Sequence record: PZ452594.1 | Direction: 5' to 3' (one strand) | Length of the DNA: 64,000 nt | Source: a phage | In this document: piece by piece, positions 1 to 64,000 of the stretch | Numbering within the stretch: the stretch's first letter is position 1 | Layout of the letters: the number at the start of each line of letters is the position of its first letter | Notes under the pieces: model-generated | What the model was told of the DNA's origin: nothing | The model's input: the letters and a program-made list of their open reading frames with translations, nothing else | Databases searched by the model: none | Program-made: the position numbers and the translations under genes

Positions 1-1825
1 TAGTTCCGCATACTTTATTCAGATATTCATTAATTTTACGAGCAATCCACTGAATACCGACTTGGCCGAAAATTGTGATAGCAGTAGCATTTCGCAGATC
101 ATAATAACGGAAATGAATATTACCAAGAGCACCATAAAGACTATTAATGAGAATTTTACGGTTCAGCTGATTTGTGTTAGCAAGTGTAGCTGCTTTTTCA
201 CATTCTTCAATCAAACTATTGAGAACAGATTCAGTATAATTCGATAGTTCATTTAAGAAATCATCACTGAACTTAACATATCGTTCAACTTCAGGTTTAG
301 TTGAACAAGACCCTGCGCCTTTCATAATAATCTTTTTAATAGCTTCGGCATTCATTTCTTCAGCGAACATTTTCTTTTTCCAATCTTTACGCTGGAAAAA
401 TACTTTAGCGATTTCCTTTGGAATGATACCTTCTTGATGCTTATCATACATCCATCCATTCGGAGAACAAGAATATTCATCACTCGGTTTAGGAGCTGTT
501 CCTGCGATATATTCATGAATTGGATGAACTTTAAACTGACCACGAATAGTTTCAGGACTAATGTTAACCTGACGAATAATGCTCGGATACAGAGACGTCA
601 AGTCAAAACTCATAATATATCGACGAGCAATTGGTTTAGGTTCAAATACAAATGCACCCGGAAAACTCTGTTTAACGTGCGAACCTTGTTGAGGAATAAC
701 CTTATGTTCACCTTTCAATGAGTTAAAAATAATAGCATCCCAAGTTTTAATAGGACTCATTACACCGGAAAAAGGCATTTTAGCGTAATAAGACATACTT
801 AAAACTAGATCGATAAACCCGCGAATTTTATCAATTGCTTGAACTGATTCTACGTCAATGATGTTATAACTAATGTATCGTTGATGATTAGTCTCACGAA
901 GTTTATTAATAGGACCGTCGTATGGTAATTTACCTTTTTTGGTTTCATGTTGAGCAACTGATTCCAAAGAGAATGACGGCAAATTAGTAAAAGCGAATTT
1001 CTTGTACAAATCTAAATAATCAAGAATAGATACGCCATCAATAGAATAAATTTCTTTGCTGCCGTACATATTTTGAATTAGTTTAGATTTTACTCGACCG
1101 ATTGGAGAGAAACGTTTCATACTGCGTTCGCCCAGAATCATTTTAACACGATTCATGATATACGGAACGTCAAACCCCTCAATATTCCAACCAGTAAAAA
1201 TAGCAGGTCGTTTCTGTTCCCAGAGATTAATATATTCCATGAGCATATCACGCTCATTATCAAATGGCATATAAATTACTCGGTCAAGAATTTCTTGAGG
1301 AACTTCATCACCACCTTCACAGTCAAGCTTAGCAGCTAACTTTGCATCCCATTTTGATACTGAACCGTACATTGAATTCAAAAGGTCGAAAACATAAAAA
1401 CGATCGTCAATTGAATCGTAATGAGTGATAGCATCAATTTCATATTCAGCTTTCATTGGGTCAGGAAATTTATCACCAGTAACCTCAATGTCGCAGTTAG
1501 CTACACGAACAAATTTTCGGTCATAAACAATTTCTGAACCATATGTATCACTGATATAAGCGAGTTTAAAATCGTTCATACCGAGAGCTTCGAGACCAAT
1601 GTCTTCCATTCGCTTCATCCAATCTCGAGCATCTTTCATTGATGGAAATTTTTGAGGAGCGCAGTTTTTACCATAGATGTCTTTGTATTTTGACTCTTCC
1701 TTACAATGCCTAAACATAGTTGGAAGATATTCTACTTCACGAGTACGTTCCTTTCCGTTTTCATCAATATAACGTTCAACAATGTTATTTCCGACTGTTT
1801 CAATAGAGATATAAAATTCTTTCAT
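1..1825 (-). CDS. 43: DNA polymerase gp43, N-terminal ~608 codons; 3' end beyond window start
   Basis: rc from 1825 reads ATG AAA GAA TTT TAT ATC TCT ATT GAA (MKEFYISIE), the T4 gp43 N-terminus; open at window edge so absent from ORF track. Confidence 0.9.
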   Translation of the reverse strand, partial: MKEFYISIETVGNNIVERYIDENGKERTREVEYLPTMFRHCKEESKYKDIYGKNCAPQKFPSMKDARDWMKRMEDIGLEALGMNDFKLAYISDTYGSEIVYDRKFVRVANCDIEVTGDKFPDPMKAEYEIDAITHYDSIDDRFYVFDLLNSMYGSVSKWDAKLAAKLDCEGGDEVPQEILDRVIYMPFDNERDMLMEYINLWEQKRPAIFTGWNIEGFDVPYIMNRVKMILGERSMKRFSPIGRVKSKLIQNMYGSKEIYSIDGVSILDYLDLYKKFAFTNLPSFSLESVAQHETKKGKLPYDGPINKLRETNHQRYISYNIIDVESVQAIDKIRGFIDLVLSMSYYAKMPFSGVMSPIKTWDAIIFNSLKGEHKVIPQQGSHVKQSFPGAFVFEPKPIARRYIMSFDLTSLYPSIIRQVNISPETIRGQFKVHPIHEYIAGTAPKPSDEYSCSPNGWMYDKHQEGIIPKEIAKVFFQRKDWKKKMFAEEMNAEAIKKIIMKGAGSCSTKPEVERYVKFSDDFLNELSNYTESVLNSLIEECEKAATLANTNQLNRKILINSLYGALGNIHFRYYDLRNATAITIFGQVGIQWIARKINEYLNKVCGT

Positions 1826-1862
1826 AGATATTCCTTAGTTTATAGCCCGAGTTATTAGGCTC
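1826..1862 (-). promoter_or_regulatory. gene 43 translational operator-like hairpin (5-bp stem, 8-nt loop) plus SD
   Basis: mRNA sense GAGCCUAAUAACUCGGGCUAUAAACUAAGGAAUAUCUAUG directly 5' of gene 43 start; stem AGCCU/GGGCU, loop AAUAACUC. Confidence 0.55.
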
Positions 1863-1885
1863 TTGATATATTATACTCCAAATAA

Positions 1886-1899
1886 GGGGCCGAAGCCCC
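1886..1899 (-). terminator. GGGGCUUCGGCCCC UUCG-tetraloop hairpin (terminator or RNA-stability element)
   Basis: plus ggggccgaagcccc; lies between upstream ORF stop and gene 43. Confidence 0.45.
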
Positions 1900-1905
1900 T
1901 TTGCT

Positions 1906-2142
1906 TTAAATTTCTATTGTACGACGCGATATAACGGACTTGCCATCTTTATTTGCGGTTTTGATAATCGCATGAAATGCGCGTTGGTGTGGGTAAACTA
2001 ATCGTTGGAATTCTTTTTGGAATTCTATTTGTTTATCTTCCGGGAGGTCAAAAACCAGTTGGGTAGAAGACAGACCATATGTTTGTTTTAGATTTTCAAA
2101 TATTAGAAAAGCTTCGGTAAACTGAATCTCTGATTGTGTCAT
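1906..2142 (-). CDS. hypothetical protein (78 aa) between regA and gene 43
   Basis: ORF track 1906..2193; internal ATG (MTQSEIQ) chosen to avoid overlap with regA. Confidence 0.4.
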   Translation of the reverse strand: MTQSEIQFTEAFLIFENLKQTYGLSSTQLVFDLPEDKQIEFQKEFQRLVYPHQRAFHAIIKTANKDGKSVISRRTIEI

Positions 2143-2152
2143 ATAATTTGCC

Positions 2153-2521
2153 TTAATTACCAATCGTATATTTAGGAACGAGTTTCCATTCATGTTTTTG
2201 TTTAAAAGAAATAACTCGGAAGTTATTAGTTAAATCTTTCATAAAAGTTCTTTGACCAGGAACGATTTCAATCAGTCCCCAATCTTCTAACAACCATGCA
2301 ATCGAATCACGACGAACTTCATCTTCTTCTGTCATTTCAACTTGACGACCATCCATACGAAGCATTTCTTTAAAATGAACGATATAGTATAGTCCTTTTT
2401 TCTGAAGAATATGACAGGACTGATACAGAACTTTATCTTTATTATTAGCAATTCCCATACGAGTCAAAGTTTCTTTTACTTTCAGAAAATCTTCAGGTTT
2501 TTTAAGAGTAATTTCAATCAT
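2153..2521 (-). CDS. regA: RegA translational repressor (122 aa)
   Basis: MIEITLKKPEDFLKVKETLTRMGIANNKDKVLYQ... matches T4 RegA. Confidence 0.9.
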   Translation of the reverse strand: MIEITLKKPEDFLKVKETLTRMGIANNKDKVLYQSCHILQKKGLYYIVHFKEMLRMDGRQVEMTEEDEVRRDSIAWLLEDWGLIEIVPGQRTFMKDLTNNFRVISFKQKHEWKLVPKYTIGN

Positions 2522-2522
2522 T

Positions 2523-3086
2523 TTACCATTCCAATGCTAGTTTTTTGAGTTGTTTCTGTTCTTTTACGTTCTTAGTCACTTCTTTCAAAAAATCATCCGT
2601 GACTAAACCTTTTAGTTCTTTTAATACTAAAGGAAGTTTTCCATTTTTAGTAAGAATTGATTTATAGTTAATTGCATCATTTGTATTAACTTGATACCGC
2701 TTAGCAAGTAACTTAATAATCAATACTTCGGTGGAATCTTCAACCAGTTTTGCCCATTTACCATATCTTTTACCACGAGGAACAGCAGCCATCAGATAAT
2801 TAAAATGGGCTTCATCGCTTAATCCTGATCCAATTAAATTCATAGCATATACAGCTGGCATGCACTCTGGAAATTGTGATAATGCATTCTCAACCATGAA
2901 TTTTGAATAATCTTTTTGAACAATAGAGCATTTAGTTTTATTATTAATAGCTCCAATTATTTCAAAAAACTCATTTTCAGCTTTTTCTTTAAAAGAATCA
3001 GCAGCGGATTGGACAGCTGTCCAATCTTTTGAATACCAAGCAACTTGATGCTCGTTTAATTGAATATCATCTTGAAATAAGCTCAT
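2523..3086 (-). CDS. 62: clamp loader small subunit gp62 (187 aa)
   Basis: [22 protein letters not shown]...; size and position match T4 gp62. Confidence 0.9.
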
Positions 3087-3087
3087 A

Positions 3088-4047
3088 TCACTTCCACTGC
3101 ATTTCGCACGCTAATTGAATGAAAAGATAAGCTAGATGCAATTCAGTATTAGCTGCAATACCATGATACTGATTATTTTCGCCGACAATTTCGTACATAC
3201 GAATAATACTCTGTGGAGTTACACGTGAATAAATTTCTTCGGCAAGTTTACCAACAAACCAAGAATAATCTGCTGCATATTTTGGTGCTAAAGCTCTGAG
3301 TTGTTTAACATCTTTATTTTTGAGAGACTCAAGAACATCATCAATAGCACCACGATCGTTAGTAACCAGTGATAAAATACCAGCATCCAAAACACCTTTA
3401 GATGAATAACTATCGAGCTCGCCAATAGTTTTACGAAAATCAGGAAAATTCTTTTTAACCAAAGCTGCTACAACTTTCATATCAGCTATAGCAATTCCTT
3501 CATGCTTGCAGATTTCAGTCAATCGACGAATCATCTGCTTCATCATTTCAATTTTATCTTCATCGGTCGGTTGACCGAATGTAATAACTCGGCAGCGTGA
3601 CTGAAGCGGTTTAATAATACCATCAATATTGTTAGCAGTAATAATAATACTACAGTTTGAACTATAAGCTTCCATAAAGGAACGAAGATGTCGCTGAGAC
3701 TCTGCTAGCCCTGAACGGTCAAATTCATCAATAACGATTACTTTTTGACGACCATCAAATGAAGCTGCACTGGCAAAATTAGTCAAAGGACCGCGAACGA
3801 AATCAATTTTACAATCTGATCCATTCACAAACATCATATCAGCATTTACATCATGACACAATGCTTTTGCTACAGTTGTTTTACCTGTTCCTGGAGAAGG
3901 AGAATGAAGAATAATATGTGGAATCTTACCTTTACTTGTAATAGATTTAAAGGTTTCTTTATCAAAGGCGGGAAGAATACATTCATCGATAGTAGATGGA
4001 CGATATTTCTGTTCAAGAATGTGTTCTTTTTCATTTACGGTAATCAT
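3088..4047 (-). CDS. 44: clamp loader ATPase gp44 (319 aa)
   Basis: Walker A GTGKTT; track start at 4062 is TTG; ATG at 4045-4047 preceded by GAGGAA gives MITVNEKEH. Confidence 0.9.
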
Positions 4048-4082
4048 AATTTCCTCATTCAAGTTTTAGTGTAAATTATAAA

Positions 4083-4094
4083 GGGCCGAAGCCC
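4083..4094 (-). terminator. GGGCUUCGGCCC hairpin between genes 45 and 44
   Basis: plus gggccgaagccc. Confidence 0.4.
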
Positions 4095-4098
4095 TCTA

Positions 4099-4785
4099 TT
4101 AAAAATCGTGGGTAGAATCAGCTTCAAGAGCTACTACATAATTCGCGTGTTCACCTTCAAATTTAGCAGCACCTTGTTTACCTTTTGCCCAGAGCAGAAG
4201 TTTATAATTTCCTGGTTGCATTTTCATATTTGCCATATTGATAATGAAATTAAATGTATTTTCACCATCATAATCACCAAGAGTCAAAGAATATTTAACA
4301 CGGGTCAAAGCAGAATCTTCCACTTTATTAAAACCGTTAATTACGATTTTACCTTCTTTTACTGTGATAGCAATTGTATCAATCTGCAGACCGCGAGATA
4401 CACGCAACAGCTGCTGAAGGTCTTCAGCTTTAATTTCAGTAACAACAGATGCTACCGGGAATGGAATTGGTTTATTAGGAGCAACTACTGTACTCGGATC
4501 GGCTGCTGGCCAAAAAATTGTTGAACGAGCATCAGCAATTTTAATATTTCCATCTTCTGACTGGGAAATTTCTGCATCATCATTAACTAGGGACAGAATA
4601 CCGAGAAAACCGTTCAAATCGTAAATCGCTACATCAAAATCAATAGTGTCAGAAATATTTGCTTCTGCATAAGTTGTACCATTAACTGCGCGAGTCATAA
4701 TAAATTGACCGGATTTAAGCATAATACCAGAGTTAATAGTAGCGAAATTTTTAAGCAGAGCAGTAGTATCTTTAGACAGTTTCAT
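4099..4785 (-). CDS. 45: sliding clamp gp45 (228 aa)
   Basis: MKLSKDTTALLKNFATINSGIMLKSGQFIMTRAVNG... matches T4 gp45. Confidence 0.9.
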   Translation of the reverse strand: MKLSKDTTALLKNFATINSGIMLKSGQFIMTRAVNGTTYAEANISDTIDFDVAIYDLNGFLGILSLVNDDAEISQSEDGNIKIADARSTIFWPAADPSTVVAPNKPIPFPVASVVTEIKAEDLQQLLRVSRGLQIDTIAITVKEGKIVINGFNKVEDSALTRVKYSLTLGDYDGENTFNFIINMANMKMQPGNYKLLLWAKGKQGAAKFEGEHANYVVALEADSTHDF

Positions 4786-4840
4786 GTAATTTCCTTCAAT
4801 TCAAATGAGATTTAATTTTATAACTAATTTAATAAAGCAA

Positions 4841-5230
4841 TTAACGATTAAAATCAGCCGCAATTGTTTCCGCAACAATTTGAGCAGCAACAATTAGACG
4901 TTCATCTGCATTACCGCAATAATCATCTTCAAGGCGTTCACCGCATGAAGTCATAATAAATTTAGCACCGGCGTTTAGAGATTCTGTAGTATGTTTGCGC
5001 ATTAGTTCAATCCATTTATTACTTACTTCACGATCGATAGCTTCATAATACGCATGACGAGCAGGTGCAGATTTAATTTTATTCTGAATAACTTCCATTG
5101 CGTTATCAGAAAGAGACAAAACCCATGCTCGACGAATTTTATTTTGGTTTTGTGGATTTGATTCAGAACGCACGTGTTTTGGCTGAATATCTTTTACGTC
5201 AACAGTATAATTCACAGTAATTTTAGTCAT
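4841..5230 (-). CDS. rpbA: RNA polymerase binding protein RpbA (129 aa)
   Basis: [31 protein letters not shown]...; size and position as T4 rpbA. Confidence 0.8.
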
Positions 5231-5239
5231 AATACACCT

Positions 5240-5428
5240 TTAGTCATAATAATCAGTAACAGTCCAAGCTTCATTTCTATTGGACATTATTTTTGTATAT
5301 TCTGCTTTAAATGCATTCCTAAGCATAGATTCAGTAACTATATGCTCTTCATTAGAAAAATTATTTCTCAGAATATATCGTTTTATTTCAGGAATAGTTA
5401 ATAGATGCTGTCCAGTTGAATATTCCAT
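5240..5428 (-). CDS. hypothetical protein (62 aa)
   Basis: ORF track; ATG at 5426-5428. Confidence 0.45.
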   Translation of the reverse strand: MEYSTGQHLLTIPEIKRYILRNNFSNEEHIVTESMLRNAFKAEYTKIMSNRNEAWTVTDYYD

Positions 5429-5441
5429 GTTTTTCCTCCAT

Positions 5442-5477
5442 AGAGATTATACTCTAATAAATTAAAGCATAATCTCT
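5442..5477 (-). repeat. inverted repeat agagattat/ataatctct (9-bp stem, 18-nt loop)
   Basis: seen directly between 5428 and gene 46 stop. Confidence 0.4.
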
Positions 5478-5483
5478 TATAAA

Positions 5484-7166
5484 TTAAACCATTACAGTAA
5501 ATCGACCAACTTTCTTCATTTGAAGATGCTGACCATATTCTTGCGGGTCATGGTCTTTATGTGAAATTATAAAAACATTAGTGTTTTTCATTGAATTTAT
5601 AATATTAGCTACACCTTTAATACCTTCGGCATCAAATGACCCATCAAACACTTCATCGAGTATTAATGTACTAATACTAACACCAGATACAATAGAAGCA
5701 ATATCACGCCAAGTAAATAAAAGAGCAATATCAATTCGTGCCTTTTCACCTTCACTAAATGAAGCATAACTAAAATCTTCACGACCACGGGATTTAATTG
5801 TCTCATTAAATTCTTCATCTAATGTAAACACATAATCCGCTTCCATTATTTTAAGATAATGGTTAATCTGCTTATTAAATAATGGAATGTACTTTTTAAT
5901 AATAGCACCTTTAATACCAGAATCTTTGAGCATATCAGTCAAAATTCCTCGGTGGTATTTTTCCATTACTAAATTAGTTTTTGTCTTAACAATTTTATCA
6001 AGTTCTTCTTGAAGCAGTGCTATTTCATCGGCATGGTCAATAAACTCAGATGATGCTTTTTCTATAGCCGCTTTAACCTTTTTAGCTTTATCTACCGTCG
6101 TGATTAGAGATTGCTTTTTATTGCGAATATCATTTGCCAACGACTGTTGGGTTTTAATATTATCTCGGTATTCATCAACAAGAACTTTTAAATTATCACG
6201 ATGTGTTGAAAGCTGTTCAAATGAATGTGTGCATTCAGAAACTTTATCTTTAATTTTAGAAACAACTTTATCACCGGAACTTAATTGTGACAAACAGGTT
6301 GGGCATAATCCACCTTCGTGATACATATTAATGACTTTATTATACGAGTCAATTTTTGATTTAATTAAAACTGCTTCTTGACCGATTTTATTAAATGCAT
6401 CAGTCGGATCTTCGTCTAAAACAATATTAACTAATCTTTCATTAGCTTCTTCTATTTCCGATTTTAGCGTTCTAGCTTCTTTTGCCAAATCATCATACAT
6501 ATTCTGCAAACGAGTAAGATTGTCACCCGTTAATTTTTTCTGGCGTTCAACGTTATCATTATATATTTTAATTTGTTGGATAATACTATCTTTTTTAACA
6601 TCAAGCACTTGGTTTTGTGAATTTAATTCACGTATTAGTGCTTTATTAAGCTTATCCATTTCAGCTAATGTTCCTACCTCGAGCAGGTCTTCCACAAGCT
6701 TTCTTCGCGCAGGGGTCGACAAACCCATGAAAGGGGTATACCCTGCTGTACCAAGGACAACAATCTGCTTGAAACTGGCATATGACATTCCGATAAGCTG
6801 TTCAAATTCTGCTTGGAAATCTTTACTGCTGGCAGATTCATTAAGACGTGTACCGTTAACGGTGATTTCGAAAACGTTTGGTTTTTGTCCTCTTTTGATA
6901 TAGTACTTTTTCTCATCATATTCCATCCACAGTTCAACTAAAAGTTCTTTCTTATTTGTGCTGTTTATTAATTGACCTTTCTTTACATCACGAAATGGCT
7001 TACCAAAAAGCCCAAATGTGATGGCTTCTAACATAGTAGACTTACCACCGCCATTTCGTCCAGTAATAAGAGTTTTTTGAACCTTATCTAATTGAATGTC
7101 AACTCCATTTTGACCAACTGACATTATATTTTTATATTTTACTCTATTAAGTTTAAATGATTTCAT
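5484..7166 (-). CDS. 46: recombination endonuclease subunit gp46 (SbcC/Rad50-like, 560 aa)
   Basis: N-terminal Walker A GRNGGGKST, long coiled coil, C-terminal signature region. Confidence 0.9.
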   Translation of the reverse strand: MKSFKLNRVKYKNIMSVGQNGVDIQLDKVQKTLITGRNGGGKSTMLEAITFGLFGKPFRDVKKGQLINSTNKKELLVELWMEYDEKKYYIKRGQKPNVFEITVNGTRLNESASSKDFQAEFEQLIGMSYASFKQIVVLGTAGYTPFMGLSTPARRKLVEDLLEVGTLAEMDKLNKALIRELNSQNQVLDVKKDSIIQQIKIYNDNVERQKKLTGDNLTRLQNMYDDLAKEARTLKSEIEEANERLVNIVLDEDPTDAFNKIGQEAVLIKSKIDSYNKVINMYHEGGLCPTCLSQLSSGDKVVSKIKDKVSECTHSFEQLSTHRDNLKVLVDEYRDNIKTQQSLANDIRNKKQSLITTVDKAKKVKAAIEKASSEFIDHADEIALLQEELDKIVKTKTNLVMEKYHRGILTDMLKDSGIKGAIIKKYIPLFNKQINHYLKIMEADYVFTLDEEFNETIKSRGREDFSYASFSEGEKARIDIALLFTWRDIASIVSGVSISTLILDEVFDGSFDAEGIKGVANIINSMKNTNVFIISHKDHDPQEYGQHLQMKKVGRFTVMV

Positions 7167-7181
7167 TTTGTATCCAATTGT

Positions 7182-8036
7182 TCACAATGAAGAAAATTCT
7201 TTAACTAAAGCCTGTAATGAAGCCTCTATTGGATATCCATTCTTAACTAACATTTTCCTAAACATTACATGTTTAGGACGATTATATGATATCCACAATT
7301 CATACAATTTATCTTTATTATCCCAATGATAGCCTTTTCGTCGAGATGCTATATGAGCTTTTCTAATCTCCGGATTTTTCCAACTAGCAGCTACTGAATT
7401 TGATATAGCTATTTTATATTCAGGTTTTGATAAAGCAGCACGAACAGCCTTTTGGTGTTTAATTTTATTTTCTTCGTTATTAAACCATTCCCTTGAAGCC
7501 ATTGAAATTTTTTGTTTTGTTTTAAAATTATTTAATCTTTCTTTATTATCTTTCCTATTTTTTGCTACTGAAAAATATTTTAATGCCCTTTCTCTAGCAG
7601 CATTTCTATTTTGCGGATTTGAATAATACTGTTGAAGCCTTTTTGATATTGTGTCACTTACATCTTGTTTTATAAAACTATATTCAGCAGCTATTAAATC
7701 AACTTCGGCTAAAGATAAATTTTTATATGTTTTTCCTGACATCATTCTATTTAAAGCATTTAACATTTTTCCATTTTTACCTTTTGCTAATAAGAAGTGT
7801 GCTTTAAAATGATTAAAATGACTTAAATTAACTAAATTCCATGTAGATTTTAAATATTCAGGAAATATTGATTTAGGAAGCACGTGGTGTGCTTCCGTTT
7901 TACCTGGAGTTTTAACAGTTGAATTCACAGAAATAAAATTAATGTAAGACTTGGCGTCTTCTTCACTCAACGCTAATTTTTCAACTAATTCCTTTATTAA
8001 AAATTCATCATTAATGTCAAGTTTAAAATTCTTCAC
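7182..8036 (-). CDS. HNH homing endonuclease-like protein (284 aa) with C-terminal DNA-binding repeats
   Basis: HNH motif EAHHVLPKS...NLVNLSHFNHFKAH; repeated SxxW.NPE.R.AH units; GTG start at 8034-8036. Confidence 0.6.
   Translation of the reverse strand: MKNFKLDINDEFLIKELVEKLALSEEDAKSYINFISVNSTVKTPGKTEAHHVLPKSIFPEYLKSTWNLVNLSHFNHFKAHFLLAKGKNGKMLNALNRMMSGKTYKNLSLAEVDLIAAEYSFIKQDVSDTISKRLQQYYSNPQNRNAARERALKYFSVAKNRKDNKERLNNFKTKQKISMASREWFNNEENKIKHQKAVRAALSKPEYKIAISNSVAASWKNPEIRKAHIASRRKGYHWDNKDKLYELWISYNRPKHVMFRKMLVKNGYPIEASLQALVKEFSSL
8003..8020. repeat. 18-nt direct repeat copy 1 (attcatcattaatgtcaa)
   Basis: identical copy at 8206-8223; both lie at the 5' ends of adjacent ORFs. Confidence 0.8.
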
Positions 8037-8248
8037 AAAAGATTCCTTTTAATGTATCTTTTAGACCATTCTATCATATCATCATAATCTAAAAAGTATT
8101 CATCAAATTCAGCCATGCAAACAACACCTTGTGCTGTTTTTGATGTAATATAAATTATTCCAACATATCTAGAATCTTCTTCGGTATAATCAATGTTTGC
8201 TATGAATTCATCATTAATGTCAAATGTCGAAAACTTCACAGTATGCAT
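8033..8248 (-). CDS. hypothetical protein (71 aa)
   Basis: ATG at 8246-8248 (MHTVKFSTFDINDEF); N-terminus resembles that of the HNH ORF. Confidence 0.4.
   Translation of the reverse strand: MHTVKFSTFDINDEFIANIDYTEEDSRYVGIIYITSKTAQGVVCMAEFDEYFLDYDDMIEWSKRYIKRNLL
8206..8223. repeat. 18-nt direct repeat copy 2
   Basis: identical to 8003-8020. Confidence 0.8.
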
Positions 8249-8483
8249 CCTTAATACAAGATACAGCCATATCTCGTAATGATTTAGGTGTGTCATTATC
8301 TAAAATGTTGAAGTTAAAAGATACAGCCCAGTCAGTGCAGACCGTGACCTTTTTAATACAATTATCTTCAACCTCTAACGGTTCAAACCAATATTCAATA
8401 ATTTCTTTATGCCCAATATCATCTTTTACTTCGCATTCAAAATGCTGACTCATCATAACATTTTTAAATTCATCAAAAGTCAT
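8220..8483 (-). CDS. hypothetical protein (87 aa)
   Basis: ORF track. Confidence 0.45.
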   Translation of the reverse strand: MTFDEFKNVMMSQHFECEVKDDIGHKEIIEYWFEPLEVEDNCIKKVTVCTDWAVSFNFNILDNDTPKSLRDMAVSCIKDAYCEVFDI

Positions 8484-9499
8484 TGTGTTGCCTCTACATA
8501 TAACTGATTTGCATATTGAATAAGTGCTTCACGGTCAGAATCAGTGATGTCTGGAATTGCATTAATGTATTCTTCCATCAACGTCTGAAGCGATTGAACT
8601 TCAACTTCTTCACTGTCATCTGACTCGACAGAGTTATCAATCTTTGACACAACTCGTAACGAATGCACAACTTTTTCTAGTTCAGATTCGAACTTCGTCA
8701 GATTTTTGTCTACTTCAGTTACTATAACACGTACTGATAGATTTGTAAAATCTTTATAGTCAATTTTTCCTTTAAATGGATAATGAATTCTACGGTGCCA
8801 GGTAGTGTTGTTTGGAATAAATTCCATTCGTTCTGTTTCTGTATCAAACATCCAGAACCCGCGAGGGTCATTCTCGTCACCTGCTGTTAGTGTCCATGGT
8901 GTCCCAATATATCTGACGTTTGCAGCCTCAGAAATAGTATGGAAGTGACCAGACCACACTTCTTTATAAGTCTTAAGGAAATCAGGTTCAAGACCGTGAG
9001 ATTTCATTCCTTTATAAAAATAAAATCCATTCAGTTCCCAGTGACCAACACAAAAAGAAGCAGATGAAGTTTTGATGTGTTCAAGAATTTCACCAGTATT
9101 TTCTTCGCACATCCAAGGAATTAAATCAATCAAACATCCGTCAAAATCTACTGTAGTAGGCTTATCATATACTTTAACATTGGGATATTTAGCCAAAAGC
9201 TCAGTAGAGGCATTTGGAGTTAAAGTATTTTTAAAGTGCATATCATGGTTTCCTACAACAGTATGTAGGGTAATACCAGCATCATCAAGCATTTGAACTA
9301 TTTCACGAGCAAACTCCATAGTTTTATGCGTGATTGCTTTTCGCACATCAAAAATATCGCCGTATTGAATCCAGGTAGTAATTCCATTTTTCTTAGAATA
9401 TTCTATTGCTTGTTTAATTCCATCCAACTGAATAGATTGAACCCACTCATCATCGGCTTTAACGCCTAAATGCCAATCACCTAAATTTAAAATTTTCAT
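8480..9499 (-). CDS. 47: recombination endonuclease subunit gp47 (Mre11-like phosphoesterase, 339 aa)
   Basis: MKILNLGDWHLG...GNHD... calcineurin-like motifs. Confidence 0.9.
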   Translation of the reverse strand: MKILNLGDWHLGVKADDEWVQSIQLDGIKQAIEYSKKNGITTWIQYGDIFDVRKAITHKTMEFAREIVQMLDDAGITLHTVVGNHDMHFKNTLTPNASTELLAKYPNVKVYDKPTTVDFDGCLIDLIPWMCEENTGEILEHIKTSSASFCVGHWELNGFYFYKGMKSHGLEPDFLKTYKEVWSGHFHTISEAANVRYIGTPWTLTAGDENDPRGFWMFDTETERMEFIPNNTTWHRRIHYPFKGKIDYKDFTNLSVRVIVTEVDKNLTKFESELEKVVHSLRVVSKIDNSVESDDSEEVEVQSLQTLMEEYINAIPDITDSDREALIQYANQLYVEATQ

Positions 9500-9636
9500 A
9501 TATCAAGAACCGTCATTGAAATGCAAAATAAAATTATTGAAATAAATCCATCTGGAGTGCTAAAGAACCCAATCCAACATGCTCTAGTGAATAGATAAAA
9601 TGCAAGAAAAAGTATCACATATCCAAGAAATATCAT
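9496..9636 (-). CDS. small hydrophobic peptide (46 aa), stop overlaps gene 47 start (ATATGA)
   Basis: ATG at 9634-9636 after GGAG; MIFLGYVILFLAFYLF...; below ORF-track size cutoff. Confidence 0.3.
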   Translation of the reverse strand: MIFLGYVILFLAFYLFTRACWIGFFSTPDGFISIILFCISMTVLDI

Positions 9637-9662
9637 TATATCAAACTCCGTATAAAGCTAAA

Positions 9663-9674
9663 GGGCCGAAGCCC
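9663..9674 (-). terminator. GGGCUUCGGCCC hairpin just 3' of a-gt
   Basis: plus gggccgaagccc abutting a-gt stop. Confidence 0.45.
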
Positions 9675-9675
9675 T

Positions 9676-10878
9676 TTATTTTGTAATAATGTCAAACTGT
9701 TCTTTAAAGCAGAAGCTTGAATCTTGATGCTGATACAAAAATTCATACGCTTTTTCTCGCTCACGGTCATAAAGAGCTCGGTCAGATGACAGTTCTTTAA
9801 TACGCTCGAATGTTGATTCCATATCATTTTCATCAAACCAAATGATACCGCTATCATGCGAGGTCAAAGGAGTATTATCAACACGGAATTTTAAATTTTC
9901 GCCAGTAGATTTCCAAAATACCGGAATTGTTCCACATGCACCAAGCTCGAGATGAGTATATTCTAAAGAACGTTGTAGATATTTTTTATCCAACTTACTC
10001 AACTGATAACCAAATCCGGATTTACTCATGCGTTCAAGCATTTCGCTATTTACATAACGGTCAAGAATTTGCGTTGGCAAATTAGGAGCAATTTTAATTT
10101 GGTCTACTTGATGAAGACGATAATATTCATATGGAATTCCCTTTTCTTTAATAGGAATGAACGCTGGAGAACGTTCCAGACCTTCCATAATAGTACTTAG
10201 TCCTGCAGGTTTAAGATGTTTTTCGTGAAAATCAAACATCTGATAAAAACCTTTCCATGTAGTCGTACGACCAATCCAACGGTTAACATTCATGTTAATT
10301 TCAGAAACATCTTTCCAGTATGTTGATCGAACCTTCGCAATATCCATAGGAGGCTGAAAGTTGTATACGGTCGGTGCTTCTTCAATATCATCAAACAGAG
10401 AAACTGTTTCTGGATACCATTCTTTCATCAGAACTTTATTAAAATCGCCATTATCAGAATGACTAAAAATAACATCAGCTCGACGAACAGTTTCTTCTAA
10501 TCCCAAATTTCGGCGCAAAGAAAGAGAAGAATGGTCATGTTGATAAACTACAACACGAACCGAAGGTTTAATGTTATCAATAATTTTTTTATAGTTATTA
10601 ATAGTGTCTTCTTCAACCGAAGTAGCAGGAACTGAATTGATAATTAGAATATCACAATCATTTACCAGCTTAAGTGTTTTATCGTATTCTTTTGCCAATA
10701 AAACCGGAATTGAAAATGATTTATAATCATGCGCGCAATTACGAGTAAATGATTTATCTTTAGCATAAACCAAAGTTACTTCATGACCATTTTTAATAAA
10801 CCAATCACGTTGCTCAAGAGAAAATTTAGTTACACCGCAACCTTCAAGACCTCGAGCCATAAAAATACATACTTTCAT
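9676..10878 (-). CDS. a-gt: DNA alpha-glucosyltransferase (400 aa)
   Basis: MKVCIFMARGLEGCGVTKFSLEQRDWFIKNGHEVTLVYAKDK... close to T4 AGT. Confidence 0.85.
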   Translation of the reverse strand: MKVCIFMARGLEGCGVTKFSLEQRDWFIKNGHEVTLVYAKDKSFTRNCAHDYKSFSIPVLLAKEYDKTLKLVNDCDILIINSVPATSVEEDTINNYKKIIDNIKPSVRVVVYQHDHSSLSLRRNLGLEETVRRADVIFSHSDNGDFNKVLMKEWYPETVSLFDDIEEAPTVYNFQPPMDIAKVRSTYWKDVSEINMNVNRWIGRTTTWKGFYQMFDFHEKHLKPAGLSTIMEGLERSPAFIPIKEKGIPYEYYRLHQVDQIKIAPNLPTQILDRYVNSEMLERMSKSGFGYQLSKLDKKYLQRSLEYTHLELGACGTIPVFWKSTGENLKFRVDNTPLTSHDSGIIWFDENDMESTFERIKELSSDRALYDREREKAYEFLYQHQDSSFCFKEQFDIITK

Positions 10879-10899
10879 TTAATATCCTCTTTGTTTTGG

Positions 10900-10930
10900 T
10901 TTATTTTACCAAAAATTTATAAAGCAATAT
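10900..10930 (-). promoter_or_regulatory. middle (MotA-dependent) promoter candidate for a-gt
   Basis: sense-strand ATTGCTTTA MotA box, 11 nt, then TAAAAT. Confidence 0.45.
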
Positions 10931-10931
10931 A

Positions 10932-10945
10932 GGAGCCGAAGCTCC
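10932..10945 (-). terminator. GGAGCUUCGGCUCC hairpin
   Basis: plus ggagccgaagctcc. Confidence 0.4.
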
Positions 10946-11034
10946 TATCCGCATAATACGCCATACAGAGGCTCATTAGAACTTTTAAATTTTATGCGCT
11001 TATATTTTATAGTTCCTTCTGCTTTAGCTTTATC

Positions 11035-11058
11035 ATGAGACTCTTTAAAGAGTCTCAT
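11035..11058. repeat. perfect 24-bp palindrome atgagactcttt|aaagagtctcat
   Basis: seen directly; intergenic. Confidence 0.85.
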
Positions 11059-11121
11059 CATTTCCTCTTTAGAGGAACGAATTTTATTATAATCTATTTC
11101 AGAAGTCTGGGTGTTCATCTT

Positions 11122-11328
11122 TCATAACTGCCACCATTTTTTGACTTGATAAGAATCAACCCACACTTTCATATTAGGGTCTGCTCTTACAATAGGAGGA
11201 TTAACTTCTTTAATTGAACTATCATGGTATTCTTTTTCAGAAATTTTCACACAAAGATGACCATTCAAAGATTCAGTAAATCCTGCATTAATTTTAAGAC
11301 GCTTGAATTTTACGTGTGTAAGCATCAA
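11122..11328 (-). CDS. hypothetical protein (68 aa)
   Basis: ORF track. Confidence 0.4.
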   Translation of the reverse strand: MMLTHVKFKRLKINAGFTESLNGHLCVKISEKEYHDSSIKEVNPPIVRADPNMKVWVDSYQVKKWWQL

Positions 11329-11611
11329 TCATATCCTCAATTTGCGATCTAGTAGTCTTCCAAAGAATACTAATGAGTTCATCGTTATATGGCTGTTTTA
11401 GAATATCCCGACTTTTCTTGATAGCATATTCGTATTGAGCAAAATTATTATTTTCAGCTGCAATCTGAGCGTGCTTATAAAGACGATTCAGTTCGCGTTT
11501 GTTTTTAGACAATAACTTATTTGCTTTTCTTTCTGCTTCAAGACGGTTCTTTTCTTCAATAGAAGAAATAAGCTTTTCCACTTCATCATTAATTTCGGGT
11601 TTATCAGTCAT
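11294..11611 (-). CDS. hypothetical coiled-coil protein (105 aa)
   Basis: ORF track. Confidence 0.45.
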   Translation of the reverse strand: MTDKPEINDEVEKLISSIEEKNRLEAERKANKLLSKNKRELNRLYKHAQIAAENNNFAQYEYAIKKSRDILKQPYNDELISILWKTTRSQIEDMIDAYTRKIQAS

Positions 11612-11612
11612 A

Positions 11613-11831
11613 TTATTTCTCTAATATAAAATAAAAATCATCATCTGTTAAATGATACCGATAGTTTAATTCTACACCATTAGATTTAAAAGCGGTATCA
11701 TACGGATTTTCTGGATCAATATCAATGTCAAGAGCTAAAACTTCCCTGAGATACATTTTAAGTAAATAGGGAATAGCTTCAACTTCAGGTATTTCTTCCA
11801 AGAATCCGGAGAGGTTAATCGTTAGCCTCAT
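11613..11831 (-). CDS. hypothetical protein (72 aa)
   Basis: ORF track. Confidence 0.4.
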
Positions 11832-12372
11832 ATAAAAAATCCAAACTAGGAGAATCGTCTACAACACTTTTCTTTTCAGCCCCCGGTGTTCTATAGGTTG
11901 ATTCTTCGTAATGCGTCATTTTATCATAGATGTCTTGAATAAAAGTTTCATCTACTAACGCAACCATATCGTCGTCACGACTGTCATAGACATTGTGAAC
12001 GAAGTAACTGTATTTCTTTGCAACTTCCTTACGTTCTTTTTTAATACGTTGGACGAATGCATTAAAACAAGCTTGAGTTATATATGCATGCGGGTTTTTA
12101 TATTTCGTTTCATCAAAATTATGAAGCCCCTTAATAGAAGCTTCTATACCATCTGCAATCATTTCTTGTTTCCAAGATTGGGTGTATCCTGAAAAGTTGA
12201 AACGTTTAGATAAGCCTTCTGCAATAAGCATAATGGCTAATCCGATAGTATCATTCTGACGAACTACTTTATTTGGGTCTTTATTATTTGCTAATTCTGT
12301 TTTCCAATCAATAATAGCTTGTAAAAGCTCTTTATTGTTTACGTAATTATATTTAGGCTTAGTTTCTGACAT
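11815..12372 (-). CDS. 55: late-transcription sigma factor gp55 (185 aa)
   Basis: track start 12378 is GTG; ATG at 12370-12372 after AAGAGGTG gives [23 protein letters not shown]. Confidence 0.9.
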
Positions 12373-12450
12373 TTTCACCTCTTAGCTCAATTCATAGATC
12401 TATTATATCATAATATTTGAAGATCTATCTTAAAGCATAGAGGATATCAG

Positions 12451-12720
12451 TTATCTAAGTAAACAGTATGCTTGGAACACTTTCTCCATCATCTTTTTAA
12501 ATTCATGAATATCTATATAATGACTAGTTAAATCAGCATGATATAAAAAGTCTAAAAACTTTTCATGTGTGCTAACATATTCACTTTCATTTAATTCAGA
12601 AACATGACTTTCCCAATATCCAACACCAGTCTTATTTGGGAAAAATGAAATTTTCATGTATTGGTCAACATAGAAAATGCCATAATTTTCAATAGTAATA
12701 GAAATATTAATAAATTTCAT
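12451..12720 (-). CDS. hypothetical protein (89 aa)
   Basis: ORF track. Confidence 0.4.
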   Translation of the reverse strand: MKFINISITIENYGIFYVDQYMKISFFPNKTGVGYWESHVSELNESEYVSTHEKFLDFLYHADLTSHYIDIHEFKKMMEKVFQAYCLLR

Positions 12721-12932
12721 ACATTCATCAACTTAGCCGCTTCAAGAGCTGCATCTAGTGAATCAAATTGATCAACATATTCAATCAATTCGCCGTAATT
12801 GGCATATAACCACCATTGGCTAAATTCATACTCAAGGATGAATCCGTTTCCTTCAATTTGAGTTAAACCAATGCCATTTGTATTTACTTCATATCCAGCA
12901 AGACGCAAATCGTTAATAAGAGCTTCGTTCAT
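12717..12932 (-). CDS. hypothetical protein (71 aa)
   Basis: ORF track; 4-nt overlap with neighbour. Confidence 0.4.
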   Translation of the reverse strand: MNEALINDLRLAGYEVNTNGIGLTQIEGNGFILEYEFSQWWLYANYGELIEYVDQFDSLDAALEAAKLMNV

Positions 12933-12934
12933 AA

Positions 12935-13261
12935 TTATACCTTAGTAATTTTCAGGTCTGCAAATTTTTTCTTGCGTTGATTTTTCATGCGACGAATAGT
13001 TTTATCGGAAATTTCATGCTTTTGATAAGCTTTAGATTCTACACCAAAAGCTTTAACATCAAATTCTGACAAGATATATTGAACCAACAATTCACGGACA
13101 GTATTGCGTCCAATCTTCTGATCATTCTGTTTCATCGTCTGATGAAGCTCTTTTTCCCATTTATCCAAACTTTGAGGAGTTACAATATCGCCTTTTTCTA
13201 GCAAAGAAACTACTTTATCATATGCGTAAGAATTAATGACGTTTTTAATTTGAATAGTCAT
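12935..13261 (-). CDS. hypothetical protein (108 aa)
   Basis: ORF track. Confidence 0.45.
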   Translation of the reverse strand: MTIQIKNVINSYAYDKVVSLLEKGDIVTPQSLDKWEKELHQTMKQNDQKIGRNTVRELLVQYILSEFDVKAFGVESKAYQKHEISDKTIRRMKNQRKKKFADLKITKV

Positions 13262-13301
13262 ACATTATCCTCAATTACGTTAAAATTTTATTATCCAAAA
13301 A

Positions 13302-13313
13302 GGGCCGAAGCCC
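13302..13313 (-). terminator. GGGCUUCGGCCC hairpin followed by UUUUUGG
   Basis: plus gggccgaagccc; U-run in transcript. Confidence 0.55.
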
Positions 13314-13514
13314 TTAGCTAAACTTTTTGGCACCCTTCCAGCCTTCATACATCATTGCGGCTGATATTAATATTGCTCCTGAGCAACTTGAATATTTGTG
13401 ATTCCAAAACCAGTTTAGAAAAACTTCATCATCAATACCTTGAGCTATCATATTTTCAAAGAACTGACGACGAGCTTCGGCAATTCGCTGCGATAATTTA
13501 GATTCAGGATTCAT
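13314..13514 (-). CDS. hypothetical protein (66 aa)
   Basis: ORF track. Confidence 0.4.
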   Translation of the reverse strand: MNPESKLSQRIAEARRQFFENMIAQGIDDEVFLNWFWNHKYSSCSGAILISAAMMYEGWKGAKKFS

Positions 13515-13730
13515 TTAAATTTCCCAATTACCATTTTCATCAATAAATTTAATCCAATCATTTACTGACCACTTGGTCGTATCGCCTTTTGGAGCAACAT
13601 TTAAAGTGTATAATCCTTGCTTAAAAAGCATGCGTTTGATATTCATATTTTCCTCAGCTGTAACGATAGCACTCATTTGATTTACGTTTAGCAACTCGTT
13701 GAGAAGTATTATAATCAAAATCATCGTCAA
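13515..13730 (-). CDS. hypothetical protein (71 aa)
   Basis: ORF track. Confidence 0.4.
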   Translation of the reverse strand: MTMILIIILLNELLNVNQMSAIVTAEENMNIKRMLFKQGLYTLNVAPKGDTTKWSVNDWIKFIDENGNWEI

Positions 13731-13947
13731 TATAAACTGATTTTTTCAACTTTCTTACTTCACCGCGTAATTGGCGATTTAGCTCATCTTTAACTTCTGA
13801 ATCAATGCCTTTCATTCTACGCCATTTATCAGAGCGAAAAATGTTTTCAACCATATCTTTATGACTTACACCATCAGGAGCTTTACGCTTTCCGAAATAG
13901 TCATAATCACGTACTTTTAAATCTTTACGACGATACGTTTTACCCAT
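13654..13947 (-). CDS. hypothetical highly basic protein (97 aa)
   Basis: ATG at 13945-13947 after AAGGAAA (MGKTYRRKDLKVRD...). Confidence 0.4.
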   Translation of the reverse strand: MGKTYRRKDLKVRDYDYFGKRKAPDGVSHKDMVENIFRSDKWRRMKGIDSEVKDELNRQLRGEVRKLKKSVYIDDDFDYNTSQRVAKRKSNECYRYS

Positions 13948-14122
13948 GGAGTTTAATTTCCTTAGCAACTGAACTAAATACAGCACGATCACAAATCATG
14001 CGTTTATGTAACTTGAGTATAATATAGCAAACTTCAAAACTATTTACATGAGTAACACGAACAGCATTACCATTCACGAGATAATACTGTCCCTTTTTAA
14101 TTTCTTTATCAACCACAACCAT
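13940..14122 (-). CDS. hypothetical protein (60 aa)
   Basis: ORF track; early promoter and GAGGAA immediately upstream. Confidence 0.45.
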   Translation of the reverse strand: MVVVDKEIKKGQYYLVNGNAVRVTHVNSFEVCYIILKLHKRMICDRAVFSSVAKEIKLHG

Positions 14123-14150
14123 ATCAATTCCTCAAAGGTAATTCATATGT

Positions 14151-14186
14151 TAATAATATCATGGTTTGAACTTGTTGTAAACAACT
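14151..14186 (-). promoter_or_regulatory. T4-type early promoter (GTTTAC, 18 nt, TATTAT)
   Basis: sense strand GTTTACAACAAGTTCAAACCATGATATTAT, A/T-rich upstream. Confidence 0.5.
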
Positions 14187-14263
14187 TTGTGAAAAATATT
14201 TTAGGGAATGTTAAGAAAGGAACGATAGCTTAGAATGGTAATATACAGAATGTGAGAAAGAAA

Positions 14264-14277
14264 GGCCCAGAGGGCCC
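14264..14277 (-). terminator. GGCCC/GGGCC hairpin 3' of nrdH, U-rich tail
   Basis: plus ggcccagagggccc. Confidence 0.45.
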
Positions 14278-14280
14278 GTC

Positions 14281-14589
14281 TTAATCTTCTATGATATCTC
14301 TATCATATCCAAGTGAAATGAGAGTTTCTTTGAAGTGTTTAATGTTCTTTTGTCTAGAATCATTAATGAAAATGACCGGATAACGAATGTTAAGAGATGT
14401 GAATCCAGCGCGTTTAGCAAGAGATACAATCAGTGGACGATCATACTCAATCTTACCGTTATTTGTAAGAACTTTATAGAAAGTAAAAGGAGCATTGAGC
14501 TCCTTTAGAAGTTTTGTAACTGATTGACATCCAGGACAACGACCTACTTCATCTGGAATTCCATAGACTTCAATCTTATTTTGTTTCAC
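14281..14589 (-). CDS. nrdH: glutaredoxin-like NrdH (102 aa)
   Basis: CPGC redox motif (GRCPGCQS); position upstream of nrdG. Confidence 0.7.
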   Translation of the reverse strand: MKQNKIEVYGIPDEVGRCPGCQSVTKLLKELNAPFTFYKVLTNNGKIEYDRPLIVSLAKRAGFTSLNIRYPVIFINDSRQKNIKHFKETLISLGYDRDIIED

Positions 14590-14591
14590 AA

Positions 14592-14828
14592 CTATTCCTT
14601 ACTAAGAGCAGCATTCAGCTTGTTAGTAATTTTATCTAGACGCTCATTGAATTCGCTAGAAGATAGTCCTTTTTCTGGAGAAATCAAACTAATCACGAAA
14701 AATATAGCAATAAAAGGAATAAGGAAAATAGCTCCAACTGCCATAAACAAAAAGAATGTTACGGTTGTAAGAAAATCAGCTAAACCTTTACGAAATTTAT
14801 ACATATTTACCCTTAATTGATTAACCAA
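14592..14828 (-). CDS. small membrane protein (78 aa)
   Basis: one strong TM segment FLFMAVGAIFLIPFIAIFFVISLI. Confidence 0.45.
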   Translation of the reverse strand: MVNQLRVNMYKFRKGLADFLTTVTFFLFMAVGAIFLIPFIAIFFVISLISPEKGLSSSEFNERLDKITNKLNAALSKE

Positions 14829-14918
14829 GCATTGATAAGCACTAAACTATACTGCGAATAAAATTCTGGACCAAAATGAAAAATCATATCATTTATAGTA
14901 TCCATAATATAATTCAAT

Positions 14919-15389
14919 TTAATCATGTTTCCACACCCCATCGGTATTTGACCAAAGTCGCTGATTATCTGATCCTCGCCACAGCTTTTTAGTCGGAAGA
15001 TTTTTCTCATACTTCCCATCAATAATAACATCAACATATTTAAGCATTTCTAGTTGTTTAATATCTTCAAATTTATATCCTGTCCACAACCAAATGCTTT
15101 TATTGGGATAAAGATTTTTTACTGTTTGAACCACAGAGTGAATCACGTCTCTGTTATCAGGATAAAGAGGGTCACCTCCGGTTATAGTTAATCCTTCTAT
15201 ATAATCATTATTCAAACATTCAATCAATTGTTCTAGTGTTTCACCAGTAAATGGAATACCATTTCTAGCATTCCATGTTGATTTATTATAACACCCTTCG
15301 CATTTATGCAAACAACCTGTAACGAAAAGAACGACCCTGCAACCAGGGCCATTAACAAAATCGCAAGGATAAAATCTATCATAATTCAT
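14919..15389 (-). CDS. nrdG: anaerobic ribonucleotide reductase activase NrdG (radical SAM, 156 aa)
   Basis: CxxxCxxC cluster motif GCLHKCEGCYN. Confidence 0.85.
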   Translation of the reverse strand: MNYDRFYPCDFVNGPGCRVVLFVTGCLHKCEGCYNKSTWNARNGIPFTGETLEQLIECLNNDYIEGLTITGGDPLYPDNRDVIHSVVQTVKNLYPNKSIWLWTGYKFEDIKQLEMLKYVDVIIDGKYEKNLPTKKLWRGSDNQRLWSNTDGVWKHD

Positions 15390-17203
15390 TGGTGTTTAAC
15401 CCTATGCATGATTTCTTTATTTTTACCGAGATTAAATCCGCGTTCGTTTGGATTTCCCAAATAACCACATGTTCTTCTTATGGTGTTCATCTTTTTAGGA
15501 TCAGTTTCTCCACAAATAGAACAAACAAATCCGTTTTCAGTAGGAGTCATTTCATGGGTACTTCCACATGTAAAACATTTATCTACTGGCATATTAACAC
15601 CAAAATAATCTAAATGTTGTGCAGCATAATCCCATACGGCCTCAAGACCTTTTAAGTTATTTTTCATATCAGGAAGTTCAACATAAGAAATGTGACCACC
15701 TGTCGCAATGAAATGATATGACGCTTCACGAGAAATCTTTTCAAACGGAGTAATATTTTCTTCTACTGAAACATGGAAACTGTTAGTGTACCAGCCTTTA
15801 TCGGTAACATCTTTTACACTTCCATATTTTTCTGTATCAAGTTTACAGAAGCGATAACAAAGGTTTTCAGCAGGAGTCGAATATAAACTAAAAGCAAATC
15901 CAGTTCTTTCAGTCCACTGTTTAAGATGAGCATTCATTTTAGTTAAAATTTCTCGTCCAATATCACGACCGACAAGAATATTCAATTCGTGAATACCAAT
16001 GTATCCTAAAGACACTGAACTTCTACCGTTTTTAAATAACTCAATTATGTCGTCATCAGGTTTAAGACGAACCCCGAATGCACCTTCTTGGTAAAGAATA
16101 GGAGCAACAGTAGCTTTAACTCCTTTTAAGGAACTAATTCTACACATCAATGCTTCAAAACATAAATCCATTCGTTCATTAAATAGCTCAACAAATTTTT
16201 GTTCATTGAATTGTGTTCCAATATAAGAATCTAACGCGATGCGAGGAAGATTCAGTGTTACAACACCAAGATTATTACGTCCATCAAGAATTTCATTACC
16301 AGTCGAATCTTTCCATACGCTCAAGAAACTACGGCAACCCATTGGAGAAACAGGAACAGATGAACCAGTGATAGCTTTATTGTTCTTAGCTGAAATAATA
16401 TCAGGATACATCCTTTTGCTTGCACACTCTAGAGCAAGCTGCTTAATATCATAGTTCGGATCGTCTTTGTAAAGATTAACGCCTTCTTCGACGAACATAA
16501 CAAGCTTAGGAAAAATAGGAGTTATCCCATCACGACCGAGACCTTTAATACGATTTTTCAGAATTGCTTTCTGAATCATTCGTTCAGTCCAGTCAGTTCC
16601 CGTACCAAATGTAATTGTTACAAAAGGTGTTTGCCCGTTTGAACTAAAGAGAGTATTTACTTCATATTCATAAGCTTGGAATGCATCGTATACGTCTTTT
16701 TCTGTTTTAGATTGAGCATAATTCAACGCATCAGCGATTTGCCATTTTTCTGCATCCTCAATATGTTTTGCATAGGTGCGTTTAACATAAGGAGAAAGTA
16801 CTTTATCTACATTAGCAAAAGTCGTTCCGCCATATTGATGGGAAGCAACTTGCGCAGTAATTTGTGCCATAATTGCAGTAGCAACGCCAATTGATTTAGG
16901 AGTTTCAATCTGTGCATTACCAAGCTTAAATCCGTTCTCAAGCATTCCTTTTAAATCTACTAAACAGCAATTAGTAAATGGAAGAGCAGGGGAATAATCA
17001 ATATCATGGAAATGGATAATTCCGCTTTCATGCGCTTTCATAATAAAAGACGGGACCATATTTTTGGCAATGTGTTTAGACACAATACCAGCCATAAGGT
17101 CCCGTTGAGTTGGAAAAACACGAGAATCTTTATTAGCATTCTCGTTTAAAAGGTCTTTATTAGTTTTATGAATCAATCCTTCAATTTCTTTTTCAATTGT
17201 CAT
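15386..17203 (-). CDS. nrdD: anaerobic ribonucleoside-triphosphate reductase NrdD (605 aa), uninterrupted
   Basis: C-terminal glycyl-radical motif RRTCGYLG and Cys cluster; single continuous ORF (no intron). Confidence 0.9.
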   Translation of the reverse strand: MTIEKEIEGLIHKTNKDLLNENANKDSRVFPTQRDLMAGIVSKHIAKNMVPSFIMKAHESGIIHFHDIDYSPALPFTNCCLVDLKGMLENGFKLGNAQIETPKSIGVATAIMAQITAQVASHQYGGTTFANVDKVLSPYVKRTYAKHIEDAEKWQIADALNYAQSKTEKDVYDAFQAYEYEVNTLFSSNGQTPFVTITFGTGTDWTERMIQKAILKNRIKGLGRDGITPIFPKLVMFVEEGVNLYKDDPNYDIKQLALECASKRMYPDIISAKNNKAITGSSVPVSPMGCRSFLSVWKDSTGNEILDGRNNLGVVTLNLPRIALDSYIGTQFNEQKFVELFNERMDLCFEALMCRISSLKGVKATVAPILYQEGAFGVRLKPDDDIIELFKNGRSSVSLGYIGIHELNILVGRDIGREILTKMNAHLKQWTERTGFAFSLYSTPAENLCYRFCKLDTEKYGSVKDVTDKGWYTNSFHVSVEENITPFEKISREASYHFIATGGHISYVELPDMKNNLKGLEAVWDYAAQHLDYFGVNMPVDKCFTCGSTHEMTPTENGFVCSICGETDPKKMNTIRRTCGYLGNPNERGFNLGKNKEIMHRVKHQ

Positions 17204-17673
17204 TTTAAACTCTTTCTAAGCTGCTTCTTAAATGAAGCTATTAACTGTGTTTTAGTGTCAGATTCATTATATTCAAATCCTCTTTGAAGCATCTCAGCCA
17301 TCATTTCCTCTTTTCCTAAACGAGAAAATTCCTTTGATTTATCTCCAACGAAGTTAGGGTGAATATTATTTTGGGTGTAATCGGATTTTAAATAAGTAAG
17401 TAAATTTTCTAACCATTCAAGATAATCAACACCTTGTCCCTTTAAGCCAGAACGATTAAATTTATGCTTCATTTGACCTTCTGCGGCATTGCAGAGATTA
17501 CAAAGCAATCCACGTACCTTTCCTGCTTTTGGTCCATTTAATTCATGGTCATGATCAAGATGATTAGCTTGAACATCAGGATTTAGTTCTCGTTGGCAAA
17601 TTAAGCATTTACCATTTTGTGCATCATAAAATTTCTGTTTTTCTTCTTTATATAATTTGCCAGTCAATAACAT
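17200..17673 (-). CDS. 49: endonuclease VII gp49 (157 aa)
   Basis: MLLTGKLYKEEKQKFYDAQNGKCLICQRELNPDVQANHLDHDHELNG... matches T4 EndoVII. Confidence 0.9.
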   Translation of the reverse strand: MLLTGKLYKEEKQKFYDAQNGKCLICQRELNPDVQANHLDHDHELNGPKAGKVRGLLCNLCNAAEGQMKHKFNRSGLKGQGVDYLEWLENLLTYLKSDYTQNNIHPNFVGDKSKEFSRLGKEEMMAEMLQRGFEYNESDTKTQLIASFKKQLRKSLK

Positions 17674-17714
17674 AATAAACCCTTACCTTAAATAGATAAG
17701 GGTATTTATTATTT

Positions 17715-18200
17715 TCAAGTATTGTAAAACATTTGATTCAATCGCTTATATTGCCGAATCTTTTGGTCAGAAAAAGAAATTTGGGTTTCAAGCCATTCAA
17801 TATATTCTGCCGCAGCTTGCATCAAATTTCCTTCATAGCCATCGTTATTTTCTTGTGCAGCTAATTTAGCTAATGCGTATGAAATGCGTTCACCTTGAAA
17901 AGCGGCTTTAGGTTTATGAACAACTTGATTAGTTCGCTCTACAACTTCTTCAATTTCGCCATTTTCAATGGATTCAGTATTCCACAAGCACCAATACGTA
18001 ATTGGCTTATCGTAGATGTTAATAATCTTTCCATCAGAAAGTTCAATTTCAATAATTCCAGTGTCAGGCTCTATATCATCTTCACATTCTTTTGCAAGTT
18101 CACGAACTTTAAAGACAGTACCTGCACTAAGTTCCGGCCAGTAATTACACAGCCCTGTATCAGCACGATTAATTCTAAACCACTTATCTACTGTAATCAT
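17715..18200 (-). CDS. pin: Pin protease inhibitor (161 aa)
   Basis: track start 18218 is TTG; first ATG at 18198-18200 (MITVDKWFRINRADTG). Confidence 0.65.
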   Translation of the reverse strand: MITVDKWFRINRADTGLCNYWPELSAGTVFKVRELAKECEDDIEPDTGIIEIELSDGKIINIYDKPITYWCLWNTESIENGEIEEVVERTNQVVHKPKAAFQGERISYALAKLAAQENNDGYEGNLMQAAAEYIEWLETQISFSDQKIRQYKRLNQMFYNT

Positions 18201-18323
18201 GTCCCATCTCCATATCAATTAAGTCATTTATCGTTGGTTCATTATATACTGTTTCTTCATCAGTGTAAACCGGTTCTTCCGGCTCTGGCTCTACAGTTTC
18301 CCATCTAGCCGCCCACCAAGGTT

Positions 18324-18644
18324 TTATAGCGTAATCCATTCTCGTACTATCTGAGTTACTACACGTTCACGGGGCTCGACTAGTTCAACAGTCGGAACTG
18401 CATAATACCAGTCAGAATGATAAGAACCTGACCGAGATTCATTTACAGCCACATGTACATTATGTTTTGGACTAAAGTAAACACACTGACGATATTGACA
18501 TTTACCATCTTGCACCCAGTCTTCTATTTCGACAGGTTTAAGATAATCGGAAAAATCGAAATCATAGTTTTCCGAAAATGCATCATGGTCTTCAATGATT
18601 TCGCTCAGAACTGCATCAACATCTAATTTATTTTCAATAGTCAT
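18324..18644 (-). CDS. hypothetical protein (106 aa)
   Basis: ORF track. Confidence 0.45.
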   Translation of the reverse strand: MTIENKLDVDAVLSEIIEDHDAFSENYDFDFSDYLKPVEIEDWVQDGKCQYRQCVYFSPKHNVHVAVNESRSGSYHSDWYYAVPTVELVEPRERVVTQIVREWITL

Positions 18645-18654
18645 TTTTCACCAA

Positions 18655-18864
18655 TTAATTTCGCAATTTATTAAGTTCTTCATCATCAATCCAGGATTCT
18701 AGTCCTGATGGCAAATCAGATTCAATTTCCCAAAGAAGTTCTTCAATTTTATGAAGACGATCTAGTTCTTCAGCAGGAATAGTAACCATTGACGGAGCTC
18801 TTGCTACATTAATATCGTAAATCATATTTACCCCAGTTTGACCATACAATCGCCGTATTTCCAC
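18655..18864 (-). CDS. hypothetical protein (69 aa)
   Basis: ORF track; start uncertain. Confidence 0.4.
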   Translation of the reverse strand: MEIRRLYGQTGVNMIYDINVARAPSMVTIPAEELDRLHKIEELLWEIESDLPSGLESWIDDEELNKLRN

Positions 18865-19043
18865 TTAGAAATAGACTTTTCACCATTAGAATAATAAACT
18901 TCAAGTTTAGCACGATTATTTTTAATTTGAATAACCTTGGCTGTCATCAAAGTTCCATACCCATAATAAACTGCAACTTCATCACCTACATATACCGCGC
19001 TTCCGCGGTAATCATGAATATAGTCAGTTCCTTCGAGCATCAT
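18828..19043 (-). CDS. hypothetical protein (71 aa)
   Basis: ORF track. Confidence 0.4.
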   Translation of the reverse strand: MMLEGTDYIHDYRGSAVYVGDEVAVYYGYGTLMTAKVIQIKNNRAKLEVYYSNGEKSISKWKYGDCMVKLG

Positions 19044-19303
19044 TTAAAATATTCTCGCAGTTGGTCAAATCCACCAATATGACTTCCATCAGGAGCAAAT
19101 ACCTGGGGCATTGTCAAGCCGATTTGAGTATCACGACCTAGTTTAGTCAGAAGCTCAGCGATTTTCTCATCATCAAAAACACCTTTTTCCGGCATAATGT
19201 TGATAAATTCAAACGGCTGTTTCTTCACGGTCAAAAGACGTTTTGCATTATCGCAATACACGCATTTATGAATGTTGCTATCATAACCATATACTTTAAA
19301 CAT
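19040..19303 (-). CDS. nrdC: phage thioredoxin/glutaredoxin NrdC (87 aa)
   Basis: MFKVYGYDSNIHKCVYCDNAKRLL... CVYC redox motif. Confidence 0.85.
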   Translation of the reverse strand: MFKVYGYDSNIHKCVYCDNAKRLLTVKKQPFEFINIMPEKGVFDDEKIAELLTKLGRDTQIGLTMPQVFAPDGSHIGGFDQLREYFK

Positions 19304-19304
19304 A

Positions 19305-19547
19305 TTATTCCTTAATTCCTAGTACTTGTTTAAAAGTCTCGTCGTAATCAAGACTTTGGCCCGTTTGTTCTTTATGTTTGTATATAATATCACTTACTTC
19401 TGATAGCATATTTTTATATGAACGAGTTAAAGCAGATTTAAGCACGCTGTATCTATCAGGAAATTTACCATGTTCATTATAATAAGCTATTGCTAATTCA
19501 CGGACTGCCTTTTCAGCAGCCTCCATATATTCTTTACGCTTGGTCAT
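19305..19547 (-). CDS. hypothetical protein (80 aa)
   Basis: ORF track. Confidence 0.45.
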
Positions 19548-19549
19548 TT

Positions 19550-19939
19550 TTAATCCAAAATATTATTAGGCATTGGTTGAACACTCACAAGTTCTTTAAA
19601 GAACTCAGTAGAGTCAGGCAATTTAACCATTTCCGGAGCATGCTTACTGAATTTATGTTTACATTGACGGCATTTATATTCAAGCTCTGGTTTACGCCAG
19701 TTAATCAACTGAACTTGTTCAGTACCGCATTCAGGGCAATTAGGAACGTTTTTAGAAGCTCTTTCACGTCGTTCAACCATAGCCATAATAGCATCCCATG
19801 CTGGAGGTTTAAAATCTAAATCGTCGCAGCCGTGAATCTTTCCACGCATTTCCATATCATCTTCCTCACCAGCCATAATAATTTTAATTAAACTGGAATT
19901 ACTTGAAGCTGCAATGTCTTCTAATAAACGCTTTTTCAT
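19550..19939 (-). CDS. hypothetical zinc-ribbon protein (129 aa)
   Basis: CPECG...CRQCKH four-Cys motif. Confidence 0.45.
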
Positions 19940-20865
19940 TTCAATACCTCAATAGCATTACGTAAACCATTTGCTTTTGCATTAAGAGCTTTTAACAATT
20001 TGGTGTGTTCTGCAATTTGGGCTTCAACTTCAATCAAACGGGCATTGAGATATTCACGTTCTTCACTCAGATTATCAACCTTTTCTACTTTAGGCTCTTT
20101 TACAACTGTCTTATATGTATTAGGGTTCTTCAGTTTAATTAGAATGCGTGAACTGTATAACATTGAACCATTATCTTCGGTTTCGTCATACATTTCCACT
20201 ACGTCCATAATTTTTAACATCATGCGGAGTTTATAAGACAACGAACGAATAGTTTTGTTGTGCTTATTAATTTCTTTAGCTGTCATGGTGCCAAGATTAC
20301 GTGAGTAATAATAAGGAACCTGGATATTAATTAATACTGATGAACCACCTGGCTTGTGTGTTACTTCATCAGCAATAACCCAGTCCTTAACATGAACTGT
20401 ATTTGTACGGTCATCGCCCGCGGTAAATAGTTTGCGAGCATGCTTAAAAAGCATATTCACTTGGTCATTGAATTGACAAGCAAATTTATCAGCAAATTTA
20501 GTTTCAGGAATGGTAGAAAACCAATCAGCCAAATGAGTCTTTTTAACATCATTAACAATAGTAAATTCAACCAAATCGGTTATAGATGTCTCAGATTTAA
20601 TGAAGCTCGGCTTCATAAAGTTTTTAATGTTCTCATGAGCTACAGTAGAAGATAACATACGAGAACGTTTAAACCATTCAAGCAAATTGCCTAACGAATG
20701 AGAATAAGCGTTTTGAGTATCTTTACAGATATGATTTTCCTGACCAACATATTGAAGGAAATCACGAAGAATATTATTGATTACTGCTCTGTGTCCTATC
20801 TGATAATTACGATGTTTAGTAATAAGACTGTCAAAATAATCAATATAATGTTTACGAGTTTTCAT
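19936..20865 (-). CDS. hypothetical protein (309 aa), C-terminal coiled coil; paralogue family member 1
   Basis: ORF track; C-terminal heptad region ...[31 protein letters not shown]. Confidence 0.5.
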   Translation of the reverse strand: MKTRKHYIDYFDSLITKHRNYQIGHRAVINNILRDFLQYVGQENHICKDTQNAYSHSLGNLLEWFKRSRMLSSTVAHENIKNFMKPSFIKSETSITDLVEFTIVNDVKKTHLADWFSTIPETKFADKFACQFNDQVNMLFKHARKLFTAGDDRTNTVHVKDWVIADEVTHKPGGSSVLINIQVPYYYSRNLGTMTAKEINKHNKTIRSLSYKLRMMLKIMDVVEMYDETEDNGSMLYSSRILIKLKNPNTYKTVVKEPKVEKVDNLSEEREYLNARLIEVEAQIAEHTKLLKALNAKANGLRNAIEVLK

Positions 20866-20917
20866 GTTCTTCTCACTTGGTTAATGGTTTATACTCCGAG
20901 CCATCCTTGGCTTTAAA

Positions 20918-21946
20918 TTACTTAATTAACTGTAAAGCTTGTTCAAGACGATCAAGACGATTAACGGATTCTTCCCAAATCTTTTTAGCCTGCTCATATT
21001 CTTTCTGCGCTTTATTAGAAATTTCTAGAACTTCTTTATAAGCTTTTTCTAATGCAATAACTTCTGGACGAATTTCTACCGGTTCAGGTGAATCATCAAG
21101 ACATTCCATTAGTTCCTCAAGGGTAGTTTCTTCTTTAGGAGTATTCACAATTTCATCACATTTTTGTTGGTAAATTTCTTTACTAGTAGGTGAATAAGTA
21201 CATTTCACTTCACGAAGACTAACTACAATTTTATATCCTTCCCAACCGCATATATTCTTAAAAGGATATGTATGAATATTTTCTACTGTTTCCATACAGC
21301 CCAAAACCGCCTCTAATTGATAAGTTATAGTGCTAGCAATTGAGAAAAATTTATTAATATTCTTTTGGTTAGCGTTTGGTGTAAAAAATCCATAATTCAC
21401 AAAAATAGCTACTTTATTTTCATCAAGCTCATATTCTTTTACGATAATCATATCAGAAGCCAAAGGATGAATTTGACGATAATCGCCATAACATAATTTA
21501 GAAGCTGATTTTAGAATTTGTCCTTTGAAAAGTCTGAAATTACTAATCCAACGACGAGTAAAAATATTCTCAGGGTCTTCTTTATTAAGATGATAAGAAT
21601 TAACATCACCGAACCAATTATATCCTACTACATCTTTAGTTCGTTTAATTTCTTTCCCAAATTTACTAAGAATATCTCTGTTGACTAAGTATGAAAGAAG
21701 ACGAGACCCTTTAAAGGTTTTCTTAATGTCATCTTTATCTGTACGACTAGAAATTTCACGAACTTCATGAATAAATTTGCCGGAAGAAACAATACTTGCA
21801 TCAGTATTATTGAGCCATTGATTGATAATAGAAATCACACTATTCTGACTAGACATAGGTTTAACTTTATCATCAATAACGCTGTTGAACGATTTAATAT
21901 ATTCGTTGCGAGTCATATTAATCTCCTCAGTAGAAAGTAAGAACAT
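20918..21946 (-). CDS. hypothetical protein (342 aa), C-terminal coiled coil; family member 2
   Basis: ORF track; C-terminus ...AQKEYEQAKKIWEESVNRLDRLEQALQLIK. Confidence 0.5.
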   Translation of the reverse strand: MFLLSTEEINMTRNEYIKSFNSVIDDKVKPMSSQNSVISIINQWLNNTDASIVSSGKFIHEVREISSRTDKDDIKKTFKGSRLLSYLVNRDILSKFGKEIKRTKDVVGYNWFGDVNSYHLNKEDPENIFTRRWISNFRLFKGQILKSASKLCYGDYRQIHPLASDMIIVKEYELDENKVAIFVNYGFFTPNANQKNINKFFSIASTITYQLEAVLGCMETVENIHTYPFKNICGWEGYKIVVSLREVKCTYSPTSKEIYQQKCDEIVNTPKEETTLEELMECLDDSPEPVEIRPEVIALEKAYKEVLEISNKAQKEYEQAKKIWEESVNRLDRLEQALQLIK

Positions 21947-21973
21947 TATACCACATCCTTGTGGCGAAGTAAA

Positions 21974-22978
21974 CTAGTTTAGTGCATTTAGTGCGTTGTT
22001 CAATTTAGAACGTTGCTTCGTGAGATTTTTTACTTTTTCTTGGGCTTTTTCTAGCATCTTTTCAGCTTCTAACACTTCATTAGTTGCTTTAACGAGTTCA
22101 TCATCTACTGCCTTGATAGACTTCTCAATCGCATCCGCGTGCCATTTTTCAACAGGTTTAAGACTCGGATTTTCAACAGGAAGAAAATTCACTTTATTGA
22201 ATTTCCATGCATCATTATTACCTGAACTATACATCCAAAATTTAGGATCGTTTGATGAGTAATTAGTTTGGGGTTCAGGTTTTTTCTCTTGTGTAACTTC
22301 GTCCTTTCTCAAAAAATCATATTTAAATGAAACGATCATATCAAGTTCATATGTTGTCGTATCTAATTTAAATCGTTCGAAATGCTGCGAAATCTTAGAT
22401 TGAACAGCAGCAACAACATCCATATACTTAAATGCTTCTGTCAGCTGTGATTTAAGACATTCACAAATTGAAAGAGAATTTTTTGTATTAGGTTTAAAGC
22501 TAATTCGTGCAGTTCTATTATTTTCTTTAGATGGTCTTACTTCCATCTGAAGAGTATAACCATCAAATTTCAGATTCTTTAAGTTAATATCAGAACCTTT
22601 TAATCGACTAGCCGTCGACAAAATTTGCTTTAATTGTTTACGGAATAGAGCAATAAATCTCCATTCAATACGATAATGATTTGGATTGAAAAATCCAGAT
22701 GATAAATCGACCTTACTCTGACCAACACCTTGAACAAATAGAGGATTTTTATAATCAATAGTTTTACAGAAATCGGTGAGCTGCTCACGAGCAGTCATTT
22801 GTGTAATATACCCCGCTTTACTAAAATGACGTAACCATTCACTGCTATTCATATATTTAAAGTGAATATCACGATTAACTTTATCAGGGTCTAAATTATT
22901 TTGGCACAAAAATGTCATAACATCGCGAGTATAGCTGGCATTACGAACCATATCTTCAATTTGAGAACGAGTTTTCAT
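21974..22978 (-). CDS. hypothetical protein (334 aa), C-terminal coiled coil; family member 3
   Basis: ORF track; C-terminus ...EAEKMLEKAQEKVKNLTKQRSKLNNALNALN. Confidence 0.5.
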   Translation of the reverse strand: MKTRSQIEDMVRNASYTRDVMTFLCQNNLDPDKVNRDIHFKYMNSSEWLRHFSKAGYITQMTAREQLTDFCKTIDYKNPLFVQGVGQSKVDLSSGFFNPNHYRIEWRFIALFRKQLKQILSTASRLKGSDINLKNLKFDGYTLQMEVRPSKENNRTARISFKPNTKNSLSICECLKSQLTEAFKYMDVVAAVQSKISQHFERFKLDTTTYELDMIVSFKYDFLRKDEVTQEKKPEPQTNYSSNDPKFWMYSSGNNDAWKFNKVNFLPVENPSLKPVEKWHADAIEKSIKAVDDELVKATNEVLEAEKMLEKAQEKVKNLTKQRSKLNNALNALN

Positions 22979-22986
22979 GGTGTTCC

Positions 22987-23895
22987 TTAAGATTTAAGTA
23001 AATCAACAATTTTAATTAATTTTTCACGTTCAGATTTAGCTTTACTACTCAGTCCAGATAGTCTGAAAATTTCATCGTCATATTGTTGAATAGAAATATT
23101 CAGCTCTTCAATTTGCTTATTAAAATAATCAATTTGTTCAGAATGTTTTTCGTTACTACGAACTGGTACAGGTTTTGTAGGAAATTTAGTTAAACTGGAT
23201 TCATCCGGGCGATAAATTAAAATGCAATTTGAACCAATCGGGCATTTAGCACCAGATGAATATTCTAACGTTCCAGCTTCTTTTAAAACTTCAAAAGCTA
23301 AACAGAGATGATGCCCCATATTAACATAATCTGTAGAGCGAGCTCTGATATAATAATCATCGCCGCGAATACTAAATTTAAAGCATTTAAGGTCTTCTGT
23401 ATTATTGGTCTTAAAAATCATTTGTTTATCTAGACCTTTAGCTAATCGAGCGCCTAATGCTAATAATCGTCGTTGATTTTCCCACAAATCCGCAATCATT
23501 TGATCGAATGACAATTTCGGCATTAGTCTACCATAAAGGTCATATCCTTTATTATAATTGCGAAGAATTTCACTCGCGTTAATACGAGACAACGCTCCAA
23601 TTTTATTAAGGGCTTTCATGATGCGATTAGATAAACCCATTCCAGACCCGTTTGTTCGCTGTAAATGTTTTTCTAATCCAAATCCAATATCAACTTTAAA
23701 CTTATCTAAAATTTCTGCATGAACATCTCTGTCAATAACATTCAAATCCAAAGTTGGGTTAAATCTATGAAAAAATTTATCTGGCTCTCCACGACGAAGT
23801 ACAGTCCATTCATTCAATTTTTTATTAACTAAAGATTTAATTACTGCATTGACATTATTAATTACTACTGACATATTTTCCTCACTCAATTTCAA
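22987..23895 (-). CDS. hypothetical protein (302 aa), C-terminal coiled coil; family member 4
   Basis: ORF track; C-terminus ...SKAKSEREKLIKIVDLLKS. Confidence 0.5.
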   Translation of the reverse strand: MKLSEENMSVVINNVNAVIKSLVNKKLNEWTVLRRGEPDKFFHRFNPTLDLNVIDRDVHAEILDKFKVDIGFGLEKHLQRTNGSGMGLSNRIMKALNKIGALSRINASEILRNYNKGYDLYGRLMPKLSFDQMIADLWENQRRLLALGARLAKGLDKQMIFKTNNTEDLKCFKFSIRGDDYYIRARSTDYVNMGHHLCLAFEVLKEAGTLEYSSGAKCPIGSNCILIYRPDESSLTKFPTKPVPVRSNEKHSEQIDYFNKQIEELNISIQQYDDEIFRLSGLSSKAKSEREKLIKIVDLLKS

Positions 23896-24289
23896 TTTTA
23901 CTAAATACGCAGAATATGATGGAAAAGACTATATAAGCACCGCATACAGATTGAACTAATACCATTCCAAAGAACCAAACAATATTATCAAACAATGTCT
24001 GTTTTACGTCGAAAGGACGTAAACTTACAGTAATATTATCGCCTTTTTCTATTGATGAATACATCTCTGGGGAAATATATTCGCTAAATCTATAACCGTC
24101 TTTGAGTTCATATACGGCAATAAACGATAAACTAGACCCCTTTCCTTGAGTTCCTGTAAGGGTATTAACTACAGTAACATCATAATCTTTATAATGCATA
24201 TAATCATTAATTGCGTAATAACCATATGCAATTACTATACATAAACAACATATCAATAAATTCAATCTTTTAATTATCAACTGTTTCAT
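23882..24289 (-). CDS. membrane protein (135 aa), N- and C-terminal TM helices
   Basis: hydrophobic segments LLICCLCIVIAYGYY and FFGMVLVQSVCGAYIVFSIIFCVF. Confidence 0.45.
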   Translation of the reverse strand: MKQLIIKRLNLLICCLCIVIAYGYYAINDYMHYKDYDVTVVNTLTGTQGKGSSLSFIAVYELKDGYRFSEYISPEMYSSIEKGDNITVSLRPFDVKQTLFDNIVWFFGMVLVQSVCGAYIVFSIIFCVFSKIEIE

Positions 24290-24344
24290 AATAATCTCAA
24301 TTAAAAGGGCTTAGAACCATTATACCATCCTTGGTATAAAGCGG

Positions 24345-24872
24345 TTATGCGAGTACCGTCTTTAACCGTTCTTCAAACTTCCGAAGAGTATTCTGGCGTT
24401 CAGCTCTTTGCTTTTTGTAAGTTTCAATACGCTCTGAAATGAGAGTGTATCGTTCATTTACTGATTCTTTCATAAAATCAGGAATTTCACGAGAAGCTTT
24501 AATCTCGTCAAATTTATCAATAACAGCTTGCTCTTCAGCAATTAAGTTATCATACATCAAAATATCTTTCTTGATGAACTCAATATCTTCTTGAGTTACA
24601 CGAGATAATTTAGATGCTTTATCCTTTTTGTACTGTTCGTTAGTATCACGAGACCAGTGTAATGTACGATTTTTATTCGTATTCTTATAAATTTCTACAA
24701 TACCAATCTCATCAATAATAACGATCCAATTCCAACGGGATTTGTAAATTTGTCCTCCATCAACAGTGATTTCACCTCCGATTGAGATGTCATTAAAGAA
24801 CTTGCTTTGTGCTTCAGATTTAAATTTACCATCATTGTAGTTTACCAAGTTGAAAATATCTTTAGCATTCAT
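24345..24872 (-). CDS. hypothetical protein (175 aa)
   Basis: ATG at 24870-24872 (MNAKDIFNLV) just downstream of early promoter; the longer track ORF would run through the promoter. Confidence 0.45.
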   Translation of the reverse strand: MNAKDIFNLVNYNDGKFKSEAQSKFFNDISIGGEITVDGGQIYKSRWNWIVIIDEIGIVEIYKNTNKNRTLHWSRDTNEQYKKDKASKLSRVTQEDIEFIKKDILMYDNLIAEEQAVIDKFDEIKASREIPDFMKESVNERYTLISERIETYKKQRAERQNTLRKFEERLKTVLA

Positions 24873-24897
24873 TTTTGTTCCTCCGTAGTTGATAGTT

Positions 24898-24932
24898 GTA
24901 TAGTACCACAGAGGAACAGTCTTGTAAACCAC
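24898..24932 (-). promoter_or_regulatory. early promoter (GTTTAC, 18 nt, TACTAT) carrying conserved 20-mer ttgatagttgtatagtacca
   Basis: sense GTTTACAAGACTGTTCCTCTGTGGTACTAT; the 20-mer at 24889-24908 is identical at 26590-26609 and 42101-42120. Confidence 0.5.
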
Positions 24933-25246
24933 TAAAAGAAACTTCTTTCACAATTTTTTCCACTGAACCAAGCGCTCACTGCTTTCTTAGTCTCAGGAGC
25001 AGTGTTATCCATAAACCATTCAAAGGCAGCCTTTTTATGATTCTGGAGGGCTTCTCGGGCTTTAATCTGCTCACGGTCTATTAACACTAACATATGAGCC
25101 TTTCTTGTCACCAAGGGCTTCTTATGATTCTTGGAGTATTCCCAGTCATTTGTCCAACGCATTGTCGTTGCGAACTGATGAACCGCGTCTTTAATTTTAG
25201 TTTCGTAAATTTCACGAGCCTTTGAGTATAACATCACTACCTCCAT
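24932..25246 (-). CDS. hypothetical protein (104 aa)
   Basis: ORF track. Confidence 0.45.
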   Translation of the reverse strand: MEVVMLYSKAREIYETKIKDAVHQFATTMRWTNDWEYSKNHKKPLVTRKAHMLVLIDREQIKAREALQNHKKAAFEWFMDNTAPETKKAVSAWFSGKNCERSFF

Positions 25247-25335
25247 TTACCAGTTTAATTCTAATCATCTTTTTGATGGCAGTCCATATAATCTATTTCT
25301 GAACTGCCTTTTTGTCATAGAAGTCCTCTTATGAA

Positions 25336-26304
25336 TTATTTCAGAAGAGTAACCTCAGCGATTTCTTCCCAACCGTTTTTGTCGGTCATAATAAAGTCAG
25401 CAAGATAAAGAGCAGTACGCAGTGAAACATTACGTAAACGATTAACATTGACTTTCATCCATGATAATGCTTTATAAGTTTCTTCATCAGAAAGACCGCG
25501 CTTTTGCATCATGTCAGTTGAAAGAATAACATCTTCAACCCTGACCATAATTTCTTCATTAGTGTGAACACCCAAATCCAAATAAACTGAGCGGGACACT
25601 AATGCTTGTAAATGTGGAGCAAGTTTAGTACCACGGTCTAATTCGCGGTCAATGTCAACGTTTGTGATAAAAACAATCGTTCCTTTAAATTCAAACTCAC
25701 GCTCAATGCCTTTTTCTTCTAAGTAAGAAGATGCGGTGCTCCAGCAGACTTTACGGGTCTCTCCAGTGTCCAGAGCAGCTTTCAGAAGATTAAGAATGTC
25801 CATATCAGAGAAAACATCCACATCATCAATCAAAAGGACAGAATTCTCTTCACGATTATTCCAAAGCTGCTCATAAAGACCAATACCAGAGATTTTACCA
25901 TTAATGCTTTTATATTCAATGTATCCAATATCATTTGCTTTATTTAAAGCTTTATCTAAAGAATACGTTTTACCAATACCTGCTGCACCAGAGATAATTA
26001 ATGAACGAATGTTTCCGTTAATAATACCATTCGTCATCATTCCCATAACATTAAATCTTTTATTAATGCGGGTTTTCATATCTTCATACGATTCTTTAAC
26101 TTCTTCAACTTTTACACCATCATATGAAATGTCTGATTTGTAAACCCAAACACCGCGACGTTTACCGTCAATTTCAACAAAAACTTTACCATCTCCTTGT
26201 GCATCTACCGGAGCATTATCTGGGAACCATTCGCCTAAGAGCTCAAAAGTTCCAGAAATTTCTTTACCGAAGTAGATACCCTTATTGATAGTTACAGTTT
26301 TCAT
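25336..26304 (-). CDS. P-loop ATPase (AAA-type, 322 aa)
   Basis: Walker A GAAGIGKT, Walker B VLLIDDVD. Confidence 0.55.
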   Translation of the reverse strand: MKTVTINKGIYFGKEISGTFELLGEWFPDNAPVDAQGDGKVFVEIDGKRRGVWVYKSDISYDGVKVEEVKESYEDMKTRINKRFNVMGMMTNGIINGNIRSLIISGAAGIGKTYSLDKALNKANDIGYIEYKSINGKISGIGLYEQLWNNREENSVLLIDDVDVFSDMDILNLLKAALDTGETRKVCWSTASSYLEEKGIEREFEFKGTIVFITNVDIDRELDRGTKLAPHLQALVSRSVYLDLGVHTNEEIMVRVEDVILSTDMMQKRGLSDEETYKALSWMKVNVNRLRNVSLRTALYLADFIMTDKNGWEEIAEVTLLK

Positions 26305-26361
26305 TTTATTCTCCTTTGATTTGATAGGACTACTATAACATAGTCCTATCAGTTTGTATAC

Positions 26362-26562
26362 TTATTTTGACATTTCTTCGATGTCACGACGATACCCGTC
26401 ACGAACTTCACGAAGAGCTTCAAGGCCACACATAGGCTCGATACCAGTAATGTGAACTTGATTAATCTGATACTCTACATCTTCTAACTGAGCGAAAACA
26501 TAACGACGTTCAGCTGCACAACCAGATTTAGCTTTACCGAAACGTTTATTCAAAGTAGTCAT
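26362..26562 (-). CDS. hypothetical protein (66 aa)
   Basis: ORF track; early promoter directly upstream. Confidence 0.45.
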   Translation of the reverse strand: MTTLNKRFGKAKSGCAAERRYVFAQLEDVEYQINQVHITGIEPMCGLEALREVRDGYRRDIEEMSK

Positions 26563-26597
26563 TTTGTATCTCCAATTTACTCATTTGTTTTGATAGT

Positions 26598-26635
26598 TGT
26601 ATAGTACCATAAAGCTTTATGCTTGTAAACAGTTT
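26598..26635 (-). promoter_or_regulatory. early promoter (GTTTAC, 18 nt, TACTAT) with conserved 20-mer
   Basis: sense GTTTACAAGCATAAAGCTTTATGGTACTAT with A/T-rich UP region. Confidence 0.5.
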
Positions 26636-26661
26636 TGTGAAAAAATTTTTGAAATAAAAAA

Positions 26662-26679
26662 GGGAGCCCGAAGGCTCCC
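26662..26679 (-). terminator. intrinsic terminator GGGAGCCUUCGGGCUCCC + U6
   Basis: plus gggagcccgaaggctccc preceded by a/t run; directly 3' of the 337-aa ORF. Confidence 0.6.
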
Positions 26680-26681
26680 TA

Positions 26682-27695
26682 TCATTTATAATAACTTCGG
26701 TGGTTTTCAAGATAGACCTTCTCAAGGAAGTCATCCCAGAAACTCATGTCTACTTTTTGCTGCATACCGTTCTTAGAAGCTTCAGTAGATGCTGCTTCTA
26801 CTTGATCAACCACATCTTCCAAAAACTCTTGAACTGTTTTAAATGGATGTTTACCCAACTTCACGTCGAGAATAAATGGAGCATCTTGGAGTGGATAAAT
26901 CAAGTCGCCAGTTTTGTAAATTTCCAATAGTTGAAGTCCACCACGACAAGCATGACTTAGTGCTTTCCAATCAATACCTTCATTAGCTTCGGCTTTACGA
27001 GCACGTTCACCATATTCAGCATCTAATTTGTTCAGTGACTGCTTAAGCTCAATAAGAGAAAGTGTTGTCTGATATTTACGACCCAACACAGTGTAGAACG
27101 TTTGCGGGCCTGTTTTCTCGTGATTATGGAACACCCATTCACAGAATTCGTTTTCTGGAAGACGATGCTTAATATCTTCAACTTTAGTGCGACGCTGCTT
27201 AATAGAACCATCTTCTTGGTAATCAATCCACTGCTCAGGAATTTGATTAACTACTTTCAATACATCACGTAATGCAGCCAAACGAGAACCCTTGACACCG
27301 TATTTAGAAGCTTGCTTGCGAACATATCCTAAATAGGATTTCATGTTAGTCGTATAAAAACGAGAACGGTTGTCTTGAATAAACTTCCACACGTCAGGCA
27401 AATCAGATTTAACCACTAGTTCAGGTGGAGTGTGAAGCATATCCAATGCTACAGTTTCACCATCTGCTGCTAATTTAAAGAAATATTTAAGACTGTATAG
27501 TTCATGGTCAATATCATCTTTAGTGTTTTTAGATGATGTGTTGTTGGTATTTTTACTCATATGCTCTTTAACATTTCCGATAAGAATATCGCGAGCAGGA
27601 GGAACAAAGATTTCTTTAAAATCTACATCAGATTCTGGGGTAGAAGTTCCATAAAGATGACTACCAAAATAGCTTTTCATTACTGTTTTCATCAT
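26682..27695 (-). CDS. Pol-beta-superfamily nucleotidyltransferase-like protein (337 aa)
   Basis: N-terminal signature FGSHLYGTSTPESDVDF (GS, ~10 residues, DxD). Confidence 0.55.
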   Translation of the reverse strand: MMKTVMKSYFGSHLYGTSTPESDVDFKEIFVPPARDILIGNVKEHMSKNTNNTSSKNTKDDIDHELYSLKYFFKLAADGETVALDMLHTPPELVVKSDLPDVWKFIQDNRSRFYTTNMKSYLGYVRKQASKYGVKGSRLAALRDVLKVVNQIPEQWIDYQEDGSIKQRRTKVEDIKHRLPENEFCEWVFHNHEKTGPQTFYTVLGRKYQTTLSLIELKQSLNKLDAEYGERARKAEANEGIDWKALSHACRGGLQLLEIYKTGDLIYPLQDAPFILDVKLGKHPFKTVQEFLEDVVDQVEAASTEASKNGMQQKVDMSFWDDFLEKVYLENHRSYYK

Positions 27696-28153
27696 TCAGC
27701 CTTATATTCAATAACAGGACATACTTTAGCTTTACGCGCTTTTAAAAATTCAACGATAACCGATTTCTTGGGTTGAATAGGAGGTAAACCTTTATACGCC
27801 CTATCAATATTTTCTACGTGTAAAGCATAATCCTTTTTCCATTTATAATCTTTATATTTTTCACGCAAATGTGCAGGAATAACAAATGAACCGATAATAA
27901 GTAAAACAACCAAAATCGCAAGTATAAATGCTGATGGAAGCAAAGTCCATAAACTACCAAAAATAATCCAACGCTGTAGGCTTTCTGCACAAATAATTGT
28001 TAGCCCTACGAGTATAGCACATCCAAAAATAGAAACGAAAAATGTAGGAATGGCAATAGACCAAAAATATGCGCATAGTGTCTTAGGTCGTTGCCATTCA
28101 TCGTTAAACAATTTGAATAATTTATAGTGCCAAGAGTTTTCATTAATAATCAT
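27692..28153 (-). CDS. polytopic membrane protein (153 aa)
   Basis: several hydrophobic helices (AYFWSIAIPTFFVSIFGCAILVGLTII; LLPSAFILAILVVLLIIGSFVI). Confidence 0.45.
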   Translation of the reverse strand: MIINENSWHYKLFKLFNDEWQRPKTLCAYFWSIAIPTFFVSIFGCAILVGLTIICAESLQRWIIFGSLWTLLPSAFILAILVVLLIIGSFVIPAHLREKYKDYKWKKDYALHVENIDRAYKGLPPIQPKKSVIVEFLKARKAKVCPVIEYKAE

Positions 28154-28155
28154 AA

Positions 28156-28677
28156 TTATACTTTCATTGAAGGTGTAACAGTTGTTAAATACTTAATCAT
28201 AGCTTCAGCTTCTGATTTTGATAATGAAATTTCTCCACTGTTTTGACGAATAGAAATAAAATCCGGATGACGGTCACCACCAGCTTTTAAAACACACATA
28301 TAAGTATCAACTTCGCCTTCAATATTTGAAATGATTGAAGCAGTTCCACATGAATGCGGTTTTTGATAAATCAACACAGCTTTTCTTCCGCCATTTGACT
28401 GTTCATAGGCTTTTAATACATCAAACAAATCAGTTCTTTTATCAATAGCTAAAATGTTATTTTCATCTTCAATGTTAAATCCTTCGGATACTTCATAAAG
28501 TGTTACCCATAAATCACCAATGTCAATAACAGCATTTACTTTTCCACGGCTTTCAAGAGTATGACAAATTTTCTTGATTTCGTCATAACTCATTTTAATA
28601 ATATCATCTCCTTGACTAAGAAAGATGTCATTTTTAAATTCAACACGAATTAAACCGCTTTCACTTGAAATAAACAT
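28156..28677 (-). CDS. hypothetical acidic protein (173 aa); tandem paralogue A
   Basis: C-terminus KSEAEAMIKYLTTVTPSMKV resembles neighbour. Confidence 0.45.
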   Translation of the reverse strand: MFISSESGLIRVEFKNDIFLSQGDDIIKMSYDEIKKICHTLESRGKVNAVIDIGDLWVTLYEVSEGFNIEDENNILAIDKRTDLFDVLKAYEQSNGGRKAVLIYQKPHSCGTASIISNIEGEVDTYMCVLKAGGDRHPDFISIRQNSGEISLSKSEAEAMIKYLTTVTPSMKV

Positions 28678-28683
28678 ATTTCC

Positions 28684-29238
28684 TCACTTTGAAATCATAG
28701 TTGGAATAACAGAATCAAGATAAGTCTTTAGTGCAATAGCTTCGTCTTTGGTAAATGTGACAATATGTGCTCGAGAATCATCAATTTGGCGAACAAGTAC
28801 GACATCGCCATCTTCATAAGAAGTCTTGACATCCAAAGTCGTAGTATAATTTGCAGCTACTGGATTAATAATGCTAGCACCGCGATCTTTAGCCCATTGA
28901 AGTTTAGCCTTTTCGGGTGTTTCGACTGTTTCAGATTCCAAGAATTCTTTCACCTTGGCAACGAATGTTGCCCAATTGTTGATAGAAAGACACATAAATT
29001 CAGTTTCAATATTACCGCCGTAAAGGCCACGATAAAAACGAACTTGGAGGTCGCCTGTAATATTAGTTACACCGGTAACTCCTGAGGGAGCATAAGATAA
29101 AATCGCAGCCAGTTCCATAGGAAGAATAGTAATACTATCGTCTTCCTGCGTCAGAACGTATACATTATCACGTTTTTCGATAACCAGGTCACCGAACAAA
29201 TCAGTTGTTTCAATTACAGCTTTCATATTATTTACCAA
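28684..29238 (-). CDS. hypothetical acidic protein (184 aa); tandem paralogue B
   Basis: C-terminus KDEAIALKTYLDSVIPTMISK. Confidence 0.45.
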   Translation of the reverse strand: MVNNMKAVIETTDLFGDLVIEKRDNVYVLTQEDDSITILPMELAAILSYAPSGVTGVTNITGDLQVRFYRGLYGGNIETEFMCLSINNWATFVAKVKEFLESETVETPEKAKLQWAKDRGASIINPVAANYTTTLDVKTSYEDGDVVLVRQIDDSRAHIVTFTKDEAIALKTYLDSVIPTMISK

Positions 29239-29413
29239 TTAAAGTTTCAATATAAGAATCAAGATTTACTTTAGCTTCTTCCATAAGAGTTTTGTATTTA
29301 ATCTTGTTAGCATGTCCGGAGAAAGCTGATTCATCAATAATTGTTGATGTATGAACAGCTCTACTATACGTCTCAATTAATTCTCTTAATTTAAAAGCCT
29401 GCTCACTCGTCAT
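29228..29413 (-). CDS. small helical protein (61 aa); small-paralogue family
   Basis: MTSEQAFKLRELIETYSRAV... shared N-terminal pattern M-x-x-(R/E)EQ-x-x-K-(I/L). Confidence 0.4.
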   Translation of the reverse strand: MTSEQAFKLRELIETYSRAVHTSTIIDESAFSGHANKIKYKTLMEEAKVNLDSYIETLIGK

Positions 29414-29543
29414 TACATACTCCTTTGAATAATATCAATAATGTTATTCACCAAATTATAAGTAAACATTGGGTAATTATATTGAATCATCACATACACA
29501 ACAAACAAAACTTTCATTCTCTTCTCCTTGGCAGTTGACAAGA

Positions 29544-29579
29544 TTACTATACCATAACCTTGCCAACTTGTAAACCATT
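29544..29579 (-). promoter_or_regulatory. early promoter (GTTTAC, 18 nt, TATAGT)
   Basis: sense GTTTACAAGTTGGCAAGGTTATGGTATAGT. Confidence 0.5.
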
Positions 29580-29751
29580 AAATGACGTTTTCAATAAAAT
29601 TCTGAAGCTTTGTGTGAGCATCAACCATGATTTTCAATTCTTCTTTGGCGAAAGCTATACCTCTTTCCCGAGAAGAACACTCATAGTCAGAAACTGCATT
29701 AGCATATTCTTCAATTAGCTTCATTAAAAACATCTGCTTTTCAGTTTTCAT
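29578..29751 (-). CDS. small helical protein (56 aa); small-paralogue family
   Basis: hand-translated: MKTEKQMFLMKLIEEYANAVSDYECSSRERGIAFAKEELKIMVDAHTKLQNFIENVI; below track size cutoff. Confidence 0.35.
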   Translation of the reverse strand: MKTEKQMFLMKLIEEYANAVSDYECSSRERGIAFAKEELKIMVDAHTKLQNFIENVI

Positions 29752-29935
29752 TATTCCACCTAATCATTTCAAGATATTGAACTAACTTAGCTTTGGATTT
29801 ATCCAAATCCTTTTTAGCTGCTTCTATACCGTCGTATGAATATCCTTCACAATGCTCAACTGCTAATTGGTATGAATCTATTTCAATATCACGTGCTAAT
29901 TTAATGATTTTTTCAAACTGTTCACGTGTTAGCAT
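29741..29935 (-). CDS. small helical protein (64 aa); small-paralogue family
   Basis: MLTREQFEKIIKLARDIEID... Confidence 0.4.
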   Translation of the reverse strand: MLTREQFEKIIKLARDIEIDSYQLAVEHCEGYSYDGIEAAKKDLDKSKAKLVQYLEMIRWNNEN

Positions 29936-29937
29936 AC

Positions 29938-30177
29938 TTAAACTCTCGTATTATGATCGATAATTTCATCAAGAAACATATCTAACGCTTCTAAAGCATT
30001 ATCAACTTTAGCTTCAAGTTCATCAATGCCTTTATTTGCAATGCCTGACGAAAACCAAGCAAAGTCACTAAGTTCCTCGTCTGCTTTACGAATTAAAGCT
30101 ACCAATTCTTTAATCTTATCCGCTTGTTCGATACTAATCATTATTCCACCACATATGAAAGAGAGAATATTGCACAC
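29938..30177 (-). CDS. small helical protein (79 aa); small-paralogue family
   Basis: ...[24 protein letters not shown]... Confidence 0.4.
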
Positions 30178-30329
30178 GCCATGTGAGTTGCAACTTCATC
30201 ACACATATTATAACGTTTCTTAAGAAGTTCTACAAGTTCTTCACTAGTAACTTCATCCATGTCGACGAAAAAATCACCATTAATGATGACGTAGATATTT
30301 CCTTCTTGATTGAGTGCTTCAATTTTCAT
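30141..30329 (-). CDS. hypothetical protein (62 aa)
   Basis: ATG at 30327-30329 after AAAGAGGAGAA ([21 protein letters not shown]); the longer track ORF would overlap the promoter. Confidence 0.45.
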
Positions 30330-30355
30330 GATGTTCTCCTCTTTATCCGATAGTT

Positions 30356-30392
30356 GTATAGTATCACAGCTCAAACGGAAAGTAAACCGGTA
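30356..30392 (-). promoter_or_regulatory. early promoter (GTTTAC, 18 nt, TACTAT)
   Basis: sense GTTTACTTTCCGTTTGAGCTGTGATACTATACAACTATC. Confidence 0.5.
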
Positions 30393-30402
30393 AAATGAAA
30401 AA

Positions 30403-30420
30403 AGTCTCCCGAAGGAGACT
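30403..30420 (-). terminator. intrinsic terminator AGUCUCC-UUCG-GGAGACU + U6
   Basis: plus agtctcccgaaggagact preceded by a-run; directly 3' of the ORF ending at 30425. Confidence 0.6.
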
Positions 30421-30424
30421 AATG

Positions 30425-30811
30425 TTATTCGAGGGAAAGAAGATACTTACTCTGGTAAAACATTCCAGTAATATCATCTATCGTGCTTTGGATGGCTGGA
30501 GGCATTTCTTTATAAATGCTGTTAGATTGGTCTAGTATGCGATCAATCATTTTAATTGTGTCGGTAGGAAGTTTACTGGCATCTGGAATTGAAGGTGTGT
30601 ATTTTCTACCAGAATACCCCAAATATTGCTCACCAAATTTATCAATCAAATCTGGCAACTCGGAGAAAATAAAATCGTATGCTTTATGTCTAGCATAACT
30701 TTTAGTTTCAAAATGTGCAGAATGAAAATAAGCTTGTGCAGCCATTAATAAACCTAAGTATTCATCTGCCTTTGAAGGTTTTCCACTTTGTGAAAAGTCG
30801 CTGAATTTCAT
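30425..30811 (-). CDS. hypothetical protein (128 aa) immediately downstream of rI
   Basis: ORF track. Confidence 0.5.
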
Positions 30812-31101
30812 TCAGTCTCCAATTTAATGTTCATAATTCTAGCGTATGATTGTGCCATCTCCGCGCCTCGTTCTATACATTCAAAATCAGAAGAGCACGG
30901 GTCATTTTTATAGGTCGTTCTCATAAAACTATAGAATTGTTCAGACGATTCTACGCTTTTATTTTCAAAAAGCATATAAACGTGCCTAATACCAGATTCC
31001 ATAAATTTATCAAAATGAGAATCGACATTCGCTTCAATTGATGGAGATAAAACAAATGACAATCCTAGCATGGCAAAAAGTGCCGTTGCTTTTAAGGCCA
31101 T
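30808..31101 (-). CDS. rI: lysis-inhibition regulator RI (97 aa, signal-anchor N-terminus)
   Basis: MALKATALFAMLGLSFVLSPSIEANVDSHFDKF... matches T4 RI. Confidence 0.85.
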   Translation of the reverse strand: MALKATALFAMLGLSFVLSPSIEANVDSHFDKFMESGIRHVYMLFENKSVESSEQFYSFMRTTYKNDPCSSDFECIERGAEMAQSYARIMNIKLETE

Positions 31102-31113
31102 AAAGGCCTCCTA

Positions 31114-31326
31114 TCATTTTTGTCCTGTATTTACTTTATGCCGGTGCACGGCCTTAACTTTATCAAAGTATTTTTCAAAATTTCGCAATCTAGTATAGTC
31201 TGCCGGAGATTGGTTGAGCGATACTTCTCGACGCAAAGCTGAAATGATATTTCCAACTTCCCTACGAATTTCATCTAATTGAAGAACAGTAAGATTGCGA
31301 AGTTGCTTTTCAGTTAATTGTAGCAT
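31114..31326 (-). CDS. hypothetical protein (70 aa)
   Basis: ORF track. Confidence 0.45.
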
Positions 31327-31368
31327 ATATACCCCTTTAGTTAGATAAACCTATTTATAACTTTTGCA

Positions 31369-31950
31369 CTAACCAAGCTTTTTAGTTAATTCATTCCAAT
31401 GTTTTCTACACAAAGAAACATAAATTTCATCACCAATACAGATTTGATTACCTTCTTTAACTGGTGTTCCATCTTCCATTAATCGAGCTGTCATAATCGC
31501 TTTTTTACCGCAATGACAAACTGCTTTTAGTTCAATAAGTTTATCTGCAATCGCTAAAAGTTCTTTAGAACCTTCAAACAATTTTCCAGCGAAATCAGTC
31601 CTTAATCCATAAGCCATAACAGGAACATTATATGTATCAACAATTCGGCTCAATTGATGCACTTGTTCAGTTTTTAAAAACTGGGCTTCATCTACAAATA
31701 CGCAATGAATATCTTTTTGTGCTTCAGCCCATTTATAGAACTCGAAAATATCCATATCATCTGTGATAATATTCGCTTCCTGTTTAATTCCAATGCGAGA
31801 AACGACTTCACAGACAGAGTCGCGAGTATCAATAGCAGGCTTAAGAACTAATACACTCATTCCACGTTCTTTATAATTATGTGCAGCAGTCAAAAGAGAA
31901 GCAGATTTTCCAGCATTCATTGCTGCATAAGTAAAAATTAAACTCGCCAT
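31369..31950 (-). CDS. tk: thymidine kinase (193 aa)
   Basis: P-loop NAGKSASLL; Cys pairs CHCGKK...CRKH typical of TK1-type zinc site. Confidence 0.9.
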   Translation of the reverse strand: MASLIFTYAAMNAGKSASLLTAAHNYKERGMSVLVLKPAIDTRDSVCEVVSRIGIKQEANIITDDMDIFEFYKWAEAQKDIHCVFVDEAQFLKTEQVHQLSRIVDTYNVPVMAYGLRTDFAGKLFEGSKELLAIADKLIELKAVCHCGKKAIMTARLMEDGTPVKEGNQICIGDEIYVSLCRKHWNELTKKLG

Positions 31951-31951
31951 T

Positions 31952-32140
31952 TTAGTCCTTAGTTAAATTTTCTAAATATGTTTCTAAATCATTTTCAGCT
32001 TTATCGATAGATTTTACTAATTCGTAATATGTTTCGGCATCTCCATAATCAGAAGATAATTCAAAAGACAAATCCTTTTCTAAACTAATAATTTCACCAA
32101 CTAAAAATAATATTTCGTTCTTTTGTTCGCGAGTAATCAT
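31952..32140 (-). CDS. small helical protein (62 aa); small-paralogue family
   Basis: MITREQKNEILFLVGEIISLEKDL... Confidence 0.4.
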   Translation of the reverse strand: MITREQKNEILFLVGEIISLEKDLSFELSSDYGDAETYYELVKSIDKAENDLETYLENLTKD

Positions 32141-32322
32141 AAAGAATTTATATAATCAATGAGTTCTTGTTCTTTATTATCGAATTCTTTAGAAAGTTCT
32201 TCGTATTCATTTGCATTAAAAGGACCGCATTCATCACAAACTTTTTCCAATTCACTGTTTTTATCCATAACTTCGTGGATAAGAGAAAAGAGTTTGTCTT
32301 TTTGTTCTTTGCTTAAACTCAT
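32137..32322 (-). CDS. small helical protein (61 aa); small-paralogue family
   Basis: MSLSKEQKDKLFSLIHEVMDKNSELEKVCDECG... Confidence 0.4.
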   Translation of the reverse strand: MSLSKEQKDKLFSLIHEVMDKNSELEKVCDECGPFNANEYEELSKEFDNKEQELIDYINSL

Positions 32323-32492
32323 ATATTAATTTCCAAAAGTTTTAAAATAATTCGCTTTTGCTTAAATATTTCCACAGTTAAATGATCAGTATCTTTTTGA
32401 CCAATTCCAATGGCAAAACCTTTATTAACAGCGAGTTCAATTAAATTATCAAGTTCACGTAACACTTCATATTGTAACTCAGAACTATTCAT
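32319..32492 (-). CDS. small protein (57 aa), ATGA-coupled to both neighbours
   Basis: hand-translated MNSSELQYEVLRELDNLIELAVNKGFAIGIGQKDTDHLTVEIFKQKRIILKLLEINI. Confidence 0.35.
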   Translation of the reverse strand: MNSSELQYEVLRELDNLIELAVNKGFAIGIGQKDTDHLTVEIFKQKRIILKLLEINI

Positions 32493-32701
32493 TTCGGTTT
32501 ACCTTCTTTAACGAAATCTGGATAAGGATAAAATCCCGAATAAAATCCTTCACCTTTATGATTGATGCATCCTTTATTAGAACAATAGCACCAATAATCG
32601 AAATCACAAGCCATTTCATCGTTGCATAAAGCAAAAACAACCGGCCATTTACACTTTTCACAGTGGGCATTTTTAAGAATACTAGTTTGGCTCATAACCA
32701 T
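32489..32701 (-). CDS. Cys-rich small protein (70 aa), probable metal-binding
   Basis: HCEKCKW...CNDEMACDFDYWCYCSNKGCINHKGEG; preferred over the overlapping alternative frame 32485..32670. Confidence 0.4.
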   Translation of the reverse strand: MVMSQTSILKNAHCEKCKWPVVFALCNDEMACDFDYWCYCSNKGCINHKGEGFYSGFYPYPDFVKEGKPK

Positions 32702-32919
32702 GTCACCTTTAAGCAGTATTCTTCTACATGCTGTTTACGACCTTTCTTATCAATAAAGGTATATTCAACGAATGTTCCAATGTAGTCTTTATCTACATCA
32801 TGTGGACTATTAATTGGACATTTAGTACGGCAAATGCGTTCCCATTGACGAATAATTACTGCCTTATTCTTTGGGTCATACGGATGTGGATAATGTATAT
32901 TCATAATAACGGTTCCCAA
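32692..32919 (-). CDS. hypothetical protein (75 aa)
   Basis: ORF track. Confidence 0.4.
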   Translation of the reverse strand: MGTVIMNIHYPHPYDPKNKAVIIRQWERICRTKCPINSPHDVDKDYIGTFVEYTFIDKKGRKQHVEEYCLKVTWL

Positions 32920-33368
32920 TCAACAATCACAATTTCTAATTTAGAGGAATATGTATCTAAAATCCCCTCAATAATATCCCAGTTCCCTTTACCTATGCCT
33001 GCACCAATCCTAGGCATATAGATTGTAGGTTTAATCAGTTTATTTTCACCAAACTCATTTAATTCTAACATACAATTCATTAAAGCGGAATACTCAAAAT
33101 TTGGCCCTGGTTGAAATTGAGTATAAAGGTTGAAGCAATACGCTTTATGAGTCCTAAAGTATTTTTCATAGACTGAGTAAGAACCGAGTTTAGTTACATC
33201 ACCCCATTCAGTCTGTAATTTATCAGCTTCCAAAATTTTAGGGAAAGCTTTGGTTAATTGACCTGCGACTCCAGCTTTCATCGCGTGAAAACAATTACAT
33301 CCATGCGCAATATTTTTACCTTCAGCGAAAAGGGCGACAATATCGCCCTTGATATATTTTACAATCAT
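32901..33368 (-). CDS. macro-domain-like protein (155 aa)
   Basis: N-terminal GDIV...NIAHGCNCFHAMKAGVAGQL and C-terminal MPRIGAGIGKG resemble macro-domain Gly-rich motifs; ATG after GAGGA. Confidence 0.45.
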   Translation of the reverse strand: MIVKYIKGDIVALFAEGKNIAHGCNCFHAMKAGVAGQLTKAFPKILEADKLQTEWGDVTKLGSYSVYEKYFRTHKAYCFNLYTQFQPGPNFEYSALMNCMLELNEFGENKLIKPTIYMPRIGAGIGKGNWDIIEGILDTYSSKLEIVIVDWEPLL

Positions 33369-33712
33369 CTAGTACTCAATCCTCGATTATAAGAATCTAC
33401 CAAACGGTCAACCATTGAATGACAAGCGGCTTTATCTTTCTCCTCCGCAACTGAACATTCTAAGGTATTCCACTTTTTAGCATATCGTTTTAATAATGTA
33501 TCGTTTTTGTATCTACTTGATTTATCTCTTTCTCCGTCTTTATATGCATATATTAATTTCTGTGCAAATTCAGCTTGACATGCTTTATTTTTCCCACAAT
33601 AATCTGCCGCAGTGCGGTTTACATATTCTCTAATTTCAGTATATGATGTATCTGCTGATGCAGAAGCAGAAAATGAAATTAATCCTATACATAAAACCAA
33701 AATTTTAGTCAT
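33365..33712 (-). CDS. secreted/periplasmic small protein (115 aa), 4 Cys
   Basis: signal peptide MTKILVLCIGLISFSASASA then polar mature region. Confidence 0.5.
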   Translation of the reverse strand: MTKILVLCIGLISFSASASADTSYTEIREYVNRTAADYCGKNKACQAEFAQKLIYAYKDGERDKSSRYKNDTLLKRYAKKWNTLECSVAEEKDKAACHSMVDRLVDSYNRGLSTR

Positions 33713-34250
33713 TTACTATTTCCAAAAGTTTATTATTTTTAAGGTAATTAGCCTTTTCTAGGACTTCAGAAGCATATTTAGAACCAGCTTTAACATTCCA
33801 TCCCGAATTATAAGAGGATATTGCTTTTCTTATATCGCCCTTATGTATATTTAACCAATAAGAAAGTTCAATGTACGCCCAGGAAGCTGAATTGGATCGT
33901 TTATTCAACATTCTTTTTATTTCAGCATCGGTCATATTATAACCAAGTTCCTTAACTCTTGCTCGCATAGTAGGCAAATAATTTTGGAACATTCCGTAGG
34001 CGTGATGCTTTGGTTTAGATTTTAAATTAACTCCGCCAGAGCTTTCTTGCCATAAAATAGCAGCCATTATATGACCTAATCCGCTCTTGTGGATATTTTT
34101 GTGTGTTTTATATTTTCCATCCTTAGAAAATTGTTCCCCGAATTGATACGCGTAACGCATGTTATCGAGTTGGACATTACTGAAAGTATGCTCGGAGCTA
34201 TGTGCCATCATTGAAATGGCCAATAGACCAGCGAGTAGTGCTTTTCTCAT
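33705..34250 (-). CDS. secreted lytic-transglycosylase-like protein (181 aa)
   Basis: signal peptide MRKALLAGLLAISMMAHS; SLT-type motif AAILWQESSGG...AYGMFQ. Confidence 0.5.
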   Translation of the reverse strand: MRKALLAGLLAISMMAHSSEHTFSNVQLDNMRYAYQFGEQFSKDGKYKTHKNIHKSGLGHIMAAILWQESSGGVNLKSKPKHHAYGMFQNYLPTMRARVKELGYNMTDAEIKRMLNKRSNSASWAYIELSYWLNIHKGDIRKAISSYNSGWNVKAGSKYASEVLEKANYLKNNKLLEIVND

Positions 34251-34257
34251 GCTTACC

Positions 34258-34719
34258 TCATTGAGTTTTAATTACTGCTTTAGAAGCCTTTCCTGGTAAA
34301 CGACGACTGTTGATAATTGCCATCCTACATTGAAGTGACGGGTTTTTGAACTTCTCATTAGGTTTACAAACCGTAAATCCAAGCCAAAGATTTCCATCTG
34401 TAATTTCCAAACGCCCAGGACGATATTCAACCCCATCAATAAAATCCTCGTCAATGTCAGGACGCGGAGGCATACTCAGGAATTCATTAACTTCTAAAAC
34501 ATGGTCTTTTATTTTATGGAATAATTCAAAAACGTATGTCTCATCAATCTCCCGTTGAATTGCGCGATCAAGAAGATGCTGAGAATATTTTAGATGAAAC
34601 GATGAGACTCCTGCTGCTTTTGATGCCTCACGAATCTCATTGTTAATTTGACGAAACTCCGACTCAAAGTGACGACGAAGCTTATTTCGACGGATAAAAA
34701 CTTCTGTATTGATAGTCAT
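34258..34719 (-). CDS. regB: RegB sequence-specific endoribonuclease (153 aa)
   Basis: MTINTEVFIRRNKLRRHFESEFRQINNEIREASKAAG...; size matches T4 RegB. Confidence 0.8.
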   Translation of the reverse strand: MTINTEVFIRRNKLRRHFESEFRQINNEIREASKAAGVSSFHLKYSQHLLDRAIQREIDETYVFELFHKIKDHVLEVNEFLSMPPRPDIDEDFIDGVEYRPGRLEITDGNLWLGFTVCKPNEKFKNPSLQCRMAIINSRRLPGKASKAVIKTQ

Positions 34720-34744
34720 GTTATTCTCCTCTTAACTGATAGAA

Positions 34745-34780
34745 AAATTATACCACAGTCAAGAGGAAAAGTAAACAATT
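34745..34780 (-). promoter_or_regulatory. early promoter for regB (GTTTAC, 18 nt, TATAAT)
   Basis: sense GTTTACTTTTCCTCTTGACTGTGGTATAAT. Confidence 0.55.
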
Positions 34781-35057
34781 ATTCTTTAAATCTGATTAAT
34801 TTATTCATAGACTTTGAAACTTCTGCACGAACCTCATGTAAGTTTTTAAGCTGTTCAAGACGCTGTTCATAGTAAGCAATTTCATCTTCTTCGAGACAGT
34901 CCTGTGAATCTTCTTTAAGATAACGTGCATAGTCCTGGAAAGCTTTACGGACTACTTCCTGGAAGTCATCAAGACTTTGAATTTTCTTAGGAGCGGCAGA
35001 TACACGACGAGGGGCAGTATAATACTCATAACCAAACCCTGCACTTAATTGAGCCAT
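34779..35057 (-). CDS. hypothetical protein (92 aa)
   Basis: ATG at 35055-35057 ([13 protein letters not shown]...). Confidence 0.4.
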
Positions 35058-35359
35058 TAGTATTTTTCCTCTGGTTGGAACACAGCACGGCAAGCCCACA
35101 TACTTGCTTCTTTGAGTTTCGTTTTAGCAATAGTTAACTGATCGAGGCTTTCGGCGTAATTCTTCGCGAGTTCATCATCTTCACAGCTATCAAATGCTTC
35201 CCAAAATTCATCGTATAAAGCATCAAAGATAAGTCCTAAACGAACTTCAGCGTCTTTGATAGCATTCACTTTACCGATTTTCTCTTCAGTATGCGGCTTA
35301 TAACCTTTAATGTCTTCAATCATATTTGACTTCCTCACCAGTACATAAATCATATTCAA
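35057..35359 (-). CDS. hypothetical acidic protein (100 aa)
   Basis: ORF track; start uncertain. Confidence 0.4.
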
Positions 35360-35537
35360 CTAAACGAATAGGTTCATGAATGCCATATCCCTGAACAGAA
35401 ATTTCTGTCGTAGGATAAATTCCATCAATATCACCCATATTCCACGCTTCGTTAAATTGCTGTTCGCCTGAATTACTAAACCACTCGGCGAAAGCATTTA
35501 GCACATCTTTAGAACCTTCAATAATTATCTTTGCCAT
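35316..35537 (-). CDS. hypothetical protein (73 aa)
   Basis: ORF track. Confidence 0.4.
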   Translation of the reverse strand: MAKIIIEGSKDVLNAFAEWFSNSGEQQFNEAWNMGDIDGIYPTTEISVQGYGIHEPIRLVEYDLCTGEEVKYD

Positions 35538-35899
35538 TATAAGCTCTCAGTAAAGGTACGAGCAATAACGTCGCGCTGCTGTTCCGGAGTCAGAGAGTTA
35601 AAGCGAACTGCATAACCGGATACACGGATGGTCAGCTGTGGATATTTTTCCGGATGCTTAACTGCATCTTCCAGAGTTTCACGACGCAGAACGTTAACGT
35701 TCAGGTGTTGACCACCTTCAATTTTAACTGTAGGCTGTGGCTCAATTTCAATTTCACGAGCATGCAAACCGTAGAAAATTTCTGGGTCTACAAAAGAGTC
35801 CTCTTTAAAGGTTTTAGAGACAATAATTCGTGCTTGAATACCATCTTCAAAATAAATAGTACCTTTATGTGTGCCTTCAAGAATTTGATATGCTTTCAT
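35537..35899 (-). CDS. autonomous glycyl-radical cofactor (GrcA/YfiD-like, 120 aa)
   Basis: C-terminal glycyl-radical motif [13 protein letters not shown]; the 3' third of the gene is visibly more GC-rich than the rest. Confidence 0.75.
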
Positions 35900-35906
35900 A
35901 TAAACC

Positions 35907-36287
35907 TCAATTAGAAAATAAATTTATCCAAGATTGTTCTTTAATTAAAAATGGCTCAGAATCATATGCCATTAAACTTTGGGTGATTAGTCCTTTAAAA
36001 GGTCCATCAATAAATTCCATGGTAAAATATGGAATTTTATTCATTAACTGTGCGTTAGGAGCAGTGCACAAAACTCTGCATCCTTTGAATACGCCTTTTT
36101 GTAATTTGTATTGCTTGGGATAAAATTCGCTTAAAATGTTGTTATTTGCCAAAATTTCAAAATGATTCACCAATTTATTTTTAATAGTTTTTGGCGAAAA
36201 ATAAAGATATTCGAAAAGCTGTGTGTCTGTCATCATTGCATTCCGATTACGAAAAACTGCGGACGAGTAATACCACCAATGCAACAT
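35907..36287 (-). CDS. hypothetical protein (up to 126 aa)
   Basis: ORF track; start uncertain. Confidence 0.4.
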
Positions 36288-36829
36288 TTACTATTACAGC
36301 AGTAGTGTACAGTGTCAATATGGACGCTATAAATCTTATCCATATCAGGAGATTTGACAGGCTCATCAATTATATACAAAATTCGCGAAAGCGATAAACC
36401 TCTGAACTTACTTCCTTTATTACCAATAAAACTGCGCACAGAATCAGTAAATAAACGAAAACGTATATCATCATTAGAATAACGCAAAAATTCCTTTTTA
36501 ATGTTATTTGCAGAAATTTTAGCGTAAGCTGAAGTATTAGAAAGAACAATAACTGTTCCGCCATCATACAGCCAATTAGCAGCAAAGTTAGTCACAGCAA
36601 TTGATTTACCGGATTGACGTCCACCATCTATACGAAGTGTGCAGTACTGTTTAAGTAATTCTTCAAATGGCGGGATATATTCGTTTTTACAAATTTCTTC
36701 TACTCTAGCATCAGAATGGTGTGTAAAAGCATTCATCAGGGATAGATACGGGCCAGTTAAAAATGTTCTCATATTTTCTCTCTTAATTTTTGGGCCATTC
36801 CATGGCACATGAGTTGTCCATTCCTGCAT
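36233..36829 (-). CDS. P-loop NTPase-like protein (up to 198 aa)
   Basis: Walker A GGRQSGKS, Walker B-like ILYIIDEP; start uncertain. Confidence 0.45.
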   Translation of the reverse strand: MQEWTTHVPWNGPKIKRENMRTFLTGPYLSLMNAFTHHSDARVEEICKNEYIPPFEELLKQYCTLRIDGGRQSGKSIAVTNFAANWLYDGGTVIVLSNTSAYAKISANNIKKEFLRYSNDDIRFRLFTDSVRSFIGNKGSKFRGLSLSRILYIIDEPVKSPDMDKIYSVHIDTVHYCCNSKCCIGGITRPQFFVIGMQ

Positions 36830-36913
36830 TACCCATTACCGCGCTTTGGCTCGACCTTATTACAGGTTGGCGGGAATCCCTCACAGAATCATGAGGTCCA
36901 GGTTGTTCCCATA

Positions 36914-37387
36914 TTATTTGAACGATTTAACGTACTGAATAGAACCTTTACTATTTACGAAAGCGATTTTACCATTTTTATTATACATGGTAGCAGTACG
37001 CTGATAGCCATAAGTTTGTTTACCAGATTGATAACCAACTAATGCGAAATTATCTTCGCCCATTTTATTCTGTTTAGCGCGAATGCGTTCATGACCATGT
37101 GCCATAAGAACCTTAGCATCACCAGTTGCAATGGATCTACGAGTTTTTTCATCTTCAACTGTATTAACAAAGTCGTCAAATGAATCAAATTTAGCATGAG
37201 ATTTATTATACAGTTTTCCATCTACTGCATAATTATATCCCTGTACATCCATCTCAACTTCTGTACCATCATCCAATACAGCAGTGATTTTTTGACCTTT
37301 TTTAAATTTCAAAAGATCAGTAAAAGATTCAGCAATAATTTGAGAATTAATAGCTGCTTCAGTGATAAATTCTTGATATGTTTTCAT
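36914..37387 (-). CDS. internal-protein-like protein with N-terminal capsid-targeting sequence (157 aa)
   Basis: begins MKTYQEFITEA (T4 IP-type CTS ending in the prohead-protease E|A motif); ATG at 37385-37387 after AAAGGAAAC. Confidence 0.6.
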   Translation of the reverse strand: MKTYQEFITEAAINSQIIAESFTDLLKFKKGQKITAVLDDGTEVEMDVQGYNYAVDGKLYNKSHAKFDSFDDFVNTVEDEKTRRSIATGDAKVLMAHGHERIRAKQNKMGEDNFALVGYQSGKQTYGYQRTATMYNKNGKIAFVNSKGSIQYVKSFK

Positions 37388-37396
37388 ATGTTTCCT

Positions 37397-37813
37397 TTAA
37401 ATGTAAATATTTTTACCGTAATACTTATACCAATGTGGTTTCATTAAAATTTTTTCATCAAGTCGTTGTTGACTCAATTTAATAGCTGATTTGCATGGAT
37501 TATAATCATTTTTCCATTCTACTGGAATATCGCTGATGTCAGGAACTTCAGTATCTTTTATACTGAACCCGCGTTTTAAGCATTCCGTTATAATGTCCGA
37601 TTGACGCTTTCGCAAAAATTCTAACTTATCGTAAAAGAAAGTAACATGACCAGAACCTAAAATAAATTTAGAAGATATTTTAAAATCTTTAACGCGCTTA
37701 CCGTTTGCCACATGCTTACGAACTATACCAAAAACACGCGGCAATTCACGGTATTCTGCGATTAAATGTTGATCAGCAAGTTCAGATACTAAAGTCAAAT
37801 TAATACGAGTCAT
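37397..37813 (-). CDS. denV: endonuclease V, pyrimidine-dimer DNA glycosylase (138 aa)
   Basis: [38 protein letters not shown]... matches T4 DenV with divergence. Confidence 0.85.
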
Positions 37814-37836
37814 TTTATCCCTCCAAGTAACTGTGA

Positions 37837-37872
37837 ATATACTATCACAATTCTAGGAAAAAGTAAACAACT
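37837..37872 (-). promoter_or_regulatory. early promoter for denV (GTTTAC, 18 nt, TAGTAT)
   Basis: sense GTTTACTTTTTCCTAGAATTGTGATAGTAT. Confidence 0.5.
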
Positions 37873-38841
<969 letters not shown>

Positions 38842-38860
<19 letters not shown>

Positions 38861-39330
38861 TCAGTGATAAAGTTATTTAAATTTTGAGCGTATTTCTTTT
38901 CATCAAAAATCTTTTGCTGTCTGCGTAAACGCCATGGCATTTCAATGAATATGCACCATATTCCTGATAATATTGCTGCTGTAAAAATATTAACAAGTAT
39001 GGTTAAAAGAATCCAATCTCCTATTCTGTCCATTGGATTTTTTATAAAAAAGTAAAATACGAATGATGTCACAGGAAGACTAATAATATACCACAGAATC
39101 ATAATTTTATCTGTGAACCAATCAGCGTTCGTTAACTTAGCACGACCATTATGAATACACACGAATTTATCATCTGTTATAATAGATGGCTTAGCTGCTT
39201 GATATCCCATTCTAAACTCCCTAATCAACAAATTTTTCATATCTTCGGAACAACCATTCCAGTCAACTCTATCAACTGAAATGCCATCATCCCCATCATC
39301 TAAATCATACCAGCGAGTTTTTAAAATCAT
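38842..39330 (-). CDS. membrane protein (162 aa); junction-motif family member
   Basis: 2 TM helices; C-terminus NNFITECRKLK. Confidence 0.45.
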
Positions 39331-39689
39331 TTAATTTTCCTACAATCACTCACAAACTCTTCCATTGATTCTTTTTCAATATAAGACATGTAGCTATTAT
39401 ATTCCTTTAATTGTATTTTGTAATCCTTTTTTCTTTGCCAATTTATTTTAAAATTATCATAATGAAAATATAACACTGTACCAAAGAATGAAAATAATGA
39501 AATAATTTTAGTATAGTGAAGTTCACTCCAAACTTCTATTATATTTACTGTGCCGTCAATGTTTAAAATAAGACAGTCAATTAACAATCCAAAAAGACTA
39601 CCCGCAAGAGCTGCAGCCAACGCTACAGCAAAAATTAAAAATGACTCAGGAAGAGAATATTTGACTTTATTTAGTTTTGGCTTTTGCAT
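39327..39689 (-). CDS. membrane protein (120 aa); junction-motif family member
   Basis: TM helices; C-terminus EEFVSDCRKIK. Confidence 0.45.
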   Translation of the reverse strand: MQKPKLNKVKYSLPESFLIFAVALAAALAGSLFGLLIDCLILNIDGTVNIIEVWSELHYTKIISLFSFFGTVLYFHYDNFKINWQRKKDYKIQLKEYNSYMSYIEKESMEEFVSDCRKIK

Positions 39690-40063
39690 CGTGATTCCTT
39701 AACAAATTTCATAATTTCATCAAATTCATGCGCAGCAAGTTTAAGCTGATGTTCCTTTTTAATCTTTTTACACTGAGCTTTCCAATCACGTACACGTTTA
39801 CGATAGTGTCTTCCTTGATACCAATATCCTATCCAATTTATAGGTACTAATAAAAGCGGAACTACCAATGGAAGAATTAGTGTTGCTCCAAATATTGCAC
39901 CAGATTCAATATCAGTCATAACGTCTATAACTATTCCAGCAATCAACAGAATCACAAATGATACGGCTACCACAGGACCTATTAACACATCAGTAGAAAT
40001 TATCTGACGCTTTAATTCATACTTTAAGGGTTTACTTGGAAGATACATTGATGGCTTTGACAT
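39671..40063 (-). CDS. membrane protein (130 aa); junction-motif family member
   Basis: TM helices; C-terminus MKFVKESRCKSQN. Confidence 0.45.
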   Translation of the reverse strand: MSKPSMYLPSKPLKYELKRQIISTDVLIGPVVAVSFVILLIAGIVIDVMTDIESGAIFGATLILPLVVPLLLVPINWIGYWYQGRHYRKRVRDWKAQCKKIKKEHQLKLAAHEFDEIMKFVKESRCKSQN

Positions 40064-40637
40064 ATTCTCTGCATTCCTTCACAAATTTTTCTAATAATAA
40101 ATCGCTTTCAAAATTGGGATTTTCTACGAATTTATCAAAAAGATCATCGACAATAGTTAAGATATTCTTTTTACTAAGAATACGTTTATTTTCATGCTTC
40201 GTTTCAGAATCAACTATAAGAGTAAAGAAATATTTCTTGCCCTGAAATTTTACAGTAGTATCAATATAGAATAAATTTGACTTTTGTAAATTACGTTTAA
40301 ACCATGCATCACTTAAACTATAAACGCCAAGATAATCATAATCGTCGTTTAAATAACAGACCGTCCATTCAGGAGAAACAAAATCAGTAAATTCAACATC
40401 AAAATCACATGTTAATGAATGAATTGATTCAATACTGTTAATAAGTATTCCAGGACGTATTAAAGACTTTTTACCTTTATAAAATCCAGAAAGACTTTCA
40501 TCAGTTTCATATGAAGAACCCCAATAATAATTACGTCCTTCTGCCATACGTTTAAGAGCATTTAATAATTGGTCTGGAACATCAACCTGTCTTTGGAACT
40601 CTTCAAACATTGAATTGAAATCACTTTGCATTTTCAT
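40032..40637 (-). CDS. hypothetical protein (201 aa); junction-motif family member
   Basis: C-terminus EKFVKECREYVKAIN overlaps next gene start. Confidence 0.45.
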   Translation of the reverse strand: MKMQSDFNSMFEEFQRQVDVPDQLLNALKRMAEGRNYYWGSSYETDESLSGFYKGKKSLIRPGILINSIESIHSLTCDFDVEFTDFVSPEWTVCYLNDDYDYLGVYSLSDAWFKRNLQKSNLFYIDTTVKFQGKKYFFTLIVDSETKHENKRILSKKNILTIVDDLFDKFVENPNFESDLLLEKFVKECREYVKAINVSSK

Positions 40638-40658
40638 TCCTACTTACTCCAAGTAATA

Positions 40659-40672
40659 GGGGCCGAAGCCCC
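40659..40672 (-). terminator. GGGGCUUCGGCCCC hairpin
   Basis: plus ggggccgaagcccc between ORFs. Confidence 0.45.
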
Positions 40673-40678
40673 TTATCA

Positions 40679-41272
40679 TTATTTCAGAGAATTAATGTAT
40701 TCCTGAACATCGGCAGAGGTAGTTTCAACCCCAGAAATATTGCCATTAAAGGTTTCAACTCGAGCAAGAGTATCTTCAATATCAACCTTAGTCAGTGCTG
40801 CAATTTCAACTACATCATCAGCAGTACTAATTCCGAGGGCATTCGCGGCGCGAGTTTCACGGATATATTCCAATTTAACTGCAAGTTCTTGGCGAGCATC
40901 ATCTAACTCAACTACTTTCTTGGCGATTTCAATTCGCATTTCAGCATAACCATCAGCTTTAGTAGTCAACTGCTCAGCTGTTCGACGATATAGTAAACCG
41001 AGTTTAGCATGCATTGTTACATCTTGACCTTCAGAAAGAAGCTTGCGAATTTCACGCTCTTTTGATTCGGCCTGCTTATTCTTTTCGACAATAAGTTCAC
41101 GAATACGCTTTTCTTCATTAATAGATTTAACAGAAGCAGTTTTTAGATCTTTAATCTTATCAAGTAGTTTTGCTGCTGCAGCAGTATACTGCTCTTCAAC
41201 AGATAGATTTTTAGCCATAGCAGAACCAAGTTTAGTGCGAATAAACTCAACAATTTTCTTCAGCATGTTCAT
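40679..41272 (-). CDS. coiled-coil protein (197 aa)
   Basis: ORF track; long heptad-rich helical sequence. Confidence 0.45.
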
Positions 41273-41349
41273 AGCATTTCCTTTAGTTAATTAAGGGTTT
41301 TATAATCCGTGGGAGTATTATACTCTACTCCCGAGAGTTTGTAAACATG

Positions 41350-41748
41350 TTATTTCATTTTTGCGAGGCAGATTTCATTGGCTTCCCATTGAGCTTGCTT
41401 AATAATAGCTTTGGATACAGGAACCTTTTGACCATAAGTTTTTGACGTTGAGAGAACAATATATTTGTTTGCCTCATTATGCCAACCCCATGATTCTTCG
41501 CCATGAGTACCTTTAACTACAGCTGACACCTCAACAGAACATCCATCATCACCAATCTTGGTGTCTACAATCCATTCATTTCTCTCGACAGCTTCATTTT
41601 CCGATCTCATTTTTTCTTCATACACGGCGACCCAATCAGTTTTTGTCAAGCTTAAACTAAGAGCTTTCTCTAATTCTTTAACAGATTTTTGTTGTTCGGG
41701 TGTTAATGAATTATATAACTCTCGCATTTCTTTATCTTCAATATTCAT
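41350..41748 (-). CDS. hypothetical protein (132 aa)
   Basis: ORF track. Confidence 0.45.
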   Translation of the reverse strand: MNIEDKEMRELYNSLTPEQQKSVKELEKALSLSLTKTDWVAVYEEKMRSENEAVERNEWIVDTKIGDDGCSVEVSAVVKGTHGEESWGWHNEANKYIVLSTSKTYGQKVPVSKAIIKQAQWEANEICLAKMK

Positions 41749-41804
41749 TATGTTCTCCTCAAAGTTATAGGCTCATAATATCTCAATCATGAGCCTGTGT
41801 AAAC

Positions 41805-42068
41805 TTATTTCATATTATTGAAATATTCTTCAGCAATTTCATCATTATCATGATAAACTTTAGAAGACAGTTTAACATAACTTTCAGCAGTGAACATGTT
41901 AATCACAACCTTTACAGTATACCACTGACCGTCTTCATTACCCATTACTGCATAAGTTTCAAACATCGGATGGTCAGGACCGATAACTTTAATATCATTC
42001 ACTGTACGACCGAAATCTTCTGAAACGCATTTCATAAAGAAGTTAAACAGTTCGCCGTAATTATCCAT
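41805..42068 (-). CDS. hypothetical acidic protein (87 aa)
   Basis: track start 42080 is TTG; ATG at 42066-42068 after GGAGAA. Confidence 0.45.
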   Translation of the reverse strand: MDNYGELFNFFMKCVSEDFGRTVNDIKVIGPDHPMFETYAVMGNEDGQWYTVKVVINMFTAESYVKLSSKVYHDNDEIAEEYFNNMK

Positions 42069-42109
42069 TTCGTTCTCCAAGTTGTTTTCTGTATCAGTAG
42101 TTGATAGTT

Positions 42110-42146
42110 GTATAGTACCATGGAAGAACAGGGATGTAAACAGTTT
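42110..42146 (-). promoter_or_regulatory. early promoter (GTTTAC, 18 nt, TACTAT) with conserved 20-mer
   Basis: sense GTTTACATCCCTGTTCTTCCATGGTACTAT. Confidence 0.5.
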
Positions 42147-42270
42147 TGTGAAAAATTTTTAAAAAGTTTTAGGGAATTCTAGGGCCAGGAGGGGCAATTA
42201 AAAGGTAGGATAATATATTATAAAGGGTATAAACTAAATGATGCCTAGAGAGGCCCGGAAAGGCCTAGAT

Positions 42271-42300
42271 ACCAAAAAGCTCCAACCGAAAGGTTGGAGC
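42271..42300 (-). terminator. intrinsic terminator GCUCCAACC-UUUC-GGUUGGAGC + U5
   Basis: plus accaaaaa-gctccaaccgaaaggttggagc, directly 3' of the ORF ending at 42309. Confidence 0.65.
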
Positions 42301-42308
42301 TAAGAATG

Positions 42309-42770
42309 TTATTTGATTTGTTTAGCAGACCAAATGCGGTCTTTGATGATTTTTTGGAGGTCTTCAACATACTCTAGGTCATGAGCATGTGGATTATCTT
42401 TGAAACTATGAGCTCGCGCAAGTTTCTGGCCTTCGGTCTTAATTATCAAAAGTTCTTTAAGAATTGCTTCATACCTAGAGATAATTCCTTTAGCAATATT
42501 TTTTTCTTGTGCTGCTTTAGGGTCAGCCTTAGGAGCAGGTTTACCAGAAGGTTTTTCGAAAGCCGCACCAGTAGCAACCAGGCTTTTCCAGGCGGTGGTA
42601 ACATAGTTACCCACAAAGCCTTCAGCTCTCATATCGTCATAGAACTTGTACCGAGATTCGTCAGAAGCATCTTTATAAGAATATTTACCAGCTTTAATAG
42701 CAGCAGTTGCTACAGCGCGAACATCTGAAGCGGATGCTTCGGTCATTAAAAATTGAGCATAAGTTTTCAT
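42309..42770 (-). CDS. protein with CTS-like N-terminus (153 aa)
   Basis: begins MKTYAQFLMTEA; ATG at 42768-42770 after AGGAAA; has its own terminator. Confidence 0.5.
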   Translation of the reverse strand: MKTYAQFLMTEASASDVRAVATAAIKAGKYSYKDASDESRYKFYDDMRAEGFVGNYVTTAWKSLVATGAAFEKPSGKPAPKADPKAAQEKNIAKGIISRYEAILKELLIIKTEGQKLARAHSFKDNPHAHDLEYVEDLQKIIKDRIWSAKQIK

Positions 42771-42805
42771 TGTTATTTCCTGTGTTAATTAACTCATCTA
42801 TTTAT

Positions 42806-42837
42806 ACCAAAAAAGCCCCAACCTTTCGGTCGGGGCT
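42806..42837 (-). terminator. intrinsic terminator at the distal end of the tRNA/stable-RNA cluster
   Basis: plus agccccaacctttcggtcggggct preceded by a-run. Confidence 0.6.
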
Positions 42838-42840
42838 AAG

Positions 42841-43153
42841 CCTTGCGGCAACCTTGTCGGGGTTCCACCTGCTAAGGCAAGTGTTTGTACGAAACGCCGG
42901 GATTCGAACCCGGTTATTAAGCAGTTGACGCTACTCAATATTTTTAAAAGGCCATATCTCGACCATATCCGAACGTTCCGTCAAAAACGCTACTCGGCTT
43001 ACGGCAAAGATATTTCCTCGAATCGATAATTCGGTGCGCCGTTTCTGCTGTGATATAAGAGGGCATTAACAAAACATAAAGATTTATTAATGCCAGTCCT
43101 TAAACAGGGAACATCAGTCCGACGACTTACCGGTAGCGACCCGGTTTCTTGTT
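42841..43153 (-). ncRNA. stable small RNA(s) of the tRNA cluster (T4 rnaC/rnaD-like), tRNA-like T-arm
   Basis: no ORF; sense contains CCGGGTTCGAATCCCGG; lies between tRNA-Arg and the cluster terminator. Confidence 0.35.
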
Positions 43154-43228
43154 TGGTATCCCGCCCTGGGATCGAACCAGGACCGCAAACTTAGAAGGAT
43201 CGTATGCTATCCATTACACCAGCGGGAC
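43154..43228 (-). tRNA. tRNA-Arg (anticodon UCU), CCA encoded
   Basis: hand-folded GTCCCGC...CTTCTAA...GGTTCGATCC...GCGGGATACCA. Confidence 0.75.
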
Positions 43229-43233
43229 ATAAT

Positions 43234-43899
43234 TTAAAATTTCATTTTTCGACCTTTAAACCATCCTTCTGGAATTGGGTCAGTTTTCTTAATACGTTTA
43301 GAAACTTTTTCATCTAATGAATGAATCCACATCATACCAAATTGGGAATTCTTTTCACCTTTCTGGTGATTATTTTTAGCGTGAATTTCTTTCATTTTAT
43401 TAATAGTTTCAAGAGTATGATGCTTATTTAAAAATCTGCTATTATTTAAAAATTTTTCCTTGTATTCAGGAGTTGACCATAAACGTTTAAATACATTTGA
43501 ACCATTTTGACGATATTTTTCTTGAAGTAAAATATCATTTTTAAAACGTGACTTAAACGATTTAGCTCCTTTTAAACTAGCGTCTTTCTTCTGATTTAGC
43601 ATCTCAGGAATATTTATATGATCCCATCCGCCTTCACCGCCAAGTTTTAAATTATACACATCTGGTCTATTTAAAAACTCTTCTGTGACAATATTTTTCT
43701 CGGCTTCAAGCATAGATTCTTTATCATCAAAATATTCTAATATTTCTTTAGAAAAATTTTCTATACCATACCTGTCTTGGGCTCTTTTTAATAATTTACC
43801 AGAACCCATATATCCATCATCTAAATTTTCGGTAGAATGCACACCAATATAAATTTTATTATTAATTTTATTTGTTATTTTATAAAGATAAAAATGCAT
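43234..43899 (-). CDS. segB: GIY-YIG homing endonuclease (SegB-like, 221 aa) inside the tRNA cluster
   Basis: GIY-YIG motif FYLYKITNKINNKIYIGVHS; ATG at 43897-43899; the longer track ORF would overlap tRNA-Tyr. Confidence 0.65.
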   Translation of the reverse strand: MHFYLYKITNKINNKIYIGVHSTENLDDGYMGSGKLLKRAQDRYGIENFSKEILEYFDDKESMLEAEKNIVTEEFLNRPDVYNLKLGGEGGWDHINIPEMLNQKKDASLKGAKSFKSRFKNDILLQEKYRQNGSNVFKRLWSTPEYKEKFLNNSRFLNKHHTLETINKMKEIHAKNNHQKGEKNSQFGMMWIHSLDEKVSKRIKKTDPIPEGWFKGRKMKF

Positions 43900-43945
43900 A
43901 TCAGTCCTTAATAAAGAACTGAGCGTCTCACGACGAGTCATAAAT

Positions 43946-44032
43946 TGGTGGGGAGTGATGGAGTCGAACCACCCGAGTCGCAATGACAATGAATTTACAG
44001 TCCACACCGCTACCTCTACGGGATAACTCCCC
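43946..44032 (-). tRNA. tRNA-Tyr (anticodon GUA), long variable arm, CCA encoded
   Basis: hand-folded: acceptor GGGGAGT/ACTCCCC, anticodon loop CTGTAAA, T-loop TTCGACT. Confidence 0.6.
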
Positions 44033-44041
44033 TAATTAATT

Positions 44042-44118
44042 TGGTGACCCAGACCAGATTTGAACTGGTAACCTTTCCCTTATGAGGGGACTGCTGCTAA
44101 CCATTGAGCTACAGGGCC
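44042..44118 (-). tRNA. tRNA with CAU anticodon (Ile by T4 analogy, or Met), CCA encoded
   Basis: anticodon loop CTCATAA; T-arm ACCAG-TTCAAAT-CTGGT. Confidence 0.6.
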
Positions 44119-44119
44119 T

Positions 44120-44195
44120 TGGTGCTGATTGACGGAATCGAACCGCCGACCTTCTCATTACAAGTGAGTTGCTCTACCTACTGAGCTAAATCAGC
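44120..44195 (-). tRNA. tRNA-Thr (UGU), CCA encoded
   Basis: anticodon loop CTTGTAA; acceptor GCTGATT/AATCAGC. Confidence 0.75.
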
Positions 44196-44197
44196 AA

Positions 44198-44284
44198 CGG
44201 AGGCGATAGGATTCGAACCTATGAATCGCCGGAGCGACTGCCGGTTTTCAAGACCGGTGCATTAAACCACTCTGCCACGCCTCC
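44198..44284 (-). tRNA. tRNA-Ser (UGA), long variable arm, CCA not encoded
   Basis: anticodon arm CCGGT-CTTGAAA-ACCGG; acceptor GGAGGCG/CGCCTCC. Confidence 0.75.
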
Positions 44285-44286
44285 AG

Positions 44287-44360
44287 TCTCCATACAAGGA
44301 TTTGAACCTTGGACCTCCTGATCCCAAATCAGGCGCTCTACCAAACTGAGCTACACGGAG
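44287..44360 (-). tRNA. tRNA-Pro (UGG), CCA not encoded
   Basis: anticodon arm CCTGA-TTTGGGA-TCAGG; T-arm CAAGG-TTCAAAT-CCTTG. Confidence 0.7.
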
Positions 44361-44370
44361 TAAATTAAAT

Positions 44371-44444
<74 letters not shown>

Positions 44445-44449
44445 AAATT

Positions 44450-44536
44450 TGGTGCGAGAAGTGGGACTCGAACCCACAAGGAAATCATTCCGCAGCATTT
44501 TAAGTGCTGTGCCTTTACCAATTTGACCATTCTCGC
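44450..44536 (-). tRNA. tRNA-Leu (UAA), long variable arm, CCA encoded
   Basis: anticodon arm CAGCA-CTTAAAA-TGCTG; acceptor GCGAGAA/TTCTCGC. Confidence 0.75.
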
Positions 44537-44537
44537 G

Positions 44538-44610
44538 CTGGGAATAAAGGACTCGAACCTTTGCATCCTGGAATCAAAATCCAGTGCCTTACCAACTTGG
44601 CTAATTCCCA
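44538..44610 (-). tRNA. tRNA-Gln (UUG), CCA not encoded
   Basis: anticodon arm CTGGA-TTTTGAT-TCCAG; T-arm AAAGG-TTCGAGT-CCTTT. Confidence 0.75.
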
Positions 44611-44707
44611 ATTATTAACAAAGGCTCTCAAACAAGAACCCTTGATGATAGAGGGTATTAATCAGTGCGGTATGAGTTAATAATAACAAATAATTCTTAA
44701 AGCATAT

Positions 44708-45001
44708 TTACCATTTATGATGATACATACTTACGATGCATTCAAGACCCAAAGAATTCTTGAAAATATCATATTCAAGAGGACCTTTTTCTGTTTCGAT
44801 AAAGAAATCAAAATTTACTGTATTAAATTTACGGTCTTCCTTTACTAATTTAACTTGAGAAGATGAACGGTCAATGTAAACCTTTTCAACTTCAAAACAT
44901 GTTAAAATGCCATAATCATCGATCAAGGCTTTAGCTGCTTCTTGATCATATTTATATCCATTTTCAATGGATGATACTTTTGCATAAAGAATCATTATCA
45001 C
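44708..45001 (-). CDS. hypothetical protein (97 aa)
   Basis: ORF track. Confidence 0.45.
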   Translation of the reverse strand: MIMILYAKVSSIENGYKYDQEAAKALIDDYGILTCFEVEKVYIDRSSSQVKLVKEDRKFNTVNFDFFIETEKGPLEYDIFKNSLGLECIVSMYHHKW

Positions 45002-45378
45002 ACTCCGTAGTCTATCTTGACCAATCTACCTTTGTAGTAGCCAAAGTTCTTTGGAAAGGCATCATACTCAAAGAAATCACGGTCAAGCGTTCTACATTCA
45101 TCACCATCAACATCATTATAGAGCTTTTGCAAATCAGATTTAAAAAGCTCCTTATCCTCAACTGGCTCTGCTTTGTGCATCACAACCATGAGACCAAATC
45201 TGTTTGAGTATGCTATTGGGCATAGGTGCTTGTTATCATACCCCTTCCACTGACCTTCTGTAAGATTGCTGAGCATACCCTGCACGAAGTGTTTCCATGT
45301 CTTGGGGATAGGGAACTTAATAGCATACTTACGTGTTAGTAGTACCCATCTGGTTCCACCCGATTTAATTAATTTCAT
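44998..45378 (-). CDS. hypothetical protein (126 aa)
   Basis: ORF track. Confidence 0.45.
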   Translation of the reverse strand: MKLIKSGGTRWVLLTRKYAIKFPIPKTWKHFVQGMLSNLTEGQWKGYDNKHLCPIAYSNRFGLMVVMHKAEPVEDKELFKSDLQKLYNDVDGDECRTLDRDFFEYDAFPKNFGYYKGRLVKIDYGV

Positions 45379-45452
45379 AGTCTCAGCTACCTCAATATTA
45401 ATTTAAGCAATATCATTCCTATAAGGTAATACTTTAGCATAAAGAATCATTG

Positions 45453-45863
45453 TCAGCCTCTATCAACGATAGCATGAGTATGGGCATTTACGATTTGCCA
45501 CCAGTCGAAACGATTGGAACCATAATCTGGTTTATTTTCATTTTCTTTAATGATATCACGCAACTTATCTTCTGTTTCAGCATACGCAATTAAATCATCA
45601 TATCCACCGCAAGGATAATAATTATCACCTGCGAATAAAAGAAAATTTACCTTAGATGGATTTACGTAATAATGGTCTTTAGGATATTTAGTTCCTCTCC
45701 AATCAGTTACTTCAACATAACGGTAAGAAAATCCATTTTTACTTTCAATCCAACTCCACGCTTCAAAAGGAGTATTAAAAACTTTATCAGGTATTAAATT
45801 ACCTTCAAAATGAGAAGGATTTGCATAATCCCCGGCATAAACATAATATTCGTTAATACTCAT
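45453..45863 (-). CDS. hypothetical protein (136 aa)
   Basis: ORF track. Confidence 0.45.
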   Translation of the reverse strand: MSINEYYVYAGDYANPSHFEGNLIPDKVFNTPFEAWSWIESKNGFSYRYVEVTDWRGTKYPKDHYYVNPSKVNFLLFAGDNYYPCGGYDDLIAYAETEDKLRDIIKENENKPDYGSNRFDWWQIVNAHTHAIVDRG

Positions 45864-46049
45864 TTATTCACCTTTAGAAATTTTATCCATAACGATAGCG
45901 ATTAAACCAATTAAAAATGCTACTACAAGCGAAAACACATTTTCTGCTGTAGTTAATAATCCGCATATAAATCCAACAAACATTGAAAAACTAAAAGCGG
46001 AAGCAGAAATTGCAATAGCAACATTTCGAATTAATTCACAACGTTTCAT
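45864..46049 (-). CDS. small membrane protein (61 aa)
   Basis: hydrophobic throughout; early promoter upstream. Confidence 0.45.
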   Translation of the reverse strand: MKRCELIRNVAIAISASAFSFSMFVGFICGLLTTAENVFSLVVAFLIGLIAIVMDKISKGE

Positions 46050-46066
46050 TTTATTCTCCTCGGTAG

Positions 46067-46090
46067 TTGATAGGGTAATAGTATCACTAC
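46067..46090. repeat. 24-nt promoter-core repeat, copy 1
   Basis: identical to 46367-46390, exactly 300 nt away. Confidence 0.85.
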
Positions 46091-46112
46091 CCTATCTAAA
46101 AGTAAACTTATT
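46076..46112 (-). promoter_or_regulatory. early promoter (GTTTAC, 18 nt, TACTAT) with 24-mer ttgatagggtaatagtatcactac
   Basis: sense GTTTACTTTTAGATAGGGTAGTGATACTAT; 24-mer at 46067-46090. Confidence 0.5.
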
Positions 46113-46341
46113 TTTTACGAAAAATTGATTTATATTTATCAGCCCATTTCTCAATGACTTTTGCCGGGCCATAGATAACAAAGTAATCGCCAAACTCTTC
46201 ACCACCGAGTTGACCGAAATCATCTAATGCATCACGAAGAACTCCATGAGGCATTTCACCCATTTTATCTTTCTTGCCAGTGTAAATAAACTCAACTTTT
46301 ACATCAGCAGTTTCAGCAATAAATTCTTGATACGTTTTCAT
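46108..46341 (-). CDS. internal-protein-like protein with N-terminal CTS (77 aa); ipI-locus variant
   Basis: ATG at 46339-46341 after GGAGAA gives MKTYQEFIAETADVKVEF...; track start 46359 is GTG. Confidence 0.6.
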   Translation of the reverse strand: MKTYQEFIAETADVKVEFIYTGKKDKMGEMPHGVLRDALDDFGQLGGEEFGDYFVIYGPAKVIEKWADKYKSIFRKK

Positions 46342-46366
46342 TTTGTTCTCCAATTTCACATTTGTT

Positions 46367-46390
46367 TTGATAGGGTAATAGTATCACTAC
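46367..46390. repeat. 24-nt promoter-core repeat, copy 2
   Basis: identical to 46067-46090. Confidence 0.85.
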
Positions 46391-46411
46391 TAAAACCCCA
46401 TGTAAACAACT
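46376..46411 (-). promoter_or_regulatory. early promoter (GTTTAC, 18 nt, TACTAT) for the ipI-like gene
   Basis: sense GTTTACATGGGGTTTTAGTAGTGATACTAT. Confidence 0.5.
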
Positions 46412-46419
46412 TTGTGAAA

Positions 46420-47116
<697 letters not shown>

Positions 47117-47117
<1 letters not shown>

Positions 47118-47842
47118 TATAGTACCTTTAGTGTATTTTTAATTTTAGAAAAAAGTTCTTCAAGAGAACCATCGTTTGTAATTACTAAATCGCCATCACG
47201 AATTGGCAATCCAGCTTCTGTAATATGTGTATCATTGGATTTTTGACCAGGACGAACTACATGAATTACTGTAGCACCCATCGCCCTAGCCGCATCCATT
47301 TCATGATCTTGACGAGTATCAGGAACGATATAATAATCATAACCTGAGTTAAATTTATCAAGATAATCTAAAGCAAATAATTTTACCCAGTACATGCGGT
47401 CGAAGTTATTAACAATCAAATCCGTACCTAGGGCTTGCATCAGACGACGGACTGACCATTGATCTTCAATATTATTTATAACGTCAATAATCTTGTTAAA
47501 TGCTACGGAATTAACTGATTCTTGTCCTTCGTCATCAAAAACAAACACACCCTTAATTGGGCTTTTACCGTTAAGATAGCAAAATGCTTGTTCCATAATC
47601 GTGATTACTTCTGATTTAGTCAGATTTAAATTAGTCTCACGATCATAGTCAATTCCTTCAAACTCTTTACGAGTTAAGCAAGGATAGTCAGTGTTTTCTG
47701 CAAATACGCCCCATGCATAAGCCAATGCATCCTTAATAGGACCAGCAAGTTGGTATTTAACTGCAGAATAATTGCTCATGATAAAATCAGCAGTAGTATC
47801 TTTTCCACTACGCTTTACACCGCTTAAAAAGATTAGTTTCAT
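47117..47842 (-). CDS. 1: deoxynucleoside monophosphate kinase gp1 (241 aa)
   Basis: ATG at 47840-47842 after GAGGAG gives MKLIFLSGVKRSGKDT (P-loop). Confidence 0.9.
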
Positions 47843-47891
47843 GTGTTTCTCCTCAAATTTAATTAAGATTATAACACACAAAACTGAAGCA

Positions 47892-48422
47892 TTAAACTTC
47901 TGCTATAATTTTTCCATCTTTTTCTACTTGAAAATATGTGTAAGGAATCGTTGCAGTACATACTAAAGCCGGGTCTGAATCTTCTGTGTAGCTAAATTCT
48001 ACTTCAGATAGGTCAGAAACCCAAGGCTTATAAAAATTTATTGACATCACGATTTCAGTTTTGCTATTATCTAAGATGTAAAGCGTAATGTACTCAGGAC
48101 CTGTTTTTTGGGCAGTATTTTCACCTGTAAGATAGTTGCTAGTTCCTAGCATCCATTCATACATTCCTATCCACGACTTAAGTTCTTCATCAACTATAAA
48201 TCTCACAATGAGTGGATCATACTCAAATGTAACACCTGGACGTTGTGCTCGGCCCAGTCCAAACGGCCCAGTCACGGTATCAGTAACAGGTATTCTAATT
48301 CCTGGAATAGGAACTGACTGAGCATTTAAAGTAAAAGCAGATGTAGTATTACTATGTGGTATTGATACTACAAAGTTAGTTGTATTTGCTTGGTTAAAAA
48401 TTTGTTGCAGAGCTTGCGACAT
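47892..48422 (-). CDS. 3: tail completion / sheath stabiliser gp3 (176 aa)
   Basis: ATG at 48420-48422 after GAGGAA gives MSQALQQIFNQANTTNF. Confidence 0.8.
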   Translation of the reverse strand: MSQALQQIFNQANTTNFVVSIPHSNTTSAFTLNAQSVPIPGIRIPVTDTVTGPFGLGRAQRPGVTFEYDPLIVRFIVDEELKSWIGMYEWMLGTSNYLTGENTAQKTGPEYITLYILDNSKTEIVMSINFYKPWVSDLSEVEFSYTEDSDPALVCTATIPYTYFQVEKDGKIIAEV

Positions 48423-48528
48423 ATATTCCTCATAATGCTTTATAGTTGTTGGTGGTATAATGGGTCTAAGTCCCTTCCATTCAATTCCAATTAGAACAAA
48501 CAACAGAAAAGAATGGAAGATAATAGAA

Positions 48529-49353
48529 TTAGATATTTGACCAGACTTTGTTTGCAGAGAAACGTTTTCCTTTTGAAACGAACTGCTGAAGTGGCATCAA
48601 CACAACGTTCGCCCAGTCTTTCGGGGCGATTTCAACAAGGCTACCCATAATATTACCGGGTATATATGCCTTGATCATTTGGTCTGCACCCCTAAATCCT
48701 TTCACTTGACTCCAATCAATTTTTAATTTCGTTTTATTAGTAATAGTAGGTGTATTTGAATATTGCTTTAAAAGCTCTTCTAGAAATTGCTGACGAGCTT
48801 TAGGTGGAATATAGTGCAAGTTTAATCCGTACATTAAATTATGCTTACCTAAACCAAGGTAAATTATCAAAGGAAATTTATCCCAGTAAGGAAGAGTTTC
48901 CTTGTGTTTAGCATCATAAGCAAAAGCATATATTCGTCCCGGCTGCGGGCGAACAACTTTATGTCCTTTTACTTGCTTAATAGTTTCAGCAAACCATTTT
49001 CTGGTTTTATTATTAATTGCTGCACCTTCATTACGAATTTTATCACGCAATGTTTGTCTGAATGAATTTATCATAAGCAGTTGTCTTTCTTGCTTATTGA
49101 GTTTATTCATTGGTTTTGATTCAAGCTTTTGAATCTTTTCAGCCGTTTTAATTCCCGAAGCATATTTTGACATTGCCGAAGTAAACGTAGAGTATTTGAT
49201 TCCTCTTTCTTCAGCAAATTGTTTTCCTGTCATTCCTTTTGCTTTGGCCTTTTTATATTCAAGACCTATTTGAATCCATTTCTTTTCGTTTAATGATTGC
49301 TTAACCTTTGGAACTTGGGGAGTGCTTTCATTAATTATTTGAAAAATAGCCAT
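48529..49353 (-). CDS. 2: DNA end-protector gp2 (274 aa)
   Basis: size and position match T4 gp2. Confidence 0.8.
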
Positions 49354-49805
49354 TATGCCCCCTTAAAGCCAAGAGCTCGTAATCCATCTTCTGTTAGAAT
49401 TCTAAATTTTATTCCACGCTTTTCAGCTAAAGCTTGCGCTGCTTTCCATTTGTCGGTATTAACGGAATATGTATAAATTTCATTCATAAATCTTTTCTTC
49501 GCTGCAGTTGTTAGATGTGCTGGTTTAACTGGTGGTTGTGTTTCTTTTTTAGGTTTTATTTCAATAAAAAATTCTTGTCCAGAAGAATCTTTCATCCAAA
49601 TATCCATGAAGTATCTACGTTTTTTCCCTTCTGCATTACAAAAATAAGGAATTACTGCTGTTTCACTACCCCATGCAATAATTTCTGGATTTTTATCTAA
49701 CCATTCAAAAAAGAATTTTTCCCAATTTGATCTATACGTAATTTTTTTAGGGTCACCTCTATACTTTGATATATTTTTAGGAACCCATTTTCCAGAATAT
49801 GCCAT
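49353..49805 (-). CDS. 4: head completion protein gp4 (150 aa)
   Basis: size and position match T4 gp4; 1-nt overlap with gene 2. Confidence 0.8.
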
Positions 49806-49816
49806 TGGATTCTCCT

Positions 49817-49824
49817 TATAAATA
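49817..49824 (+). promoter_or_regulatory. late promoter TATAAATA for gene 53
   Basis: exact TATAAATA about 29 nt upstream of ATG 49853. Confidence 0.6.
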
Positions 49825-49831
49825 GATAATA

Positions 49832-49839
49832 TATTTATA
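49832..49839 (-). promoter_or_regulatory. late promoter TATAAATA (minus) for genes 4-2-3
   Basis: plus tatttata, divergent from the gene 53 promoter. Confidence 0.55.
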
Positions 49840-49852
49840 AACAGGAGGGCCC

Positions 49853-50443
49853 ATGCTCTTTACATTTTTTGATCCGATTGAATATGCGGCCAAAACGGTG
49901 AATAAAAACGCGCCGACTATTCCTATGACAGATATTTTTAGAAACTATAAAGACTATTTTAAACGCGCTCTTGCGGGATACCGCTTACGTACTTATTATA
50001 TTAAAGGTTCACCACGCCCGGAAGAATTAGCAAATACTATATATGGAAATCCACAGTTGTATTGGGTTTTATTGATGTGTAATGATAATTATGACCCGTA
50101 TTATGGATGGATTACTTCGCAAGAAGCTGCTTATCAAGCATCTATACAAAAATACAAAAACGTAGGTGGAGACCAAATAGTATATCATGTAAATGAGAAC
50201 GGTGAAAAATTTTATAATTTAATATCATACGATGATAATCCATATGTTTGGTATGACAAAGGTGATAAAGCTAGAAAATATCCTCAATATGAAGGAGCAC
50301 TTGCTGCGGTCGATACGTATGAAGCTGCTGTTCTTGAAAATGAAAAACTTCGTCAAATAAAAATAATAGCAAAATCAGACATTAATTCATTTATGAACGA
50401 CCTTATACGTATAATGGAGAAATCTTATGGAAATGATAAGTAA
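49853..50443 (+). CDS. 53: baseplate wedge protein gp53 (196 aa)
   Basis: size and position match T4 gp53. Confidence 0.85.
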   Translation: MLFTFFDPIEYAAKTVNKNAPTIPMTDIFRNYKDYFKRALAGYRLRTYYIKGSPRPEELANTIYGNPQLYWVLLMCNDNYDPYYGWITSQEAAYQASIQKYKNVGGDQIVYHVNENGEKFYNLISYDDNPYVWYDKGDKARKYPQYEGALAAVDTYEAAVLENEKLRQIKIIAKSDINSFMNDLIRIMEKSYGNDK

Positions 50444-52154
50444 TAACCTTAATTGGTTTGTTGGTGTTGTTGAAGATAGAATGGACCCATTAAAATTAGG
50501 TCGTGTTCGTGTTCGTGTTGTTGGTCTGCATCCACCTCAAAGAGCACAAGGTGATGTAATGGGTATTCCAACTGAAAAATTACCATGGATGTCAGTTATT
50601 CAACCTATAACTTCTGCAGCAATGTCAGGAATTGGAGGTTCTGTTACTGGACCAGTAGAAGGAACTAGAGTTTATGGTCATTTTTTAGACAAATGGAAAA
50701 CTAACGGAATTGTCCTTGGCACGTATGGTGGAATAGTTCGCGAAAAACCGAATAGACTTGAAGGATTTTCTGATCCAACTGGACAATATCCTAGACGTTT
50801 AGGAAATGATACTAACGTACTAAACCAAGGCGGTGATGTAGGATATGATTCCTCTTCTAATGTTATTCAAGATAGTAACTTAGACACTGCAATAAATCCT
50901 GATGATAGACCACTATCAGAGATTCCAACTGATGATAATCCAAACATGTCAATGGCTGAAATGCTTCGCCGTGATGAAGGATTAAGACTAAAAGTTTATT
51001 GGGATACCGAAGGATATCCGACAATTGGTATTGGTCATCTTATCATGAAGCAGCCAGTTCGTGATATGGCTCAAATTAATAAAGTTTTATCAAAACAAGT
51101 TGGTCGTGAAATTACAGGAAATCCAGGTTCTATTACAATGGAAGAAGCGACGACTTTATTTGAGCGTGATTTGGCTGATATGCAACGTGATATTAAATCA
51201 CATTCTAAAGTAGGACCAGTCTGGCAAGCTGTCAACCGTTCTCGCCAAATGGCATTAGAAAATATGGCATTTCAGATGGGTGTTGGCGGTGTAGCTAAAT
51301 TTAACACAATGTTAACTGCTATGTTAGCAGGAGATTGGGAAAAAGCATATAAAGCCGGTCGTGATTCATTGTGGTATCAACAAACAAAAGGCCGTGCATC
51401 CCGTGTTACCATGATTATTCTTACGGGGAATTTGGAATCATATGGTGTTGAAGTGAAAACTCCAGCTAGGTCTTTATCGGCAATGGCTGCGACTGTAGCT
51501 AAATCTTCTGACCCTGCTGACCCTCCTATTCCGAATGATTCAAGAATTTTATTTAAAGAACCTGTTTCTTCATATAAAGGCGAATATCCTTATGTGCATA
51601 CAATGGAAACTGAAAGTGGACATATTCAGGAATTTGATGATACCCCTGGGCAAGAACGATATAGATTAGTTCATCCAACTGGAACTTATGAAGAAGTATC
51701 ACCGTCAGGGAGAAGAACAAGAAAAACTGTTGATAATTTGTATGATATAACCAACGCTGATGGTAATTTTTTGGTAGCCGGTGATAAAAAGACTAACGTC
51801 GGTGGATCAGAAATTTATTACAACATGGATAATCGTCTTCACCAAATAGATGGAAGCAATACAATATTTGTACGTGGCGATGAAACTAAGACGGTTGAAG
51901 GTAATGGAACTATCCTAGTCAAAGGTAATGTTACTATTGTAGTTGAAGGCAATGCTGACATTACAGTTAAAGGAGATGCTACCACTTTAGTTGAAGGTAA
52001 TCAAACTAATACAGTAAATGGAAATCTTTCTTGGAAAGTTGCTGGGACAGTTGATTGGGACGTTGGTGGTGATTGGACAGAAAAAATGGCATCTATGAGT
52101 TCTATTTCATCTGGTCAATACACAATTGACGGATCGAGGATTGACATTGGCTAA
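50427..52154 (+). CDS. 5: baseplate hub / cell-puncturing protein gp5 with lysozyme domain and C-terminal beta-helix (575 aa)
   Basis: internal lysozyme domain MLRRDEGLRLKVYWDTEGYPTIGIGHLI (paralogue of e); C-terminal VxGxxxxx octapeptide repeats. Confidence 0.9.
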   Translation: MEMISNNLNWFVGVVEDRMDPLKLGRVRVRVVGLHPPQRAQGDVMGIPTEKLPWMSVIQPITSAAMSGIGGSVTGPVEGTRVYGHFLDKWKTNGIVLGTYGGIVREKPNRLEGFSDPTGQYPRRLGNDTNVLNQGGDVGYDSSSNVIQDSNLDTAINPDDRPLSEIPTDDNPNMSMAEMLRRDEGLRLKVYWDTEGYPTIGIGHLIMKQPVRDMAQINKVLSKQVGREITGNPGSITMEEATTLFERDLADMQRDIKSHSKVGPVWQAVNRSRQMALENMAFQMGVGGVAKFNTMLTAMLAGDWEKAYKAGRDSLWYQQTKGRASRVTMIILTGNLESYGVEVKTPARSLSAMAATVAKSSDPADPPIPNDSRILFKEPVSSYKGEYPYVHTMETESGHIQEFDDTPGQERYRLVHPTGTYEEVSPSGRRTRKTVDNLYDITNADGNFLVAGDKKTNVGGSEIYYNMDNRLHQIDGSNTIFVRGDETKTVEGNGTILVKGNVTIVVEGNADITVKGDATTLVEGNQTNTVNGNLSWKVAGTVDWDVGGDWTEKMASMSSISSGQYTIDGSRIDIG

Positions 52155-52683
52155 TATACTTCCAATGAGCGCTGATTTAGGAGAATCCATGGAAGGTTCT
52201 TCTATCGACGTCACCTTTACCGCTCAATTAGAAACAGGTGAAACGTTAGTATCTATAAATATAACTAGTTACGAAGAAACTCCTGGGGTTTTAGTAGAAG
52301 AAAATCGCTTATATGGAACATATGAATCTGTGTTTGGATTTGGAAATGACGCGTTGAAATATCGTTTAGGTGATGAATTTAAAACTGCTGCTTCATGGGA
52401 AGAACTTCCTACTGATTCTGACACTCAGTTGTATTTGTGGAAAGCTCCTCAGAATCTCCAGAAGACATTCACTTACGAAGTAACATTAATATATGACTAC
52501 CAAGAACAAAGTGAATCTGGAGGTTCTGGCAGTAATTCTAGGTCATCTTCTGATACTACCGAACCAACGGATCCTCCTGCTCCAATAAGAAAAACTCTCG
52601 TTAAAAATTATACTAAAACTATAGTTGGAAATTGGAGTCGTTGGGCTAATAAACTGAGAAGCTACGTGTATGAGAGGCCATAA
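52126..52683 (+). CDS. hypothetical protein downstream of gene 5 (185 aa)
   Basis: ORF track; co-oriented with late genes. Confidence 0.5.
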
Positions 52684-52977
52684 ATGTCAGGATTAAGTTA
52701 TGATAAGTGTGTTACTGCTGGCCATGAAGCGTGGCCTCCAACAGTTGTGAATGCTACACAAAGTAAAGTATTCACTGGAGGAATTGCTGTTCTCGTAGCA
52801 GGCGATCCAATTACAGAACATACAGAAATTAAAAAGCCATATGAAACACATGGCGGAGTGACACAACCCAGAACTTCTAAGGTATATGTCACTGGAAAGA
52901 AAGCTGTTCAAATGGCTGATCCAATATCATGCGGTGATACTGTGGCTCAGGCATCATCTAAAGTATTCATTAAATAG
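52684..52977 (+). CDS. 5.4: PAAR-repeat spike-tip protein gp5.4 (97 aa)
   Basis: [22 protein letters not shown]...; size matches T4 gp5.4. Confidence 0.8.
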
Positions 52978-52985
52978 GATTTAAA

Positions 52986-54968
52986 ATGGCAAATACCCCT
53001 GTAAATTATCAATTAACAAGAACAGCAAATGCTATTCCCGAGATATTCGTCGGGGGTACGTTTGCTGAAATAAAACAAAACCTCATTGAATGGCTTAATG
53101 GCCAAAATGAATTTTTGGATTATGATTTTGAAGGCTCAAGATTAAACGTTCTGTGTGACCTTTTGGCTTATAATACATTATACATTCAGCAGTTTGGTAA
53201 TGCTGCTGTGTATGAAAGCTTTATGCGTACTGCTAACTTACGAAGTTCAGTTGTTCAAGCTGCACAAGATAACGGATATTTACCTACTTCAAAATCCGCT
53301 GCACAGACCGAAATTATGTTAACATGCACCGACGCATTGAATAGGAATTACATTACTATTCCTCGCGGAACTCGCTTTTTAGCATATGCAAAAGATACTT
53401 CTGTTAATCCATATAACTTCGTTTCTACCGAAGACGTTATTGCTATTCGTGATAAAAATAACCAATATTTTCCACGTTTAAAATTGGCCCAGGGACGTAT
53501 AGTAAGAACTGAAATCATTTATGATAAATTAACACCTATTATCATTTATGATAAAAATATTGATAGAAACCAGGTTAAATTATATGTTGATGGAGCGGAA
53601 TGGATTAACTGGACGAGAAAGTCAATGGTTCATGCTGGTTCAACATCAACGATTTACTATATGCGTGAAACTATTGATGGAAACACTGAATTCTATTTTG
53701 GCGAAGGTGAAATTTCTGTTAATGCTTCTGAAGGAGCTTTGACCGCTAATTATATCGGAGGTCTTAAACCTACCCAGAACTCTACGATTGTTATTGAGTA
53801 CATCAGTACTAACGGTGCAGATGCGAATGGTGCAGTCGGATTTTCATATGCAGATACATTAACAAATATAACTGTCATCAATATTAATGAAAATCCAAAC
53901 GACGACCCAGATTTTGTCGGAGCAGATGGCGGCGGTGATCCAGAAGATATTGAGCGTATTCGCGAATTGGGTACTATTAAACGCGAAACCCAGCAGCGCT
54001 GCGTAACTGCGACTGATTATGATACATTCGTTTCAGAGAGATTTGGTTCTATTATTCAAGCTGTTCAGACTTTCACTGATTCTACTAAACCTGGTTATGC
54101 ATTTATTGCTGCTAAACCTAAATCAGGATTGTATTTAACTACTGTGCAGCGTGAAGATATTAAAAATTATCTCAAAGATTATAATTTAGCACCTATTACA
54201 CCATCAATTATTTCTCCTAATTATCTTTTCATTAAGACTAATTTAAAAGTCACATATGCTTTAAATAAGCTGCAAGAATCTGAACAGTGGCTTGAAGGTC
54301 AAATAATTGATAAAATTGACCGCTATTATACTGAAGATGTAGAAATTTTTAACTCATCTTTCGCTAAGTCTAAGATGTTAACTTATGTAGATGATGCAGA
54401 TCATTCTATCATTGGTTCATCAGCGACTATTCAAATGGTTCGTGAAGTACAAAACTTCTATAAAACGCCTGAAGCTGGTATTAAATACAATAATCAAATA
54501 AAAGACCGTTCTATGGAATCTAATACGTTTTCATTTAATTCTGGACGAAAAGTTGTAAATCCTGATACTGGTTTAGAAGAAGATGTATTATACGATGTTC
54601 GTATAGTATCAACAGACCGAGATTCTAAAGGAATTGGTAAAGTTATTATCGGTCCATTTGCTTCTGGCGATGTTACAGAAAATGAAAATATTCAGCCATA
54701 CGCAGGAAATGATTTTAACAAATTAGCAAACTCCGCAGGACGTGACAAATACTATGTTATCGGTGAAATAAACTATCCAGCTGACACAATTTACTGGAAT
54801 ATCGCTAAAATTAATTTAACATCTGAAAAATTTGAAGTTCAGACTATTGAATTATATTCTGACCCAACAGATGATGTTATCTTTACTCGCGATGGTTCAC
54901 TGATTGTATTTGAAAATGACTTACGTCCACAATACTTAACTATCGATTTGGAGCCTATATCACAATGA
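52986..54968 (+). CDS. 6: baseplate wedge protein gp6 (660 aa)
   Basis: size and order match T4. Confidence 0.9.
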   Translation: MANTPVNYQLTRTANAIPEIFVGGTFAEIKQNLIEWLNGQNEFLDYDFEGSRLNVLCDLLAYNTLYIQQFGNAAVYESFMRTANLRSSVVQAAQDNGYLPTSKSAAQTEIMLTCTDALNRNYITIPRGTRFLAYAKDTSVNPYNFVSTEDVIAIRDKNNQYFPRLKLAQGRIVRTEIIYDKLTPIIIYDKNIDRNQVKLYVDGAEWINWTRKSMVHAGSTSTIYYMRETIDGNTEFYFGEGEISVNASEGALTANYIGGLKPTQNSTIVIEYISTNGADANGAVGFSYADTLTNITVININENPNDDPDFVGADGGGDPEDIERIRELGTIKRETQQRCVTATDYDTFVSERFGSIIQAVQTFTDSTKPGYAFIAAKPKSGLYLTTVQREDIKNYLKDYNLAPITPSIISPNYLFIKTNLKVTYALNKLQESEQWLEGQIIDKIDRYYTEDVEIFNSSFAKSKMLTYVDDADHSIIGSSATIQMVREVQNFYKTPEAGIKYNNQIKDRSMESNTFSFNSGRKVVNPDTGLEEDVLYDVRIVSTDRDSKGIGKVIIGPFASGDVTENENIQPYAGNDFNKLANSAGRDKYYVIGEINYPADTIYWNIAKINLTSEKFEVQTIELYSDPTDDVIFTRDGSLIVFENDLRPQYLTIDLEPISQ

Positions 54969-57900
54969 CAGTAAAAGCACCTTCAGTCACTAGTCTCAGA
55001 ATTTCCAAGTTATCCGCAAATCAGGTGCAAGTACGCTGGGATGACGTTGGTGCTAATTTCTACTATTTTGTAGAAATCGCTGAGACAAAAACAGACTCGG
55101 GGGAAAATCTCCCGAGTGATCAATATCGTTGGATTAATTTAGGGTATACAGCAAATAATAGTTTCTTTTTTGATGATGCTGATCCACTGACATCATATGT
55201 TATTAGAGTAGCTACGGCGGCTCAAGATTTTGAGCAGTCTGACTGGATTTATACCGAAGAGTTTGAAACTTTTGCTACGAATGCTTACACATTTCAAAAT
55301 ATGATTGAAATGCAATTAGCTAATAAATTCATTCAGGAAAAGTTCACTCTTAATAATTCTGATTATGTTAATTTTAATAATGACACCATAATGGCTGCAT
55401 TGATGAATGAATCATTTCAATTCAGCCCATCGTATGTTGATGTTTCATCAATAAGTAATTTTATTATTGGTGAAAATGAGTATCATGAAATACAAGGTTC
55501 TATTCAACAAGTATGCAAGGATATTAACCGAGTTTATTTGATGGAATCAGAAGGGATTCTATATCTTTTTGAGCGTTATCAACCTGTAGTTAAAGTATCC
55601 AATGATAAAGGACAAACTTGGAAAGCTGTAAAGCTCTTCAATGACCGCGTAGGATATCCTTTATCTAAGACTGTATATTACCAATCTGCAAACACAACAT
55701 ACGTTCTAGGATACGACAAGATTTTCTATGGCCGTAAATCGACTGACGTTAGATGGTCAGCAGATGATGTCAGATTCAGTTCACAGGATATAACATTTGC
55801 TAAATTAGGAGACCAACTTCATTTAGGATTCGATGTTGAAATCTTCGCTACTTATGCTACTTTACCAGCGAATGTATACCGTATAGCTGAGGCTATTACT
55901 TGCACGGATGATTATATCTATGTTGTTGCCAGAGATAAAGTTAGATACATAAAAACGAGTAATGCACCTATAGATTCTGATCCATTATCTCCAACATATT
56001 CGGAAAGACTTTTTGAACCTGACACAATGACTATAACCGGAAATCCTAAAGCAGTATGCTATAAAATGGATTCTGTTGGTGATAAAGTTTTTGCTCTTAT
56101 TATTGGTGAAGTTGAAACATTAAATGCTAATCCTAGAACATCAAAAATAATTGATTCCGCTGATAAAGGAATATATGTTTTAAATCATGACGAAAAAACA
56201 TGGAAAAGAGTTTTCGGTAATACCGAAGAAGAAAGAAGACGTATTCAACCCGGATATGCGAATATGTCAACTGATGGTAAATTAGTTTCTCTGTCTTCGA
56301 GTAATTTTAAATTTTTAAGTGATAACGTTGTTAATGACCCTGAAACTGCAGCAAAATATCAGTTAATTGGTGCTGTCAAATATGAATTTCCTCGTGAATG
56401 GTTAGCTGATAAGCATTATCATATGATGGCATTTATAGCGGATGAAAAATCTGATTGGGAGACTTTTACTCCTCAACCAATGAAATACTACGCAGAACCA
56501 TTCTTTAACTGGTCTAAAAAATCTAACACGCGTTGTTGGATAAACAACTCCGATAGAGCTGTAGTAGTTTATGCTGATTTAAAATACACTAAAGTTATAG
56601 AAAATATTCCGGAAACATCACCAGATAGATTAGTTCATGAATACTGGGATGATGGCGATTGTACTATAGTAATGCCAAATGTTAAATTCACTGGATTTAA
56701 AAAATATGCATCTGGGATGCTTTTCTACAAAGCCTCTGGCGAAATAATTTCTTATTATGATTTTAACTATCGTGTGAGAGATACAGTAGAAATTATTTGG
56801 AAGCCAACTGAAGTATTTTTAAAAGCATTTTTACAAAACCAAGAGCATGAGACTCCTTGGTCACCAGAAGAAGAGCGTGGATTAGCTGACCCTGATTTAA
56901 GACCATTGATTGGTACAATGATGCCTGATTCTTATTTGTTACAGGATTCGAATTTTGAAGCATTTTGCGAAGCATATATTCAGTATCTTTCCGATGGATA
57001 TGGAACTCAATACAATAATTTACGGAATCTTATTCGTAATCAGTATCCACGAGAAGAGCATGCATGGGAATATTTGTGGTCAGAGATATATAAAAGAAAC
57101 ATCTATTTAAATGCTGACAAACGTGATGCTGTTGCGAGATTCTTTGAATCACGTAGCTATGATTTTTATTCTACTAAAGGAATTGAAGCATCATACAAAT
57201 TTCTTTTTAAAGTTCTTTATAATGAAGAAGTTGAAATTGAAATTGAATCTGGGGCTGGTACTGAATATGATATAATCGTTCAATCTGATTCTTTGACTGA
57301 AGACTTAGTAGGACAAACGATTTATACGGCAACAGGAAGATGTAATGTTACTTATATAGAAAGAAGCTATTCTAATGGTAAATTGCAATGGACCGTAACT
57401 ATTCATAATCTTTTAGGACGATTAATTGCTGGTCAAGAAGTTAAAGCAGAAAGACTCCCTAGTTTTGAAGGAGAAATTATTCGTGGGGTTAAAGGAAAGG
57501 ATTTGCTTCAAAATAATATAGACTATATTAATAGAAGTCGATCATATTATGTAATGAAAATTAAATCCAATTTACCTTCTTCTCGTTGGAAATCTGACGT
57601 TATTCGTTTTGTTCACCCAGTAGGATTTGGATTTATAGCAATTACCCTTTTAACAATGTTTATTAATGTTGGTTTAACTCTTAAACACACAGAGACTATA
57701 ATTAATAAATACAAAAACTATAAATGGGATTCTGGATTGCCTACTGAATATGCTGATAGAGTAGCTAAATTGACTCCAACTGGTGAAATTGAGCATGATT
57801 CAGTAACAGGCGAAGCAATTTATGAGCCTGGCCCAATGGCTGGCGTAAAATATCCTCTTCCTGATGACTATAATGCTGAAAATAATAATTCAATATTTCA

Positions 57901-58063
57901 AGGTCAATTGCCGTCTGAACGACGTAAATTAATGAGTCCTTTATTTGATGCATCTGGAACAACATTTGCACAATTTAGAGATTTAGTTAATAAACGTCTA
58001 AAAGACAATATAGGAAATCCAAGAGACCCTGAAAATCCAACACAGGTTAAAATAGATGAATGA
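54965..58063 (+). CDS. 7: baseplate wedge protein gp7 (1032 aa)
   Basis: size and order match T4. Confidence 0.9.
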   Translation: MTVKAPSVTSLRISKLSANQVQVRWDDVGANFYYFVEIAETKTDSGENLPSDQYRWINLGYTANNSFFFDDADPLTSYVIRVATAAQDFEQSDWIYTEEFETFATNAYTFQNMIEMQLANKFIQEKFTLNNSDYVNFNNDTIMAALMNESFQFSPSYVDVSSISNFIIGENEYHEIQGSIQQVCKDINRVYLMESEGILYLFERYQPVVKVSNDKGQTWKAVKLFNDRVGYPLSKTVYYQSANTTYVLGYDKIFYGRKSTDVRWSADDVRFSSQDITFAKLGDQLHLGFDVEIFATYATLPANVYRIAEAITCTDDYIYVVARDKVRYIKTSNAPIDSDPLSPTYSERLFEPDTMTITGNPKAVCYKMDSVGDKVFALIIGEVETLNANPRTSKIIDSADKGIYVLNHDEKTWKRVFGNTEEERRRIQPGYANMSTDGKLVSLSSSNFKFLSDNVVNDPETAAKYQLIGAVKYEFPREWLADKHYHMMAFIADEKSDWETFTPQPMKYYAEPFFNWSKKSNTRCWINNSDRAVVVYADLKYTKVIENIPETSPDRLVHEYWDDGDCTIVMPNVKFTGFKKYASGMLFYKASGEIISYYDFNYRVRDTVEIIWKPTEVFLKAFLQNQEHETPWSPEEERGLADPDLRPLIGTMMPDSYLLQDSNFEAFCEAYIQYLSDGYGTQYNNLRNLIRNQYPREEHAWEYLWSEIYKRNIYLNADKRDAVARFFESRSYDFYSTKGIEASYKFLFKVLYNEEVEIEIESGAGTEYDIIVQSDSLTEDLVGQTIYTATGRCNVTYIERSYSNGKLQWTVTIHNLLGRLIAGQEVKAERLPSFEGEIIRGVKGKDLLQNNIDYINRSRSYYVMKIKSNLPSSRWKSDVIRFVHPVGFGFIAITLLTMFINVGLTLKHTETIINKYKNYKWDSGLPTEYADRVAKLTPTGEIEHDSVTGEAIYEPGPMAGVKYPLPDDYNAENNNSIFQGQLPSERRKLMSPLFDASGTTFAQFRDLVNKRLKDNIGNPRDPENPTQVKIDE

Positions 58064-59060
58064 TTCAAGTGTTATCTATCGTGCGATAGTTACTTCAAAA
58101 TTTAGAACAGAAAAAATGTTGAATTTTTATAATTCAATTGGAAGTGGTCCGGATAAAAACACTATCTTTATCACATTTGGAAGATCAGAACCGTGGTCAT
58201 CAAATGAAAATGAGGTGGGCTTTGCCCCACCTTATCCAACCGATTCTGTATTAGGCGTAACTGACATGTGGACGCATATGATGGGAACAGTAAAAGTTCT
58301 TCCATCAATGCTTGATGCTGTTATTCCTCGCAGAGATTGGGGAGATACTAGATATCCGGATCCATACACATTTAGAATTAATGATATTGTAGTGTGTAAC
58401 TCAGCTCCTTACAACGCTACTGAATCAGGCGCAGGCTGGTTAGTATATCGTTGTTTAGATGTTCCTGATACCGGAATGTGTTCAATCGCATCTTTAACTG
58501 ATAAGGATGAATGCCTTAAGTTAGGTGGAAAATGGACTCCTTCTGCTAGGTCAATGACTCCTCCTGAAGGTCGAGGAGATGCTGAAGGAACAATTGAACC
58601 TGGGGACGGATATGTTTGGGAATATCTATTTGAGATTCCGCCTGATGTATCTATAAATAGATGCACGAATGAATATATCGTGGTTCCTTGGCCTGAGGAA
58701 TTAAAAGAAAATCCGACTAGATGGGGATATGAAGATAATCTCACTTGGCAACAAGATGATTTTGGATTAATTTACCGTGTTAAGGCAAATACTATCCGTT
58801 TTAAAGCATATTTAGATTCAGTTTATTTTCCTGAAGCTGCATTGCCGGGAAATAAAGGATTTAGACAAATATCAATAATCACGAATCCTCTTGAAGCTAA
58901 AGCTCATCCAAATGACCCAAACGTTAAAGCTGAAAAGGATTATTATGATCCGGAAGATTTAATGAGGCATTCGGGCGAAATGATTTATATGGAAAATAGG
59001 CCACCTATTATTATGGCAATGGATCAGACAGAAGAAATCAATATTCTGTTTACATTTTAA
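58056..59060 (+). CDS. 8: baseplate wedge protein gp8 (334 aa)
   Basis: size and order match T4. Confidence 0.9.
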   Translation: MNDSSVIYRAIVTSKFRTEKMLNFYNSIGSGPDKNTIFITFGRSEPWSSNENEVGFAPPYPTDSVLGVTDMWTHMMGTVKVLPSMLDAVIPRRDWGDTRYPDPYTFRINDIVVCNSAPYNATESGAGWLVYRCLDVPDTGMCSIASLTDKDECLKLGGKWTPSARSMTPPEGRGDAEGTIEPGDGYVWEYLFEIPPDVSINRCTNEYIVVPWPEELKENPTRWGYEDNLTWQQDDFGLIYRVKANTIRFKAYLDSVYFPEAALPGNKGFRQISIITNPLEAKAHPNDPNVKAEKDYYDPEDLMRHSGEMIYMENRPPIIMAMDQTEEINILFTF

Positions 59061-59065
59061 ATTAA

Positions 59066-59088
59066 GGGAGCCCATGGGCTCCCTTTTT
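59066..59088 (+). terminator. intrinsic terminator after gene 8 (GGGAGCCCAUGGGCUCCC + U5)
   Basis: perfect 7-bp-plus stem and T-run on plus strand. Confidence 0.65.
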
Positions 59089-59091
59089 CTT

Positions 59092-59099
59092 TATAAATA
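59092..59099 (+). promoter_or_regulatory. late promoter TATAAATA for gene 9
   Basis: exact TATAAATA about 25 nt upstream of ATG 59124. Confidence 0.6.
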
Positions 59100-59123
59100 C
59101 TATAAACTCATAAGGAAACCGCT

Positions 59124-59990
59124 ATGTTCATTCAAGAACCAAAGAAATTGATTGATACCGGCGAAATTGGTAACGCTTCTACTGGTGATATCTTATTCGA
59201 CGGTGGTAATAAAATTAATAGTGATTTTAACGCAATTTATAATGCGTTTGGCGATCAGCGTAAAATGGCAGTAGCAAATGGCACTGGAGCAGATGGTCAA
59301 ATTATCCATGCTACTGGATATTATCAAAAACACTCTATTACAGAGTACGCAACTCCTGTAAAAGTTGGTACTAGGCATGATATTGATACCTCTACTGTAG
59401 GTGTTAAAGTTATCATTGAAAGAGGCGAACTCGGCGACTGCGTTGAATTTATTAACTCAAATGGATCAATATCAGTTACTAATCCTTTAACAATTCAAGC
59501 TATTGATTCAATTAAAGGTGTTTCAGGTAATTTAGTAGTAACTAGCCCATATAGTAAAGTAACTTTACGCTGTATTTCATCTGATAATTCTACATCGGTT
59601 TGGAATTATTCTATTGAAAGTATGTTTGGGCAAAAGGAATCACCAGCTGAAGGTACATGGAATATTTCTACGTCCGGATCAGTTGACATTCCATTATTTC
59701 ATCGCACTGAATACAATATGGCTAAATTGCTAGTTACGTGCCAATCGGTAGATGGAAGAAAAATTAAAACAGCAGAAATAAATATTCTTGTGGATACTGT
59801 TAATTCAGAGGTCATTTCTTCTGAATATGCTGTCATGCGAGTTGGGAATGAAACCGAAGAAGACGAAATCGCTAATATTGCATTTAGTATTAAAGAAAAC
59901 TATGTAACGGCGACTATAAGTTCTTCAACTGTCGGTATGAGAGCAGCAGTTAAAGTTATCGCTACGCAGAAAATCGGGGTGGCTCAATAA
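59124..59990 (+). CDS. 9: baseplate protein gp9, long-tail-fibre socket (288 aa)
   Basis: size and order match T4. Confidence 0.9.
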   Translation: MFIQEPKKLIDTGEIGNASTGDILFDGGNKINSDFNAIYNAFGDQRKMAVANGTGADGQIIHATGYYQKHSITEYATPVKVGTRHDIDTSTVGVKVIIERGELGDCVEFINSNGSISVTNPLTIQAIDSIKGVSGNLVVTSPYSKVTLRCISSDNSTSVWNYSIESMFGQKESPAEGTWNISTSGSVDIPLFHRTEYNMAKLLVTCQSVDGRKIKTAEINILVDTVNSEVISSEYAVMRVGNETEEDEIANIAFSIKENYVTATISSSTVGMRAAVKVIATQKIGVAQ

Positions 59991-61798
59991 TGAAACAAAA
60001 TATTAATATCGGTAATGTTGTAGATGATGGTACCGGTGACTACCTGCGTAAAGGTGGTATAAAAATAAATGAAAACTTTGATGAGCTTTATTATGAACTC
60101 GGTGATGGAGACGTTCCATATTCAGCCGGTGCCTGGAAAACTTATGATGCTTCATCTGGGCAAACACTAAAAGCTGAATGGGGAAAATCATACGCTATTA
60201 ATACCTCTTCTGGAAGAGTGACTATAAATCTTCCAAAAGGAACAGTTAATGATTACAACAAGGTAATTAGAGCTAGAGACGTATTTGCTACATGGAACGT
60301 CAACCCAGTTACTTTAGTAGCTGCTTCCGGCGATACGATTAAAGGGTCTGCAGTACCAGTTGAAATTAATGTTCAATTCAGCGATTTAGAACTAGTGTAT
60401 TGTGCCCCAGGACGTTGGGAATATGTCAAAAATAAACAAATTGACAAAATTACCAGTTCAGACATTAGTAATGTAGCTCGTAAAGAATTTTTAGTCGAAG
60501 TCCAAGGACAAACAGACTTTTTAGATGTTTTCCGTGGAACCAGTTATAATGTAAATAACATCAGAGTAAAACATCGTGGTAACGAATTGTATTATGGCGA
60601 TGTGTTTAGCGAAAACAGTGATTTTGGCTCTCCGGGCGAAAATGAAGGAGAACTAGTTCCTCTTGATGGATTTAATATTCGATTAAGACAGCCTTGTAAT
60701 ATTGGTGACACTGTTCAAATTGAAACATTTATGGATGGTGTATCGCAGTGGAGAAGTTCATATACAAGACGTCAAATTAGATTGTTAGATTCAAAATTAA
60801 CGTCAAAAACTTCTTTAGAAGGAAGCATTTACGTTACTGATTTATCAACAATGAAATCAATTCCATTTTCTGCTTTTGGATTAATTCCAGGAGAACCTAT
60901 TAATCCTAACTCTCTTGAGGTTCGTTTTAATGGAATTTTGCAGGAATTAGCTGGCACAGTTGGAATGCCATTATTTCATTGTGTTGGTGCCGATTCAGAC
61001 GATGAAGTAGAATGCTCTGTTTTAGGTGGAACTTGGGAACAATCTCATACCGATTATTCAGTTGAAACTGATGAAAACGGCATACCGGAAATTTTACATT
61101 TCGATAGAGTATTTGAGCATGGTGACATTATCAATATCACCTGGTTTAATAATGATTTGGGTACATTATTAACGAAAGATGAGATTATTGATGAAACTGA
61201 TAATCTCTATGTATCGCAAGGACCAGGGGTAGATATTTCCGGTGATGTAAATTTAACAGACTTCGATAAAATTGGTTGGCCAAATGTAGAAGCAGTTCAA
61301 TCTTATCAACGCGAATTTAATGCTGTTTCAAATATCTTTGATACGATTTATCCTATTGGAACTATATATGAAAACGCTGTTAATCCAAACAACCCTGTTA
61401 CATATATGGGATTTGGCTCATGGAAATTATTTGGGCAAGGAAAAGTTTTAGTTGGATGGAATGAAGATATTTCGGATCCGAATTTTGCTCTAAATAACAA
61501 CGATTTAGATTCTGGCGGAAATCCTTCGCATACTGCAGGTGGAACAGGTGGTTCTACTTCTGTTACATTGGAAAATGCTAATCTTCCTGCAACTGAAACA
61601 GATGAAGAAGTTCTAATAGTTGATGAAAATGGATCAGTCATTGTTGGTGGGTGTCAATACGATCCAGATGAATCCGGTCCAATTTACACTAAATACCGTG
61701 AAGCTAAAGCATCTACTAACTCTACTCACACTCCGCCAACATCAATAACTAACATTCAACCGTATATTACAGTTTATCGTTGGATAAGGATTGCATAA
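59990..61798 (+). CDS. 10: baseplate wedge protein gp10 (602 aa)
   Basis: size and order match T4. Confidence 0.9.
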
Positions 61799-62457
61799 TG
61801 AGTTTACTTAATAATAAAGCGGGAGTTATTTCCCGCTTAGCCGATTTTCTTGGTTTTAGACCTAAAGCTGGTAATATAGATGTAATGAATCGTCAATCAG
61901 TTGGGTCAGTGACAATTTCTCAATTAGCGAAAGGTTTTTATGAACCAAACGTAGAATCAGCTATTAATGATGTTCATAATTTTTCTATAAAAGACATTGG
62001 TACAATTATTACTAATAAAACTGGTGTTTCTCCTGAGGGTGTTTCTCAAACTGATTATTGGGCATTTTCTGGAACTGTAACAGACGATTCTCTTCCTCCG
62101 GGTTCTCCTGTTACGGTATTAGTATTTGGTCTTCCAGTTTCAGCAACTACTGGAATGACGGCAATTGAGTTTGTTGCAAAAGTTCGTGTTGCCCTTCAAG
62201 AAGCTATTGCGTCATTTACTGCTATCAACTCATATAAAGACCATCCGACAGATGGTAGTAAATTAGAAGTTACTTATTTAGATAATCAAAAACATGTATT
62301 AAGCACATATTCTACATATGGAATAACTATTTCACAGGAAATTATTTCTGAGTCTAAACCTGGCTACGGTACATGGAATTTATTAGGCGCACAAACTGTA
62401 ACTTTAGATAATCAGCAGACTCCTACAGTACTTTATCATTTTGAGAGAACAGCATGA
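61798..62457 (+). CDS. 11: baseplate protein gp11 (219 aa)
   Basis: ATG at 61798 ([20 protein letters not shown]) overlaps gene 10 stop by 1 nt. Confidence 0.85.
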
Positions 62458-64000
62458 GTAATAATACATATCAACACGTTTCTAATGAATCTCGTTATGT
62501 AAAATTTGATCCAACTGGTACAAATTTTCCGGAAGAGATTACTGATGTTCAGGCTGCTATAGCAGCCATTTCTCCTGCTGGCGTAAATGGAGTTCCTGAT
62601 GCATCGTCAACAACAAAGGGAATTTTATTTCTTGCCACTGAACAGGAAGTTATAGATGGAACTAATAATACCAAAGCAGTTACACCGGCAACGTTGGCAA
62701 CAAGATTATCATATCCAAATGCTACCGAAGAAGTTTATGGACTTACACGTTATTCAACAGACGATGAAGCTGTAGCTGGTGTTAATAATGAATCATCTAT
62801 AACTCCGGCTAAATTTACTACAGCAATTAATCACATTTTTGATACACGAATTTCTTCTGAAAGTTCACTTGGCGTTATTAAGTTATCATCTCTACCGCAA
62901 GCATTAGCTGGTGCAGATGATACTACTGCAATGACTCCATTAAAAACGCAGCAGTTAGCTATTAAATTAATTGCGCAAATTGCTCCTTCTGAAACCACAG
63001 CTACCGAATCGGACCAAGGTGTTGTTCAATTAGCAACAGTAGCGCAGGTTCGTCAGGGAACTTTAAGAGAAGGCTATGCAATTTCTCCTTATACGTTTAT
63101 GAATTCATCTGCTACTGAAGAATATAAAGGCGTAATTAAATTAGGAACACAGTCAGAAGTTAACTCGAATAATGCTTCTGTTGCTGTTACTGGTGCAACT
63201 CTTAATGGTCGTGGTTCTACAACGTCAATGAGAGGCGTAGTTAAATTAACTACAACTGCCGGCTCACAGAGTGGAGGTGATGCTTCATCAGCACTAGCTT
63301 GGAATGCTGACGTTATCCATCAAAGAGGCGGTCAAACTATTAATGGAACACTCCGCATTAATAACACGCTTACAATAGCTTCAGGTGGAGCAAATATTAC
63401 CGGAACAGTTAACATGACCGGTGGTTATATTCAAGGTAAGCGTGTCGTAACACAAAATGAAATTGATAGAACTATTCCTGTCGGAGCTATTATGATGTGG
63501 GCCGCTGATAGTCTTCCTAGTGATGCTTGGCGTTTTTGCCACGGTGGAACTGTTTCAGCATCAGATTGTCCATTATATGCTTCTAGAATTGGAACAAGAT
63601 ACGGCGGAAGTTCATCAAATCCTGGATTACCTGATATGCGTGGTCTTTTTGTTCGCGGCTCTGGTCGTGGCTCTCACTTAACAAATCCAAATGTTAATGG
63701 TAATGACCAGTTTGGTAAGCCTAGATTAGGTGTAGGTTGTACTGGTGGATATGTTGGTGAAGTACAGAAACAACAGATGTCTTATCATAAACATGCTGGC
63801 GGATTTGGTGAGCATGATGATTCTGGAGCATTCGGTAATACCCGTAGATCAAATTTTGTTGGTACACGTAAAGGACTTGACTGGGATAACCGTTCATACT
63901 TCACCAATGACGGATATGAAATTGACCCGGCATCACAACGAAATTCCAAATATACATTAAATCGTCCTGAATTAATTGGAAATGAAACACGTCCATGGAA
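62454..64000 (+). CDS. 12: short tail fibre gp12, N-terminal ~515 codons; 3' end beyond window
   Basis: ATG at 62454 gives [21 protein letters not shown]; open to window end so absent from ORF track. Confidence 0.9.

Follow-up and report, generated by a model that had tools for sequence, protein, structure and literature searches.

The role of the phage T4 gene tk.4, also called adfM (anti-DarT factor Macrodomain), against DarTG2 was already known before the present analysis. T4 lacking both adfA and adfN is still resistant to DarTG2, from which a further factor was predicted (PMC11825919). When a saturated T4 transposon library was used on DarTG2-expressing E. coli (HIDEN-SEQ), tk.4 was the single significant hit (10.1101/2025.11.20.689424). 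The same November 2025 bioRxiv preprint reports that a clean tk.4 knockout sensitised T4 to DarTG2, and the name adfM was given because T4 needs the gene for DarTG2 resistance; its authors describe Tk.4 as structurally similar to M. tuberculosis DarG and word the removal of ADP-ribose from DNA by AdfM as something that ‘seems likely’ (10.1101/2025.11.20.689424). No assay of purified Tk.4 was found in the literature on AdfM, on DarTG2 with phage T4, or on SCO6735.

Two further proteins provide biochemical reference points. PhiKZ gp104, which also bears the name AdfM, takes DarT2-made ADP-ribose off DNA in vitro; mutation of its conserved active-site Asn lowers this activity, and ‘gp104 N23A’ is among the constructs listed (PMC13309987). 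SCO6735 cleaves DarT-made ADP-ribosylated thymidine in DNA (dT-ADPr), not dG-ADPr, and rescues E. coli from DarT (PMC9411070). Its Q85A variant is wholly inactive and N27S nearly so, and a water-mediated mechanism without a lysine was proposed; in addition, SCO6735 inhibits DarT via direct interaction (PMC9411070). The view that T-even phages carry one eraser per DarT lesion type, with the NADAR protein AdfN acting on guanosine and the macrodomain protein AdfM on thymidine, is likewise already in the literature.

The tk.4 gene and its surroundings

We analysed a stretch of 64,000 nucleotides of phage DNA (PZ452594.1), hereafter the window, which is of Tequatrovirus type. The ORF under study is flanked by vs and tk.3 in just the same way as in T4 and is the orthologue of phage T4 tk.4. 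Its neighbourhood comprises the following features:

31369..31950, minus strand: thymidine kinase gene (tk), neighbour gene
31952..32140 and 32137..32322, minus strand: pair of DUF7438 ORFs (Pfam)
between the DUF7438 pair and tk.3, minus strand: phage zinc-binding ORF, neighbour gene
32692..32904, minus strand: tk.3, DUF7202 (Pfam)
32901..32904, minus strand: ATGA, overlap of the tk.4 stop and the tk.3 (DUF7202) start (sequence, Pfam, T4T annotation)
32901..33368, minus strand: tk.4 / adfM coding sequence, ATG-initiated ORF of 155 aa with one macro domain
33365..33368, minus strand: ATGA, overlap of the vs stop and the tk.4 start (sequence and ORF coordinates)
about 11-12 nt upstream of the tk.4 start, within vs, minus strand: GAGG, Shine-Dalgarno-like element (sequence)
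33365..33712, minus strand: vs (valyl-tRNA synthetase modifier), directly upstream of tk.4
between vs and RegB, minus strand: vs.1, SLT-domain protein, neighbour gene
34258..34719, minus strand: RegB, neighbour gene

The order regB, vs.1, vs, tk.4, tk.3 ... tk is the same in the window and in the annotated records of T4T and JK38, and T4 has the same gene with the same neighbours (vs upstream, tk.3 downstream) and the same overlapping start and stop codons. Such tight packing of ORFs is typical for T4-type early gene blocks. The translated product of 32901..33368 (MIVKYIKGDIVALFAEGKNIAHGCNCFHAMKAGVAGQL...MPRIGAGIGKGNW...EPLL) contains all the motifs from which the original prediction had proposed a macro domain, and the placement of the ORF in a tk-regB region, made at the same time, agrees with the neighbour order, with all of these genes on the minus strand. 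Tk.4 of the window is identical to Tk.4 of T4T at 152 of 155 positions (98.1%, gapless), 100% identical in the Shigella phages SH7 and JK38, and a member of the same 90% protein cluster as T4 AAD42667.1 and ADJ39830.1. A megablast search with the ORF matched 650 phage records, nearly all of them from Tequatrovirus and relatives, many of which already carry the labels ‘macro domain protein’, ‘tk.4’ or ‘phosphatase’. The T4T record bears the note ‘Tk.4; contains A1pp phosphatase motif’, so the macro-domain nature of tk.4 has been on record since the annotation of the T4 genome.

Among the neighbours, vs (33365..33712) matched no Pfam family; it is the T4 gene most depleted in M9-glucose minimal medium versus LB, according to a figure legend (10.1101/2025.11.20.689424). 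The two small adjoining DUF7438 ORFs downstream of the tk.4 block (31952..32140 and 32137..32322) are paralogues.

Sigma-70-like matches between 31000 and 36500 showed no excess (23 versus 21.2 in shuffles), and the minus strand from tk.4 to 43688 had no MotA-box match; we therefore claim no promoter for tk.4. Across the whole window and on both strands, the MotA-box-plus-minus-10 pattern TGCTTNA-N11-13-TANNNT occurred 22 times versus 4.7 expected, a count reached in 0 of 100 shuffles. These matches lie mostly on the minus strand and, as predicted elements, are consistent with T4 middle promoters. Within codons 7-13 of tk.4 lies a hairpin whose palindrome is perfect over 8 bp, AAGGGCGA-caata-TCGCCCTT (33330..33350). 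On the plus (antisense) strand a run rich in T follows it, and the hairpin was picked out as terminator-like; this stretch has no differences from the T4 allele. Elsewhere in the window, nine tRNA genes (Arg, Tyr, Met, Thr, Ser, Pro, Gly, Leu and Gln) occupy 43154..44610 on the minus strand, as expected for a T4-type genome. T4 is usually credited with eight tRNAs, and the set in the window may differ slightly.

Fold, class and active site of Tk.4

Several independent searches identify Tk.4 as a macro domain. Pfam Macro (PF01661) matched with 24.3 bits, above its gathering threshold of 22, over positions 2-113 of the 118 in the model; PHROG 335 matched with 3e-64 and the PADLOC DarG model with 1.2e-7. 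A search with the single sequence already recovered the solved macro domains of BT1257, Poa1p, SCO6735, TARG1 and DarG. The family profile, built like all column statistics below on 81 phage and metagenome homologues, matched 16 PDB macro-domain sequences at E <= 1e-3 and reached E values of 3e-21 to 2e-13 for the same five proteins. An AlphaFold2 model computed on the 81-homologue alignment had a mean pLDDT of 95.1 and a pTM of 0.90, Foldseek assigned it a probability of 1.0 to the macro domains of TARG1, Poa1p, BT1257 and DarG, and Tk.4 has the three-layer alpha/beta/alpha macro fold. The assignment that had been guessed from motifs is thus confirmed by Pfam, profile and structure comparison.

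The profile and fold matches place Tk.4 in the ALC1-like class (TARG1/DarG/SCO6735) and not in the MacroD/YmdB class. YmdB and DarG had both been put forward for comparison; the DarG group is indeed close, whereas YmdB does not represent the closest class, as the scores of E. coli YmdB (1SPV) and of MacroD-type domains are much lower than those of the group of TARG1, DarG, BT1257 and Poa1p. The candidate relatives cannot be told apart by their fold scores, since Poa1p, a phosphatase, equals DarG in score. The active-site and binding-loop residues lie in three segments of Tk.4, the first of which also contains most of the differences from the T4 allele:

33261..33305, minus strand: loop 1, active site, HGCNCFHAMKAGVAG, residues 22-36 (translation, column statistics, alignment)
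33264..33285, minus strand: 22-nt mosaic patch, codons 28-35, inside loop 1 (nucleotide and protein comparison)
33117..33131, minus strand: NLYTQ motif, residues 80-84 (translation, alignment)
32979..33014, minus strand: loop 2, diphosphate-binding, PRIGAGIGKGNW, residues 119-130 (translation, column statistics, alignment)

In the alignment, both Gly-rich loops match their counterparts in solved macro domains, and Tk.4 carries them as predicted ADP-ribose-binding loops together with the conserved Asn that is expected to contact the distal ribose. In loop 1, N25 is found in 80 of the 81 family members, and G33 and A35 in all of them (81/81 each); Asn25 aligns with Asn27 of SCO6735 and Asn23 of PhiKZ gp104. 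P119 and G122 of loop 2 are invariant in the family, and conservation reaches 90% or more at G124, G128 and W130. The NLYTQ motif places Gln84 where TARG1 (K84) and DarG (K80) have their catalytic Lys and SCO6735 has Gln85. This Gln is invariant in the 81 phage and metagenome homologues (81/81) and in the bacterial homologues (80/80, the best 80 of at least 366 loci). The motif at this position reads ‘LYTQ’ in Tk.4, ‘LITK’ in TARG1, ‘FPTK’ in DarG and PhiKZ gp104, and ‘MIGQ’ in BT1257 and SCO6735. In the alignment with solved relatives, Gly126 of Tk.4 occupies the position of the catalytic Asp125 of TARG1.

The equivalent of Gln84 is common to Tk.4 and the Gln-type ALC1-like macrodomains SCO6735 (PDB 5E3B) and BT1257 (PDB 2FG1/2AFC), and SCO6735 also has the equivalent of Asn25. 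SCO6735 and BT1257, however, have an insertion of 5-6 residues after the Gln, which Tk.4 does not have; their subclass is characterised by a ‘mobile loop’ that exceeds that of DarG and TARG1 by five residues. Bacterial Tk.4-like proteins fall in between, with 10 residues versus 7 in Tk.4. The authors of the SCO6735 study tie the longer ‘mobile loop’ to the high activity on DNA, and the backbone of Val/Ile25 places the proposed catalytic water (PMC9411070). Where SCO6735 has Val25, Gly23 is found in 80 of the 81 Tk.4 family members, Tk.4 included. As judged from the alignment, Tk.4 would accordingly fit only part of the definition of the SCO6735 subclass, namely the Gln and the Asn, and not the mobile loop or Val/Ile25.

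DarG (PDB 5M3E, 5M3I and 7OMU) has its catalytic Lys80, in the numbering of T. aquaticus DarG, within FPTKxHWR, where Tk.4 has Gln. It further possesses a C-terminal DarT-binding domain, with a full length of ~330-400 aa, and adjoins darT; Tk.4 is 155 aa long and has neither feature. The NCBIfam DarG equivalog model gave 24.9 bits on Tk.4 versus a cut-off of 250 (model positions 2-146 of 338). Tk.4 is DarG-like in biological terms, yet outside the DarG family by its defining features. PhiKZ gp104 resembles Tk.4 in being a stand-alone phage macrodomain that counters DarTG2, but it is of DarG type, with an E value of 9e-25 against M. tuberculosis DarG, and has retained the lysine of FPTK, whereas Tk.4 is of Gln type. 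It is moreover imported into the phage nucleus, a structure that T4 does not have. The two proteins are only remotely similar (BLASTP E 0.019; hhalign probability 96%) and, by sequence, the two ‘AdfM’ proteins are separate macrodomain lineages that would represent independent acquisitions. Human TARG1/OARD1 uses a Lys84/Asp125 dyad, for which Tk.4 has Gln84 and Gly126, and yeast Poa1p, which acts on Appr1p, has Ser at the position of Gln84.

The window and T4 alleles of tk.4 differ at 16 of 468 nucleotides, 11 of which fall within nt 84-105 of the gene, that is, within the mosaic patch in loop 1. The patch changes FHTMGSG of T4 into FHAMKAG and accounts for all three amino acid differences of the protein (T29A, G31K and S32A relative to T4). 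The published DarTG2 genetics refer to the T4 allele, from which the window allele differs at these three binding-loop residues. The same patch is present in 47 phage records, including T6, SH7, JK38, wV7, AR1, RB51 and RB68. At position 31 of the Tk.4 family, Lys is the minority residue (6/81) and Gly the common one (62/81). Its sequence suggests either a short recombined segment or a variant of the loop favoured by selection, and the MGSG and MKAG alleles may form a natural variant pair that bears on substrate or DarT2 specificity.

Proposed function of Tk.4

Taken together with the published work, the most probable function of Tk.4 is that of a stand-alone, 155-aa macro domain that erases dT-ADPr from DNA and enables replication in DarTG2 hosts, with SCO6735-like chemistry. 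The original prediction had suggested that a phage macro domain could reverse DarT-type ADP-ribosylation, and this reading gains support from the T4 tk.4 genetics in the literature and from the in vitro activity of PhiKZ gp104; for Tk.4 itself, we infer the enzymatic activity and the Gln-type mechanism. According to this model, tk.4 would be expressed within the densely packed, translationally coupled regB-vs-tk gene block. DarT2 would ADP-ribosylate thymidines of the single-stranded phage DNA, and Tk.4 would hold the ADP-ribose with loop 1 (HGCN...M-x-x-G-x-A) on one side and loop 2 (P-x-I-G-x-G-x-x-x-G-x-W) on the other. Hydrolysis of the ribose-thymine N-glycosidic bond would then release ADP-ribose and restore a replicable template. 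Since Tk.4 has Gln84 in place of the catalytic Lys, no counterpart of Asp125, and a retained Asn25, we predict a chemistry like the water-mediated one without Lys that was put forward for SCO6735, rather than that of DarG and TARG1. To the published picture, the present analysis adds the prediction that Gln84 and Asn25, rather than a lysine, are essential in Tk.4.

Three other explanations were weighed against the eraser model, and none of them accounts better for a single, DarTG2-specific phenotype. Most database names derive from the idea of metabolite clean-up, in which Tk.4 would act on small-molecule substrates as an ADP-ribose-1''-phosphate phosphatase similar to Poa1p or as an O-acetyl-ADP-ribose deacetylase. 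The fold similarity to Poa1p speaks for such a function, but the phosphatase, A1pp and deacetylase labels were transferred by homology, and Poa1p has Ser where Tk.4 has its invariant Gln84 and Phe152 where Tk.4 has Gly126. SCO6735, the closest characterised Gln-type relative, prefers DNA-thymidine-ADPr, and the sole known phenotype of tk.4 is specific to DarTG2. The RNA repair of T4 (Pnk/Rnl1) is not known as a source of Appr1p either. We consider metabolite clean-up highly improbable. T4-type phages also encode ADP-ribosyltransferases, a point of the original prediction that favours a protein de-ADP-ribosylase reversing the marks of Alt, ModA and ModB or of host toxins, with the DarTG2 phenotype as a secondary effect or one role among several. 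Alt, ModA and ModB of T4 target arginine, however, and we know of no report of arginine-linked ADP-ribose as a substrate of the ALC1-like macro-domain class. Tk.4 is equally close to TARG1/SCO6735 and to DarG, and TARG1 and SCO6735 hydrolyse Glu/Asp-linked protein ADP-ribose besides dT-ADPr DNA (PMC9411070). Against this, SCO6735 strongly favours DNA over protein in competition, and tk.4 behaves as dispensable without DarTG2 and as the single hit with it. We regard this explanation as very unlikely, while by analogy with SCO6735 and TARG1 the reversal of protein ADP-ribosylation may possibly be a side activity of Tk.4.

Protection without catalysis is conceivable because SCO6735 inhibits DarT directly: Tk.4 could bind and inhibit DarT2, or occupy the ADP-ribosylated sites, without hydrolysis. 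The variants SCO6735 Q85A, DarG K80A and TARG1 K84A all inhibit DarT in vitro, SCO6735 most strongly (PMC9411070), and the Lys of DarG and TARG1 is absent from Tk.4. A pure binder, however, would not need the catalytic residues of SCO6735, and those that can be aligned (the Gln, the Asn and the Gly-rich loops) are invariant or nearly so in more than 160 Tk.4-type sequences. Tk.4 also lacks anything equivalent to the C-terminal domain with which DarG binds DarT. A purely non-catalytic antagonist consequently appears very improbable as well. If Tk.4 is a DNA eraser, the labels ‘phosphatase’, ‘O-acetyl-ADP-ribose deacetylase’ and ‘hypothetical protein’ are outdated for a family that ~5% of sequenced phage records contain.

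Distribution and origin of Tk.4-type proteins

Using tblastn, we found relatives of Tk.4 in 2816 of 50,697 phage records, among them Straboviridae of many hosts, Felixounavirus, Ackermannviridae-like phages, and Pseudomonas and Vibrio phages. A scan of bacteria with one genome per species yielded at least 366 Tk.4-type loci, and the signature residues are invariant in the best 80 of these. No recurrent neighbour or partner toxin was found beside the bacterial genes in these best 80 of at least 366 loci, where the largest neighbour cluster comprised 6 of the 80; from its Walker and signature motifs, this cluster looks like a housekeeping-type ABC-transporter ATPase. An origin of the family as an ‘orphan DarG antitoxin’ was rejected, as no DarT-like partner recurred beside the best 80 bacterial loci, with the qualification that neighbours were clustered by similarity only and a rare DarT pairing could escape. 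As no neighbour recurred at these loci, the Tk.4 type is more readily seen as a widespread eraser that stands alone than as an antitoxin separated from its toxin.

In our judgement the balance is even on whether T4-type AdfM is not a captured DarG but part of an unnamed, Gln-type stand-alone clade (HGCNC...NxYTQ...PxIGxGxxGGxW) that would remove dT-ADPr without a Lys, in the manner proposed for SCO6735, with a shortened mobile loop. If so, thousands of phages and hundreds of chromosomes of bacteria would carry members of the clade, and T4 Tk.4 and PhiKZ gp104 would be convergent recruitments with different chemistry. The MGSG/MKAG patch would then be a sign that selection or recombination is still under way where the protein contacts its substrate or DarT2.

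Three homologues that might have passed for cellular proteins turned out to have phage-like contexts and are therefore uninformative on a cellular function. Two proteins labelled as bacterial MAG proteins (P0053 and P0056) come from contigs of T4-like phages, where their genes have Rnl1 and a Dda-like helicase as neighbours, and an unnamed metagenome protein (P0062) is located near an rIIB gene. On the MAG-labelled but T4-like contigs L003 (Bacilli bacterium) and L004 (Cetobacterium sp.), the macro gene has an Rnl1-type RNA ligase region on one side and a Dda-like helicase on the other, a position that differs from the tk-vs block of T4.

At two bacterial loci, an ORF that is NADAR/YbiA-like by its motifs (FLSNF...WPTVEHYFQAQKF) lies directly upstream of the Tk.4-type gene:

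3549..3989, plus strand, locus L044: NADAR/YbiA-like ORF by motifs, with the macro gene at 4001..4459; one further locus is similar

If confirmed, this NADAR-macro pairing would place erasers for two kinds of ADP-ribose lesion side by side.

Follow-up and report, generated by a model that had tools for sequence, protein, structure and literature searches.

Where does the product of a phage gene named for a cytoplasmic function act, if its whole family looks as though it is exported? The question is raised by two adjacent genes in a 64,000-nucleotide stretch of phage DNA (record PZ452594.1; hereafter the window), which comes from a T4-type phage with a DNA identity of 99.4% to RB18 and 98.2% to T4:

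33705..34250, minus strand: vs.1 coding sequence (ORF list), 181 aa, protein 100% identical to T4 ORF 61.4 (P13311)
33365..33712, minus strand: vs coding sequence (ORF list), 115 aa precursor of 13.1 kDa, protein 100% identical to T4 ORF 60.9 (P13310)

Judging from the sequences, it is practically certain that these ORFs are the phage T4 genes vs.1 and vs. The pair is the same in sequence as in T4 and stands in the same order, regB, vs.1, vs, tk.4; Vs.1 matches PHROG 600 (E=2e-68, PHROG profile comparison) and Vs matches PHROG 1256 (E=1.7e-39). As genes the two are already known, under names that date from the 1980s and 1990s, and tblastn finds relatives of Vs.1 in 2046 phage records and of Vs in 796. 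The initial annotation of the window did not recognise them as named T4 genes and missed the label 'valyl-tRNA synthetase modifier', which GenBank, RefSeq and PHROGs alike attach to the 115-aa ORF. What separates our case from T4 vs is only the reading: here the product is predicted to be exported, while in the annotation it binds cytoplasmic valyl-tRNA synthetase (ValRS). Both proteins (P13311 and P13310) have been seen by mass spectrometry in T4-infected cells, and the T4 omics class is the same for both genes, early RNA and middle protein. The products thus precede the late period, as the initial annotation supposed in assigning them to the early region near rI, which indeed lies at 30808..31101 on the minus strand.

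The first thing to establish is whether both proteins carry export signals. These were assessed with a set of rules and by comparing homologues, not with a trained predictor; the rules ask for a positive n-region, a hydrophobic h-region of 7-15 residues and small residues at -3 and -1. Analysis of the n-, h- and c-regions gives the following:

34197..34250, minus strand: predicted Vs.1 signal peptide, residues 1-18 (MRKALLAGLLAISMMAHS, followed by SEHTF)
33653..33712, minus strand: predicted Vs signal peptide, residues 1-20 (MTKILVLCIGLISFSASASA, followed by DTSY)

In Vs.1 the three regions read MRK (charge +2), ALLAGLLAISMMA (13 residues) and AHS, with cleavage expected before SE; in Vs they read MTK, ILVLCIGLISF and SASASA, with cleavage expected before DT. 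A crude signal filter is passed by only five of the 148 window ORFs of at least 60 aa, and the other three include the known periplasmic protein RI. Every Vs.1 homologue has an SPI-type N-terminus, including those from Aeromonas, Acinetobacter, Ackermannviridae and Felixounavirus phages, and all 43 distinct Vs homologues keep the signal character of this segment, though not its sequence. In both families it is the N-termini that diverge in sequence and the mature parts that are conserved. In Enterobacter phage CC31 and its relatives, Vs carries a lipoprotein lipobox signal (MKKLFVLLVVFALSGC; LSGC) instead of an SPI signal. Such a swap makes sense for an exported protein only, and hence it argues that Vs is exported. 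In the AF2 models the pLDDT of residues 1-20 is about 55 for Vs.1 and below 50 for Vs, where the segment is unstructured and detached from the rest of the fold, and an isoform of Vs that lacks the signal is not expected from internal initiation, since the sequence has no suitable start codon. Full-length Vs with an N-terminal His tag ended up in inclusion bodies (PMC8076793), which we also count in favour of export; our searches of the literature found no experiment showing export, muralytic activity or contact between Vs and Vs.1. In our opinion Vs is very probably exported. That an export signal appears to be present in every Vs homologue, and as a lipobox in CC31, is new here, as far as it can be read from sequence. 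The mature N-terminal semi-tryptic peptides would be DTSYTEIR for Vs and SEHTFSNVQLDNMR for Vs.1. The signal peptide that had been claimed for the 181-aa ORF is thus borne out by canonical n-, h- and c-regions and by uniformly signal-like homologues, and the 'clear signal peptide' of the 115-aa ORF stands as well; the 'four cysteines' ascribed to the latter need a small correction, since there are five, of which C8 lies in the signal (where it is not conserved) and four, C39, C45, C86 and C97, in the mature protein.

What would the exported Vs.1 do? The mature protein is computed to have about 163 aa, 18.8 kDa and a pI of 9.7, and it has a single domain:

33789..34070, minus strand: SLT (GH23 lysozyme-like) domain of Vs.1, residues 61-154, from Pfam PF01464, AF2 and Foldseek
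34044..34046, minus strand: codon of the predicted catalytic Glu69 (W-Q-E-S-S), ttc on the plus strand, GAA on the minus

Pfam SLT (PF01464) matches residues 61-154 with 25.1 bits (E=1.4e-5), above the curated cut-off of 21.3 bits, and matches 24 of 25 Vs.1 homologues at E<0.01. Glu69 is invariant in the 25 homologues, down to 41% identity, and is placed at the C-terminal end of helix 59-70 by the AF2 model (pLDDT 88, pTM 0.82). The downstream motifs of family 1, G-[LM]-[MF]-Q and [AS]-Y-N-x-G with a conserved Tyr, are also present, as G86-x-F88-Q89, Y147-N148-x-G150 and Y159, all invariant in the 25-sequence alignment. Foldseek against the PDB returns MltD, GH23 chitinase / goose-type lysozyme, Slt, Slt70 and phi6 P5 as top matches (probability 0.99-1.0, E about 1e-2, TM about 0.5), while single-protein and profile searches of PDB sequences gave noise only, with no match at E<0.4. 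The 'SLT-type motif' of the earlier reading is therefore well founded, and so is the description of the protein as lytic-transglycosylase-like, in the sense of a homologue. We hold with high confidence that Vs.1 is an exported SLT-fold protein. This result is not new, the SLT similarity having been in print by 2006 (PMC1524935).

Vs.1 shares with the family-1 (GH23) enzymes Slt70, Slt and MltD the lysozyme-like helical fold and the catalytic Glu in an E-S motif. Like family-1 lytic transglycosylases it also has the G-x-F/M-Q and S/A-Y-N-x-G motifs, and like them it may lack a conserved second acidic residue. A second catalytic carboxylate (compare D86/D97 of goose lysozyme) is the criterion that separates goose-type lysozymes from transglycosylases, and no Asp is invariant in the sequence alignment of 25 homologues. 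In architecture, a signal peptide and then a single SLT domain of roughly 160 residues, it resembles the small 'specialised' signal-peptide enzymes, among which we count plasmid R1 P19, VirB1, IpgF/IagB and EtgA. Vs.1 differs from the family-1 enzymes in being very divergent, in coming from a virulent phage, in being expressed before replication and in having no linked secretion machine; its activity is a prediction. Phages encode other peptidoglycan cleavers, such as the T4 lysozymes gp5 and gpe, phi6 P5 (which is among the structural matches of Vs.1) and the SAR or secreted endolysins. From such virion and lysis enzymes Vs.1 would be distinguished by a predicted cleavable Sec signal and by its early-to-middle synthesis; moreover, gpe already serves lysis in T4 and gp5 entry. 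A role as the phage endolysin was considered and is ruled out by the early RNA/middle protein class and by the neighbours regB, vs and tk.4. No holin or spanin genes lie beside vs.1 in the T4 gene context, and only a distant Felixounavirus homologue has spanin genes within 1.5 kb.

The second protein is less easily placed:

33368..33652, minus strand: mature Vs, residues 21-115, 95 aa, 11.0 kDa, pI 8.9, modelled as a four-helix bundle

The AF2 model of the bundle is confident, and the four mature cysteines are invariant among homologues, where the C-terminal helix is also conserved (C-x-SMVDRLVDSYNRGL). We found no known structural relative of this bundle, PDB sequence searches with the single protein and with a profile gave noise only, and an HMM scan of 1.84 billion representatives (7 clusters) found no relatives outside the family itself. 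Vs is a narrow orphan family, and its modelled fold, a four-helix bundle for which no structural relative is known, is new here. As regards architecture, it is similar to Spackle, Ivy, MliC/PliC and LprI, small exported proteins that act on a periplasmic muramidase. All of these presumably contain cysteines or disulfides, and Spackle, we assume, is helical. Neither sequence nor fold similarity of Vs to any of the four was detected.

Is the existing label then correct? The genetic and biochemical work of Neidhardt, McClain and Marchin (1966-1980) is said to have firmly established that in vivo cytoplasmic ValRS is a target of modification by a T4 'vs' function, and Muller and Marchin reportedly put the factor at 10 kDa in 1977. 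The vs ORF bears the name of this T-even factor (tau), and the 11.0 kDa of mature Vs, with its pI of 8.9, is near that reported size. It could thus be argued that the 115-aa product is the cytoplasmic ValRS-binding factor of about 10 kDa, with a hydrophobic N-terminus that serves export in part or not at all, and with an adjacency to vs.1 that is inherited gene order and has no functional meaning. The uniformity of the label across GenBank, RefSeq and PHROGs speaks for this, and the four clustered cysteines could alternatively bind metal in the cytoplasm. However, the cytoplasm is where the factor has to act, and the Vs family carries export signals throughout, in 43 of 43 distinct homologues. 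If the 10-kDa species were signal-cleaved Vs, it would have left the cytoplasm already. In the model, residues 1-20 stay off the bundle, and the four invariant cysteines are kept even in the CC31-type lipoprotein variant. Residence of Vs in the cytoplasm is therefore not what is predicted, with a signal peptide or lipobox in every homologue and a disordered N-terminus in the model. Finally, ORF 60.9 had no assignment in the 1986 sequence record X04567, and literature searches found no primary paper that links the genetic vs locus or the purified factor to ORF 60.9, or that deals with Vs localisation. In our opinion the annotation, taken as a whole in this form, is unlikely to be correct.

If Vs is exported, does it work with Vs.1? 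The arrangement of the genes is suggestive:

34256..34259, minus strand: GAGG ribosome-binding site of vs.1 (the sequence reads ...AATGAGGTAAGCATG)
33705..33712, minus strand: ATGACTAA, 8-nt overlap of the vs start codon and the vs.1 stop codon

At the position that corresponds to the GAGG, record X04567 has a potential rRNA-binding site, and the overlap appears to be a translational-coupling arrangement. No dedicated promoter stands out before vs.1, promoter-like sites being no commoner there than in shuffled sequence; the best such site lies upstream of regB (34775..34747). In 49 of the 50 T4-like loci taken from IMG/VR metagenomes, and in Acinetobacter phage Mokit, a Vs-family ORF stands directly 3' of vs.1, and the gap is -8 to +3 nt in all loci with Vs except for a truncated copy in locus L040 (+141 nt). 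The flanks vary, with regB upstream in 43 and tk.4 downstream in 28 of 52 loci. This conserved adjacency in metagenomic loci and an Acinetobacter phage, as read from the sequences, is new here. By itself it is weak evidence, because gene order is conserved across the whole T4-like region. Further, Aeromonas phage 31, Ackermannviridae, Felixounavirus and locus L056 have Vs.1 but no Vs, and hence Vs is not its obligatory partner. A mirror-tree comparison with RegB as control gives no signal of specific co-evolution (partial r = 0.12), r(Vs.1,Vs) = 0.73 being below r(Vs.1,RegB) = 0.91; this absence suits the ValRS reading too.

One may propose that both proteins are exported and independent, Vs.1 being an accessory wall-remodelling or lysis-assisting enzyme, and Vs acting on another envelope item, for example a muramidase of the host or of a superinfecting phage, much as Spackle does, or some stage of lysis inhibition. 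Vs.1 is far commoner than Vs (2046 against 796 phage records) and does without it in several phage families, and Vs evolves much faster (mean pairwise distance 0.61 against 0.34). T4 also already has a small periplasmic lysozyme inhibitor, Spackle (gp61.3), an early product that inhibits the gp5 lysozyme (PMC7677548). Against independence, Vs is never found apart from vs.1, which is present at 23 of 23 loci obtained with a Vs query, and the junction of -8 to +3 nt is kept from Tequatrovirus to the Acinetobacter phage despite changed flanks. We consider independence of the two improbable, the more so as a fitness cost, absent from the neighbouring genes, is common to both.

That cost is seen in the published HIDEN-SEQ tables of T4 transposon insertions. 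After competition in liquid LB, the insertion count averages 26.6 in vs and 22.6 in vs.1, against 130-770 in the flanking non-essential genes; the joint cost and its absence from the neighbours are new here, although the low counts in vs.1 could reflect polarity on vs. In M9 glucose vs is depleted further, with a log2FC of -2.19 (adjusted p = 0) and vs.1, to a smaller extent, with -0.87 (p = 0.0055), a difference that may be counted in favour of independence. The initial annotation had named superinfection exclusion, peptidoglycan remodelling at the injection site and control of lysis inhibition as candidate roles. The two genes behave in these data as general fitness genes, more strongly so in minimal medium, and not as exclusion genes. 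In the recent screen itself vs came out as the T4 gene with the strongest effect on fitness in minimal medium, and its authors explain this by ValRS modification; indeed no other T4 gene gives so strong a fitness hit specific to M9 glucose as vs does when cleanly knocked out. Such a defect fits a part in translation under conditions where amino acids have to be synthesised, and it counts in favour of the existing label. The simplest inhibitor scheme, in which Vs is an antidote that neutralises Vs.1, was also considered. It agrees poorly with the data, since insertions in vs.1 carry a cost of their own, being as depleted as those in vs in LB, though polarity on vs leaves it some room; in this respect Vs differs from inhibitors of the Spackle type.

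The best reading, in our opinion, is that vs.1 and vs form an exported two-gene envelope module, to which we assign a probability of roughly 0.55. The two genes are read from prereplicative transcripts together with regB, and the start codon of vs overlaps the stop codon of vs.1. Vs.1 would be exported by Sec and cleaved after AHS18, and in the periplasm it would be a single-domain homologue of family-1 (GH23) lytic transglycosylases with Glu69 as the sole catalytic residue. Vs would likewise be exported, cleaved after ASA20 and folded into its 95-residue four-helix bundle. These steps are strongly predicted at least. Beyond them, Vs.1 may cut MurNAc-GlcNAc bonds of the sacculus and leave 1,6-anhydro-MurNAc ends; because such ends would be produced, it would remodel the wall during infection and not destroy it. 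The four invariant cysteines of Vs, which lie at one end of the modelled bundle, may form disulfides in the oxidising periplasm. The site of action of Vs would be the envelope, where its simplest role is that of a partner or modulator of Vs.1 (an activator, a targeting factor or a brake). That Vs works with Vs.1 at all has, we believe, a slightly less than even chance, and we would say much the same of the claim that Vs is not the ValRS-binding factor. The combined statement, that Vs is an exported, disulfide-bonded partner of Vs.1 and not the classical ValRS-binding factor, is more tentative still. If Vs does act in the envelope, it follows that the ValRS-modifier label on the vs ORF is wrong or incomplete; at present we regard this cytoplasmic label as doubtful, though not as refuted.

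The finding itself is ordinary, and what could matter is the conflict over the label. The name, which stands on many of the 796 phage records with a vs homologue, rests on a cytoplasmic function, and the family that bears it looks exported throughout. Should Vs reside in the envelope with Vs.1, the minimal-medium phenotype would need another explanation and the true ValRS modifier would still have to be found. The modification is among the earliest known that phages make to the translation apparatus of their hosts, and its gene would then be one still to be identified. The vs.1-vs pair, for its part, would be an envelope module needed for the fitness of T4, especially in minimal medium.

The two adjacent ORFs for which the initial annotation proposed secreted products are named T4 genes, since both proteins are 100% identical to those of T4 ORF 61.4 and ORF 60.9 (1986 sequence X04567). 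The genes of the region are all on the minus strand and follow the order of the T4 annotation (regB, vs.1, vs, tk.4), and the 2 kb around the pair, spanned by 639 phage records, have an identity of 99.4% to phage RB18 and 98.2% to T4.

Genes around the vs.1-vs pair
35057..35323, minus strand: vs.4 orthologue, 88 aa from the ATG at 35323
34258..34719, minus strand: regB
33705..34250, minus strand: vs.1, T4 ORF 61.4, 181 aa
33365..33712, minus strand: vs, T4 ORF 60.9, 115 aa
32901..33368, minus strand: tk.4, macro-domain protein (Pfam Macro, 24.3 bits)

At least two anti-defence genes flank the pair: tk.4, whose T4 orthologue AdfM counters the DarTG2 defence system (2025 preprint), and vs.4, whose T4 product several papers treat alongside Acb2, an anti-CBASS nucleotide sponge. 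The 70-aa ORF at the tk.3 position (32489..32701, minus strand) may encode a small zinc-binding protein, judging from its nine cysteines, among them C-x2-C pairs.

The lytic-transglycosylase-like motif noticed in the 181-aa ORF was borne out. Residues 61-154 of Vs.1 match Pfam SLT, the lytic-transglycosylase domain family, at 25.1 bits (curated cut-off 21.3), and 24 of 25 homologues, with identity down to 41%, match it too. The homologue alignment holds no invariant Asp; invariant are E69 (W-Q-E-S-S), G86-x-F88-Q89, Y147-N148-x-G150 and Y159. Judged from sequence, this looks like the pattern of family-1 lytic transglycosylases more than that of goose lysozyme, and a single-Glu SLT active site is strongly predicted. 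AlphaFold gives a confident model of Vs.1 (pLDDT 88). In the PDB this model comes closest to MltD, a GH23 chitinase and goose-type lysozyme, Pseudomonas Slt, Slt70 and the lysin P5 of phi6, with probabilities near 1 but E ~1e-2 and TM ~0.5. Since sequence searches of the PDB with Vs.1 gave no matches, it is a divergent member of its family. Homologues occur in 2046 phage records; they come from Straboviridae with a wide range of hosts, with more distant ones in Ackermannviridae and Felixounavirus, and every one inspected begins with a signal peptide. The SLT similarity was already given by Nolan et al. 2006, citing earlier PSI-BLAST matches (PMC1524935); both genes were likewise known, and the finding as originally written is ordinary.

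What deserves follow-up, in our opinion, is the second gene, whose product looks exported in every homologue. The n, h and c regions of a signal peptide are indeed present in both ORFs: Vs.1 begins with MRK, a 13-residue uncharged hydrophobic stretch and AHS|SE, and Vs with MTK, ILVLCIGLISF and SASASA|DT. A crude filter for these regions was passed by only 5 of the 148 window ORFs of at least 60 aa, both included, and one of the three others is the known periplasmic protein RI. The remaining two are a 61-aa ORF (45864..46049, minus strand; MKRCELIRNVAIAISASAFSFSMFVGF...), which looks membrane-associated, and a 64-aa ORF (42734..42928, plus strand). Sec export of Vs.1 and Vs is strongly predicted. 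Mass spectrometry of T4-infected cells picked up both proteins, and their genes are classed as early RNA, middle protein (PMC9697503 supplement); co-expression before replication is equally well supported.

The four cysteines attributed to the 115-aa ORF are those of its mature part (C39, C45, C86, C97, all invariant); the total is five, the unconserved C8 lying in the signal peptide. A profile search of the loci gathered with Vs.1 gave 43 distinct Vs sequences, all with an N-terminal export-type signal and four mature-part cysteines. In Enterobacter phage CC31 and relatives the signal is of the lipoprotein type, MKKLFVLLVVFALSGC, which predicts a lipoprotein:

L037 (CC31 locus) 3049..3375: vs orthologue, annotated 'valyl-tRNA synthetase modifier', beginning MKKLFVLLVVFALSGC, a canonical lipobox

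Lipobox-type orthologues also occur in loci L038, L041 and L052. Such a swap between two kinds of export signal would be difficult to account for in a family that worked inside the cytoplasm. Full-length Vs with an N-terminal tag was insoluble in an expression screen (PMC8076793), which is weakly compatible with export. Truncated copies with two cysteines each occur in otherwise intact loci (L022 3041..3298, 85 aa; L040 3191..3376, 61 aa), and are probably frameshifts, sequencing errors or occasional losses of Vs.

Vs belongs to a narrow family: searching 5.8 billion proteins gave 13 clusters, and a full HMM scan over 1.84 billion representatives gave 7. Residues 21-115 are modelled as a confident four-helix bundle, residues 1-20 being unstructured, and a compact, helical Vs is strongly predicted; structure searches of the PDB and viral models gave no informative relative. 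From the helix boundaries of the model, all four mature cysteines would lie at the same end of the bundle.

This evidence for export, which is strong, conflicts with the database label of the ORF, 'valyl-tRNA synthetase modifier'. In classical work (1966-1980; Neidhardt, McClain, Marchin and Muller), the vs function of T4 was reportedly a polypeptide of ~10 kDa that binds the host valyl-tRNA synthetase and is active in vivo; such a factor has to be cytoplasmic. Record X04567 gives ORF 60.9 no assignment, and our literature search found no paper on how the genetic vs locus was tied to it; the assignment may come from mutant sequencing, or from map position and size only. As far as sequence can tell, the conflict stands.

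Whether Vs is functionally linked to Vs.1 we put at about even odds. The start codon of vs overlaps the stop of vs.1 (ATGACTAA). In 49 of the 50 IMG/VR loci retrieved with the Vs.1 alignment, a Vs-family ORF lies directly 3' of vs.1; the gap is -8 to +3 nt except in L040 (+141 nt, the 61-aa copy). All 23 loci retrieved by a Vs query contain vs.1. The pair stays adjacent while its flanks vary (regB upstream in 43 of 52 loci, tk.4 downstream in 28 of 52). Acinetobacter phage Mokit has this order too. Its Vs (108 aa, 4 Cys) has diverged beyond the reach of tblastn, and a run of five consecutive genes with export-type N-termini there looks like a periplasmic block:

L004 (Mokit locus) 1980..3847: vs.1 homologue, diverged Vs, 141-aa ORF, 99-aa ORF, annotated antiholin rI

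On the other side stands the general synteny of this genome region. Pairwise distances correlate at r = 0.73 for Vs.1-Vs and 0.91 for Vs.1-RegB (partial r 0.12), so that this measure gives no signal of specific co-evolution. Aeromonas phage 31, Det7, finno and locus L056 have Vs.1 but lack Vs. In Aeromonas phage 31 (L003 2605..3296), two ORFs replace Vs between vs.1 and tk.4, one of 75 aa without a signal and one of 146 aa starting MKKSIATLIAIGMYGC, which appears lipoprotein-like.

The HIDEN-SEQ transposon-insertion tables for T4 count for a link, as both genes are depleted. Mean insertion counts per TA site were 103 for vs and 76 for vs.1 in the solid-LB reference library (neighbours 120-630), and 26.6 and 22.6 after liquid LB competition (neighbours 130-770). 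M9 glucose brings the count for vs down to 5.0 (log2FC -2.19, adjusted p = 0); for vs.1 it falls to 11.9 (-0.87, p = 0.0055). Against this, vs.1 insertions may be polar on vs. Other T4 genes also respond to M9 glucose as compared with LB (Extended Data Table 6, sheet S8): a-gt (-1.04) and b-gt (-0.64) lose insertions, dda (+1.71), nrdA, nrdB and td gain them, and regB trends up (+1.17).

It seems reasonable to suppose that Vs.1 would cut the sacculus to a limited extent while infection proceeds, and that Vs would be a disulfide-bonded protein acting in the envelope, possibly modulating Vs.1. The data agree poorly with Vs as a pure antidote, given that loss of vs.1 is costly in itself. The data speak neither for nor against the roles initially suggested for the pair (superinfection exclusion, action at the injection site, lysis inhibition). 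The exported look of every Vs homologue calls into question the label in the many phage records carrying this ORF, and also the current explanation of the vs minimal-medium phenotype (10.1101/2025.11.20.689424).

Follow-up and report, generated by a model that had tools for sequence, protein, structure and literature searches.

The described systems closest to the locus analyzed here are the stand-alone glycyl-radical cofactor GrcA (YfiD) of E. coli, the T4 protein Y06I, and the C-terminal domain of PflB and TdcE. As relayed in PMC8683613, T4 Y06I and E. coli YfiD are both activated by the pyruvate formate-lyase (PFL)-activating enzyme and restore PFL that has been fragmented by O2 (Wagner et al., 2001). 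Residues 1–60 of YfiD, a disordered segment, help it to bind cleaved PFL; residues 61–127 fold like PFL residues 693–759 and carry the radical. A further comparison is offered by cyanophages, in which psbA and psbD, host-type genes of T4-like virulent phages, swap segments with the host by intragenic recombination (Sullivan et al., 2006; PMC1484495).

Here we describe the Y06I ortholog, vs.6, in a window of T-even phage DNA (the whole stretch analyzed, 64 kb of sequence record PZ452594.1, to which all positions below refer). Both vs.6 and the biochemistry of its product have been described before; the addition is its evolutionary mosaic, in which a 3′ segment (hereafter, the patch) is identical to host grcA. 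No earlier description of this mosaic, or of host tracking, was found in the searchable literature, where only functional papers and a Pfam note on the gene turned up; older papers may contain one.

Like T4 Y06I, the window protein is encoded between vs.7 and vs.5 by a gene with the same E. coli-derived patch. The two differ at residue 73 (His in T4, Arg in both the window and E. coli) and at a few synonymous sites; in the core, the match is to a rare E. coli allele for the window and to the common one for T4. E. coli GrcA (PDB 6OWR) resembles the vs.6 product in being a stand-alone protein of about 14 kDa, with an identical C-terminal 60 residues, 175 identical nucleotides, and a homologous N-terminal half. 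However, the N-terminal half of the vs.6 protein is only about 27%–35% identical to that of GrcA and is 7 residues shorter; additionally, the E. coli gene sits at ung-grcA-eamB, whereas vs.6 lies in a phage early-gene cluster. The C-terminal domain of PflB and TdcE has the same fold and RVSGYAVRF motif (PflB residues 697–759 aligned), but its DNA is only about 76% identical to the phage patch; the source of the patch is grcA, and not pflB or tdcE. The likeness to cyanophage psbA and psbD is that a virulent T4-like phage carries its own version of a host metabolic gene, one whose host protein is easily damaged, and exchanges segments of it with the host copy. Unlike those genes, vs.6 belongs to phages of enterobacterial hosts, concerns an anaerobic enzyme, and has a patch that comprises one whole structural domain with a fixed 5′ junction. 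Because the rest of vs.6 is far diverged from the host gene, only half of it would be able to recombine, in contrast to psbA and psbD.

Identity and genomic setting of vs.6

The vs.6 open reading frame occupies 35537–35899 on the minus strand, encodes 120 amino acids, and is identical in DNA sequence (100%) to vs.6 of phage RB18. Its translation ends with [29 protein letters not shown], and the ORF with a glycyl-radical C-terminus that the first-pass annotation had proposed is thus present, on the minus strand. The product is identical to T4 vs.6 (NP_049730, Y06I) at 119/120 residues, and scores 66.8 bits against the Pfam Gly_radical model (PF01228; cut-off 22.2). The top solved structure is E. 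coli GrcA (6OWR, E = 8.6e-42), followed by PflB residues 697–759; alignment to both places the predicted glycyl-radical site at Gly95 within the RVSG95YAV motif (codon at 35615–35617, minus strand), corresponding to GrcA Gly102 and PflB Gly734. The protein is small and stands alone, with no catalytic barrel of a glycyl-radical enzyme, and its stop codon overlaps the start of the next gene. The RVSGYAV domain, the stand-alone size, and full-length homology are all traits of the GrcA family (TIGR04365, IPR011140) that are present in vs.6, although divergence of the N-terminal half keeps its score against the TIGR04365 equivalog model at 153.3 bits, under the cut-off of 170. On the T4 data, the protein would nonetheless act as GrcA does.

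That N-terminal half had been called unrelated to GrcA, a view that profile–profile comparison overturns: the phage and bacterial N-terminal halves align end to end (hhalign probability 96.7%, E = 3.5e-10, 27% identity). The N-terminal half of vs.6 is an old, diverged GrcA homolog. The C-terminal 60 residues, by contrast with the half just described, are nearly invariant in protein across bacteria and phages. The homolog in Cronobacter phage leE has the same C-terminal residues at 60/60 positions, but only 151/180 nt of the corresponding DNA; protein identity is therefore found here without DNA identity, and amino-acid identity alone, which had been read as a sign of recent transfer, is no evidence of recent exchange.

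Of the two roles suggested for the product, a spare part for O2-damaged PFL agrees with what is reported for the T4 ortholog in the secondary account cited above, and would by analogy extend to vs.6. The other, a spare part for the phage's own NrdD, finds no counterpart among the NCBIfam matches at E ≤ 0.01, which include no NrdD model and are all to PFL/GrcA-type or PFL-like enzymes.

The genes on the same strand are ordered nudE, e (lysozyme), denV, vs.8, vs.7, vs.6, vs.5, vs.4, vs.3, regB, vs.1, vs, and tk.4. Immediately downstream of vs.6, the ORF at 35316–35537 (minus strand), annotated as vs.5 in RB18, begins with an ATG that overlaps the vs.6 stop codon. Scans for promoters and terminators returned nothing beyond chance. 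The region between e and vs.8 (36914–37813) varies among close relatives of the window: the window has e, denV, a 157-aa ORF similar to RB32ORF122c, and vs.8; T4 has e, ipIII, ipII, denV, and vs.8; and RB18 has no denV in this region, which makes the window distinct from RB18 even though the two share the same vs.6.

The host-identical segment and its donor

Nucleotide alignment with the grcA locus identified a run of 175 nt without mismatch between positions 35547–35721 (minus strand) and grcA of E. coli strain 2EC1. The run encodes the structured glycyl-radical domain (GrcA residues 68–125), and residues 61–120 of the vs.6 protein equal GrcA residues 68–127 at 60/60 positions, bearing out the proposal that the last ~59 residues are nearly identical to GrcA. 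All 5426 of 5426 complete E. coli genomes carry a grcA that is 96.6%–100% identical to the patch, nearly all of them 98.3%–98.9%; over the 183-nt 3′ block, 176–180 nt are identical to E. coli grcA alleles. The phage-type 5′ half (35722–35899, minus strand) is diverged from grcA, with 18/51 amino acids and, in codon alignment, 74/153 nt (48%) identical to E. coli, as compared with 178/183 nt in the 3′ block (Fisher p = 3e-27). The upstream junction is abrupt, with similarity to grcA collapsing beyond the patch. The division of the gene at the DNA level that the first-pass annotation described is therefore real, but its host-like segment, placed at 35537–35716, requires adjustment: the actual run is 35547–35721, and the last three codons are of phage type.

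These last codons form a short tail (35537–35546, minus strand; the end of codon 118, codons 119–120, and the stop codon) in which the 3 mismatches to E. coli fall, the phage reading GAG AGC TTA TAA and E. coli GAA AGC CTG TAA. The states of the tail are variable among phages and partly genus-specific. The tail overlaps the start of vs.5 (TAATG) and also a GAGAG motif, located 6 nt before the vs.5 start, that probably acts as a Shine–Dalgarno sequence in the translation of vs.5.

At megablast sensitivity, no part of the 64-kb window other than the patch matches an E. coli chromosome. A search of phage records with the 252 nt at the 5′ end of the E. coli grcA locus found no match; phages with a longer host tract or an entire host grcA were sought in this way and discarded as candidates, no phage record having DNA like the 5′ half of grcA. 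The one further E. coli match of the window is a tRNA-like stretch at 43942–44035, which is 92.6% identical over 94 nt to an annotated tRNA-Tyr of plasmids about 110 kb in size, present in 255 genomes; it has no chromosomal match.

Base composition changes along the gene, from 34.3% GC over nt 1–178 of vs.6 to 48% in the core, against a window mean of 34.9% (SD 4.4%); only 0.6% of 175-nt windows reach the GC content of the core, and nearly all of these lie in the tRNA cluster. That cluster comprises eight tRNA genes identified with Rfam (43157–44610, minus strand), and together with adjacent DNA from about 42.8 kb it accounts for almost all the other 175-nt windows that are as GC-rich as the patch. 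The GC shift noted in the first-pass annotation thus survives windowed analysis, but it is only partly a host signal. GC at codon positions 1 and 2 rises from 0.41 in the 5′ half to 0.54 in the core because of amino-acid composition, and it also rises, though less, in the most diverged phage homologs without a patch (from 0.43–0.48 to 0.47–0.50). The host-specific part of the shift consists of third-position GC (GC3) and codon choice. GC3 increases from 0.20 in the 5′ half to 0.39 in the core; Karamvirus EnC15, which has no patch, shows neither an overall GC shift nor a rise in GC3. All five leucine codons of the core (5/5) are CTG, which makes up 6% of leucine codons in the long ORFs of the window. 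The codon choice of the core falls within the 2% tail of the phage's own genes, and the 5′ half has phage codon usage.

Nucleotide identity narrows the donor. The E. coli 3′ block is identical to that of Citrobacter amalonaticus at 168/183 nt and to that of Salmonella at 151/183 nt; the synonymous distance of the patch to E. coli alleles is 0–0.1, whereas E. coli itself is separated from Citrobacter by 0.38 and from Salmonella by about 1. Since identity is higher to E. coli than to the next genus, Citrobacter, the donor lies inside Escherichia. Bacterial grcA has no comparable discontinuity: E. coli differs from Citrobacter, Salmonella, and Klebsiella by similar synonymous divergence in both halves, which argues for transfer from host to phage. 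Together, these comparisons indicate that the 3′ half of vs.6 derives from the Escherichia chromosomal grcA by recombination.

At block sites 80 and 155, the window core carries A and T, respectively, both synonymous changes relative to the common E. coli allele. This exact allele was found in 2/5426 E. coli genomes, 2EC1 (NZ_CP047571.1) and LR-45 (NZ_AP027532.1), and among phage records only in RB18. The allele common to RB18, the window, and these two strains may stem from a direct transfer, whichever way it went, or from repeated mutation of two mutable third positions.

Distribution among phages and hosts

The commonest E. coli allele was compared with 50,697 phage records, of which 292 reach at least 99% identity and a further 351 reach 95%–99%. 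The carriers of the E. coli patch are Tequatrovirus and Mosigvirus, about 640 genomes that include T4 and T2 and isolates from Shigella, Yersinia, and Salmonella. Recombination with host grcA, as first proposed for the window, is upheld insofar as nucleotide identity puts the donor in Escherichia, but it is not particular to the window phage. By the refuting condition that the first-pass annotation itself set, the window gene is no closer to the host than its T4 ortholog, which departs from the commonest E. coli allele at 1 position of the 173-nt core. A 116-kb record, EC.W14-2, with a core 100% identical to E. coli was considered as an independent event in a T5-like phage, and rejected as a Tequatrovirus record.

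Seven Tequatrovirus-type and four Mosigvirus-type vs.6 genes were compared between and within genera. Of the fixed differences that separate the two genera, 13 lie in the 5′ half and none in the core, and pS between the genera is 0.349 and 0.097, respectively. Within Tequatrovirus, pS is 0.130 in the 5′ half and 0.101 in the core; within Mosigvirus, the corresponding values are 0.076 and 0.088. Sliding identity between the genera is 0.83–0.93 in the 5′ half, 0.97–1.00 in the patch, and 0.70–0.73 from the start of vs.5, which marks the 3′ limit of the homogenized tract. In one Tequatrovirus-type and one Mosigvirus-type gene, the core is the same and equals the commonest E. coli allele. Because core divergence between genera does not exceed the diversity within them, the patch was installed or refreshed after the genera split; because core polymorphism within genera is not below that of the 5′ half, conversion must be a rare event and not a continuous process. 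All phages examined share the 5′ junction, a constancy equally compatible with a single founding event for each host and with repeated events. Polymorphisms shared with the host were also considered as proof of repeated conversion (4/5 E. coli polymorphic sites recur in phages), and set aside as weak, as two come from the strain picked as best match and the sites look mutable.

The Tequatroviruses PYps15T, vB_YepM_ZN18, and fPS-2, isolated on Yersinia, have E. coli-type patches (98%–99% identical). The grcA core of Yersinia itself is far more diverged, with a dS of about 1.6 from E. coli. Given the E. coli-type patch in these isolates, the patch may report the usual host of a lineage and not the isolation host.

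A second host-like patch is found in the Klebsiella phages of Jiaodavirus. As reference, grcA genes were taken from a metagenome scan where their product was exactly GRCA_KLEP7, a protein of the K. pneumoniae complex; the set of species-representative genomes does not include K. pneumoniae, and against that set Jiaodavirus genes are only 85%–87% host-like. Compared with K. pneumoniae grcA, Jiaodavirus KPV15 shares an exact run of 140 nt and has 1 difference in block positions 0–157, and KP185 has five differences, as opposed to at least 16 from any other host. The patch carries two Klebsiella-type residues (LLDAVEH instead of LEDAVKH). All further Jiaodavirus differences fall at block positions 158–179, so that the 3′ junction is unlike that of the E. 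coli phages. At least 95% identity to the Klebsiella allele was observed in 114 Klebsiella phage records, as compared with 85%–89% in E. coli phages, and the pattern is reciprocal for the E. coli allele. The 5′ halves of the Jiaodavirus and Tequatrovirus genes are 74% identical, as ordinary diverged phage orthologs. The Jiaodavirus patch is thus a separate replacement from its own host, K. pneumoniae, with the same 5′ boundary. An E. coli patch in Tequatrovirus and Mosigvirus and a Klebsiella patch in Jiaodavirus together make at least two host-specific replacements.

No recent patch was found, on comparison with grcA of the hosts covered here, in Slopekvirus, Pseudotevenvirus, Karamvirus, Krischvirus, Aeromonas phages, T5-like phages, or jumbo phages; among these, Krischvirus and the T5-like phages include E. 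coli phages that have a homolog without the patch. Unpatched lineages are separated from the nearest host by a pS of 0.5–0.7, which is saturated or nearly so. The features that mark psbA-type mosaics can be recognized in vs.6: a near-identical host segment, an abrupt junction, nesting within the host genus, host composition, and separate host-specific exchanges.

Mechanism, alternatives, and implications

We consider it highly probable that vs.6 is a spare-part cofactor gene whose 3′ half was converted from host grcA, on at least two occasions. By inference from the T4 ortholog and YfiD, the host PFL-activating enzyme would install a radical on Gly95 during low-oxygen infection; the vs.6 protein would dock into host PFL that oxygen has cleaved at Gly734 and restore its activity, and the restored PFL would keep up the supply of acetyl-CoA and ATP after phage shut-off of host gene expression. 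As YfiD residues 61–127 are the structured domain, the patch (GrcA 68–125) coincides with the part that must fit host PFL and its activase. The phage-specific half of vs.6 would, on the YfiD model, correspond to the disordered binding region.

The gene is a mosaic with its 3′ half overwritten by the host chromosomal grcA, presumably through gene conversion during infection, in which phage DNA would recombine, homologously or homeologously, with the host chromosome or its fragments. Early breakdown of host DNA by T4 counts against such recombination. T4 recombines routinely with cloned homologous DNA. The UvsX recombination of T4 works on short homologies (PMC8262927). The converted tract would be limited at its 5′ side by the end of phage–host homology, at the codons for EGGQHLN, and would stop at its 3′ side within the last 3 to 9 codons. 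A tract that forms only where the two genes are similar enough would yield a constant 5′ junction at EGGQHLN and no host-like DNA further upstream. Replacement occurred at least twice, from E. coli grcA into Tequatrovirus and Mosigvirus, and from K. pneumoniae grcA into Jiaodavirus. The match to the host allele may be advantageous, or may be a neutral by-product of homology.

The constancy of the 5′ junction could also be explained if a T-even ancestor had acquired grcA, or only the 3′ half of it, once and long ago, with host-likeness maintained since then by very strong purifying selection; the near invariance of the C-terminal protein domain across bacteria and phages, and its full retention in leE with no recent exchange, fit such a history as well. 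However, selection on the protein does not preserve synonymous sites, at which the unpatched lineages have reached the pS given above and bacterial genera a dS of 0.4–1.1, whereas not one synonymous site separates the window core from an E. coli allele. Host specificity of the patches is additionally reciprocal, E. coli versus Klebsiella. An RNA element as the cause of nucleotide conservation was ruled out, as no Rfam family overlaps vs.6 and the predicted fold of the patch RNA is ordinary, not better than that of shuffled sequences (z = −0.88). An ancient capture is therefore very unlikely. A transfer in the reverse direction, from phage to E. coli, is more improbable still: E. coli grcA is collinear with the grcA of Enterobacteriaceae over its full length, with similar dS in both halves, it is present in every one of the 5426 genomes, and the codon usage of the patch is of the E. 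coli high-expression type and not that of the phage. The restriction of the exact window allele to 2EC1, LR-45, and RB18 does leave room for a small back-transfer to these two strains. An assembly or contamination artifact, with host reads merged into a phage contig, has a negligible probability, given that the same mosaic and junction occur in about 640 independently sequenced phage genomes, the reference T4 and T2 included, and that the reading frame is intact between a tail and flanks of phage type.

Alternatively, there may have been one host-to-phage event per host species, followed by phage–phage spread among co-infecting genera. T-even phages recombine readily, the 5′ junction is identical in Tequatrovirus and Mosigvirus, and the core polymorphism within genera, as high as that of the 5′ half, indicates that events are rare. 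However, the homogenized tract is bounded exactly by the 175 nt homologous to the host, with flanks of 72%–88% identity starting at once on both sides, and an exchange between phages would have no reason to stop at the limits of host homology. The modal phage allele is also the modal E. coli allele, to which the 292 records noted above are nearly identical. We consider spread of this kind unlikely, and favor conversion from the host chromosome as the source of the patch.

A stronger version of host conversion is that occasional chromosomal gene conversion keeps the structured half of vs.6 matched to the current host's grcA allele. This is a tentative idea, and on balance a somewhat doubtful one. 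If it were true, the patch would be an adaptive compatibility module for host PFL and PFL activase, and would show which host genus a strictly virulent phage had recently used. Two-way exchange would then be possible, with the rare allele of 2EC1 and LR-45 a footprint of a virulent phage in surviving bacteria.

On the conversion reading itself, a strictly virulent phage that degrades host DNA would nonetheless have had one structural domain overwritten by the chromosomal copy of its host, at least twice and from two host species, with the junction of the replacement at the start of the structured domain. The best-studied phage–host pair would gain an equivalent of the cyanophage psbA mosaics, and T4 and E. 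coli would allow direct measurement of how often host-to-phage conversion occurs and what it requires genetically. The patch could additionally be used as a marker of the recent host of a phage lineage. Some caution in annotation is warranted, as pipelines may label such genes as host contamination or plain "GrcA".

Two individual records deserve mention. In IMGVR_UViG_2974754850_000001, the 5′ half of vs.6 is out of frame with the 3′ half, leaving an 80-aa ORF, which may represent a sequencing frameshift or a pseudogene. NZ_JBQPOM010000029.1, which bears a Firmicute label ("Vagococcus sp. WN89Y"), contains an enterobacterial grcA with a protein 91% identical to E. coli GrcA; this protein falls in the K. 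pneumoniae GrcA cluster, and the assembly is probably mislabeled or contaminated.

Follow-up and report, generated by a model that had tools for sequence, protein, structure and literature searches.

The phage DNA analyzed here (the window, 64,000 nucleotides of record PZ452594.1) carries between the lysozyme gene e and a homologue of vs.8 an open reading frame at 36914..37387, minus strand, which starts MKTYQEFITEAAINSQIIAES in the ORF list and encodes 157 amino acids, the coordinates including the stop codon. The locus raises the question of whether this gene specifies a new injected effector that has taken the place of T4 ipII and ipIII, as a sequence-only reading of the window had proposed, or an internal head protein that is already known, and in either case what the protein may do in the cell. 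The features discussed below are collected in Table 1.

Table 1. Positions of the features at the e-to-vs.8 locus and of the second internal-protein gene, in window coordinates
Feature	Coordinates	Strand	Basis
ip4 (ipIV) coding sequence, 157-aa precursor	36914..37387	-	ORF list, Pfam, PHROG, T2 identity
Capsid-targeting sequence MKTYQEFITE, codons 1-10, ending in an I-x-E prohead protease site	37358..37387	-	Likeness to T4 IPII/IPIII leader
Codons 11-20 (AAINSQIIAE), variable linker ending in second [I/L/M]-x-E site	37328..37357	-	Family alignment
Conserved DNA island (ribosome-binding site and leader), recombination joint of cassettes	37356..37415	-	blastn against T4 and teqhal
denV-ip4 spacer, 9 nt, AGGAAACAT, ribosome-binding site	37388..37396	-	Direct reading
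denV' allele (pyrimidine-dimer glycosylase), part of swapped cassette	37397..37813	-	Pfam Pyr_excise, PHROG 1183
T4-type early-promoter-like sequence, GTTTAC ... TAGTAT/TATATT, e-denV spacer	37836..37868	-	Direct reading and homology
e (T4 lysozyme), left hotspot anchor	37873..38367	-	97% identity to T4 e; Pfam Phage_lysozyme
Two TATAAATA late-promoter motifs before e	38381..38401	-	Pattern search
vs.8 homologue, right hotspot anchor	36233..36884	-	blastn, tblastn
Second internal-protein gene, 77 aa, MKTYQEFIAE/TADVKVEF..., ipI-type setting	46108..46341	-	Motif scan, PHROG 8111

The gene is almost certainly Ip4, a member of the internal-protein family. Its product matches Pfam PF24183 (DUF7412) with 319.4 bits against a cut-off of 27 (E=5.7e-96), aligning over its full length (residues 1-157 on profile positions 1-158), and it matches PHROG 3155, "internal virion protein," likewise from end to end (E=6e-102); the window protein is the founding type of both families. 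Phages T2, RB18, and RB33 encode a protein that is 100% identical, the gene is named ipIV in RefSeq T2 and annotated as Ip4 in RB51 and ime09, and the annotation of teqhal cites a "putative Ip4 internal head protein [wV7]." Across T2, K3, RB18, RB33, and RB51, identity to the window protein is 99-100% over all 157 residues, and the gene lies in the same hotspot adjacent to e. The BFVD viral structure library gives one significant match and no other, UniProt Q38388, "Ip4 [Enterobacteria phage K3]" (99% identity, TM 0.94), the accession format of which suggests a deposit of the 1990s. When 50,697 phage records were surveyed by tblastn, Ip4 was present in 471, with at least 99% identity in 291 of these, a count above those for IPIII (261) and IPII (198), the other two internal proteins surveyed at the e-vs.8 hotspot. 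Descriptions of this gene, of its leader, and of how variable the locus is go back decades, and ipIV/Ip4 is a known, named gene of T4-like phages that is annotated in hundreds of genomes.

These results bear directly on the proposal of a novel anti-defense effector peculiar to the window phage and standing in place of ipII and ipIII. The proposal can point to the absence of both genes from the window, to a mature region unrelated to IPI, IPII, and IPIII, and to the lack of a solved structure like the Ip4 model; set against the identical T2 gene, the 471 records, the Pfam and PHROG families, the old UniProt entry, and the presence of Ip4 alongside IPII or IPIII in Klebsiella phages, it is hardly tenable. 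The sequence-only reading was right that a real internal-protein-type ORF with a capsid-targeting N terminus is present, which lies on the minus strand, and went wrong on its novelty. It had also said that it would yield to a close homologue of a characterized T-even internal protein at the same locus; an identical protein at that locus is what T2 provides, although "characterized" is not a word that fits it. Database searching and structure prediction, which were among the checks it had put forward, lead to the known Ip4 family and so remove the novelty, while the mature part is left with no relative in sequence or fold. We consider it very probable that the locus as a whole is explained by a T2-type internal head protein, ipIV/Ip4, residing in the e-vs.8 hotspot, that is packaged, processed, and injected.

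The leader is the feature from which this route is read. A scan of all six frames of the window for M[KR]x[YF]x[ED][FL] returns only two ORFs of real length, ip4 and the gene at 46108..46341, the third match being a fragment of 13 codons, and on such sequence evidence a chance match is ruled out for the Ip4 leader. The ribosome-binding site and leader lie within 60 nt (37415..37356) that match the start of T4 ipII at 95% identity; the start of T4 ipIII is matched over 47 nt at 94%. The leader of T4 IPII and IPIII, MKTYQEFIAE, is of the same type, and both precursors are annotated "AA -10 to ..." in T4 record X04567. At the end of the Ip4 leader, I8-T9-E10/A11 (the slash marking the predicted cut) presents the L/I-x-E motif of the prohead protease, gp21. 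Ip4 thus has in common with IPII and IPIII the ten-residue leader, the ribosome-binding site, the e-to-vs.8 hotspot, a basic pI, and the expected route of packaging and injection.

Ip4 differs from IPII and IPIII in a second conserved site of protease type, I18-A19-E20/S21. E20 is invariant in 12 family members, which all have I, L, or M three positions earlier, and a second site, L-N-E/S, is kept in two of three distant homologues; residues 11-20, between the two sites, are modeled with low confidence (mean pLDDT 52). T4 IPI has its sole [L/I/M]-x-E site at residue 19 (ITE/A), which fits the 76 residues of mature IPI* obtained from a precursor of 95 amino acids (review PMC3012670). IPI*, a GmrSD-CT596 inhibitor with a solved NMR structure, is small, basic, and injected, and its leader of 19 residues is comparable to what cleavage at E20 would remove from Ip4. 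As the second site is conserved, the linker before it is variable, and T4 IPI offers a parallel, we infer that Ip4 is probably cut a second time after E20, leaving residues 21-157 as a mature protein of 15.5 kDa with a pI of about 9.3.

Packaging and processing of Ip4 are likely. The leader would take the protein into the prohead scaffolding core, gp21 would cut it off after E10 and probably remove ten more residues after E20, and the remaining basic protein of ~15.5 kDa (pI ~9.3) would stay with the packaged DNA and be injected along with it. Our search of the literature, papers on Yersinia T4-like phages included, turned up neither proteomic data on virions nor an N-terminal sequence for Ip4, and we therefore base its proposed packaging, cleavage, and injection on the leader and on what is established for T4.

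The expression signals have to be reconciled with this route. With only 9 nt between denV and ip4, no private promoter is possible in that spacer, whose AGGAAACAT recurs unchanged ahead of T4 ipII and ipIII. The e-denV spacer of 59 nt contains GTTTAC, about 17-18 nt, and TAGTAT, as are found before T4 ipIII and T2 ipIV; T2 ipIV and T4 ipIII have almost the same upstream sequence, the GTTTAC element just after e included, and in the window this element now precedes denV'. It likely drives denV and ip4 together, its function as a promoter being taken from homology because a generic sigma-70 scan raised no flag at 37836..37868. As for late transcription, a pattern search of the region upstream of ip4 returned just the two TATAAATA motifs before e and none directly ahead of ip4. 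A scan of the minus strand between the motifs at 38381-38401 and ip4 found no terminator-like site, and late read-through from the promoters upstream of e into ip4 appears possible. The T4 ip genes likewise have no TATAAATA motif within 110 nt, so that packaging is not called into question by ip4 having no late promoter of its own.

It could nevertheless be argued from this arrangement that the leader is a leftover of recombination and that Ip4 is an unpackaged, cytoplasmic early protein co-expressed with denV, given that ip4 has no promoter of its own, follows denV after 9 nt behind an early-type promoter, and has its closest late promoters in the two upstream of e. A relic would decay, yet the leader, the I-x-E site, and the E20 site are conserved throughout the family, and distant homologues keep leader-like N termini. 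In three other genera, moreover, ip4 abuts or overlaps e, and in T4 the absence of a nearby late promoter extends to the established ip genes. We regard an unpackaged Ip4 as very improbable and retain the packaged, processed protein for what follows.

The setting of the gene accounts for much of what had seemed unusual about it. On the minus strand, the order in the window is nudE, e (38367..37873), denV (37813..37397), ip4, and the vs.8 homologue (36829..36233). Ip4 is encoded in the e-to-vs.8 hotspot, one of two variable hotspots for internal proteins (the other extends from 57B to tRNA). The cassette found there is ipIII-ipII-denV in T4, ip4 alone in T2, where denV is absent from the 24-kb locus, denV'-ip4 in the window and in phiD1, and denV'-IP105-ip4 in teqhal-type phages. 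The window therefore differs from T2 in a divergent denV between e and ip4, and from the teqhal-type phages in lacking the additional internal protein of 105 amino acids that these carry between denV and ip4. The placement of denV and e in the sequence-only reading was correct, Pfam and identities to T4 of 78% and 97%, respectively, agreeing with its gene names, and so was its contrast between e-denV-ip here and e-ipIII-ipII-denV in T4; the early promoter that it saw between denV and e corresponds to the early-promoter-like sequence described above by homology to the regions upstream of T4 ipIII and T2 ipIV. Its "non-T4 position" for the gene does not hold, as the hotspot is the same and e-ip4 is the layout in T2 and three other genera.

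The way in which such cassettes are exchanged is suggested by the DNA itself. Homology to T4 and T2 that runs from nudE through e ends at 37824, about 50 bp beyond the stop codon of e; on the far side of the cassette, the match to T4 begins again precisely at the ip4 stop codon (36914) and extends into vs.8. Between these points, the leader island is the only segment with 94-95% identity to T4, the other T4 matches being the divergent denV (79%) and a short inverted match (85%). In teqhal, a 49-nt copy of the island flanks the extra IP105 gene on both sides. From the identity of the island and its flanking copies in teqhal, it may be concluded that cassettes are exchanged by recombination at the leader DNA.

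The flanking genes are close to those of T4, with protein identities of 97% for e, 95% for nudE, 97% for vs.8, and 98% for vs.7, and denV' is 78% identical to T4 denV as a protein and 79% as DNA. We observe that this 78% stands beside flanking genes with 95-99% identity to T4, and that denV is missing from the T2 locus. As the allele here is divergent and the T2 locus has none, denV moves as part of the internal-protein cassette and not of the backbone. In T4, the 26-27 nt preceding ipII correspond to the 3' end of a window-type denV (AAAAATATTTACATTTAA, coding for KNIYI-stop; 37397..37415 in the window), apparently a recombination scar from an earlier arrangement in which such a denV allele directly preceded ipII. 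An inverted repeat, ctagaattgtga...tcacaattctag, is also present upstream of T4 ipII. The inverted match mentioned above pairs 37821..37866 of the window with the T4 ipIII-ipII spacer (4248..4292 of the T4 locus sequence) at 85% over 46 nt, both copies overlapping the early-promoter region.

Outside Tequatrovirus, the association of ip4 with e is closer still. In phages Melville (Salmonella, Gelderlandvirus), KEN37 (Klebsiella, Jiaodavirus), and SP1 (Serratia, Muldoonvirus), ip4 begins at the e stop codon or within it and is followed by another ORF, which is an internal-protein gene in Melville and KEN37; that of KEN37 encodes a clear IPIII homologue of 189 amino acids (4062..4631 of the KEN37 locus sequence). 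As T2 and these three other genera have e-ip4, this is a widespread layout, and it is T4, without ip4, that looks unusual. The Klebsiella phages PKO111 and K65PH164 encode Ip4 together with IPII, and such co-occurrence in Klebsiella phages implies that Ip4 is no general replacement of IPII or IPIII. Within the window, tblastn finds no convincing ipII or ipIII homologue beyond the leader of ~11 residues, the only longer match being IPII against the Ip4 ORF itself (33% over 79 amino acids, leader included). The earlier statement that both genes are missing is therefore borne out for this window; that Ip4 replaces them holds for this genome and not in general, Klebsiella phages carrying Ip4 with IPIII or IPII. 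Two small internal proteins also neighbor ip4 in other phages: one of 87 amino acids in Melville (PHROG 2667; 4063..4326 of the Melville locus sequence), and the one of 105 amino acids in teqhal, which falls into PHROG 3966, "unknown function," despite a perfect leader (4014..4331 of the locus sequence).

Conservation sets ip4 apart from what might be expected of an arms-race gene. Compared with its counterparts in T2, teqhal, and phiD1, ip4 has 7-11 synonymous and 0 non-synonymous differences, and it is functional and under strong purifying selection. Between genera, the identity of Ip4 is 61-71%, against 63-67% for e, 43-65% for regB, 40-55% for nudE, and 34-42% for vs.8; ip4 is conserved across four genera on a par with lysozyme, a pattern unlike that of a rapidly diversifying arms-race protein.

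The mature protein itself offers few relatives. With leaders removed, Ip4 compared with other internal proteins by blastp gives E values of 0.5 or worse, even in a set of seven sequences, so that its dissimilarity to IPI, IPII, and IPIII, noted in the sequence-only reading, is real; between Ip4 and T4 IPII and IPIII in particular, the mature regions have no detectable similarity. An exhaustive profile search against 1.8 billion representatives yielded 7 matches, among which there was no protein of known function. Members of the family, fragments, or a frameshifted copy account for five, and one is a weak repeat match in a protein of 1879 amino acids. Three of the 7 are distant homologues (E 1e-17 to 1e-22) with leader-like N termini (MNFEQFLNE/S). 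A profile search of the PDB gave nothing below E=0.5, and scans with PADLOC and NCBIfam gave only sub-threshold noise. The AlphaFold model, of moderate confidence (pLDDT 75.7, pTM 0.69), is a mixed alpha/beta fold; fold searches found no solved structure that resembles it, and its weak structural neighbors are all small beta-barrels (of the Sm, SH3, Tudor, L19, and WYL kind). Nor does Ip4 resemble the proven GmrSD inhibitors Ip1, Ip2, and Ip3 in sequence or fold. A strongly acidic surface, as in DNA mimics of the Ocr/ArdA type, is likewise not what is found, since mature Ip4 is basic (pI 9.1-9.3; 22 K+R against 17-18 D+E).

Residue conservation narrows the kind of activity to be expected. When the distant homologues are included, the invariant residues besides the initiator Met comprise G, V, K, N, S, A, L, Q, Y, and T. 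His64, His99, E111, and D112 are conserved in the close family and lost in the distant homologues. An enzymatic reading of the HGH and ED motifs was considered and ruled out, as these residues are not kept in the distant homologues; with no residue of catalytic type surviving there, Ip4 would be a binder and not an enzyme.

What Ip4 might bind is framed by its better studied relatives. In T4, Ip1, Ip2, and Ip3 are inhibitors of three different GmrSD type IV restriction enzymes, one apiece, and none protects against the target of another (Silas et al. 2025, PMC12373910); as each of these disarms one such enzyme, Ip4 is an obvious next candidate. An anti-defense function has already been published as the expectation for this whole gene class and is a reasonable one for Ip4. 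We accordingly place first, as a tentative reading somewhat short of probable, that Ip4 is an anti-defense inhibitor that would bind and stoichiometrically inhibit a host DNA-targeting defense enzyme in the manner of Ip1, Ip2, and Ip3; a DNA-associated protein ranks second, and other readings receive little weight. The hypotheses are narrowed by purifying selection, conservation across genera, the second protease site, the absence of catalytic residues, and co-occurrence with IPII or IPIII.

Some published results weigh against the inhibitor reading. In PMC12373910, ten ip genes were tested, and apparent interactions of "ip4-10" with GmrSD variants were not reproducible (Supplementary Fig. 9); the "ip4" of that study is linked to the window protein by name only. 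We found no published test of ip4 in the literature beyond that study, in which no GmrSD target is confirmed for ip4-10. IPII and IPIII differ from Ip4 in this respect, having GmrSD targets there where none is identified for Ip4. In the same study, both T2 and T6 proved sensitive to GmrSD-ECOR17 and GmrSD-ECOR21, and because T2 carries an identical ipIV, its restriction by these two variants counts against the guess of anti-restriction. Conservation across genera together with zero non-synonymous change likewise counts against a fast arms-race role.

One way to accommodate these observations, which we hold to be possible but doubtful, is that Ip4 is a conserved injected protein with a conserved non-GmrSD target common to Escherichia, Klebsiella, Salmonella, and Serratia. 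This target could be a host factor or a defense of another class, or it could be the entering phage DNA. It would explain the lysozyme-level conservation, the zero non-synonymous change in Tequatrovirus, the co-occurrence with IPII or IPIII, and the lack of a confirmed GmrSD hit.

It is also conceivable, though again rather unlikely in our estimate, that Ip4 is mainly DNA-associated. As a basic protein of small-beta-barrel type without a specific host target, it would bind the DNA of the phage itself, both inside the head and during entry, and would thereby neutralize charge, help ejection, or non-specifically shield the entering DNA. Consistent with this are the basic mature protein (pI about 9.3, 22 K+R against 17 D+E), invariant K, N, S, Q, Y, and T, which are typical of nucleic-acid-binding surfaces, and weak structural neighbors that are all small beta-barrels. 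Conservation at the level of lysozyme, with no non-synonymous change in Tequatrovirus, suits a constant partner such as DNA, and Ip4 co-occurs freely with IPII or IPIII. The absence of a GmrSD target in PMC12373910 and the abundance of internal proteins in T4 head DNA (about 1000 molecules, PMC3012670) point in the same direction.

Other observations concern the surroundings of ip4 and its sequence. The N-terminal region of vs.8 (36781..36884, minus strand) has indels of -1 and -7 nt relative to T4 that break the first ~37 codons; its start is GTG where T4 has ATG, and the long ORF restarts at an ATG at 36829. From the DNA sequence, the vs.8 protein of the window is N-terminally different or truncated. 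Within ip4 there are A6 runs at 37298..37303 (codon 29), 37288..37293, and 37144..37149, and a database protein of 39 amino acids corresponds to ip4 with one extra A in the first of these, hence its truncation. A contingency-locus reading of the runs was ruled out despite this one frameshifted database copy, a 2025 preprint on T2 contingency loci having reported zero slippage at the ipIV poly-A tract; the copy probably reflects an error in sequencing or else a rare mutant.

The second internal-protein gene of the window, at 46108..46341, encodes a product that matches PHROG 8111, "internal virion protein," with E=4e-51 and that, unusually, is not basic (precursor pI 5.8). The gene is preceded by its own GTTTAC early-promoter-like element, and the sequence upstream of it is similar to those before T4 ipI and the two T2 internal-protein genes next to 57B.

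Follow-up and report, generated by a model that had tools for sequence, protein, structure and literature searches.

A one-gene cassette between rnaC and e.8 of a T4-like phage encodes a candidate internal head protein

Results

The ORF at 42309-42770 and its neighbours

The window analysed here is the whole 64,000-nucleotide stretch of phage DNA in sequence record PZ452594.1. In the gap between the last gene of its stable-RNA cluster, rnaC, and the gene e.8 lies an open reading frame (ORF) of 153 codons, and the features of this locus are the following.

41805-42068, minus strand: e.8, the next unit downstream of the ORF
42112-42140, minus strand: sigma-70-type early promoter of e.8 and the genes downstream of it (TTTACA-17-TACTAT, with a TG extension), at the end of the late cassette
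42268-42301, minus strand: the ORF's own intrinsic terminator, downstream of it (stem 42301-42278, then a T-run)
42309-42770, minus strand: the ORF, 153 aa by translation, with an ATG start and beginning MKTYAQFLMTEASASD
42778-42781, minus strand: Shine-Dalgarno sequence AGGA, 7 nt before the ATG, as read from the sequence
42799-42806, minus strand: T4-type late promoter TATAAATA, 36 nt before the ATG
42808-42837, minus strand: intrinsic terminator of the tRNA/rnaD/rnaC transcript, upstream of the ORF (10-bp stem 42837-42814 with 7 GC, GAAA loop, T-run)
42888-43026, minus strand: rnaC (species 1 RNA), last gene of the tRNA/stable-RNA cluster, 100% identical to RB27 rnaC and 98.6% to T4 rnaC
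43032-43152, minus strand: rnaD, upstream of rnaC

A 901-bp stretch around the ORF has matches in 703 phage records, and since the best of these, vB_EcoM_G8 and RB27, match at 97-98% identity, we regard the window as an RB27-like Tequatrovirus, i.e. a relative of T4. The genes of RB27 run, on the minus strand and in the direction of transcription, in the order 57B, ipI locus, tRNA.4-.2, tRNA genes, rnaD, rnaC, RB27_136, e.8, e.7 ... nudE, e. The product of our ORF is 100% identical to that of RB27_136, an unnamed hypothetical gene located between rnaC and e.8.

The stable-RNA cluster itself varies among these phages. Namely, the window carries a GIY-YIG (SegB-like) homing-endonuclease ORF at 43234-44007 (minus strand), between tRNA-Tyr and tRNA-Arg, at a position where RB27 has tRNA-Asn and no endonuclease. 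The true start of the endonuclease is probably an internal Met (MHFYLYKITNK...), since the listed ORF starts at GTG and overlaps tRNA-Tyr. Phage T2 has an extra 116-aa ORF between tRNA-Arg and rnaD (L009:12003-12353), which is missing in T4 and in the window; an ORF of similar size occupies the same position in G8 and mobillu, and the cluster seems to have a further variable slot here.

A one-gene late transcription unit

The earlier note had described the ORF as preceded by the terminator of the tRNA cluster and as independently transcribed, with a strong terminator of its own at 42271-42300. Both stem-loops are indeed where they had been placed. The upstream one folds with an energy of -22.1 kcal/mol (z -3.7) and the downstream one with -18.6 kcal/mol (z -4.4), and in neither case did any of 200 shuffled sequences fold as well. 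What is more, the late promoter TATAAATA, found in addition directly after the upstream terminator, provides the unit with a start of its own. The enrichment of this word that one would expect in the window was not seen, as it occurs 12 times against 11.0 +/- 3.6 times in shuffles, and our promoter call consequently rests on its position and on its conservation in relatives. In particular, an exact TATAAATA stands directly after the terminator and 35-48 nt before the start codon in RB27, G8, fD1, Mineola (a Jiaodavirus) and MHG19, which brings the number of loci with this word, counting the window, to six, among them one Jiaodavirus and one unassigned Tevenvirinae phage. Klebsiella phage Mineola and Yersinia phage MHG19 share the promoter word with the window, and the rest of their intergenic sequence differs from that of the window. 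The Mosigvirus mobillu has a one-mismatch version of the word at the promoter position, and the record of fPS-65 independently annotates a 'predicted late promoter' and two terminators at the ORF locus. Elsewhere in the window, two TATAAATA words lie 13 nt apart at 38381-38401 (minus strand), upstream of the e/ipIV region, and may form a tandem late promoter.

No sigma-70-type promoter was found upstream of the ORF, the next one (42140-42112) being that which serves e.8. The layout of terminator, late promoter, ORF and terminator is kept in the loci that we read in Jiaodavirus, in the unassigned Tevenvirinae phage and in Mosigvirus. Judged from these signals in the DNA, ORF 42309-42770 forms a one-gene late transcription unit, with the tRNA/rnaC operon on one side and the early operon of e.8 on the other. 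The three classical internal protein (Ip) genes of T4, ipI, ipII and ipIII, have sigma-70-like early promoters (GTTTACA...17...TA..AT) upstream, and TATAAATA does not occur within 90 nt upstream of any of them. As the T4 ip genes follow early-type promoters, the regulation of ORF 42309-42770 differs from theirs, a point against the Ip reading put forward below.

A widespread family without a functional label

With the ORF product as query, tblastn returned 512 phage records, from phages of Escherichia, Shigella, Yersinia, Salmonella, Citrobacter and Klebsiella, while an HMM search of 1.84 billion representatives brought in only a small number of remoter relatives from phages and some truncated or chimeric family members; its one other hit, a PPR-repeat protein, was spurious. 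The earlier note had suggested homology and structure searches, and of these the former succeeded in placing the protein in a family, phrog_2280, and neither gave a match to a known function or fold. This family is listed in PHROGs v4 under 'unknown function', and the ORF product, Mineola_134 and a second gene of phage vB_EcoM_Nami, which is discussed below, match it over their full length with E values of 1e-52 to 1e-59. In every source examined the members are labelled 'hypothetical', probably because the family is missing from the laboratory phages T2, T4 and T6. Outside Repoila et al. 1994 and Bair et al. 2007, which lay beyond the search, the only gene name or description that we found in the literature was an entry in the proteome table of phage fD1. 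The family is previously unannotated as Ip, and the link between phrog_2280 and head targeting is made here.

Three chimeric proteins of metagenome or assembly origin (P0009, P0010 and P0015) carry parts of the ORF product. P0009 has an unrelated N-terminus followed by the last 31 residues of the ORF product; P0010 starts MTEASASD... and continues into a sequence that by eye is like Nudix (NudE), and would therefore imply a deletion from ORF 42309-42770 into nudE; and P0015 joins the N-terminal domain of the family to a different C-terminus. Together, the three point to frequent recombination in the region.

Zero, one or two genes between rnaC and e.8

In T4, T2, T6 and PST there is no gene between rnaC and e.8, and tblastn detected no remnant of one in T2, T4 or T6. 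An extra 360 nt in T2 belongs to an unrelated ORF between tRNA-Arg and rnaD. In the window and in RB27, two copies of the repeat TTAGCCCC..CCGAAAGGTTGGGGCTTTTTGGTAT, 536 bp apart, enclose the promoter and the ORF, and these flanking direct repeats (D2) are the upstream and downstream terminator copies themselves. A three-way alignment shows that T4 has a single copy of the repeat, followed at once by the sequence that in the window and RB27 lies beyond the downstream copy. The two copies of G8 and of fD1 differ by a single base. The contrast between a single and a double copy is what recombination between direct repeats would leave behind, and we read it as the probable footprint of such an event; on this comparison, recombination between the terminator copies would account for the absence of the gene from T2, T4 and T6. 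Mosigvirus and Jiaodavirus have the gene at the same syntenic position, which makes a loss in the lineage of T2, T4 and T6 the more economical reading.

The locus is polymorphic also in the other direction. Namely, it holds no gene in T2, T4, T6 and PST, one in the window and in RB27, and two tandem paralogs in Nami. The second cassette of Nami (L011:1140-1703) follows directly after the ORF homolog and consists of a late-promoter-like word, AATAAATA, a 187-aa ORF beginning MKTYAEFLTE/AAKLPSE... (here and below, the slash marks the predicted cut) and its own terminator, which ends in the same GCTTTTTGGTATCTAGGCC junction. EcNP1 and F25 probably also have the second cassette, from the same insertion of about 700 bp. 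An hhalign comparison of a small family alignment with the second gene of Nami gave a weak C-terminal match only, for which reason the claim of paralogy rests on the shared PHROG profile phrog_2280. The recent literature speaks of two Ip loci (PMC12373910), and ORF 42309-42770 lies outside both of those described (57B-tRNA.4 and denV-e), the rnaC-e.8 gap being a positional and not a mechanistic departure from them. As it holds zero, one or two leader-bearing genes, the rnaC-e.8 site behaves as a third Ip locus.

A conserved leader of the capsid-targeting type

The leader of the ORF and the two other leader-bearing ORFs of the window are as follows.

42738-42770, minus strand: codons 1-11 of the ORF, MKTYAQFLMTE, a leader like a capsid-targeting sequence, with a predicted prohead-protease cut after Glu11
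36914-37387, minus strand: IpIV ORF, 100% identical to PST IpIV and to fD1 g129 (PHROGs: internal virion protein)
46108-46341, minus strand: IpVI-like ORF, 78% identical to PST IpVI (PHROGs: internal virion protein)

It had been proposed that the protein starts with a capsid-targeting-like leader that ends in Glu-Ala, and that it is the third protein of this kind in the window. To put a number on the resemblance, we used a relaxed pattern, i.e. M, 1-2 residues, Y or F, 1-2 residues, F, one of I, L, V or T, and a hydrophobic-x-E within 20 residues. Three of the 516 Met-starts in the window with at least 50 aa following match this pattern, against 0.45 expected from shuffled N-termini, so the resemblance exceeds chance. 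Besides ORF 42309-42770, the matches are precisely the ORFs at the two canonical ip loci, and the count of three is therefore correct. At the second ip site RB27 holds an IpI-type gene, so the window is unlike RB27 at the ipI locus. BLAST of the ORF product against T4 IpI, IpII and IpIII and against the IpIV and IpVI-like proteins of the window gave alignments confined to the first 18-42 residues, and the profile phrog_7857, 'internal virion protein', matches it weakly (E 0.16) over residues 1-43.

Across the family the leader varies in length and keeps a constant plan, as in MKTYAQFLMTE/A, MKSYAQFLNEVVLNE/A, MKSYAEFLTE/Q, MKFKEFLAE/A, MLKFNEFLAE/G, MLNFNEFLAESQEINE/A and MISFNEFVDGNLITE/S. 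At the site in the window, M-T-E/A, Met stands three residues before the predicted cut, where documented T4 sites have Leu or Ile, and the leaders of relatives end in L-N-E, L-T-E, L-A-E, L-I-E, I-T-E or I-N-E. Members at 31-45% identity have leaders ending in L-A-E, L-I-E, I-T-E or I-N-E, then A, S or G. In other words, members from other Tevenvirinae genera retain a leader end of the form [L/I]-x-E even where identity is as low as 31%, and the leader is conserved. Documented cuts of the T4 prohead protease include ITE-6 and LTE-619 in Alt (PMC5694885), and the L/I-x-E ends of the family match them.

Could the MKTY... start be something other than a targeting signal? One may suppose that the product is an unpackaged, late cytoplasmic protein, and that its start is a 5' coding and translation-initiation module which T-even genes have come to share by recombination. 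The first 12 nt of the ORF (ATGAAAACNTAT) are common to ipII and ipIII, which is as this supposition would have it, and so is the Met in the third position before the predicted cut. However, in distant homologs (MLNFNEFLAE, MISFNEFVDGNLITE and MKFKEFLAE) the pattern (aromatic, x, E/Q, F, L/V ... [L/I]-x-E) recurs although both the codons and the length of the leader differ, which shows that the leader peptide itself is under selection. The purely late promoter fits the timing of head assembly, and the second gene of Nami at the same locus bears the same kind of leader. For these reasons, we consider an unpackaged cytoplasmic protein unlikely, and we continue with the leader as a targeting signal.

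The predicted mature protein

42309-42737, minus strand: predicted mature protein (residues 12-153) and stop codon, described from an AF2 model, its composition and family alignments
42499-42505, minus strand: A7 homopolymer at the boundary between linker and C-terminal domain (A9 in fPS-65, A6 in SfPhi01)

The mature region is rich in Lys and Ala, as had been remarked before: the 142 residues after Glu11 include 19 K and 23 A, with a pI of 9.4 and a net charge of +6. AlphaFold2 (AF2), run on a 10-sequence alignment, gave a model of the ORF product with a mean pLDDT of 77.6, in which the leader (1-11) is disordered and is followed by a three-helix N-terminal domain (14-67), a Lys/Pro/Ala linker of low confidence (72-83) and a long C-terminal helical hairpin (84-150). 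The mature protein is thus predicted to be all-helical and to have two domains. Pfam contains no match to the ORF product, a sequence-profile search of the PDB gave nothing below E = 1, Foldseek of the predicted structure against the PDB gave no match with E < 1, and a structure search of BFVD returned its own family only; in none of these searches did the ORF product resemble IPI* or any solved structure in sequence or fold.

In the homologs of Klebsiella phages the leader and the N-terminal domain are retained, with 56-60% identity across residues 4-71, and a different C-terminal part follows, which means that the protein is modular. A conserved N-terminal domain combined with an exchangeable C-terminal one would suggest a modular effector. 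Six database proteins of 93-112 aa (P0006, P0008, P0011, P0024, P0026 and P0037) are frameshifted at the A-run, and retain the leader, the N-terminal domain and the linker only; the frameshifts may stem from sequencing errors in the homopolymer or may mark a genuine mutational switch.

A basic protein of this kind could, even if packaged and processed, serve inside the head, as a DNA-associated or charge-neutralising component with no specific target after ejection. The pI and charge of the mature part and its Lys/Pro/Ala-rich linker agree with such a role. Furthermore, the family sits at one syntenic site across several Tevenvirinae genera, unlike the hypervariable, fast-turnover genes of the ipI locus, and this conservation could point to a structural role and not to one in an arms race. 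On the other hand, T2, T4, T6 and PST lack the gene, which is therefore not needed for DNA packing, and the exchange of the C-terminal domain between lineages is a better fit to target-driven variation. Moreover, all three T4 Ips that were once seen as DNA-associated filler now have specific anti-restriction targets (PMC12373910). Altogether, we find a purely head-internal role improbable and prefer a protein that acts after ejection.

A homolog detected in a virion preparation

The Yersinia phage fD1 encodes a 157-aa homolog, g140, which is about 80% identical to the ORF product. In ultracentrifuged virions, g140 reached the strict LC-MS/MS threshold for particle-associated proteins (PPAP), and it is marked as having no T4 counterpart (PMC8309999 Table S3). 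From the same preparations came 113-137 phage proteins, DenV, NudE and lysozyme among them, together with 672 host proteins (PMC8309999). As about half of all fD1 proteins were detected, the detection is of low specificity, and given the breadth of the preparation it raises the odds of packaging modestly. This low specificity also counts in favour of the cytoplasmic protein considered above.

The detection bears on a further possibility, namely that the product is a dispensable accessory of the prohead core or scaffold, like gp67 and gp68, which would be loaded by its leader, degraded or expelled at maturation and never reach the next host. Its late expression would suit such a protein, and so would the protease-type site at which its leader ends and a further L-K-E motif at residues 104-106 in the mature part. 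That said, this motif lies within the confidently predicted long helix of the AF2 model and is for this reason unlikely to be accessible to the protease, there is no sequence similarity to gp67 or gp68, the ORF is far from the head-gene cluster, and the fD1 homolog was detected in mature virions. We therefore judge a transient scaffold component to be very improbable, and retain the packaged and ejected protein as the preferred reading.

Discussion

The combination of a late one-gene unit, a conserved leader and a basic mature part leads us to propose that ORF 42309-42770 encodes an unannotated internal protein of the T4 type. In particular, the ORF would be transcribed late. Its leader MKTYAQFLMTE would act like the capsid-targeting sequence found in IpI, IpII and IpIII and attach the product to the prohead's gp22 scaffolding core. 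The gp21 prohead protease would then cut the leader off the 17.1-kDa product after Glu11, giving a predicted mature start of ASASDVR (ASASDVRAVATAAIK). The resulting basic, helical protein of 142 aa and 15.7 kDa would remain with the packaged DNA, be ejected with it into the next host, and there might neutralise a host defence, in the manner in which Ip1, Ip2 and Ip3 act against distinct GmrSD type IV restriction enzymes. The separate parts of this proposal do not carry the same weight. Packaging of the product in the head we consider likely. The full identification as a T4-type internal protein, which covers the cut after Glu11 and the ejection together with the DNA, appears to us somewhat more probable than its negation, and an anti-defence role is a possibility that we hold tentatively. 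If the protein is ejected, anti-defence would still be its likeliest job, because it would arrive before any phage gene is expressed. Cleavage, ejection and anti-defence are all argued here by analogy with Ip1-3.

The series of T-even Ips, including IpIV-IpVII, was reportedly described by Repoila et al. in 1994 and by Mullaney and Black in 1996. Our ORF resembles the Ips of T4 and the T-even phages in several respects. Like them, its product is short, dispensable and basic in its mature part, it has a leader of the form MKT[YF]..F[IL]...E followed by a small residue, and it has no homology to other Ips beyond the leader. Like theirs, its presence varies among close relatives, and it is located in the same 10-kb accessory region, from 57B to e. 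At the same time, there are differences. The ORF sits in the rnaC-e.8 gap and not at 57B-tRNA.4 or denV-e; it has a late promoter only, whereas the T4 ip genes have early-type promoters; its leader departs from the usual one by a Gln in place of Glu, and ends in M-T-E at the predicted cut; and its family, phrog_2280, with which it shares a full-length match and which is without a functional label, is conserved from genus to genus and nowhere annotated as Ip. According to a study from 2025, the T4 proteins Ip1, Ip2 and Ip3 are injected and inhibit GmrSD type IV restriction enzymes, each of the three a single specific one (Silas et al., PMC12373910), and they share the leader and no other sequence (PMC12373910). 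Inhibition of a GmrSD enzyme by the product of our ORF would be assigned solely by analogy with these three.

The arrangement of the locus recalls a second known system. Namely, promoter-early stem-loops (PeSL) have been proposed to shuffle accessory-gene cassettes in T4-like genomes (Arbiol 2010 PMC2839356; Comeau 2014 PMC4122927). As with PeSL, a variable ORF is flanked on either side by copies of a short motif that combines terminator and promoter, and one copy alone is left in a relative without the ORF. Recombination between the repeats would have this outcome, and in our case it is suggested by comparison of the genomes. Unlike in PeSL, the promoter joined to the stem-loop is late (TATAAATA) and not of the early sigma-70 type. 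One may go further and suppose that the rnaC-e.8 gap is an undescribed third Ip locus of Tevenvirinae, in which cassettes of terminator, late promoter and leader-bearing ORF come and go by recombination at their terminators, and that the phrog_2280 proteins are injected effectors, constant in their N-terminal domain and swappable in their C-terminal one, directed at a defence other than the GmrSD targets of Ip1-3. This wider picture we regard as doubtful.

What would all this mean for T4-like phages? If true, the payoff would be modest, in that a family and a locus would be added to a known class, and no new principle. The family is carried by approximately 500 sequenced T4-like phages, including therapeutic isolates and those of the BASEL collection. 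In light of the 2025 result on Ip1-3 (PMC12373910), any further leader-bearing protein, such as the one considered here, becomes a concrete anti-defence candidate.
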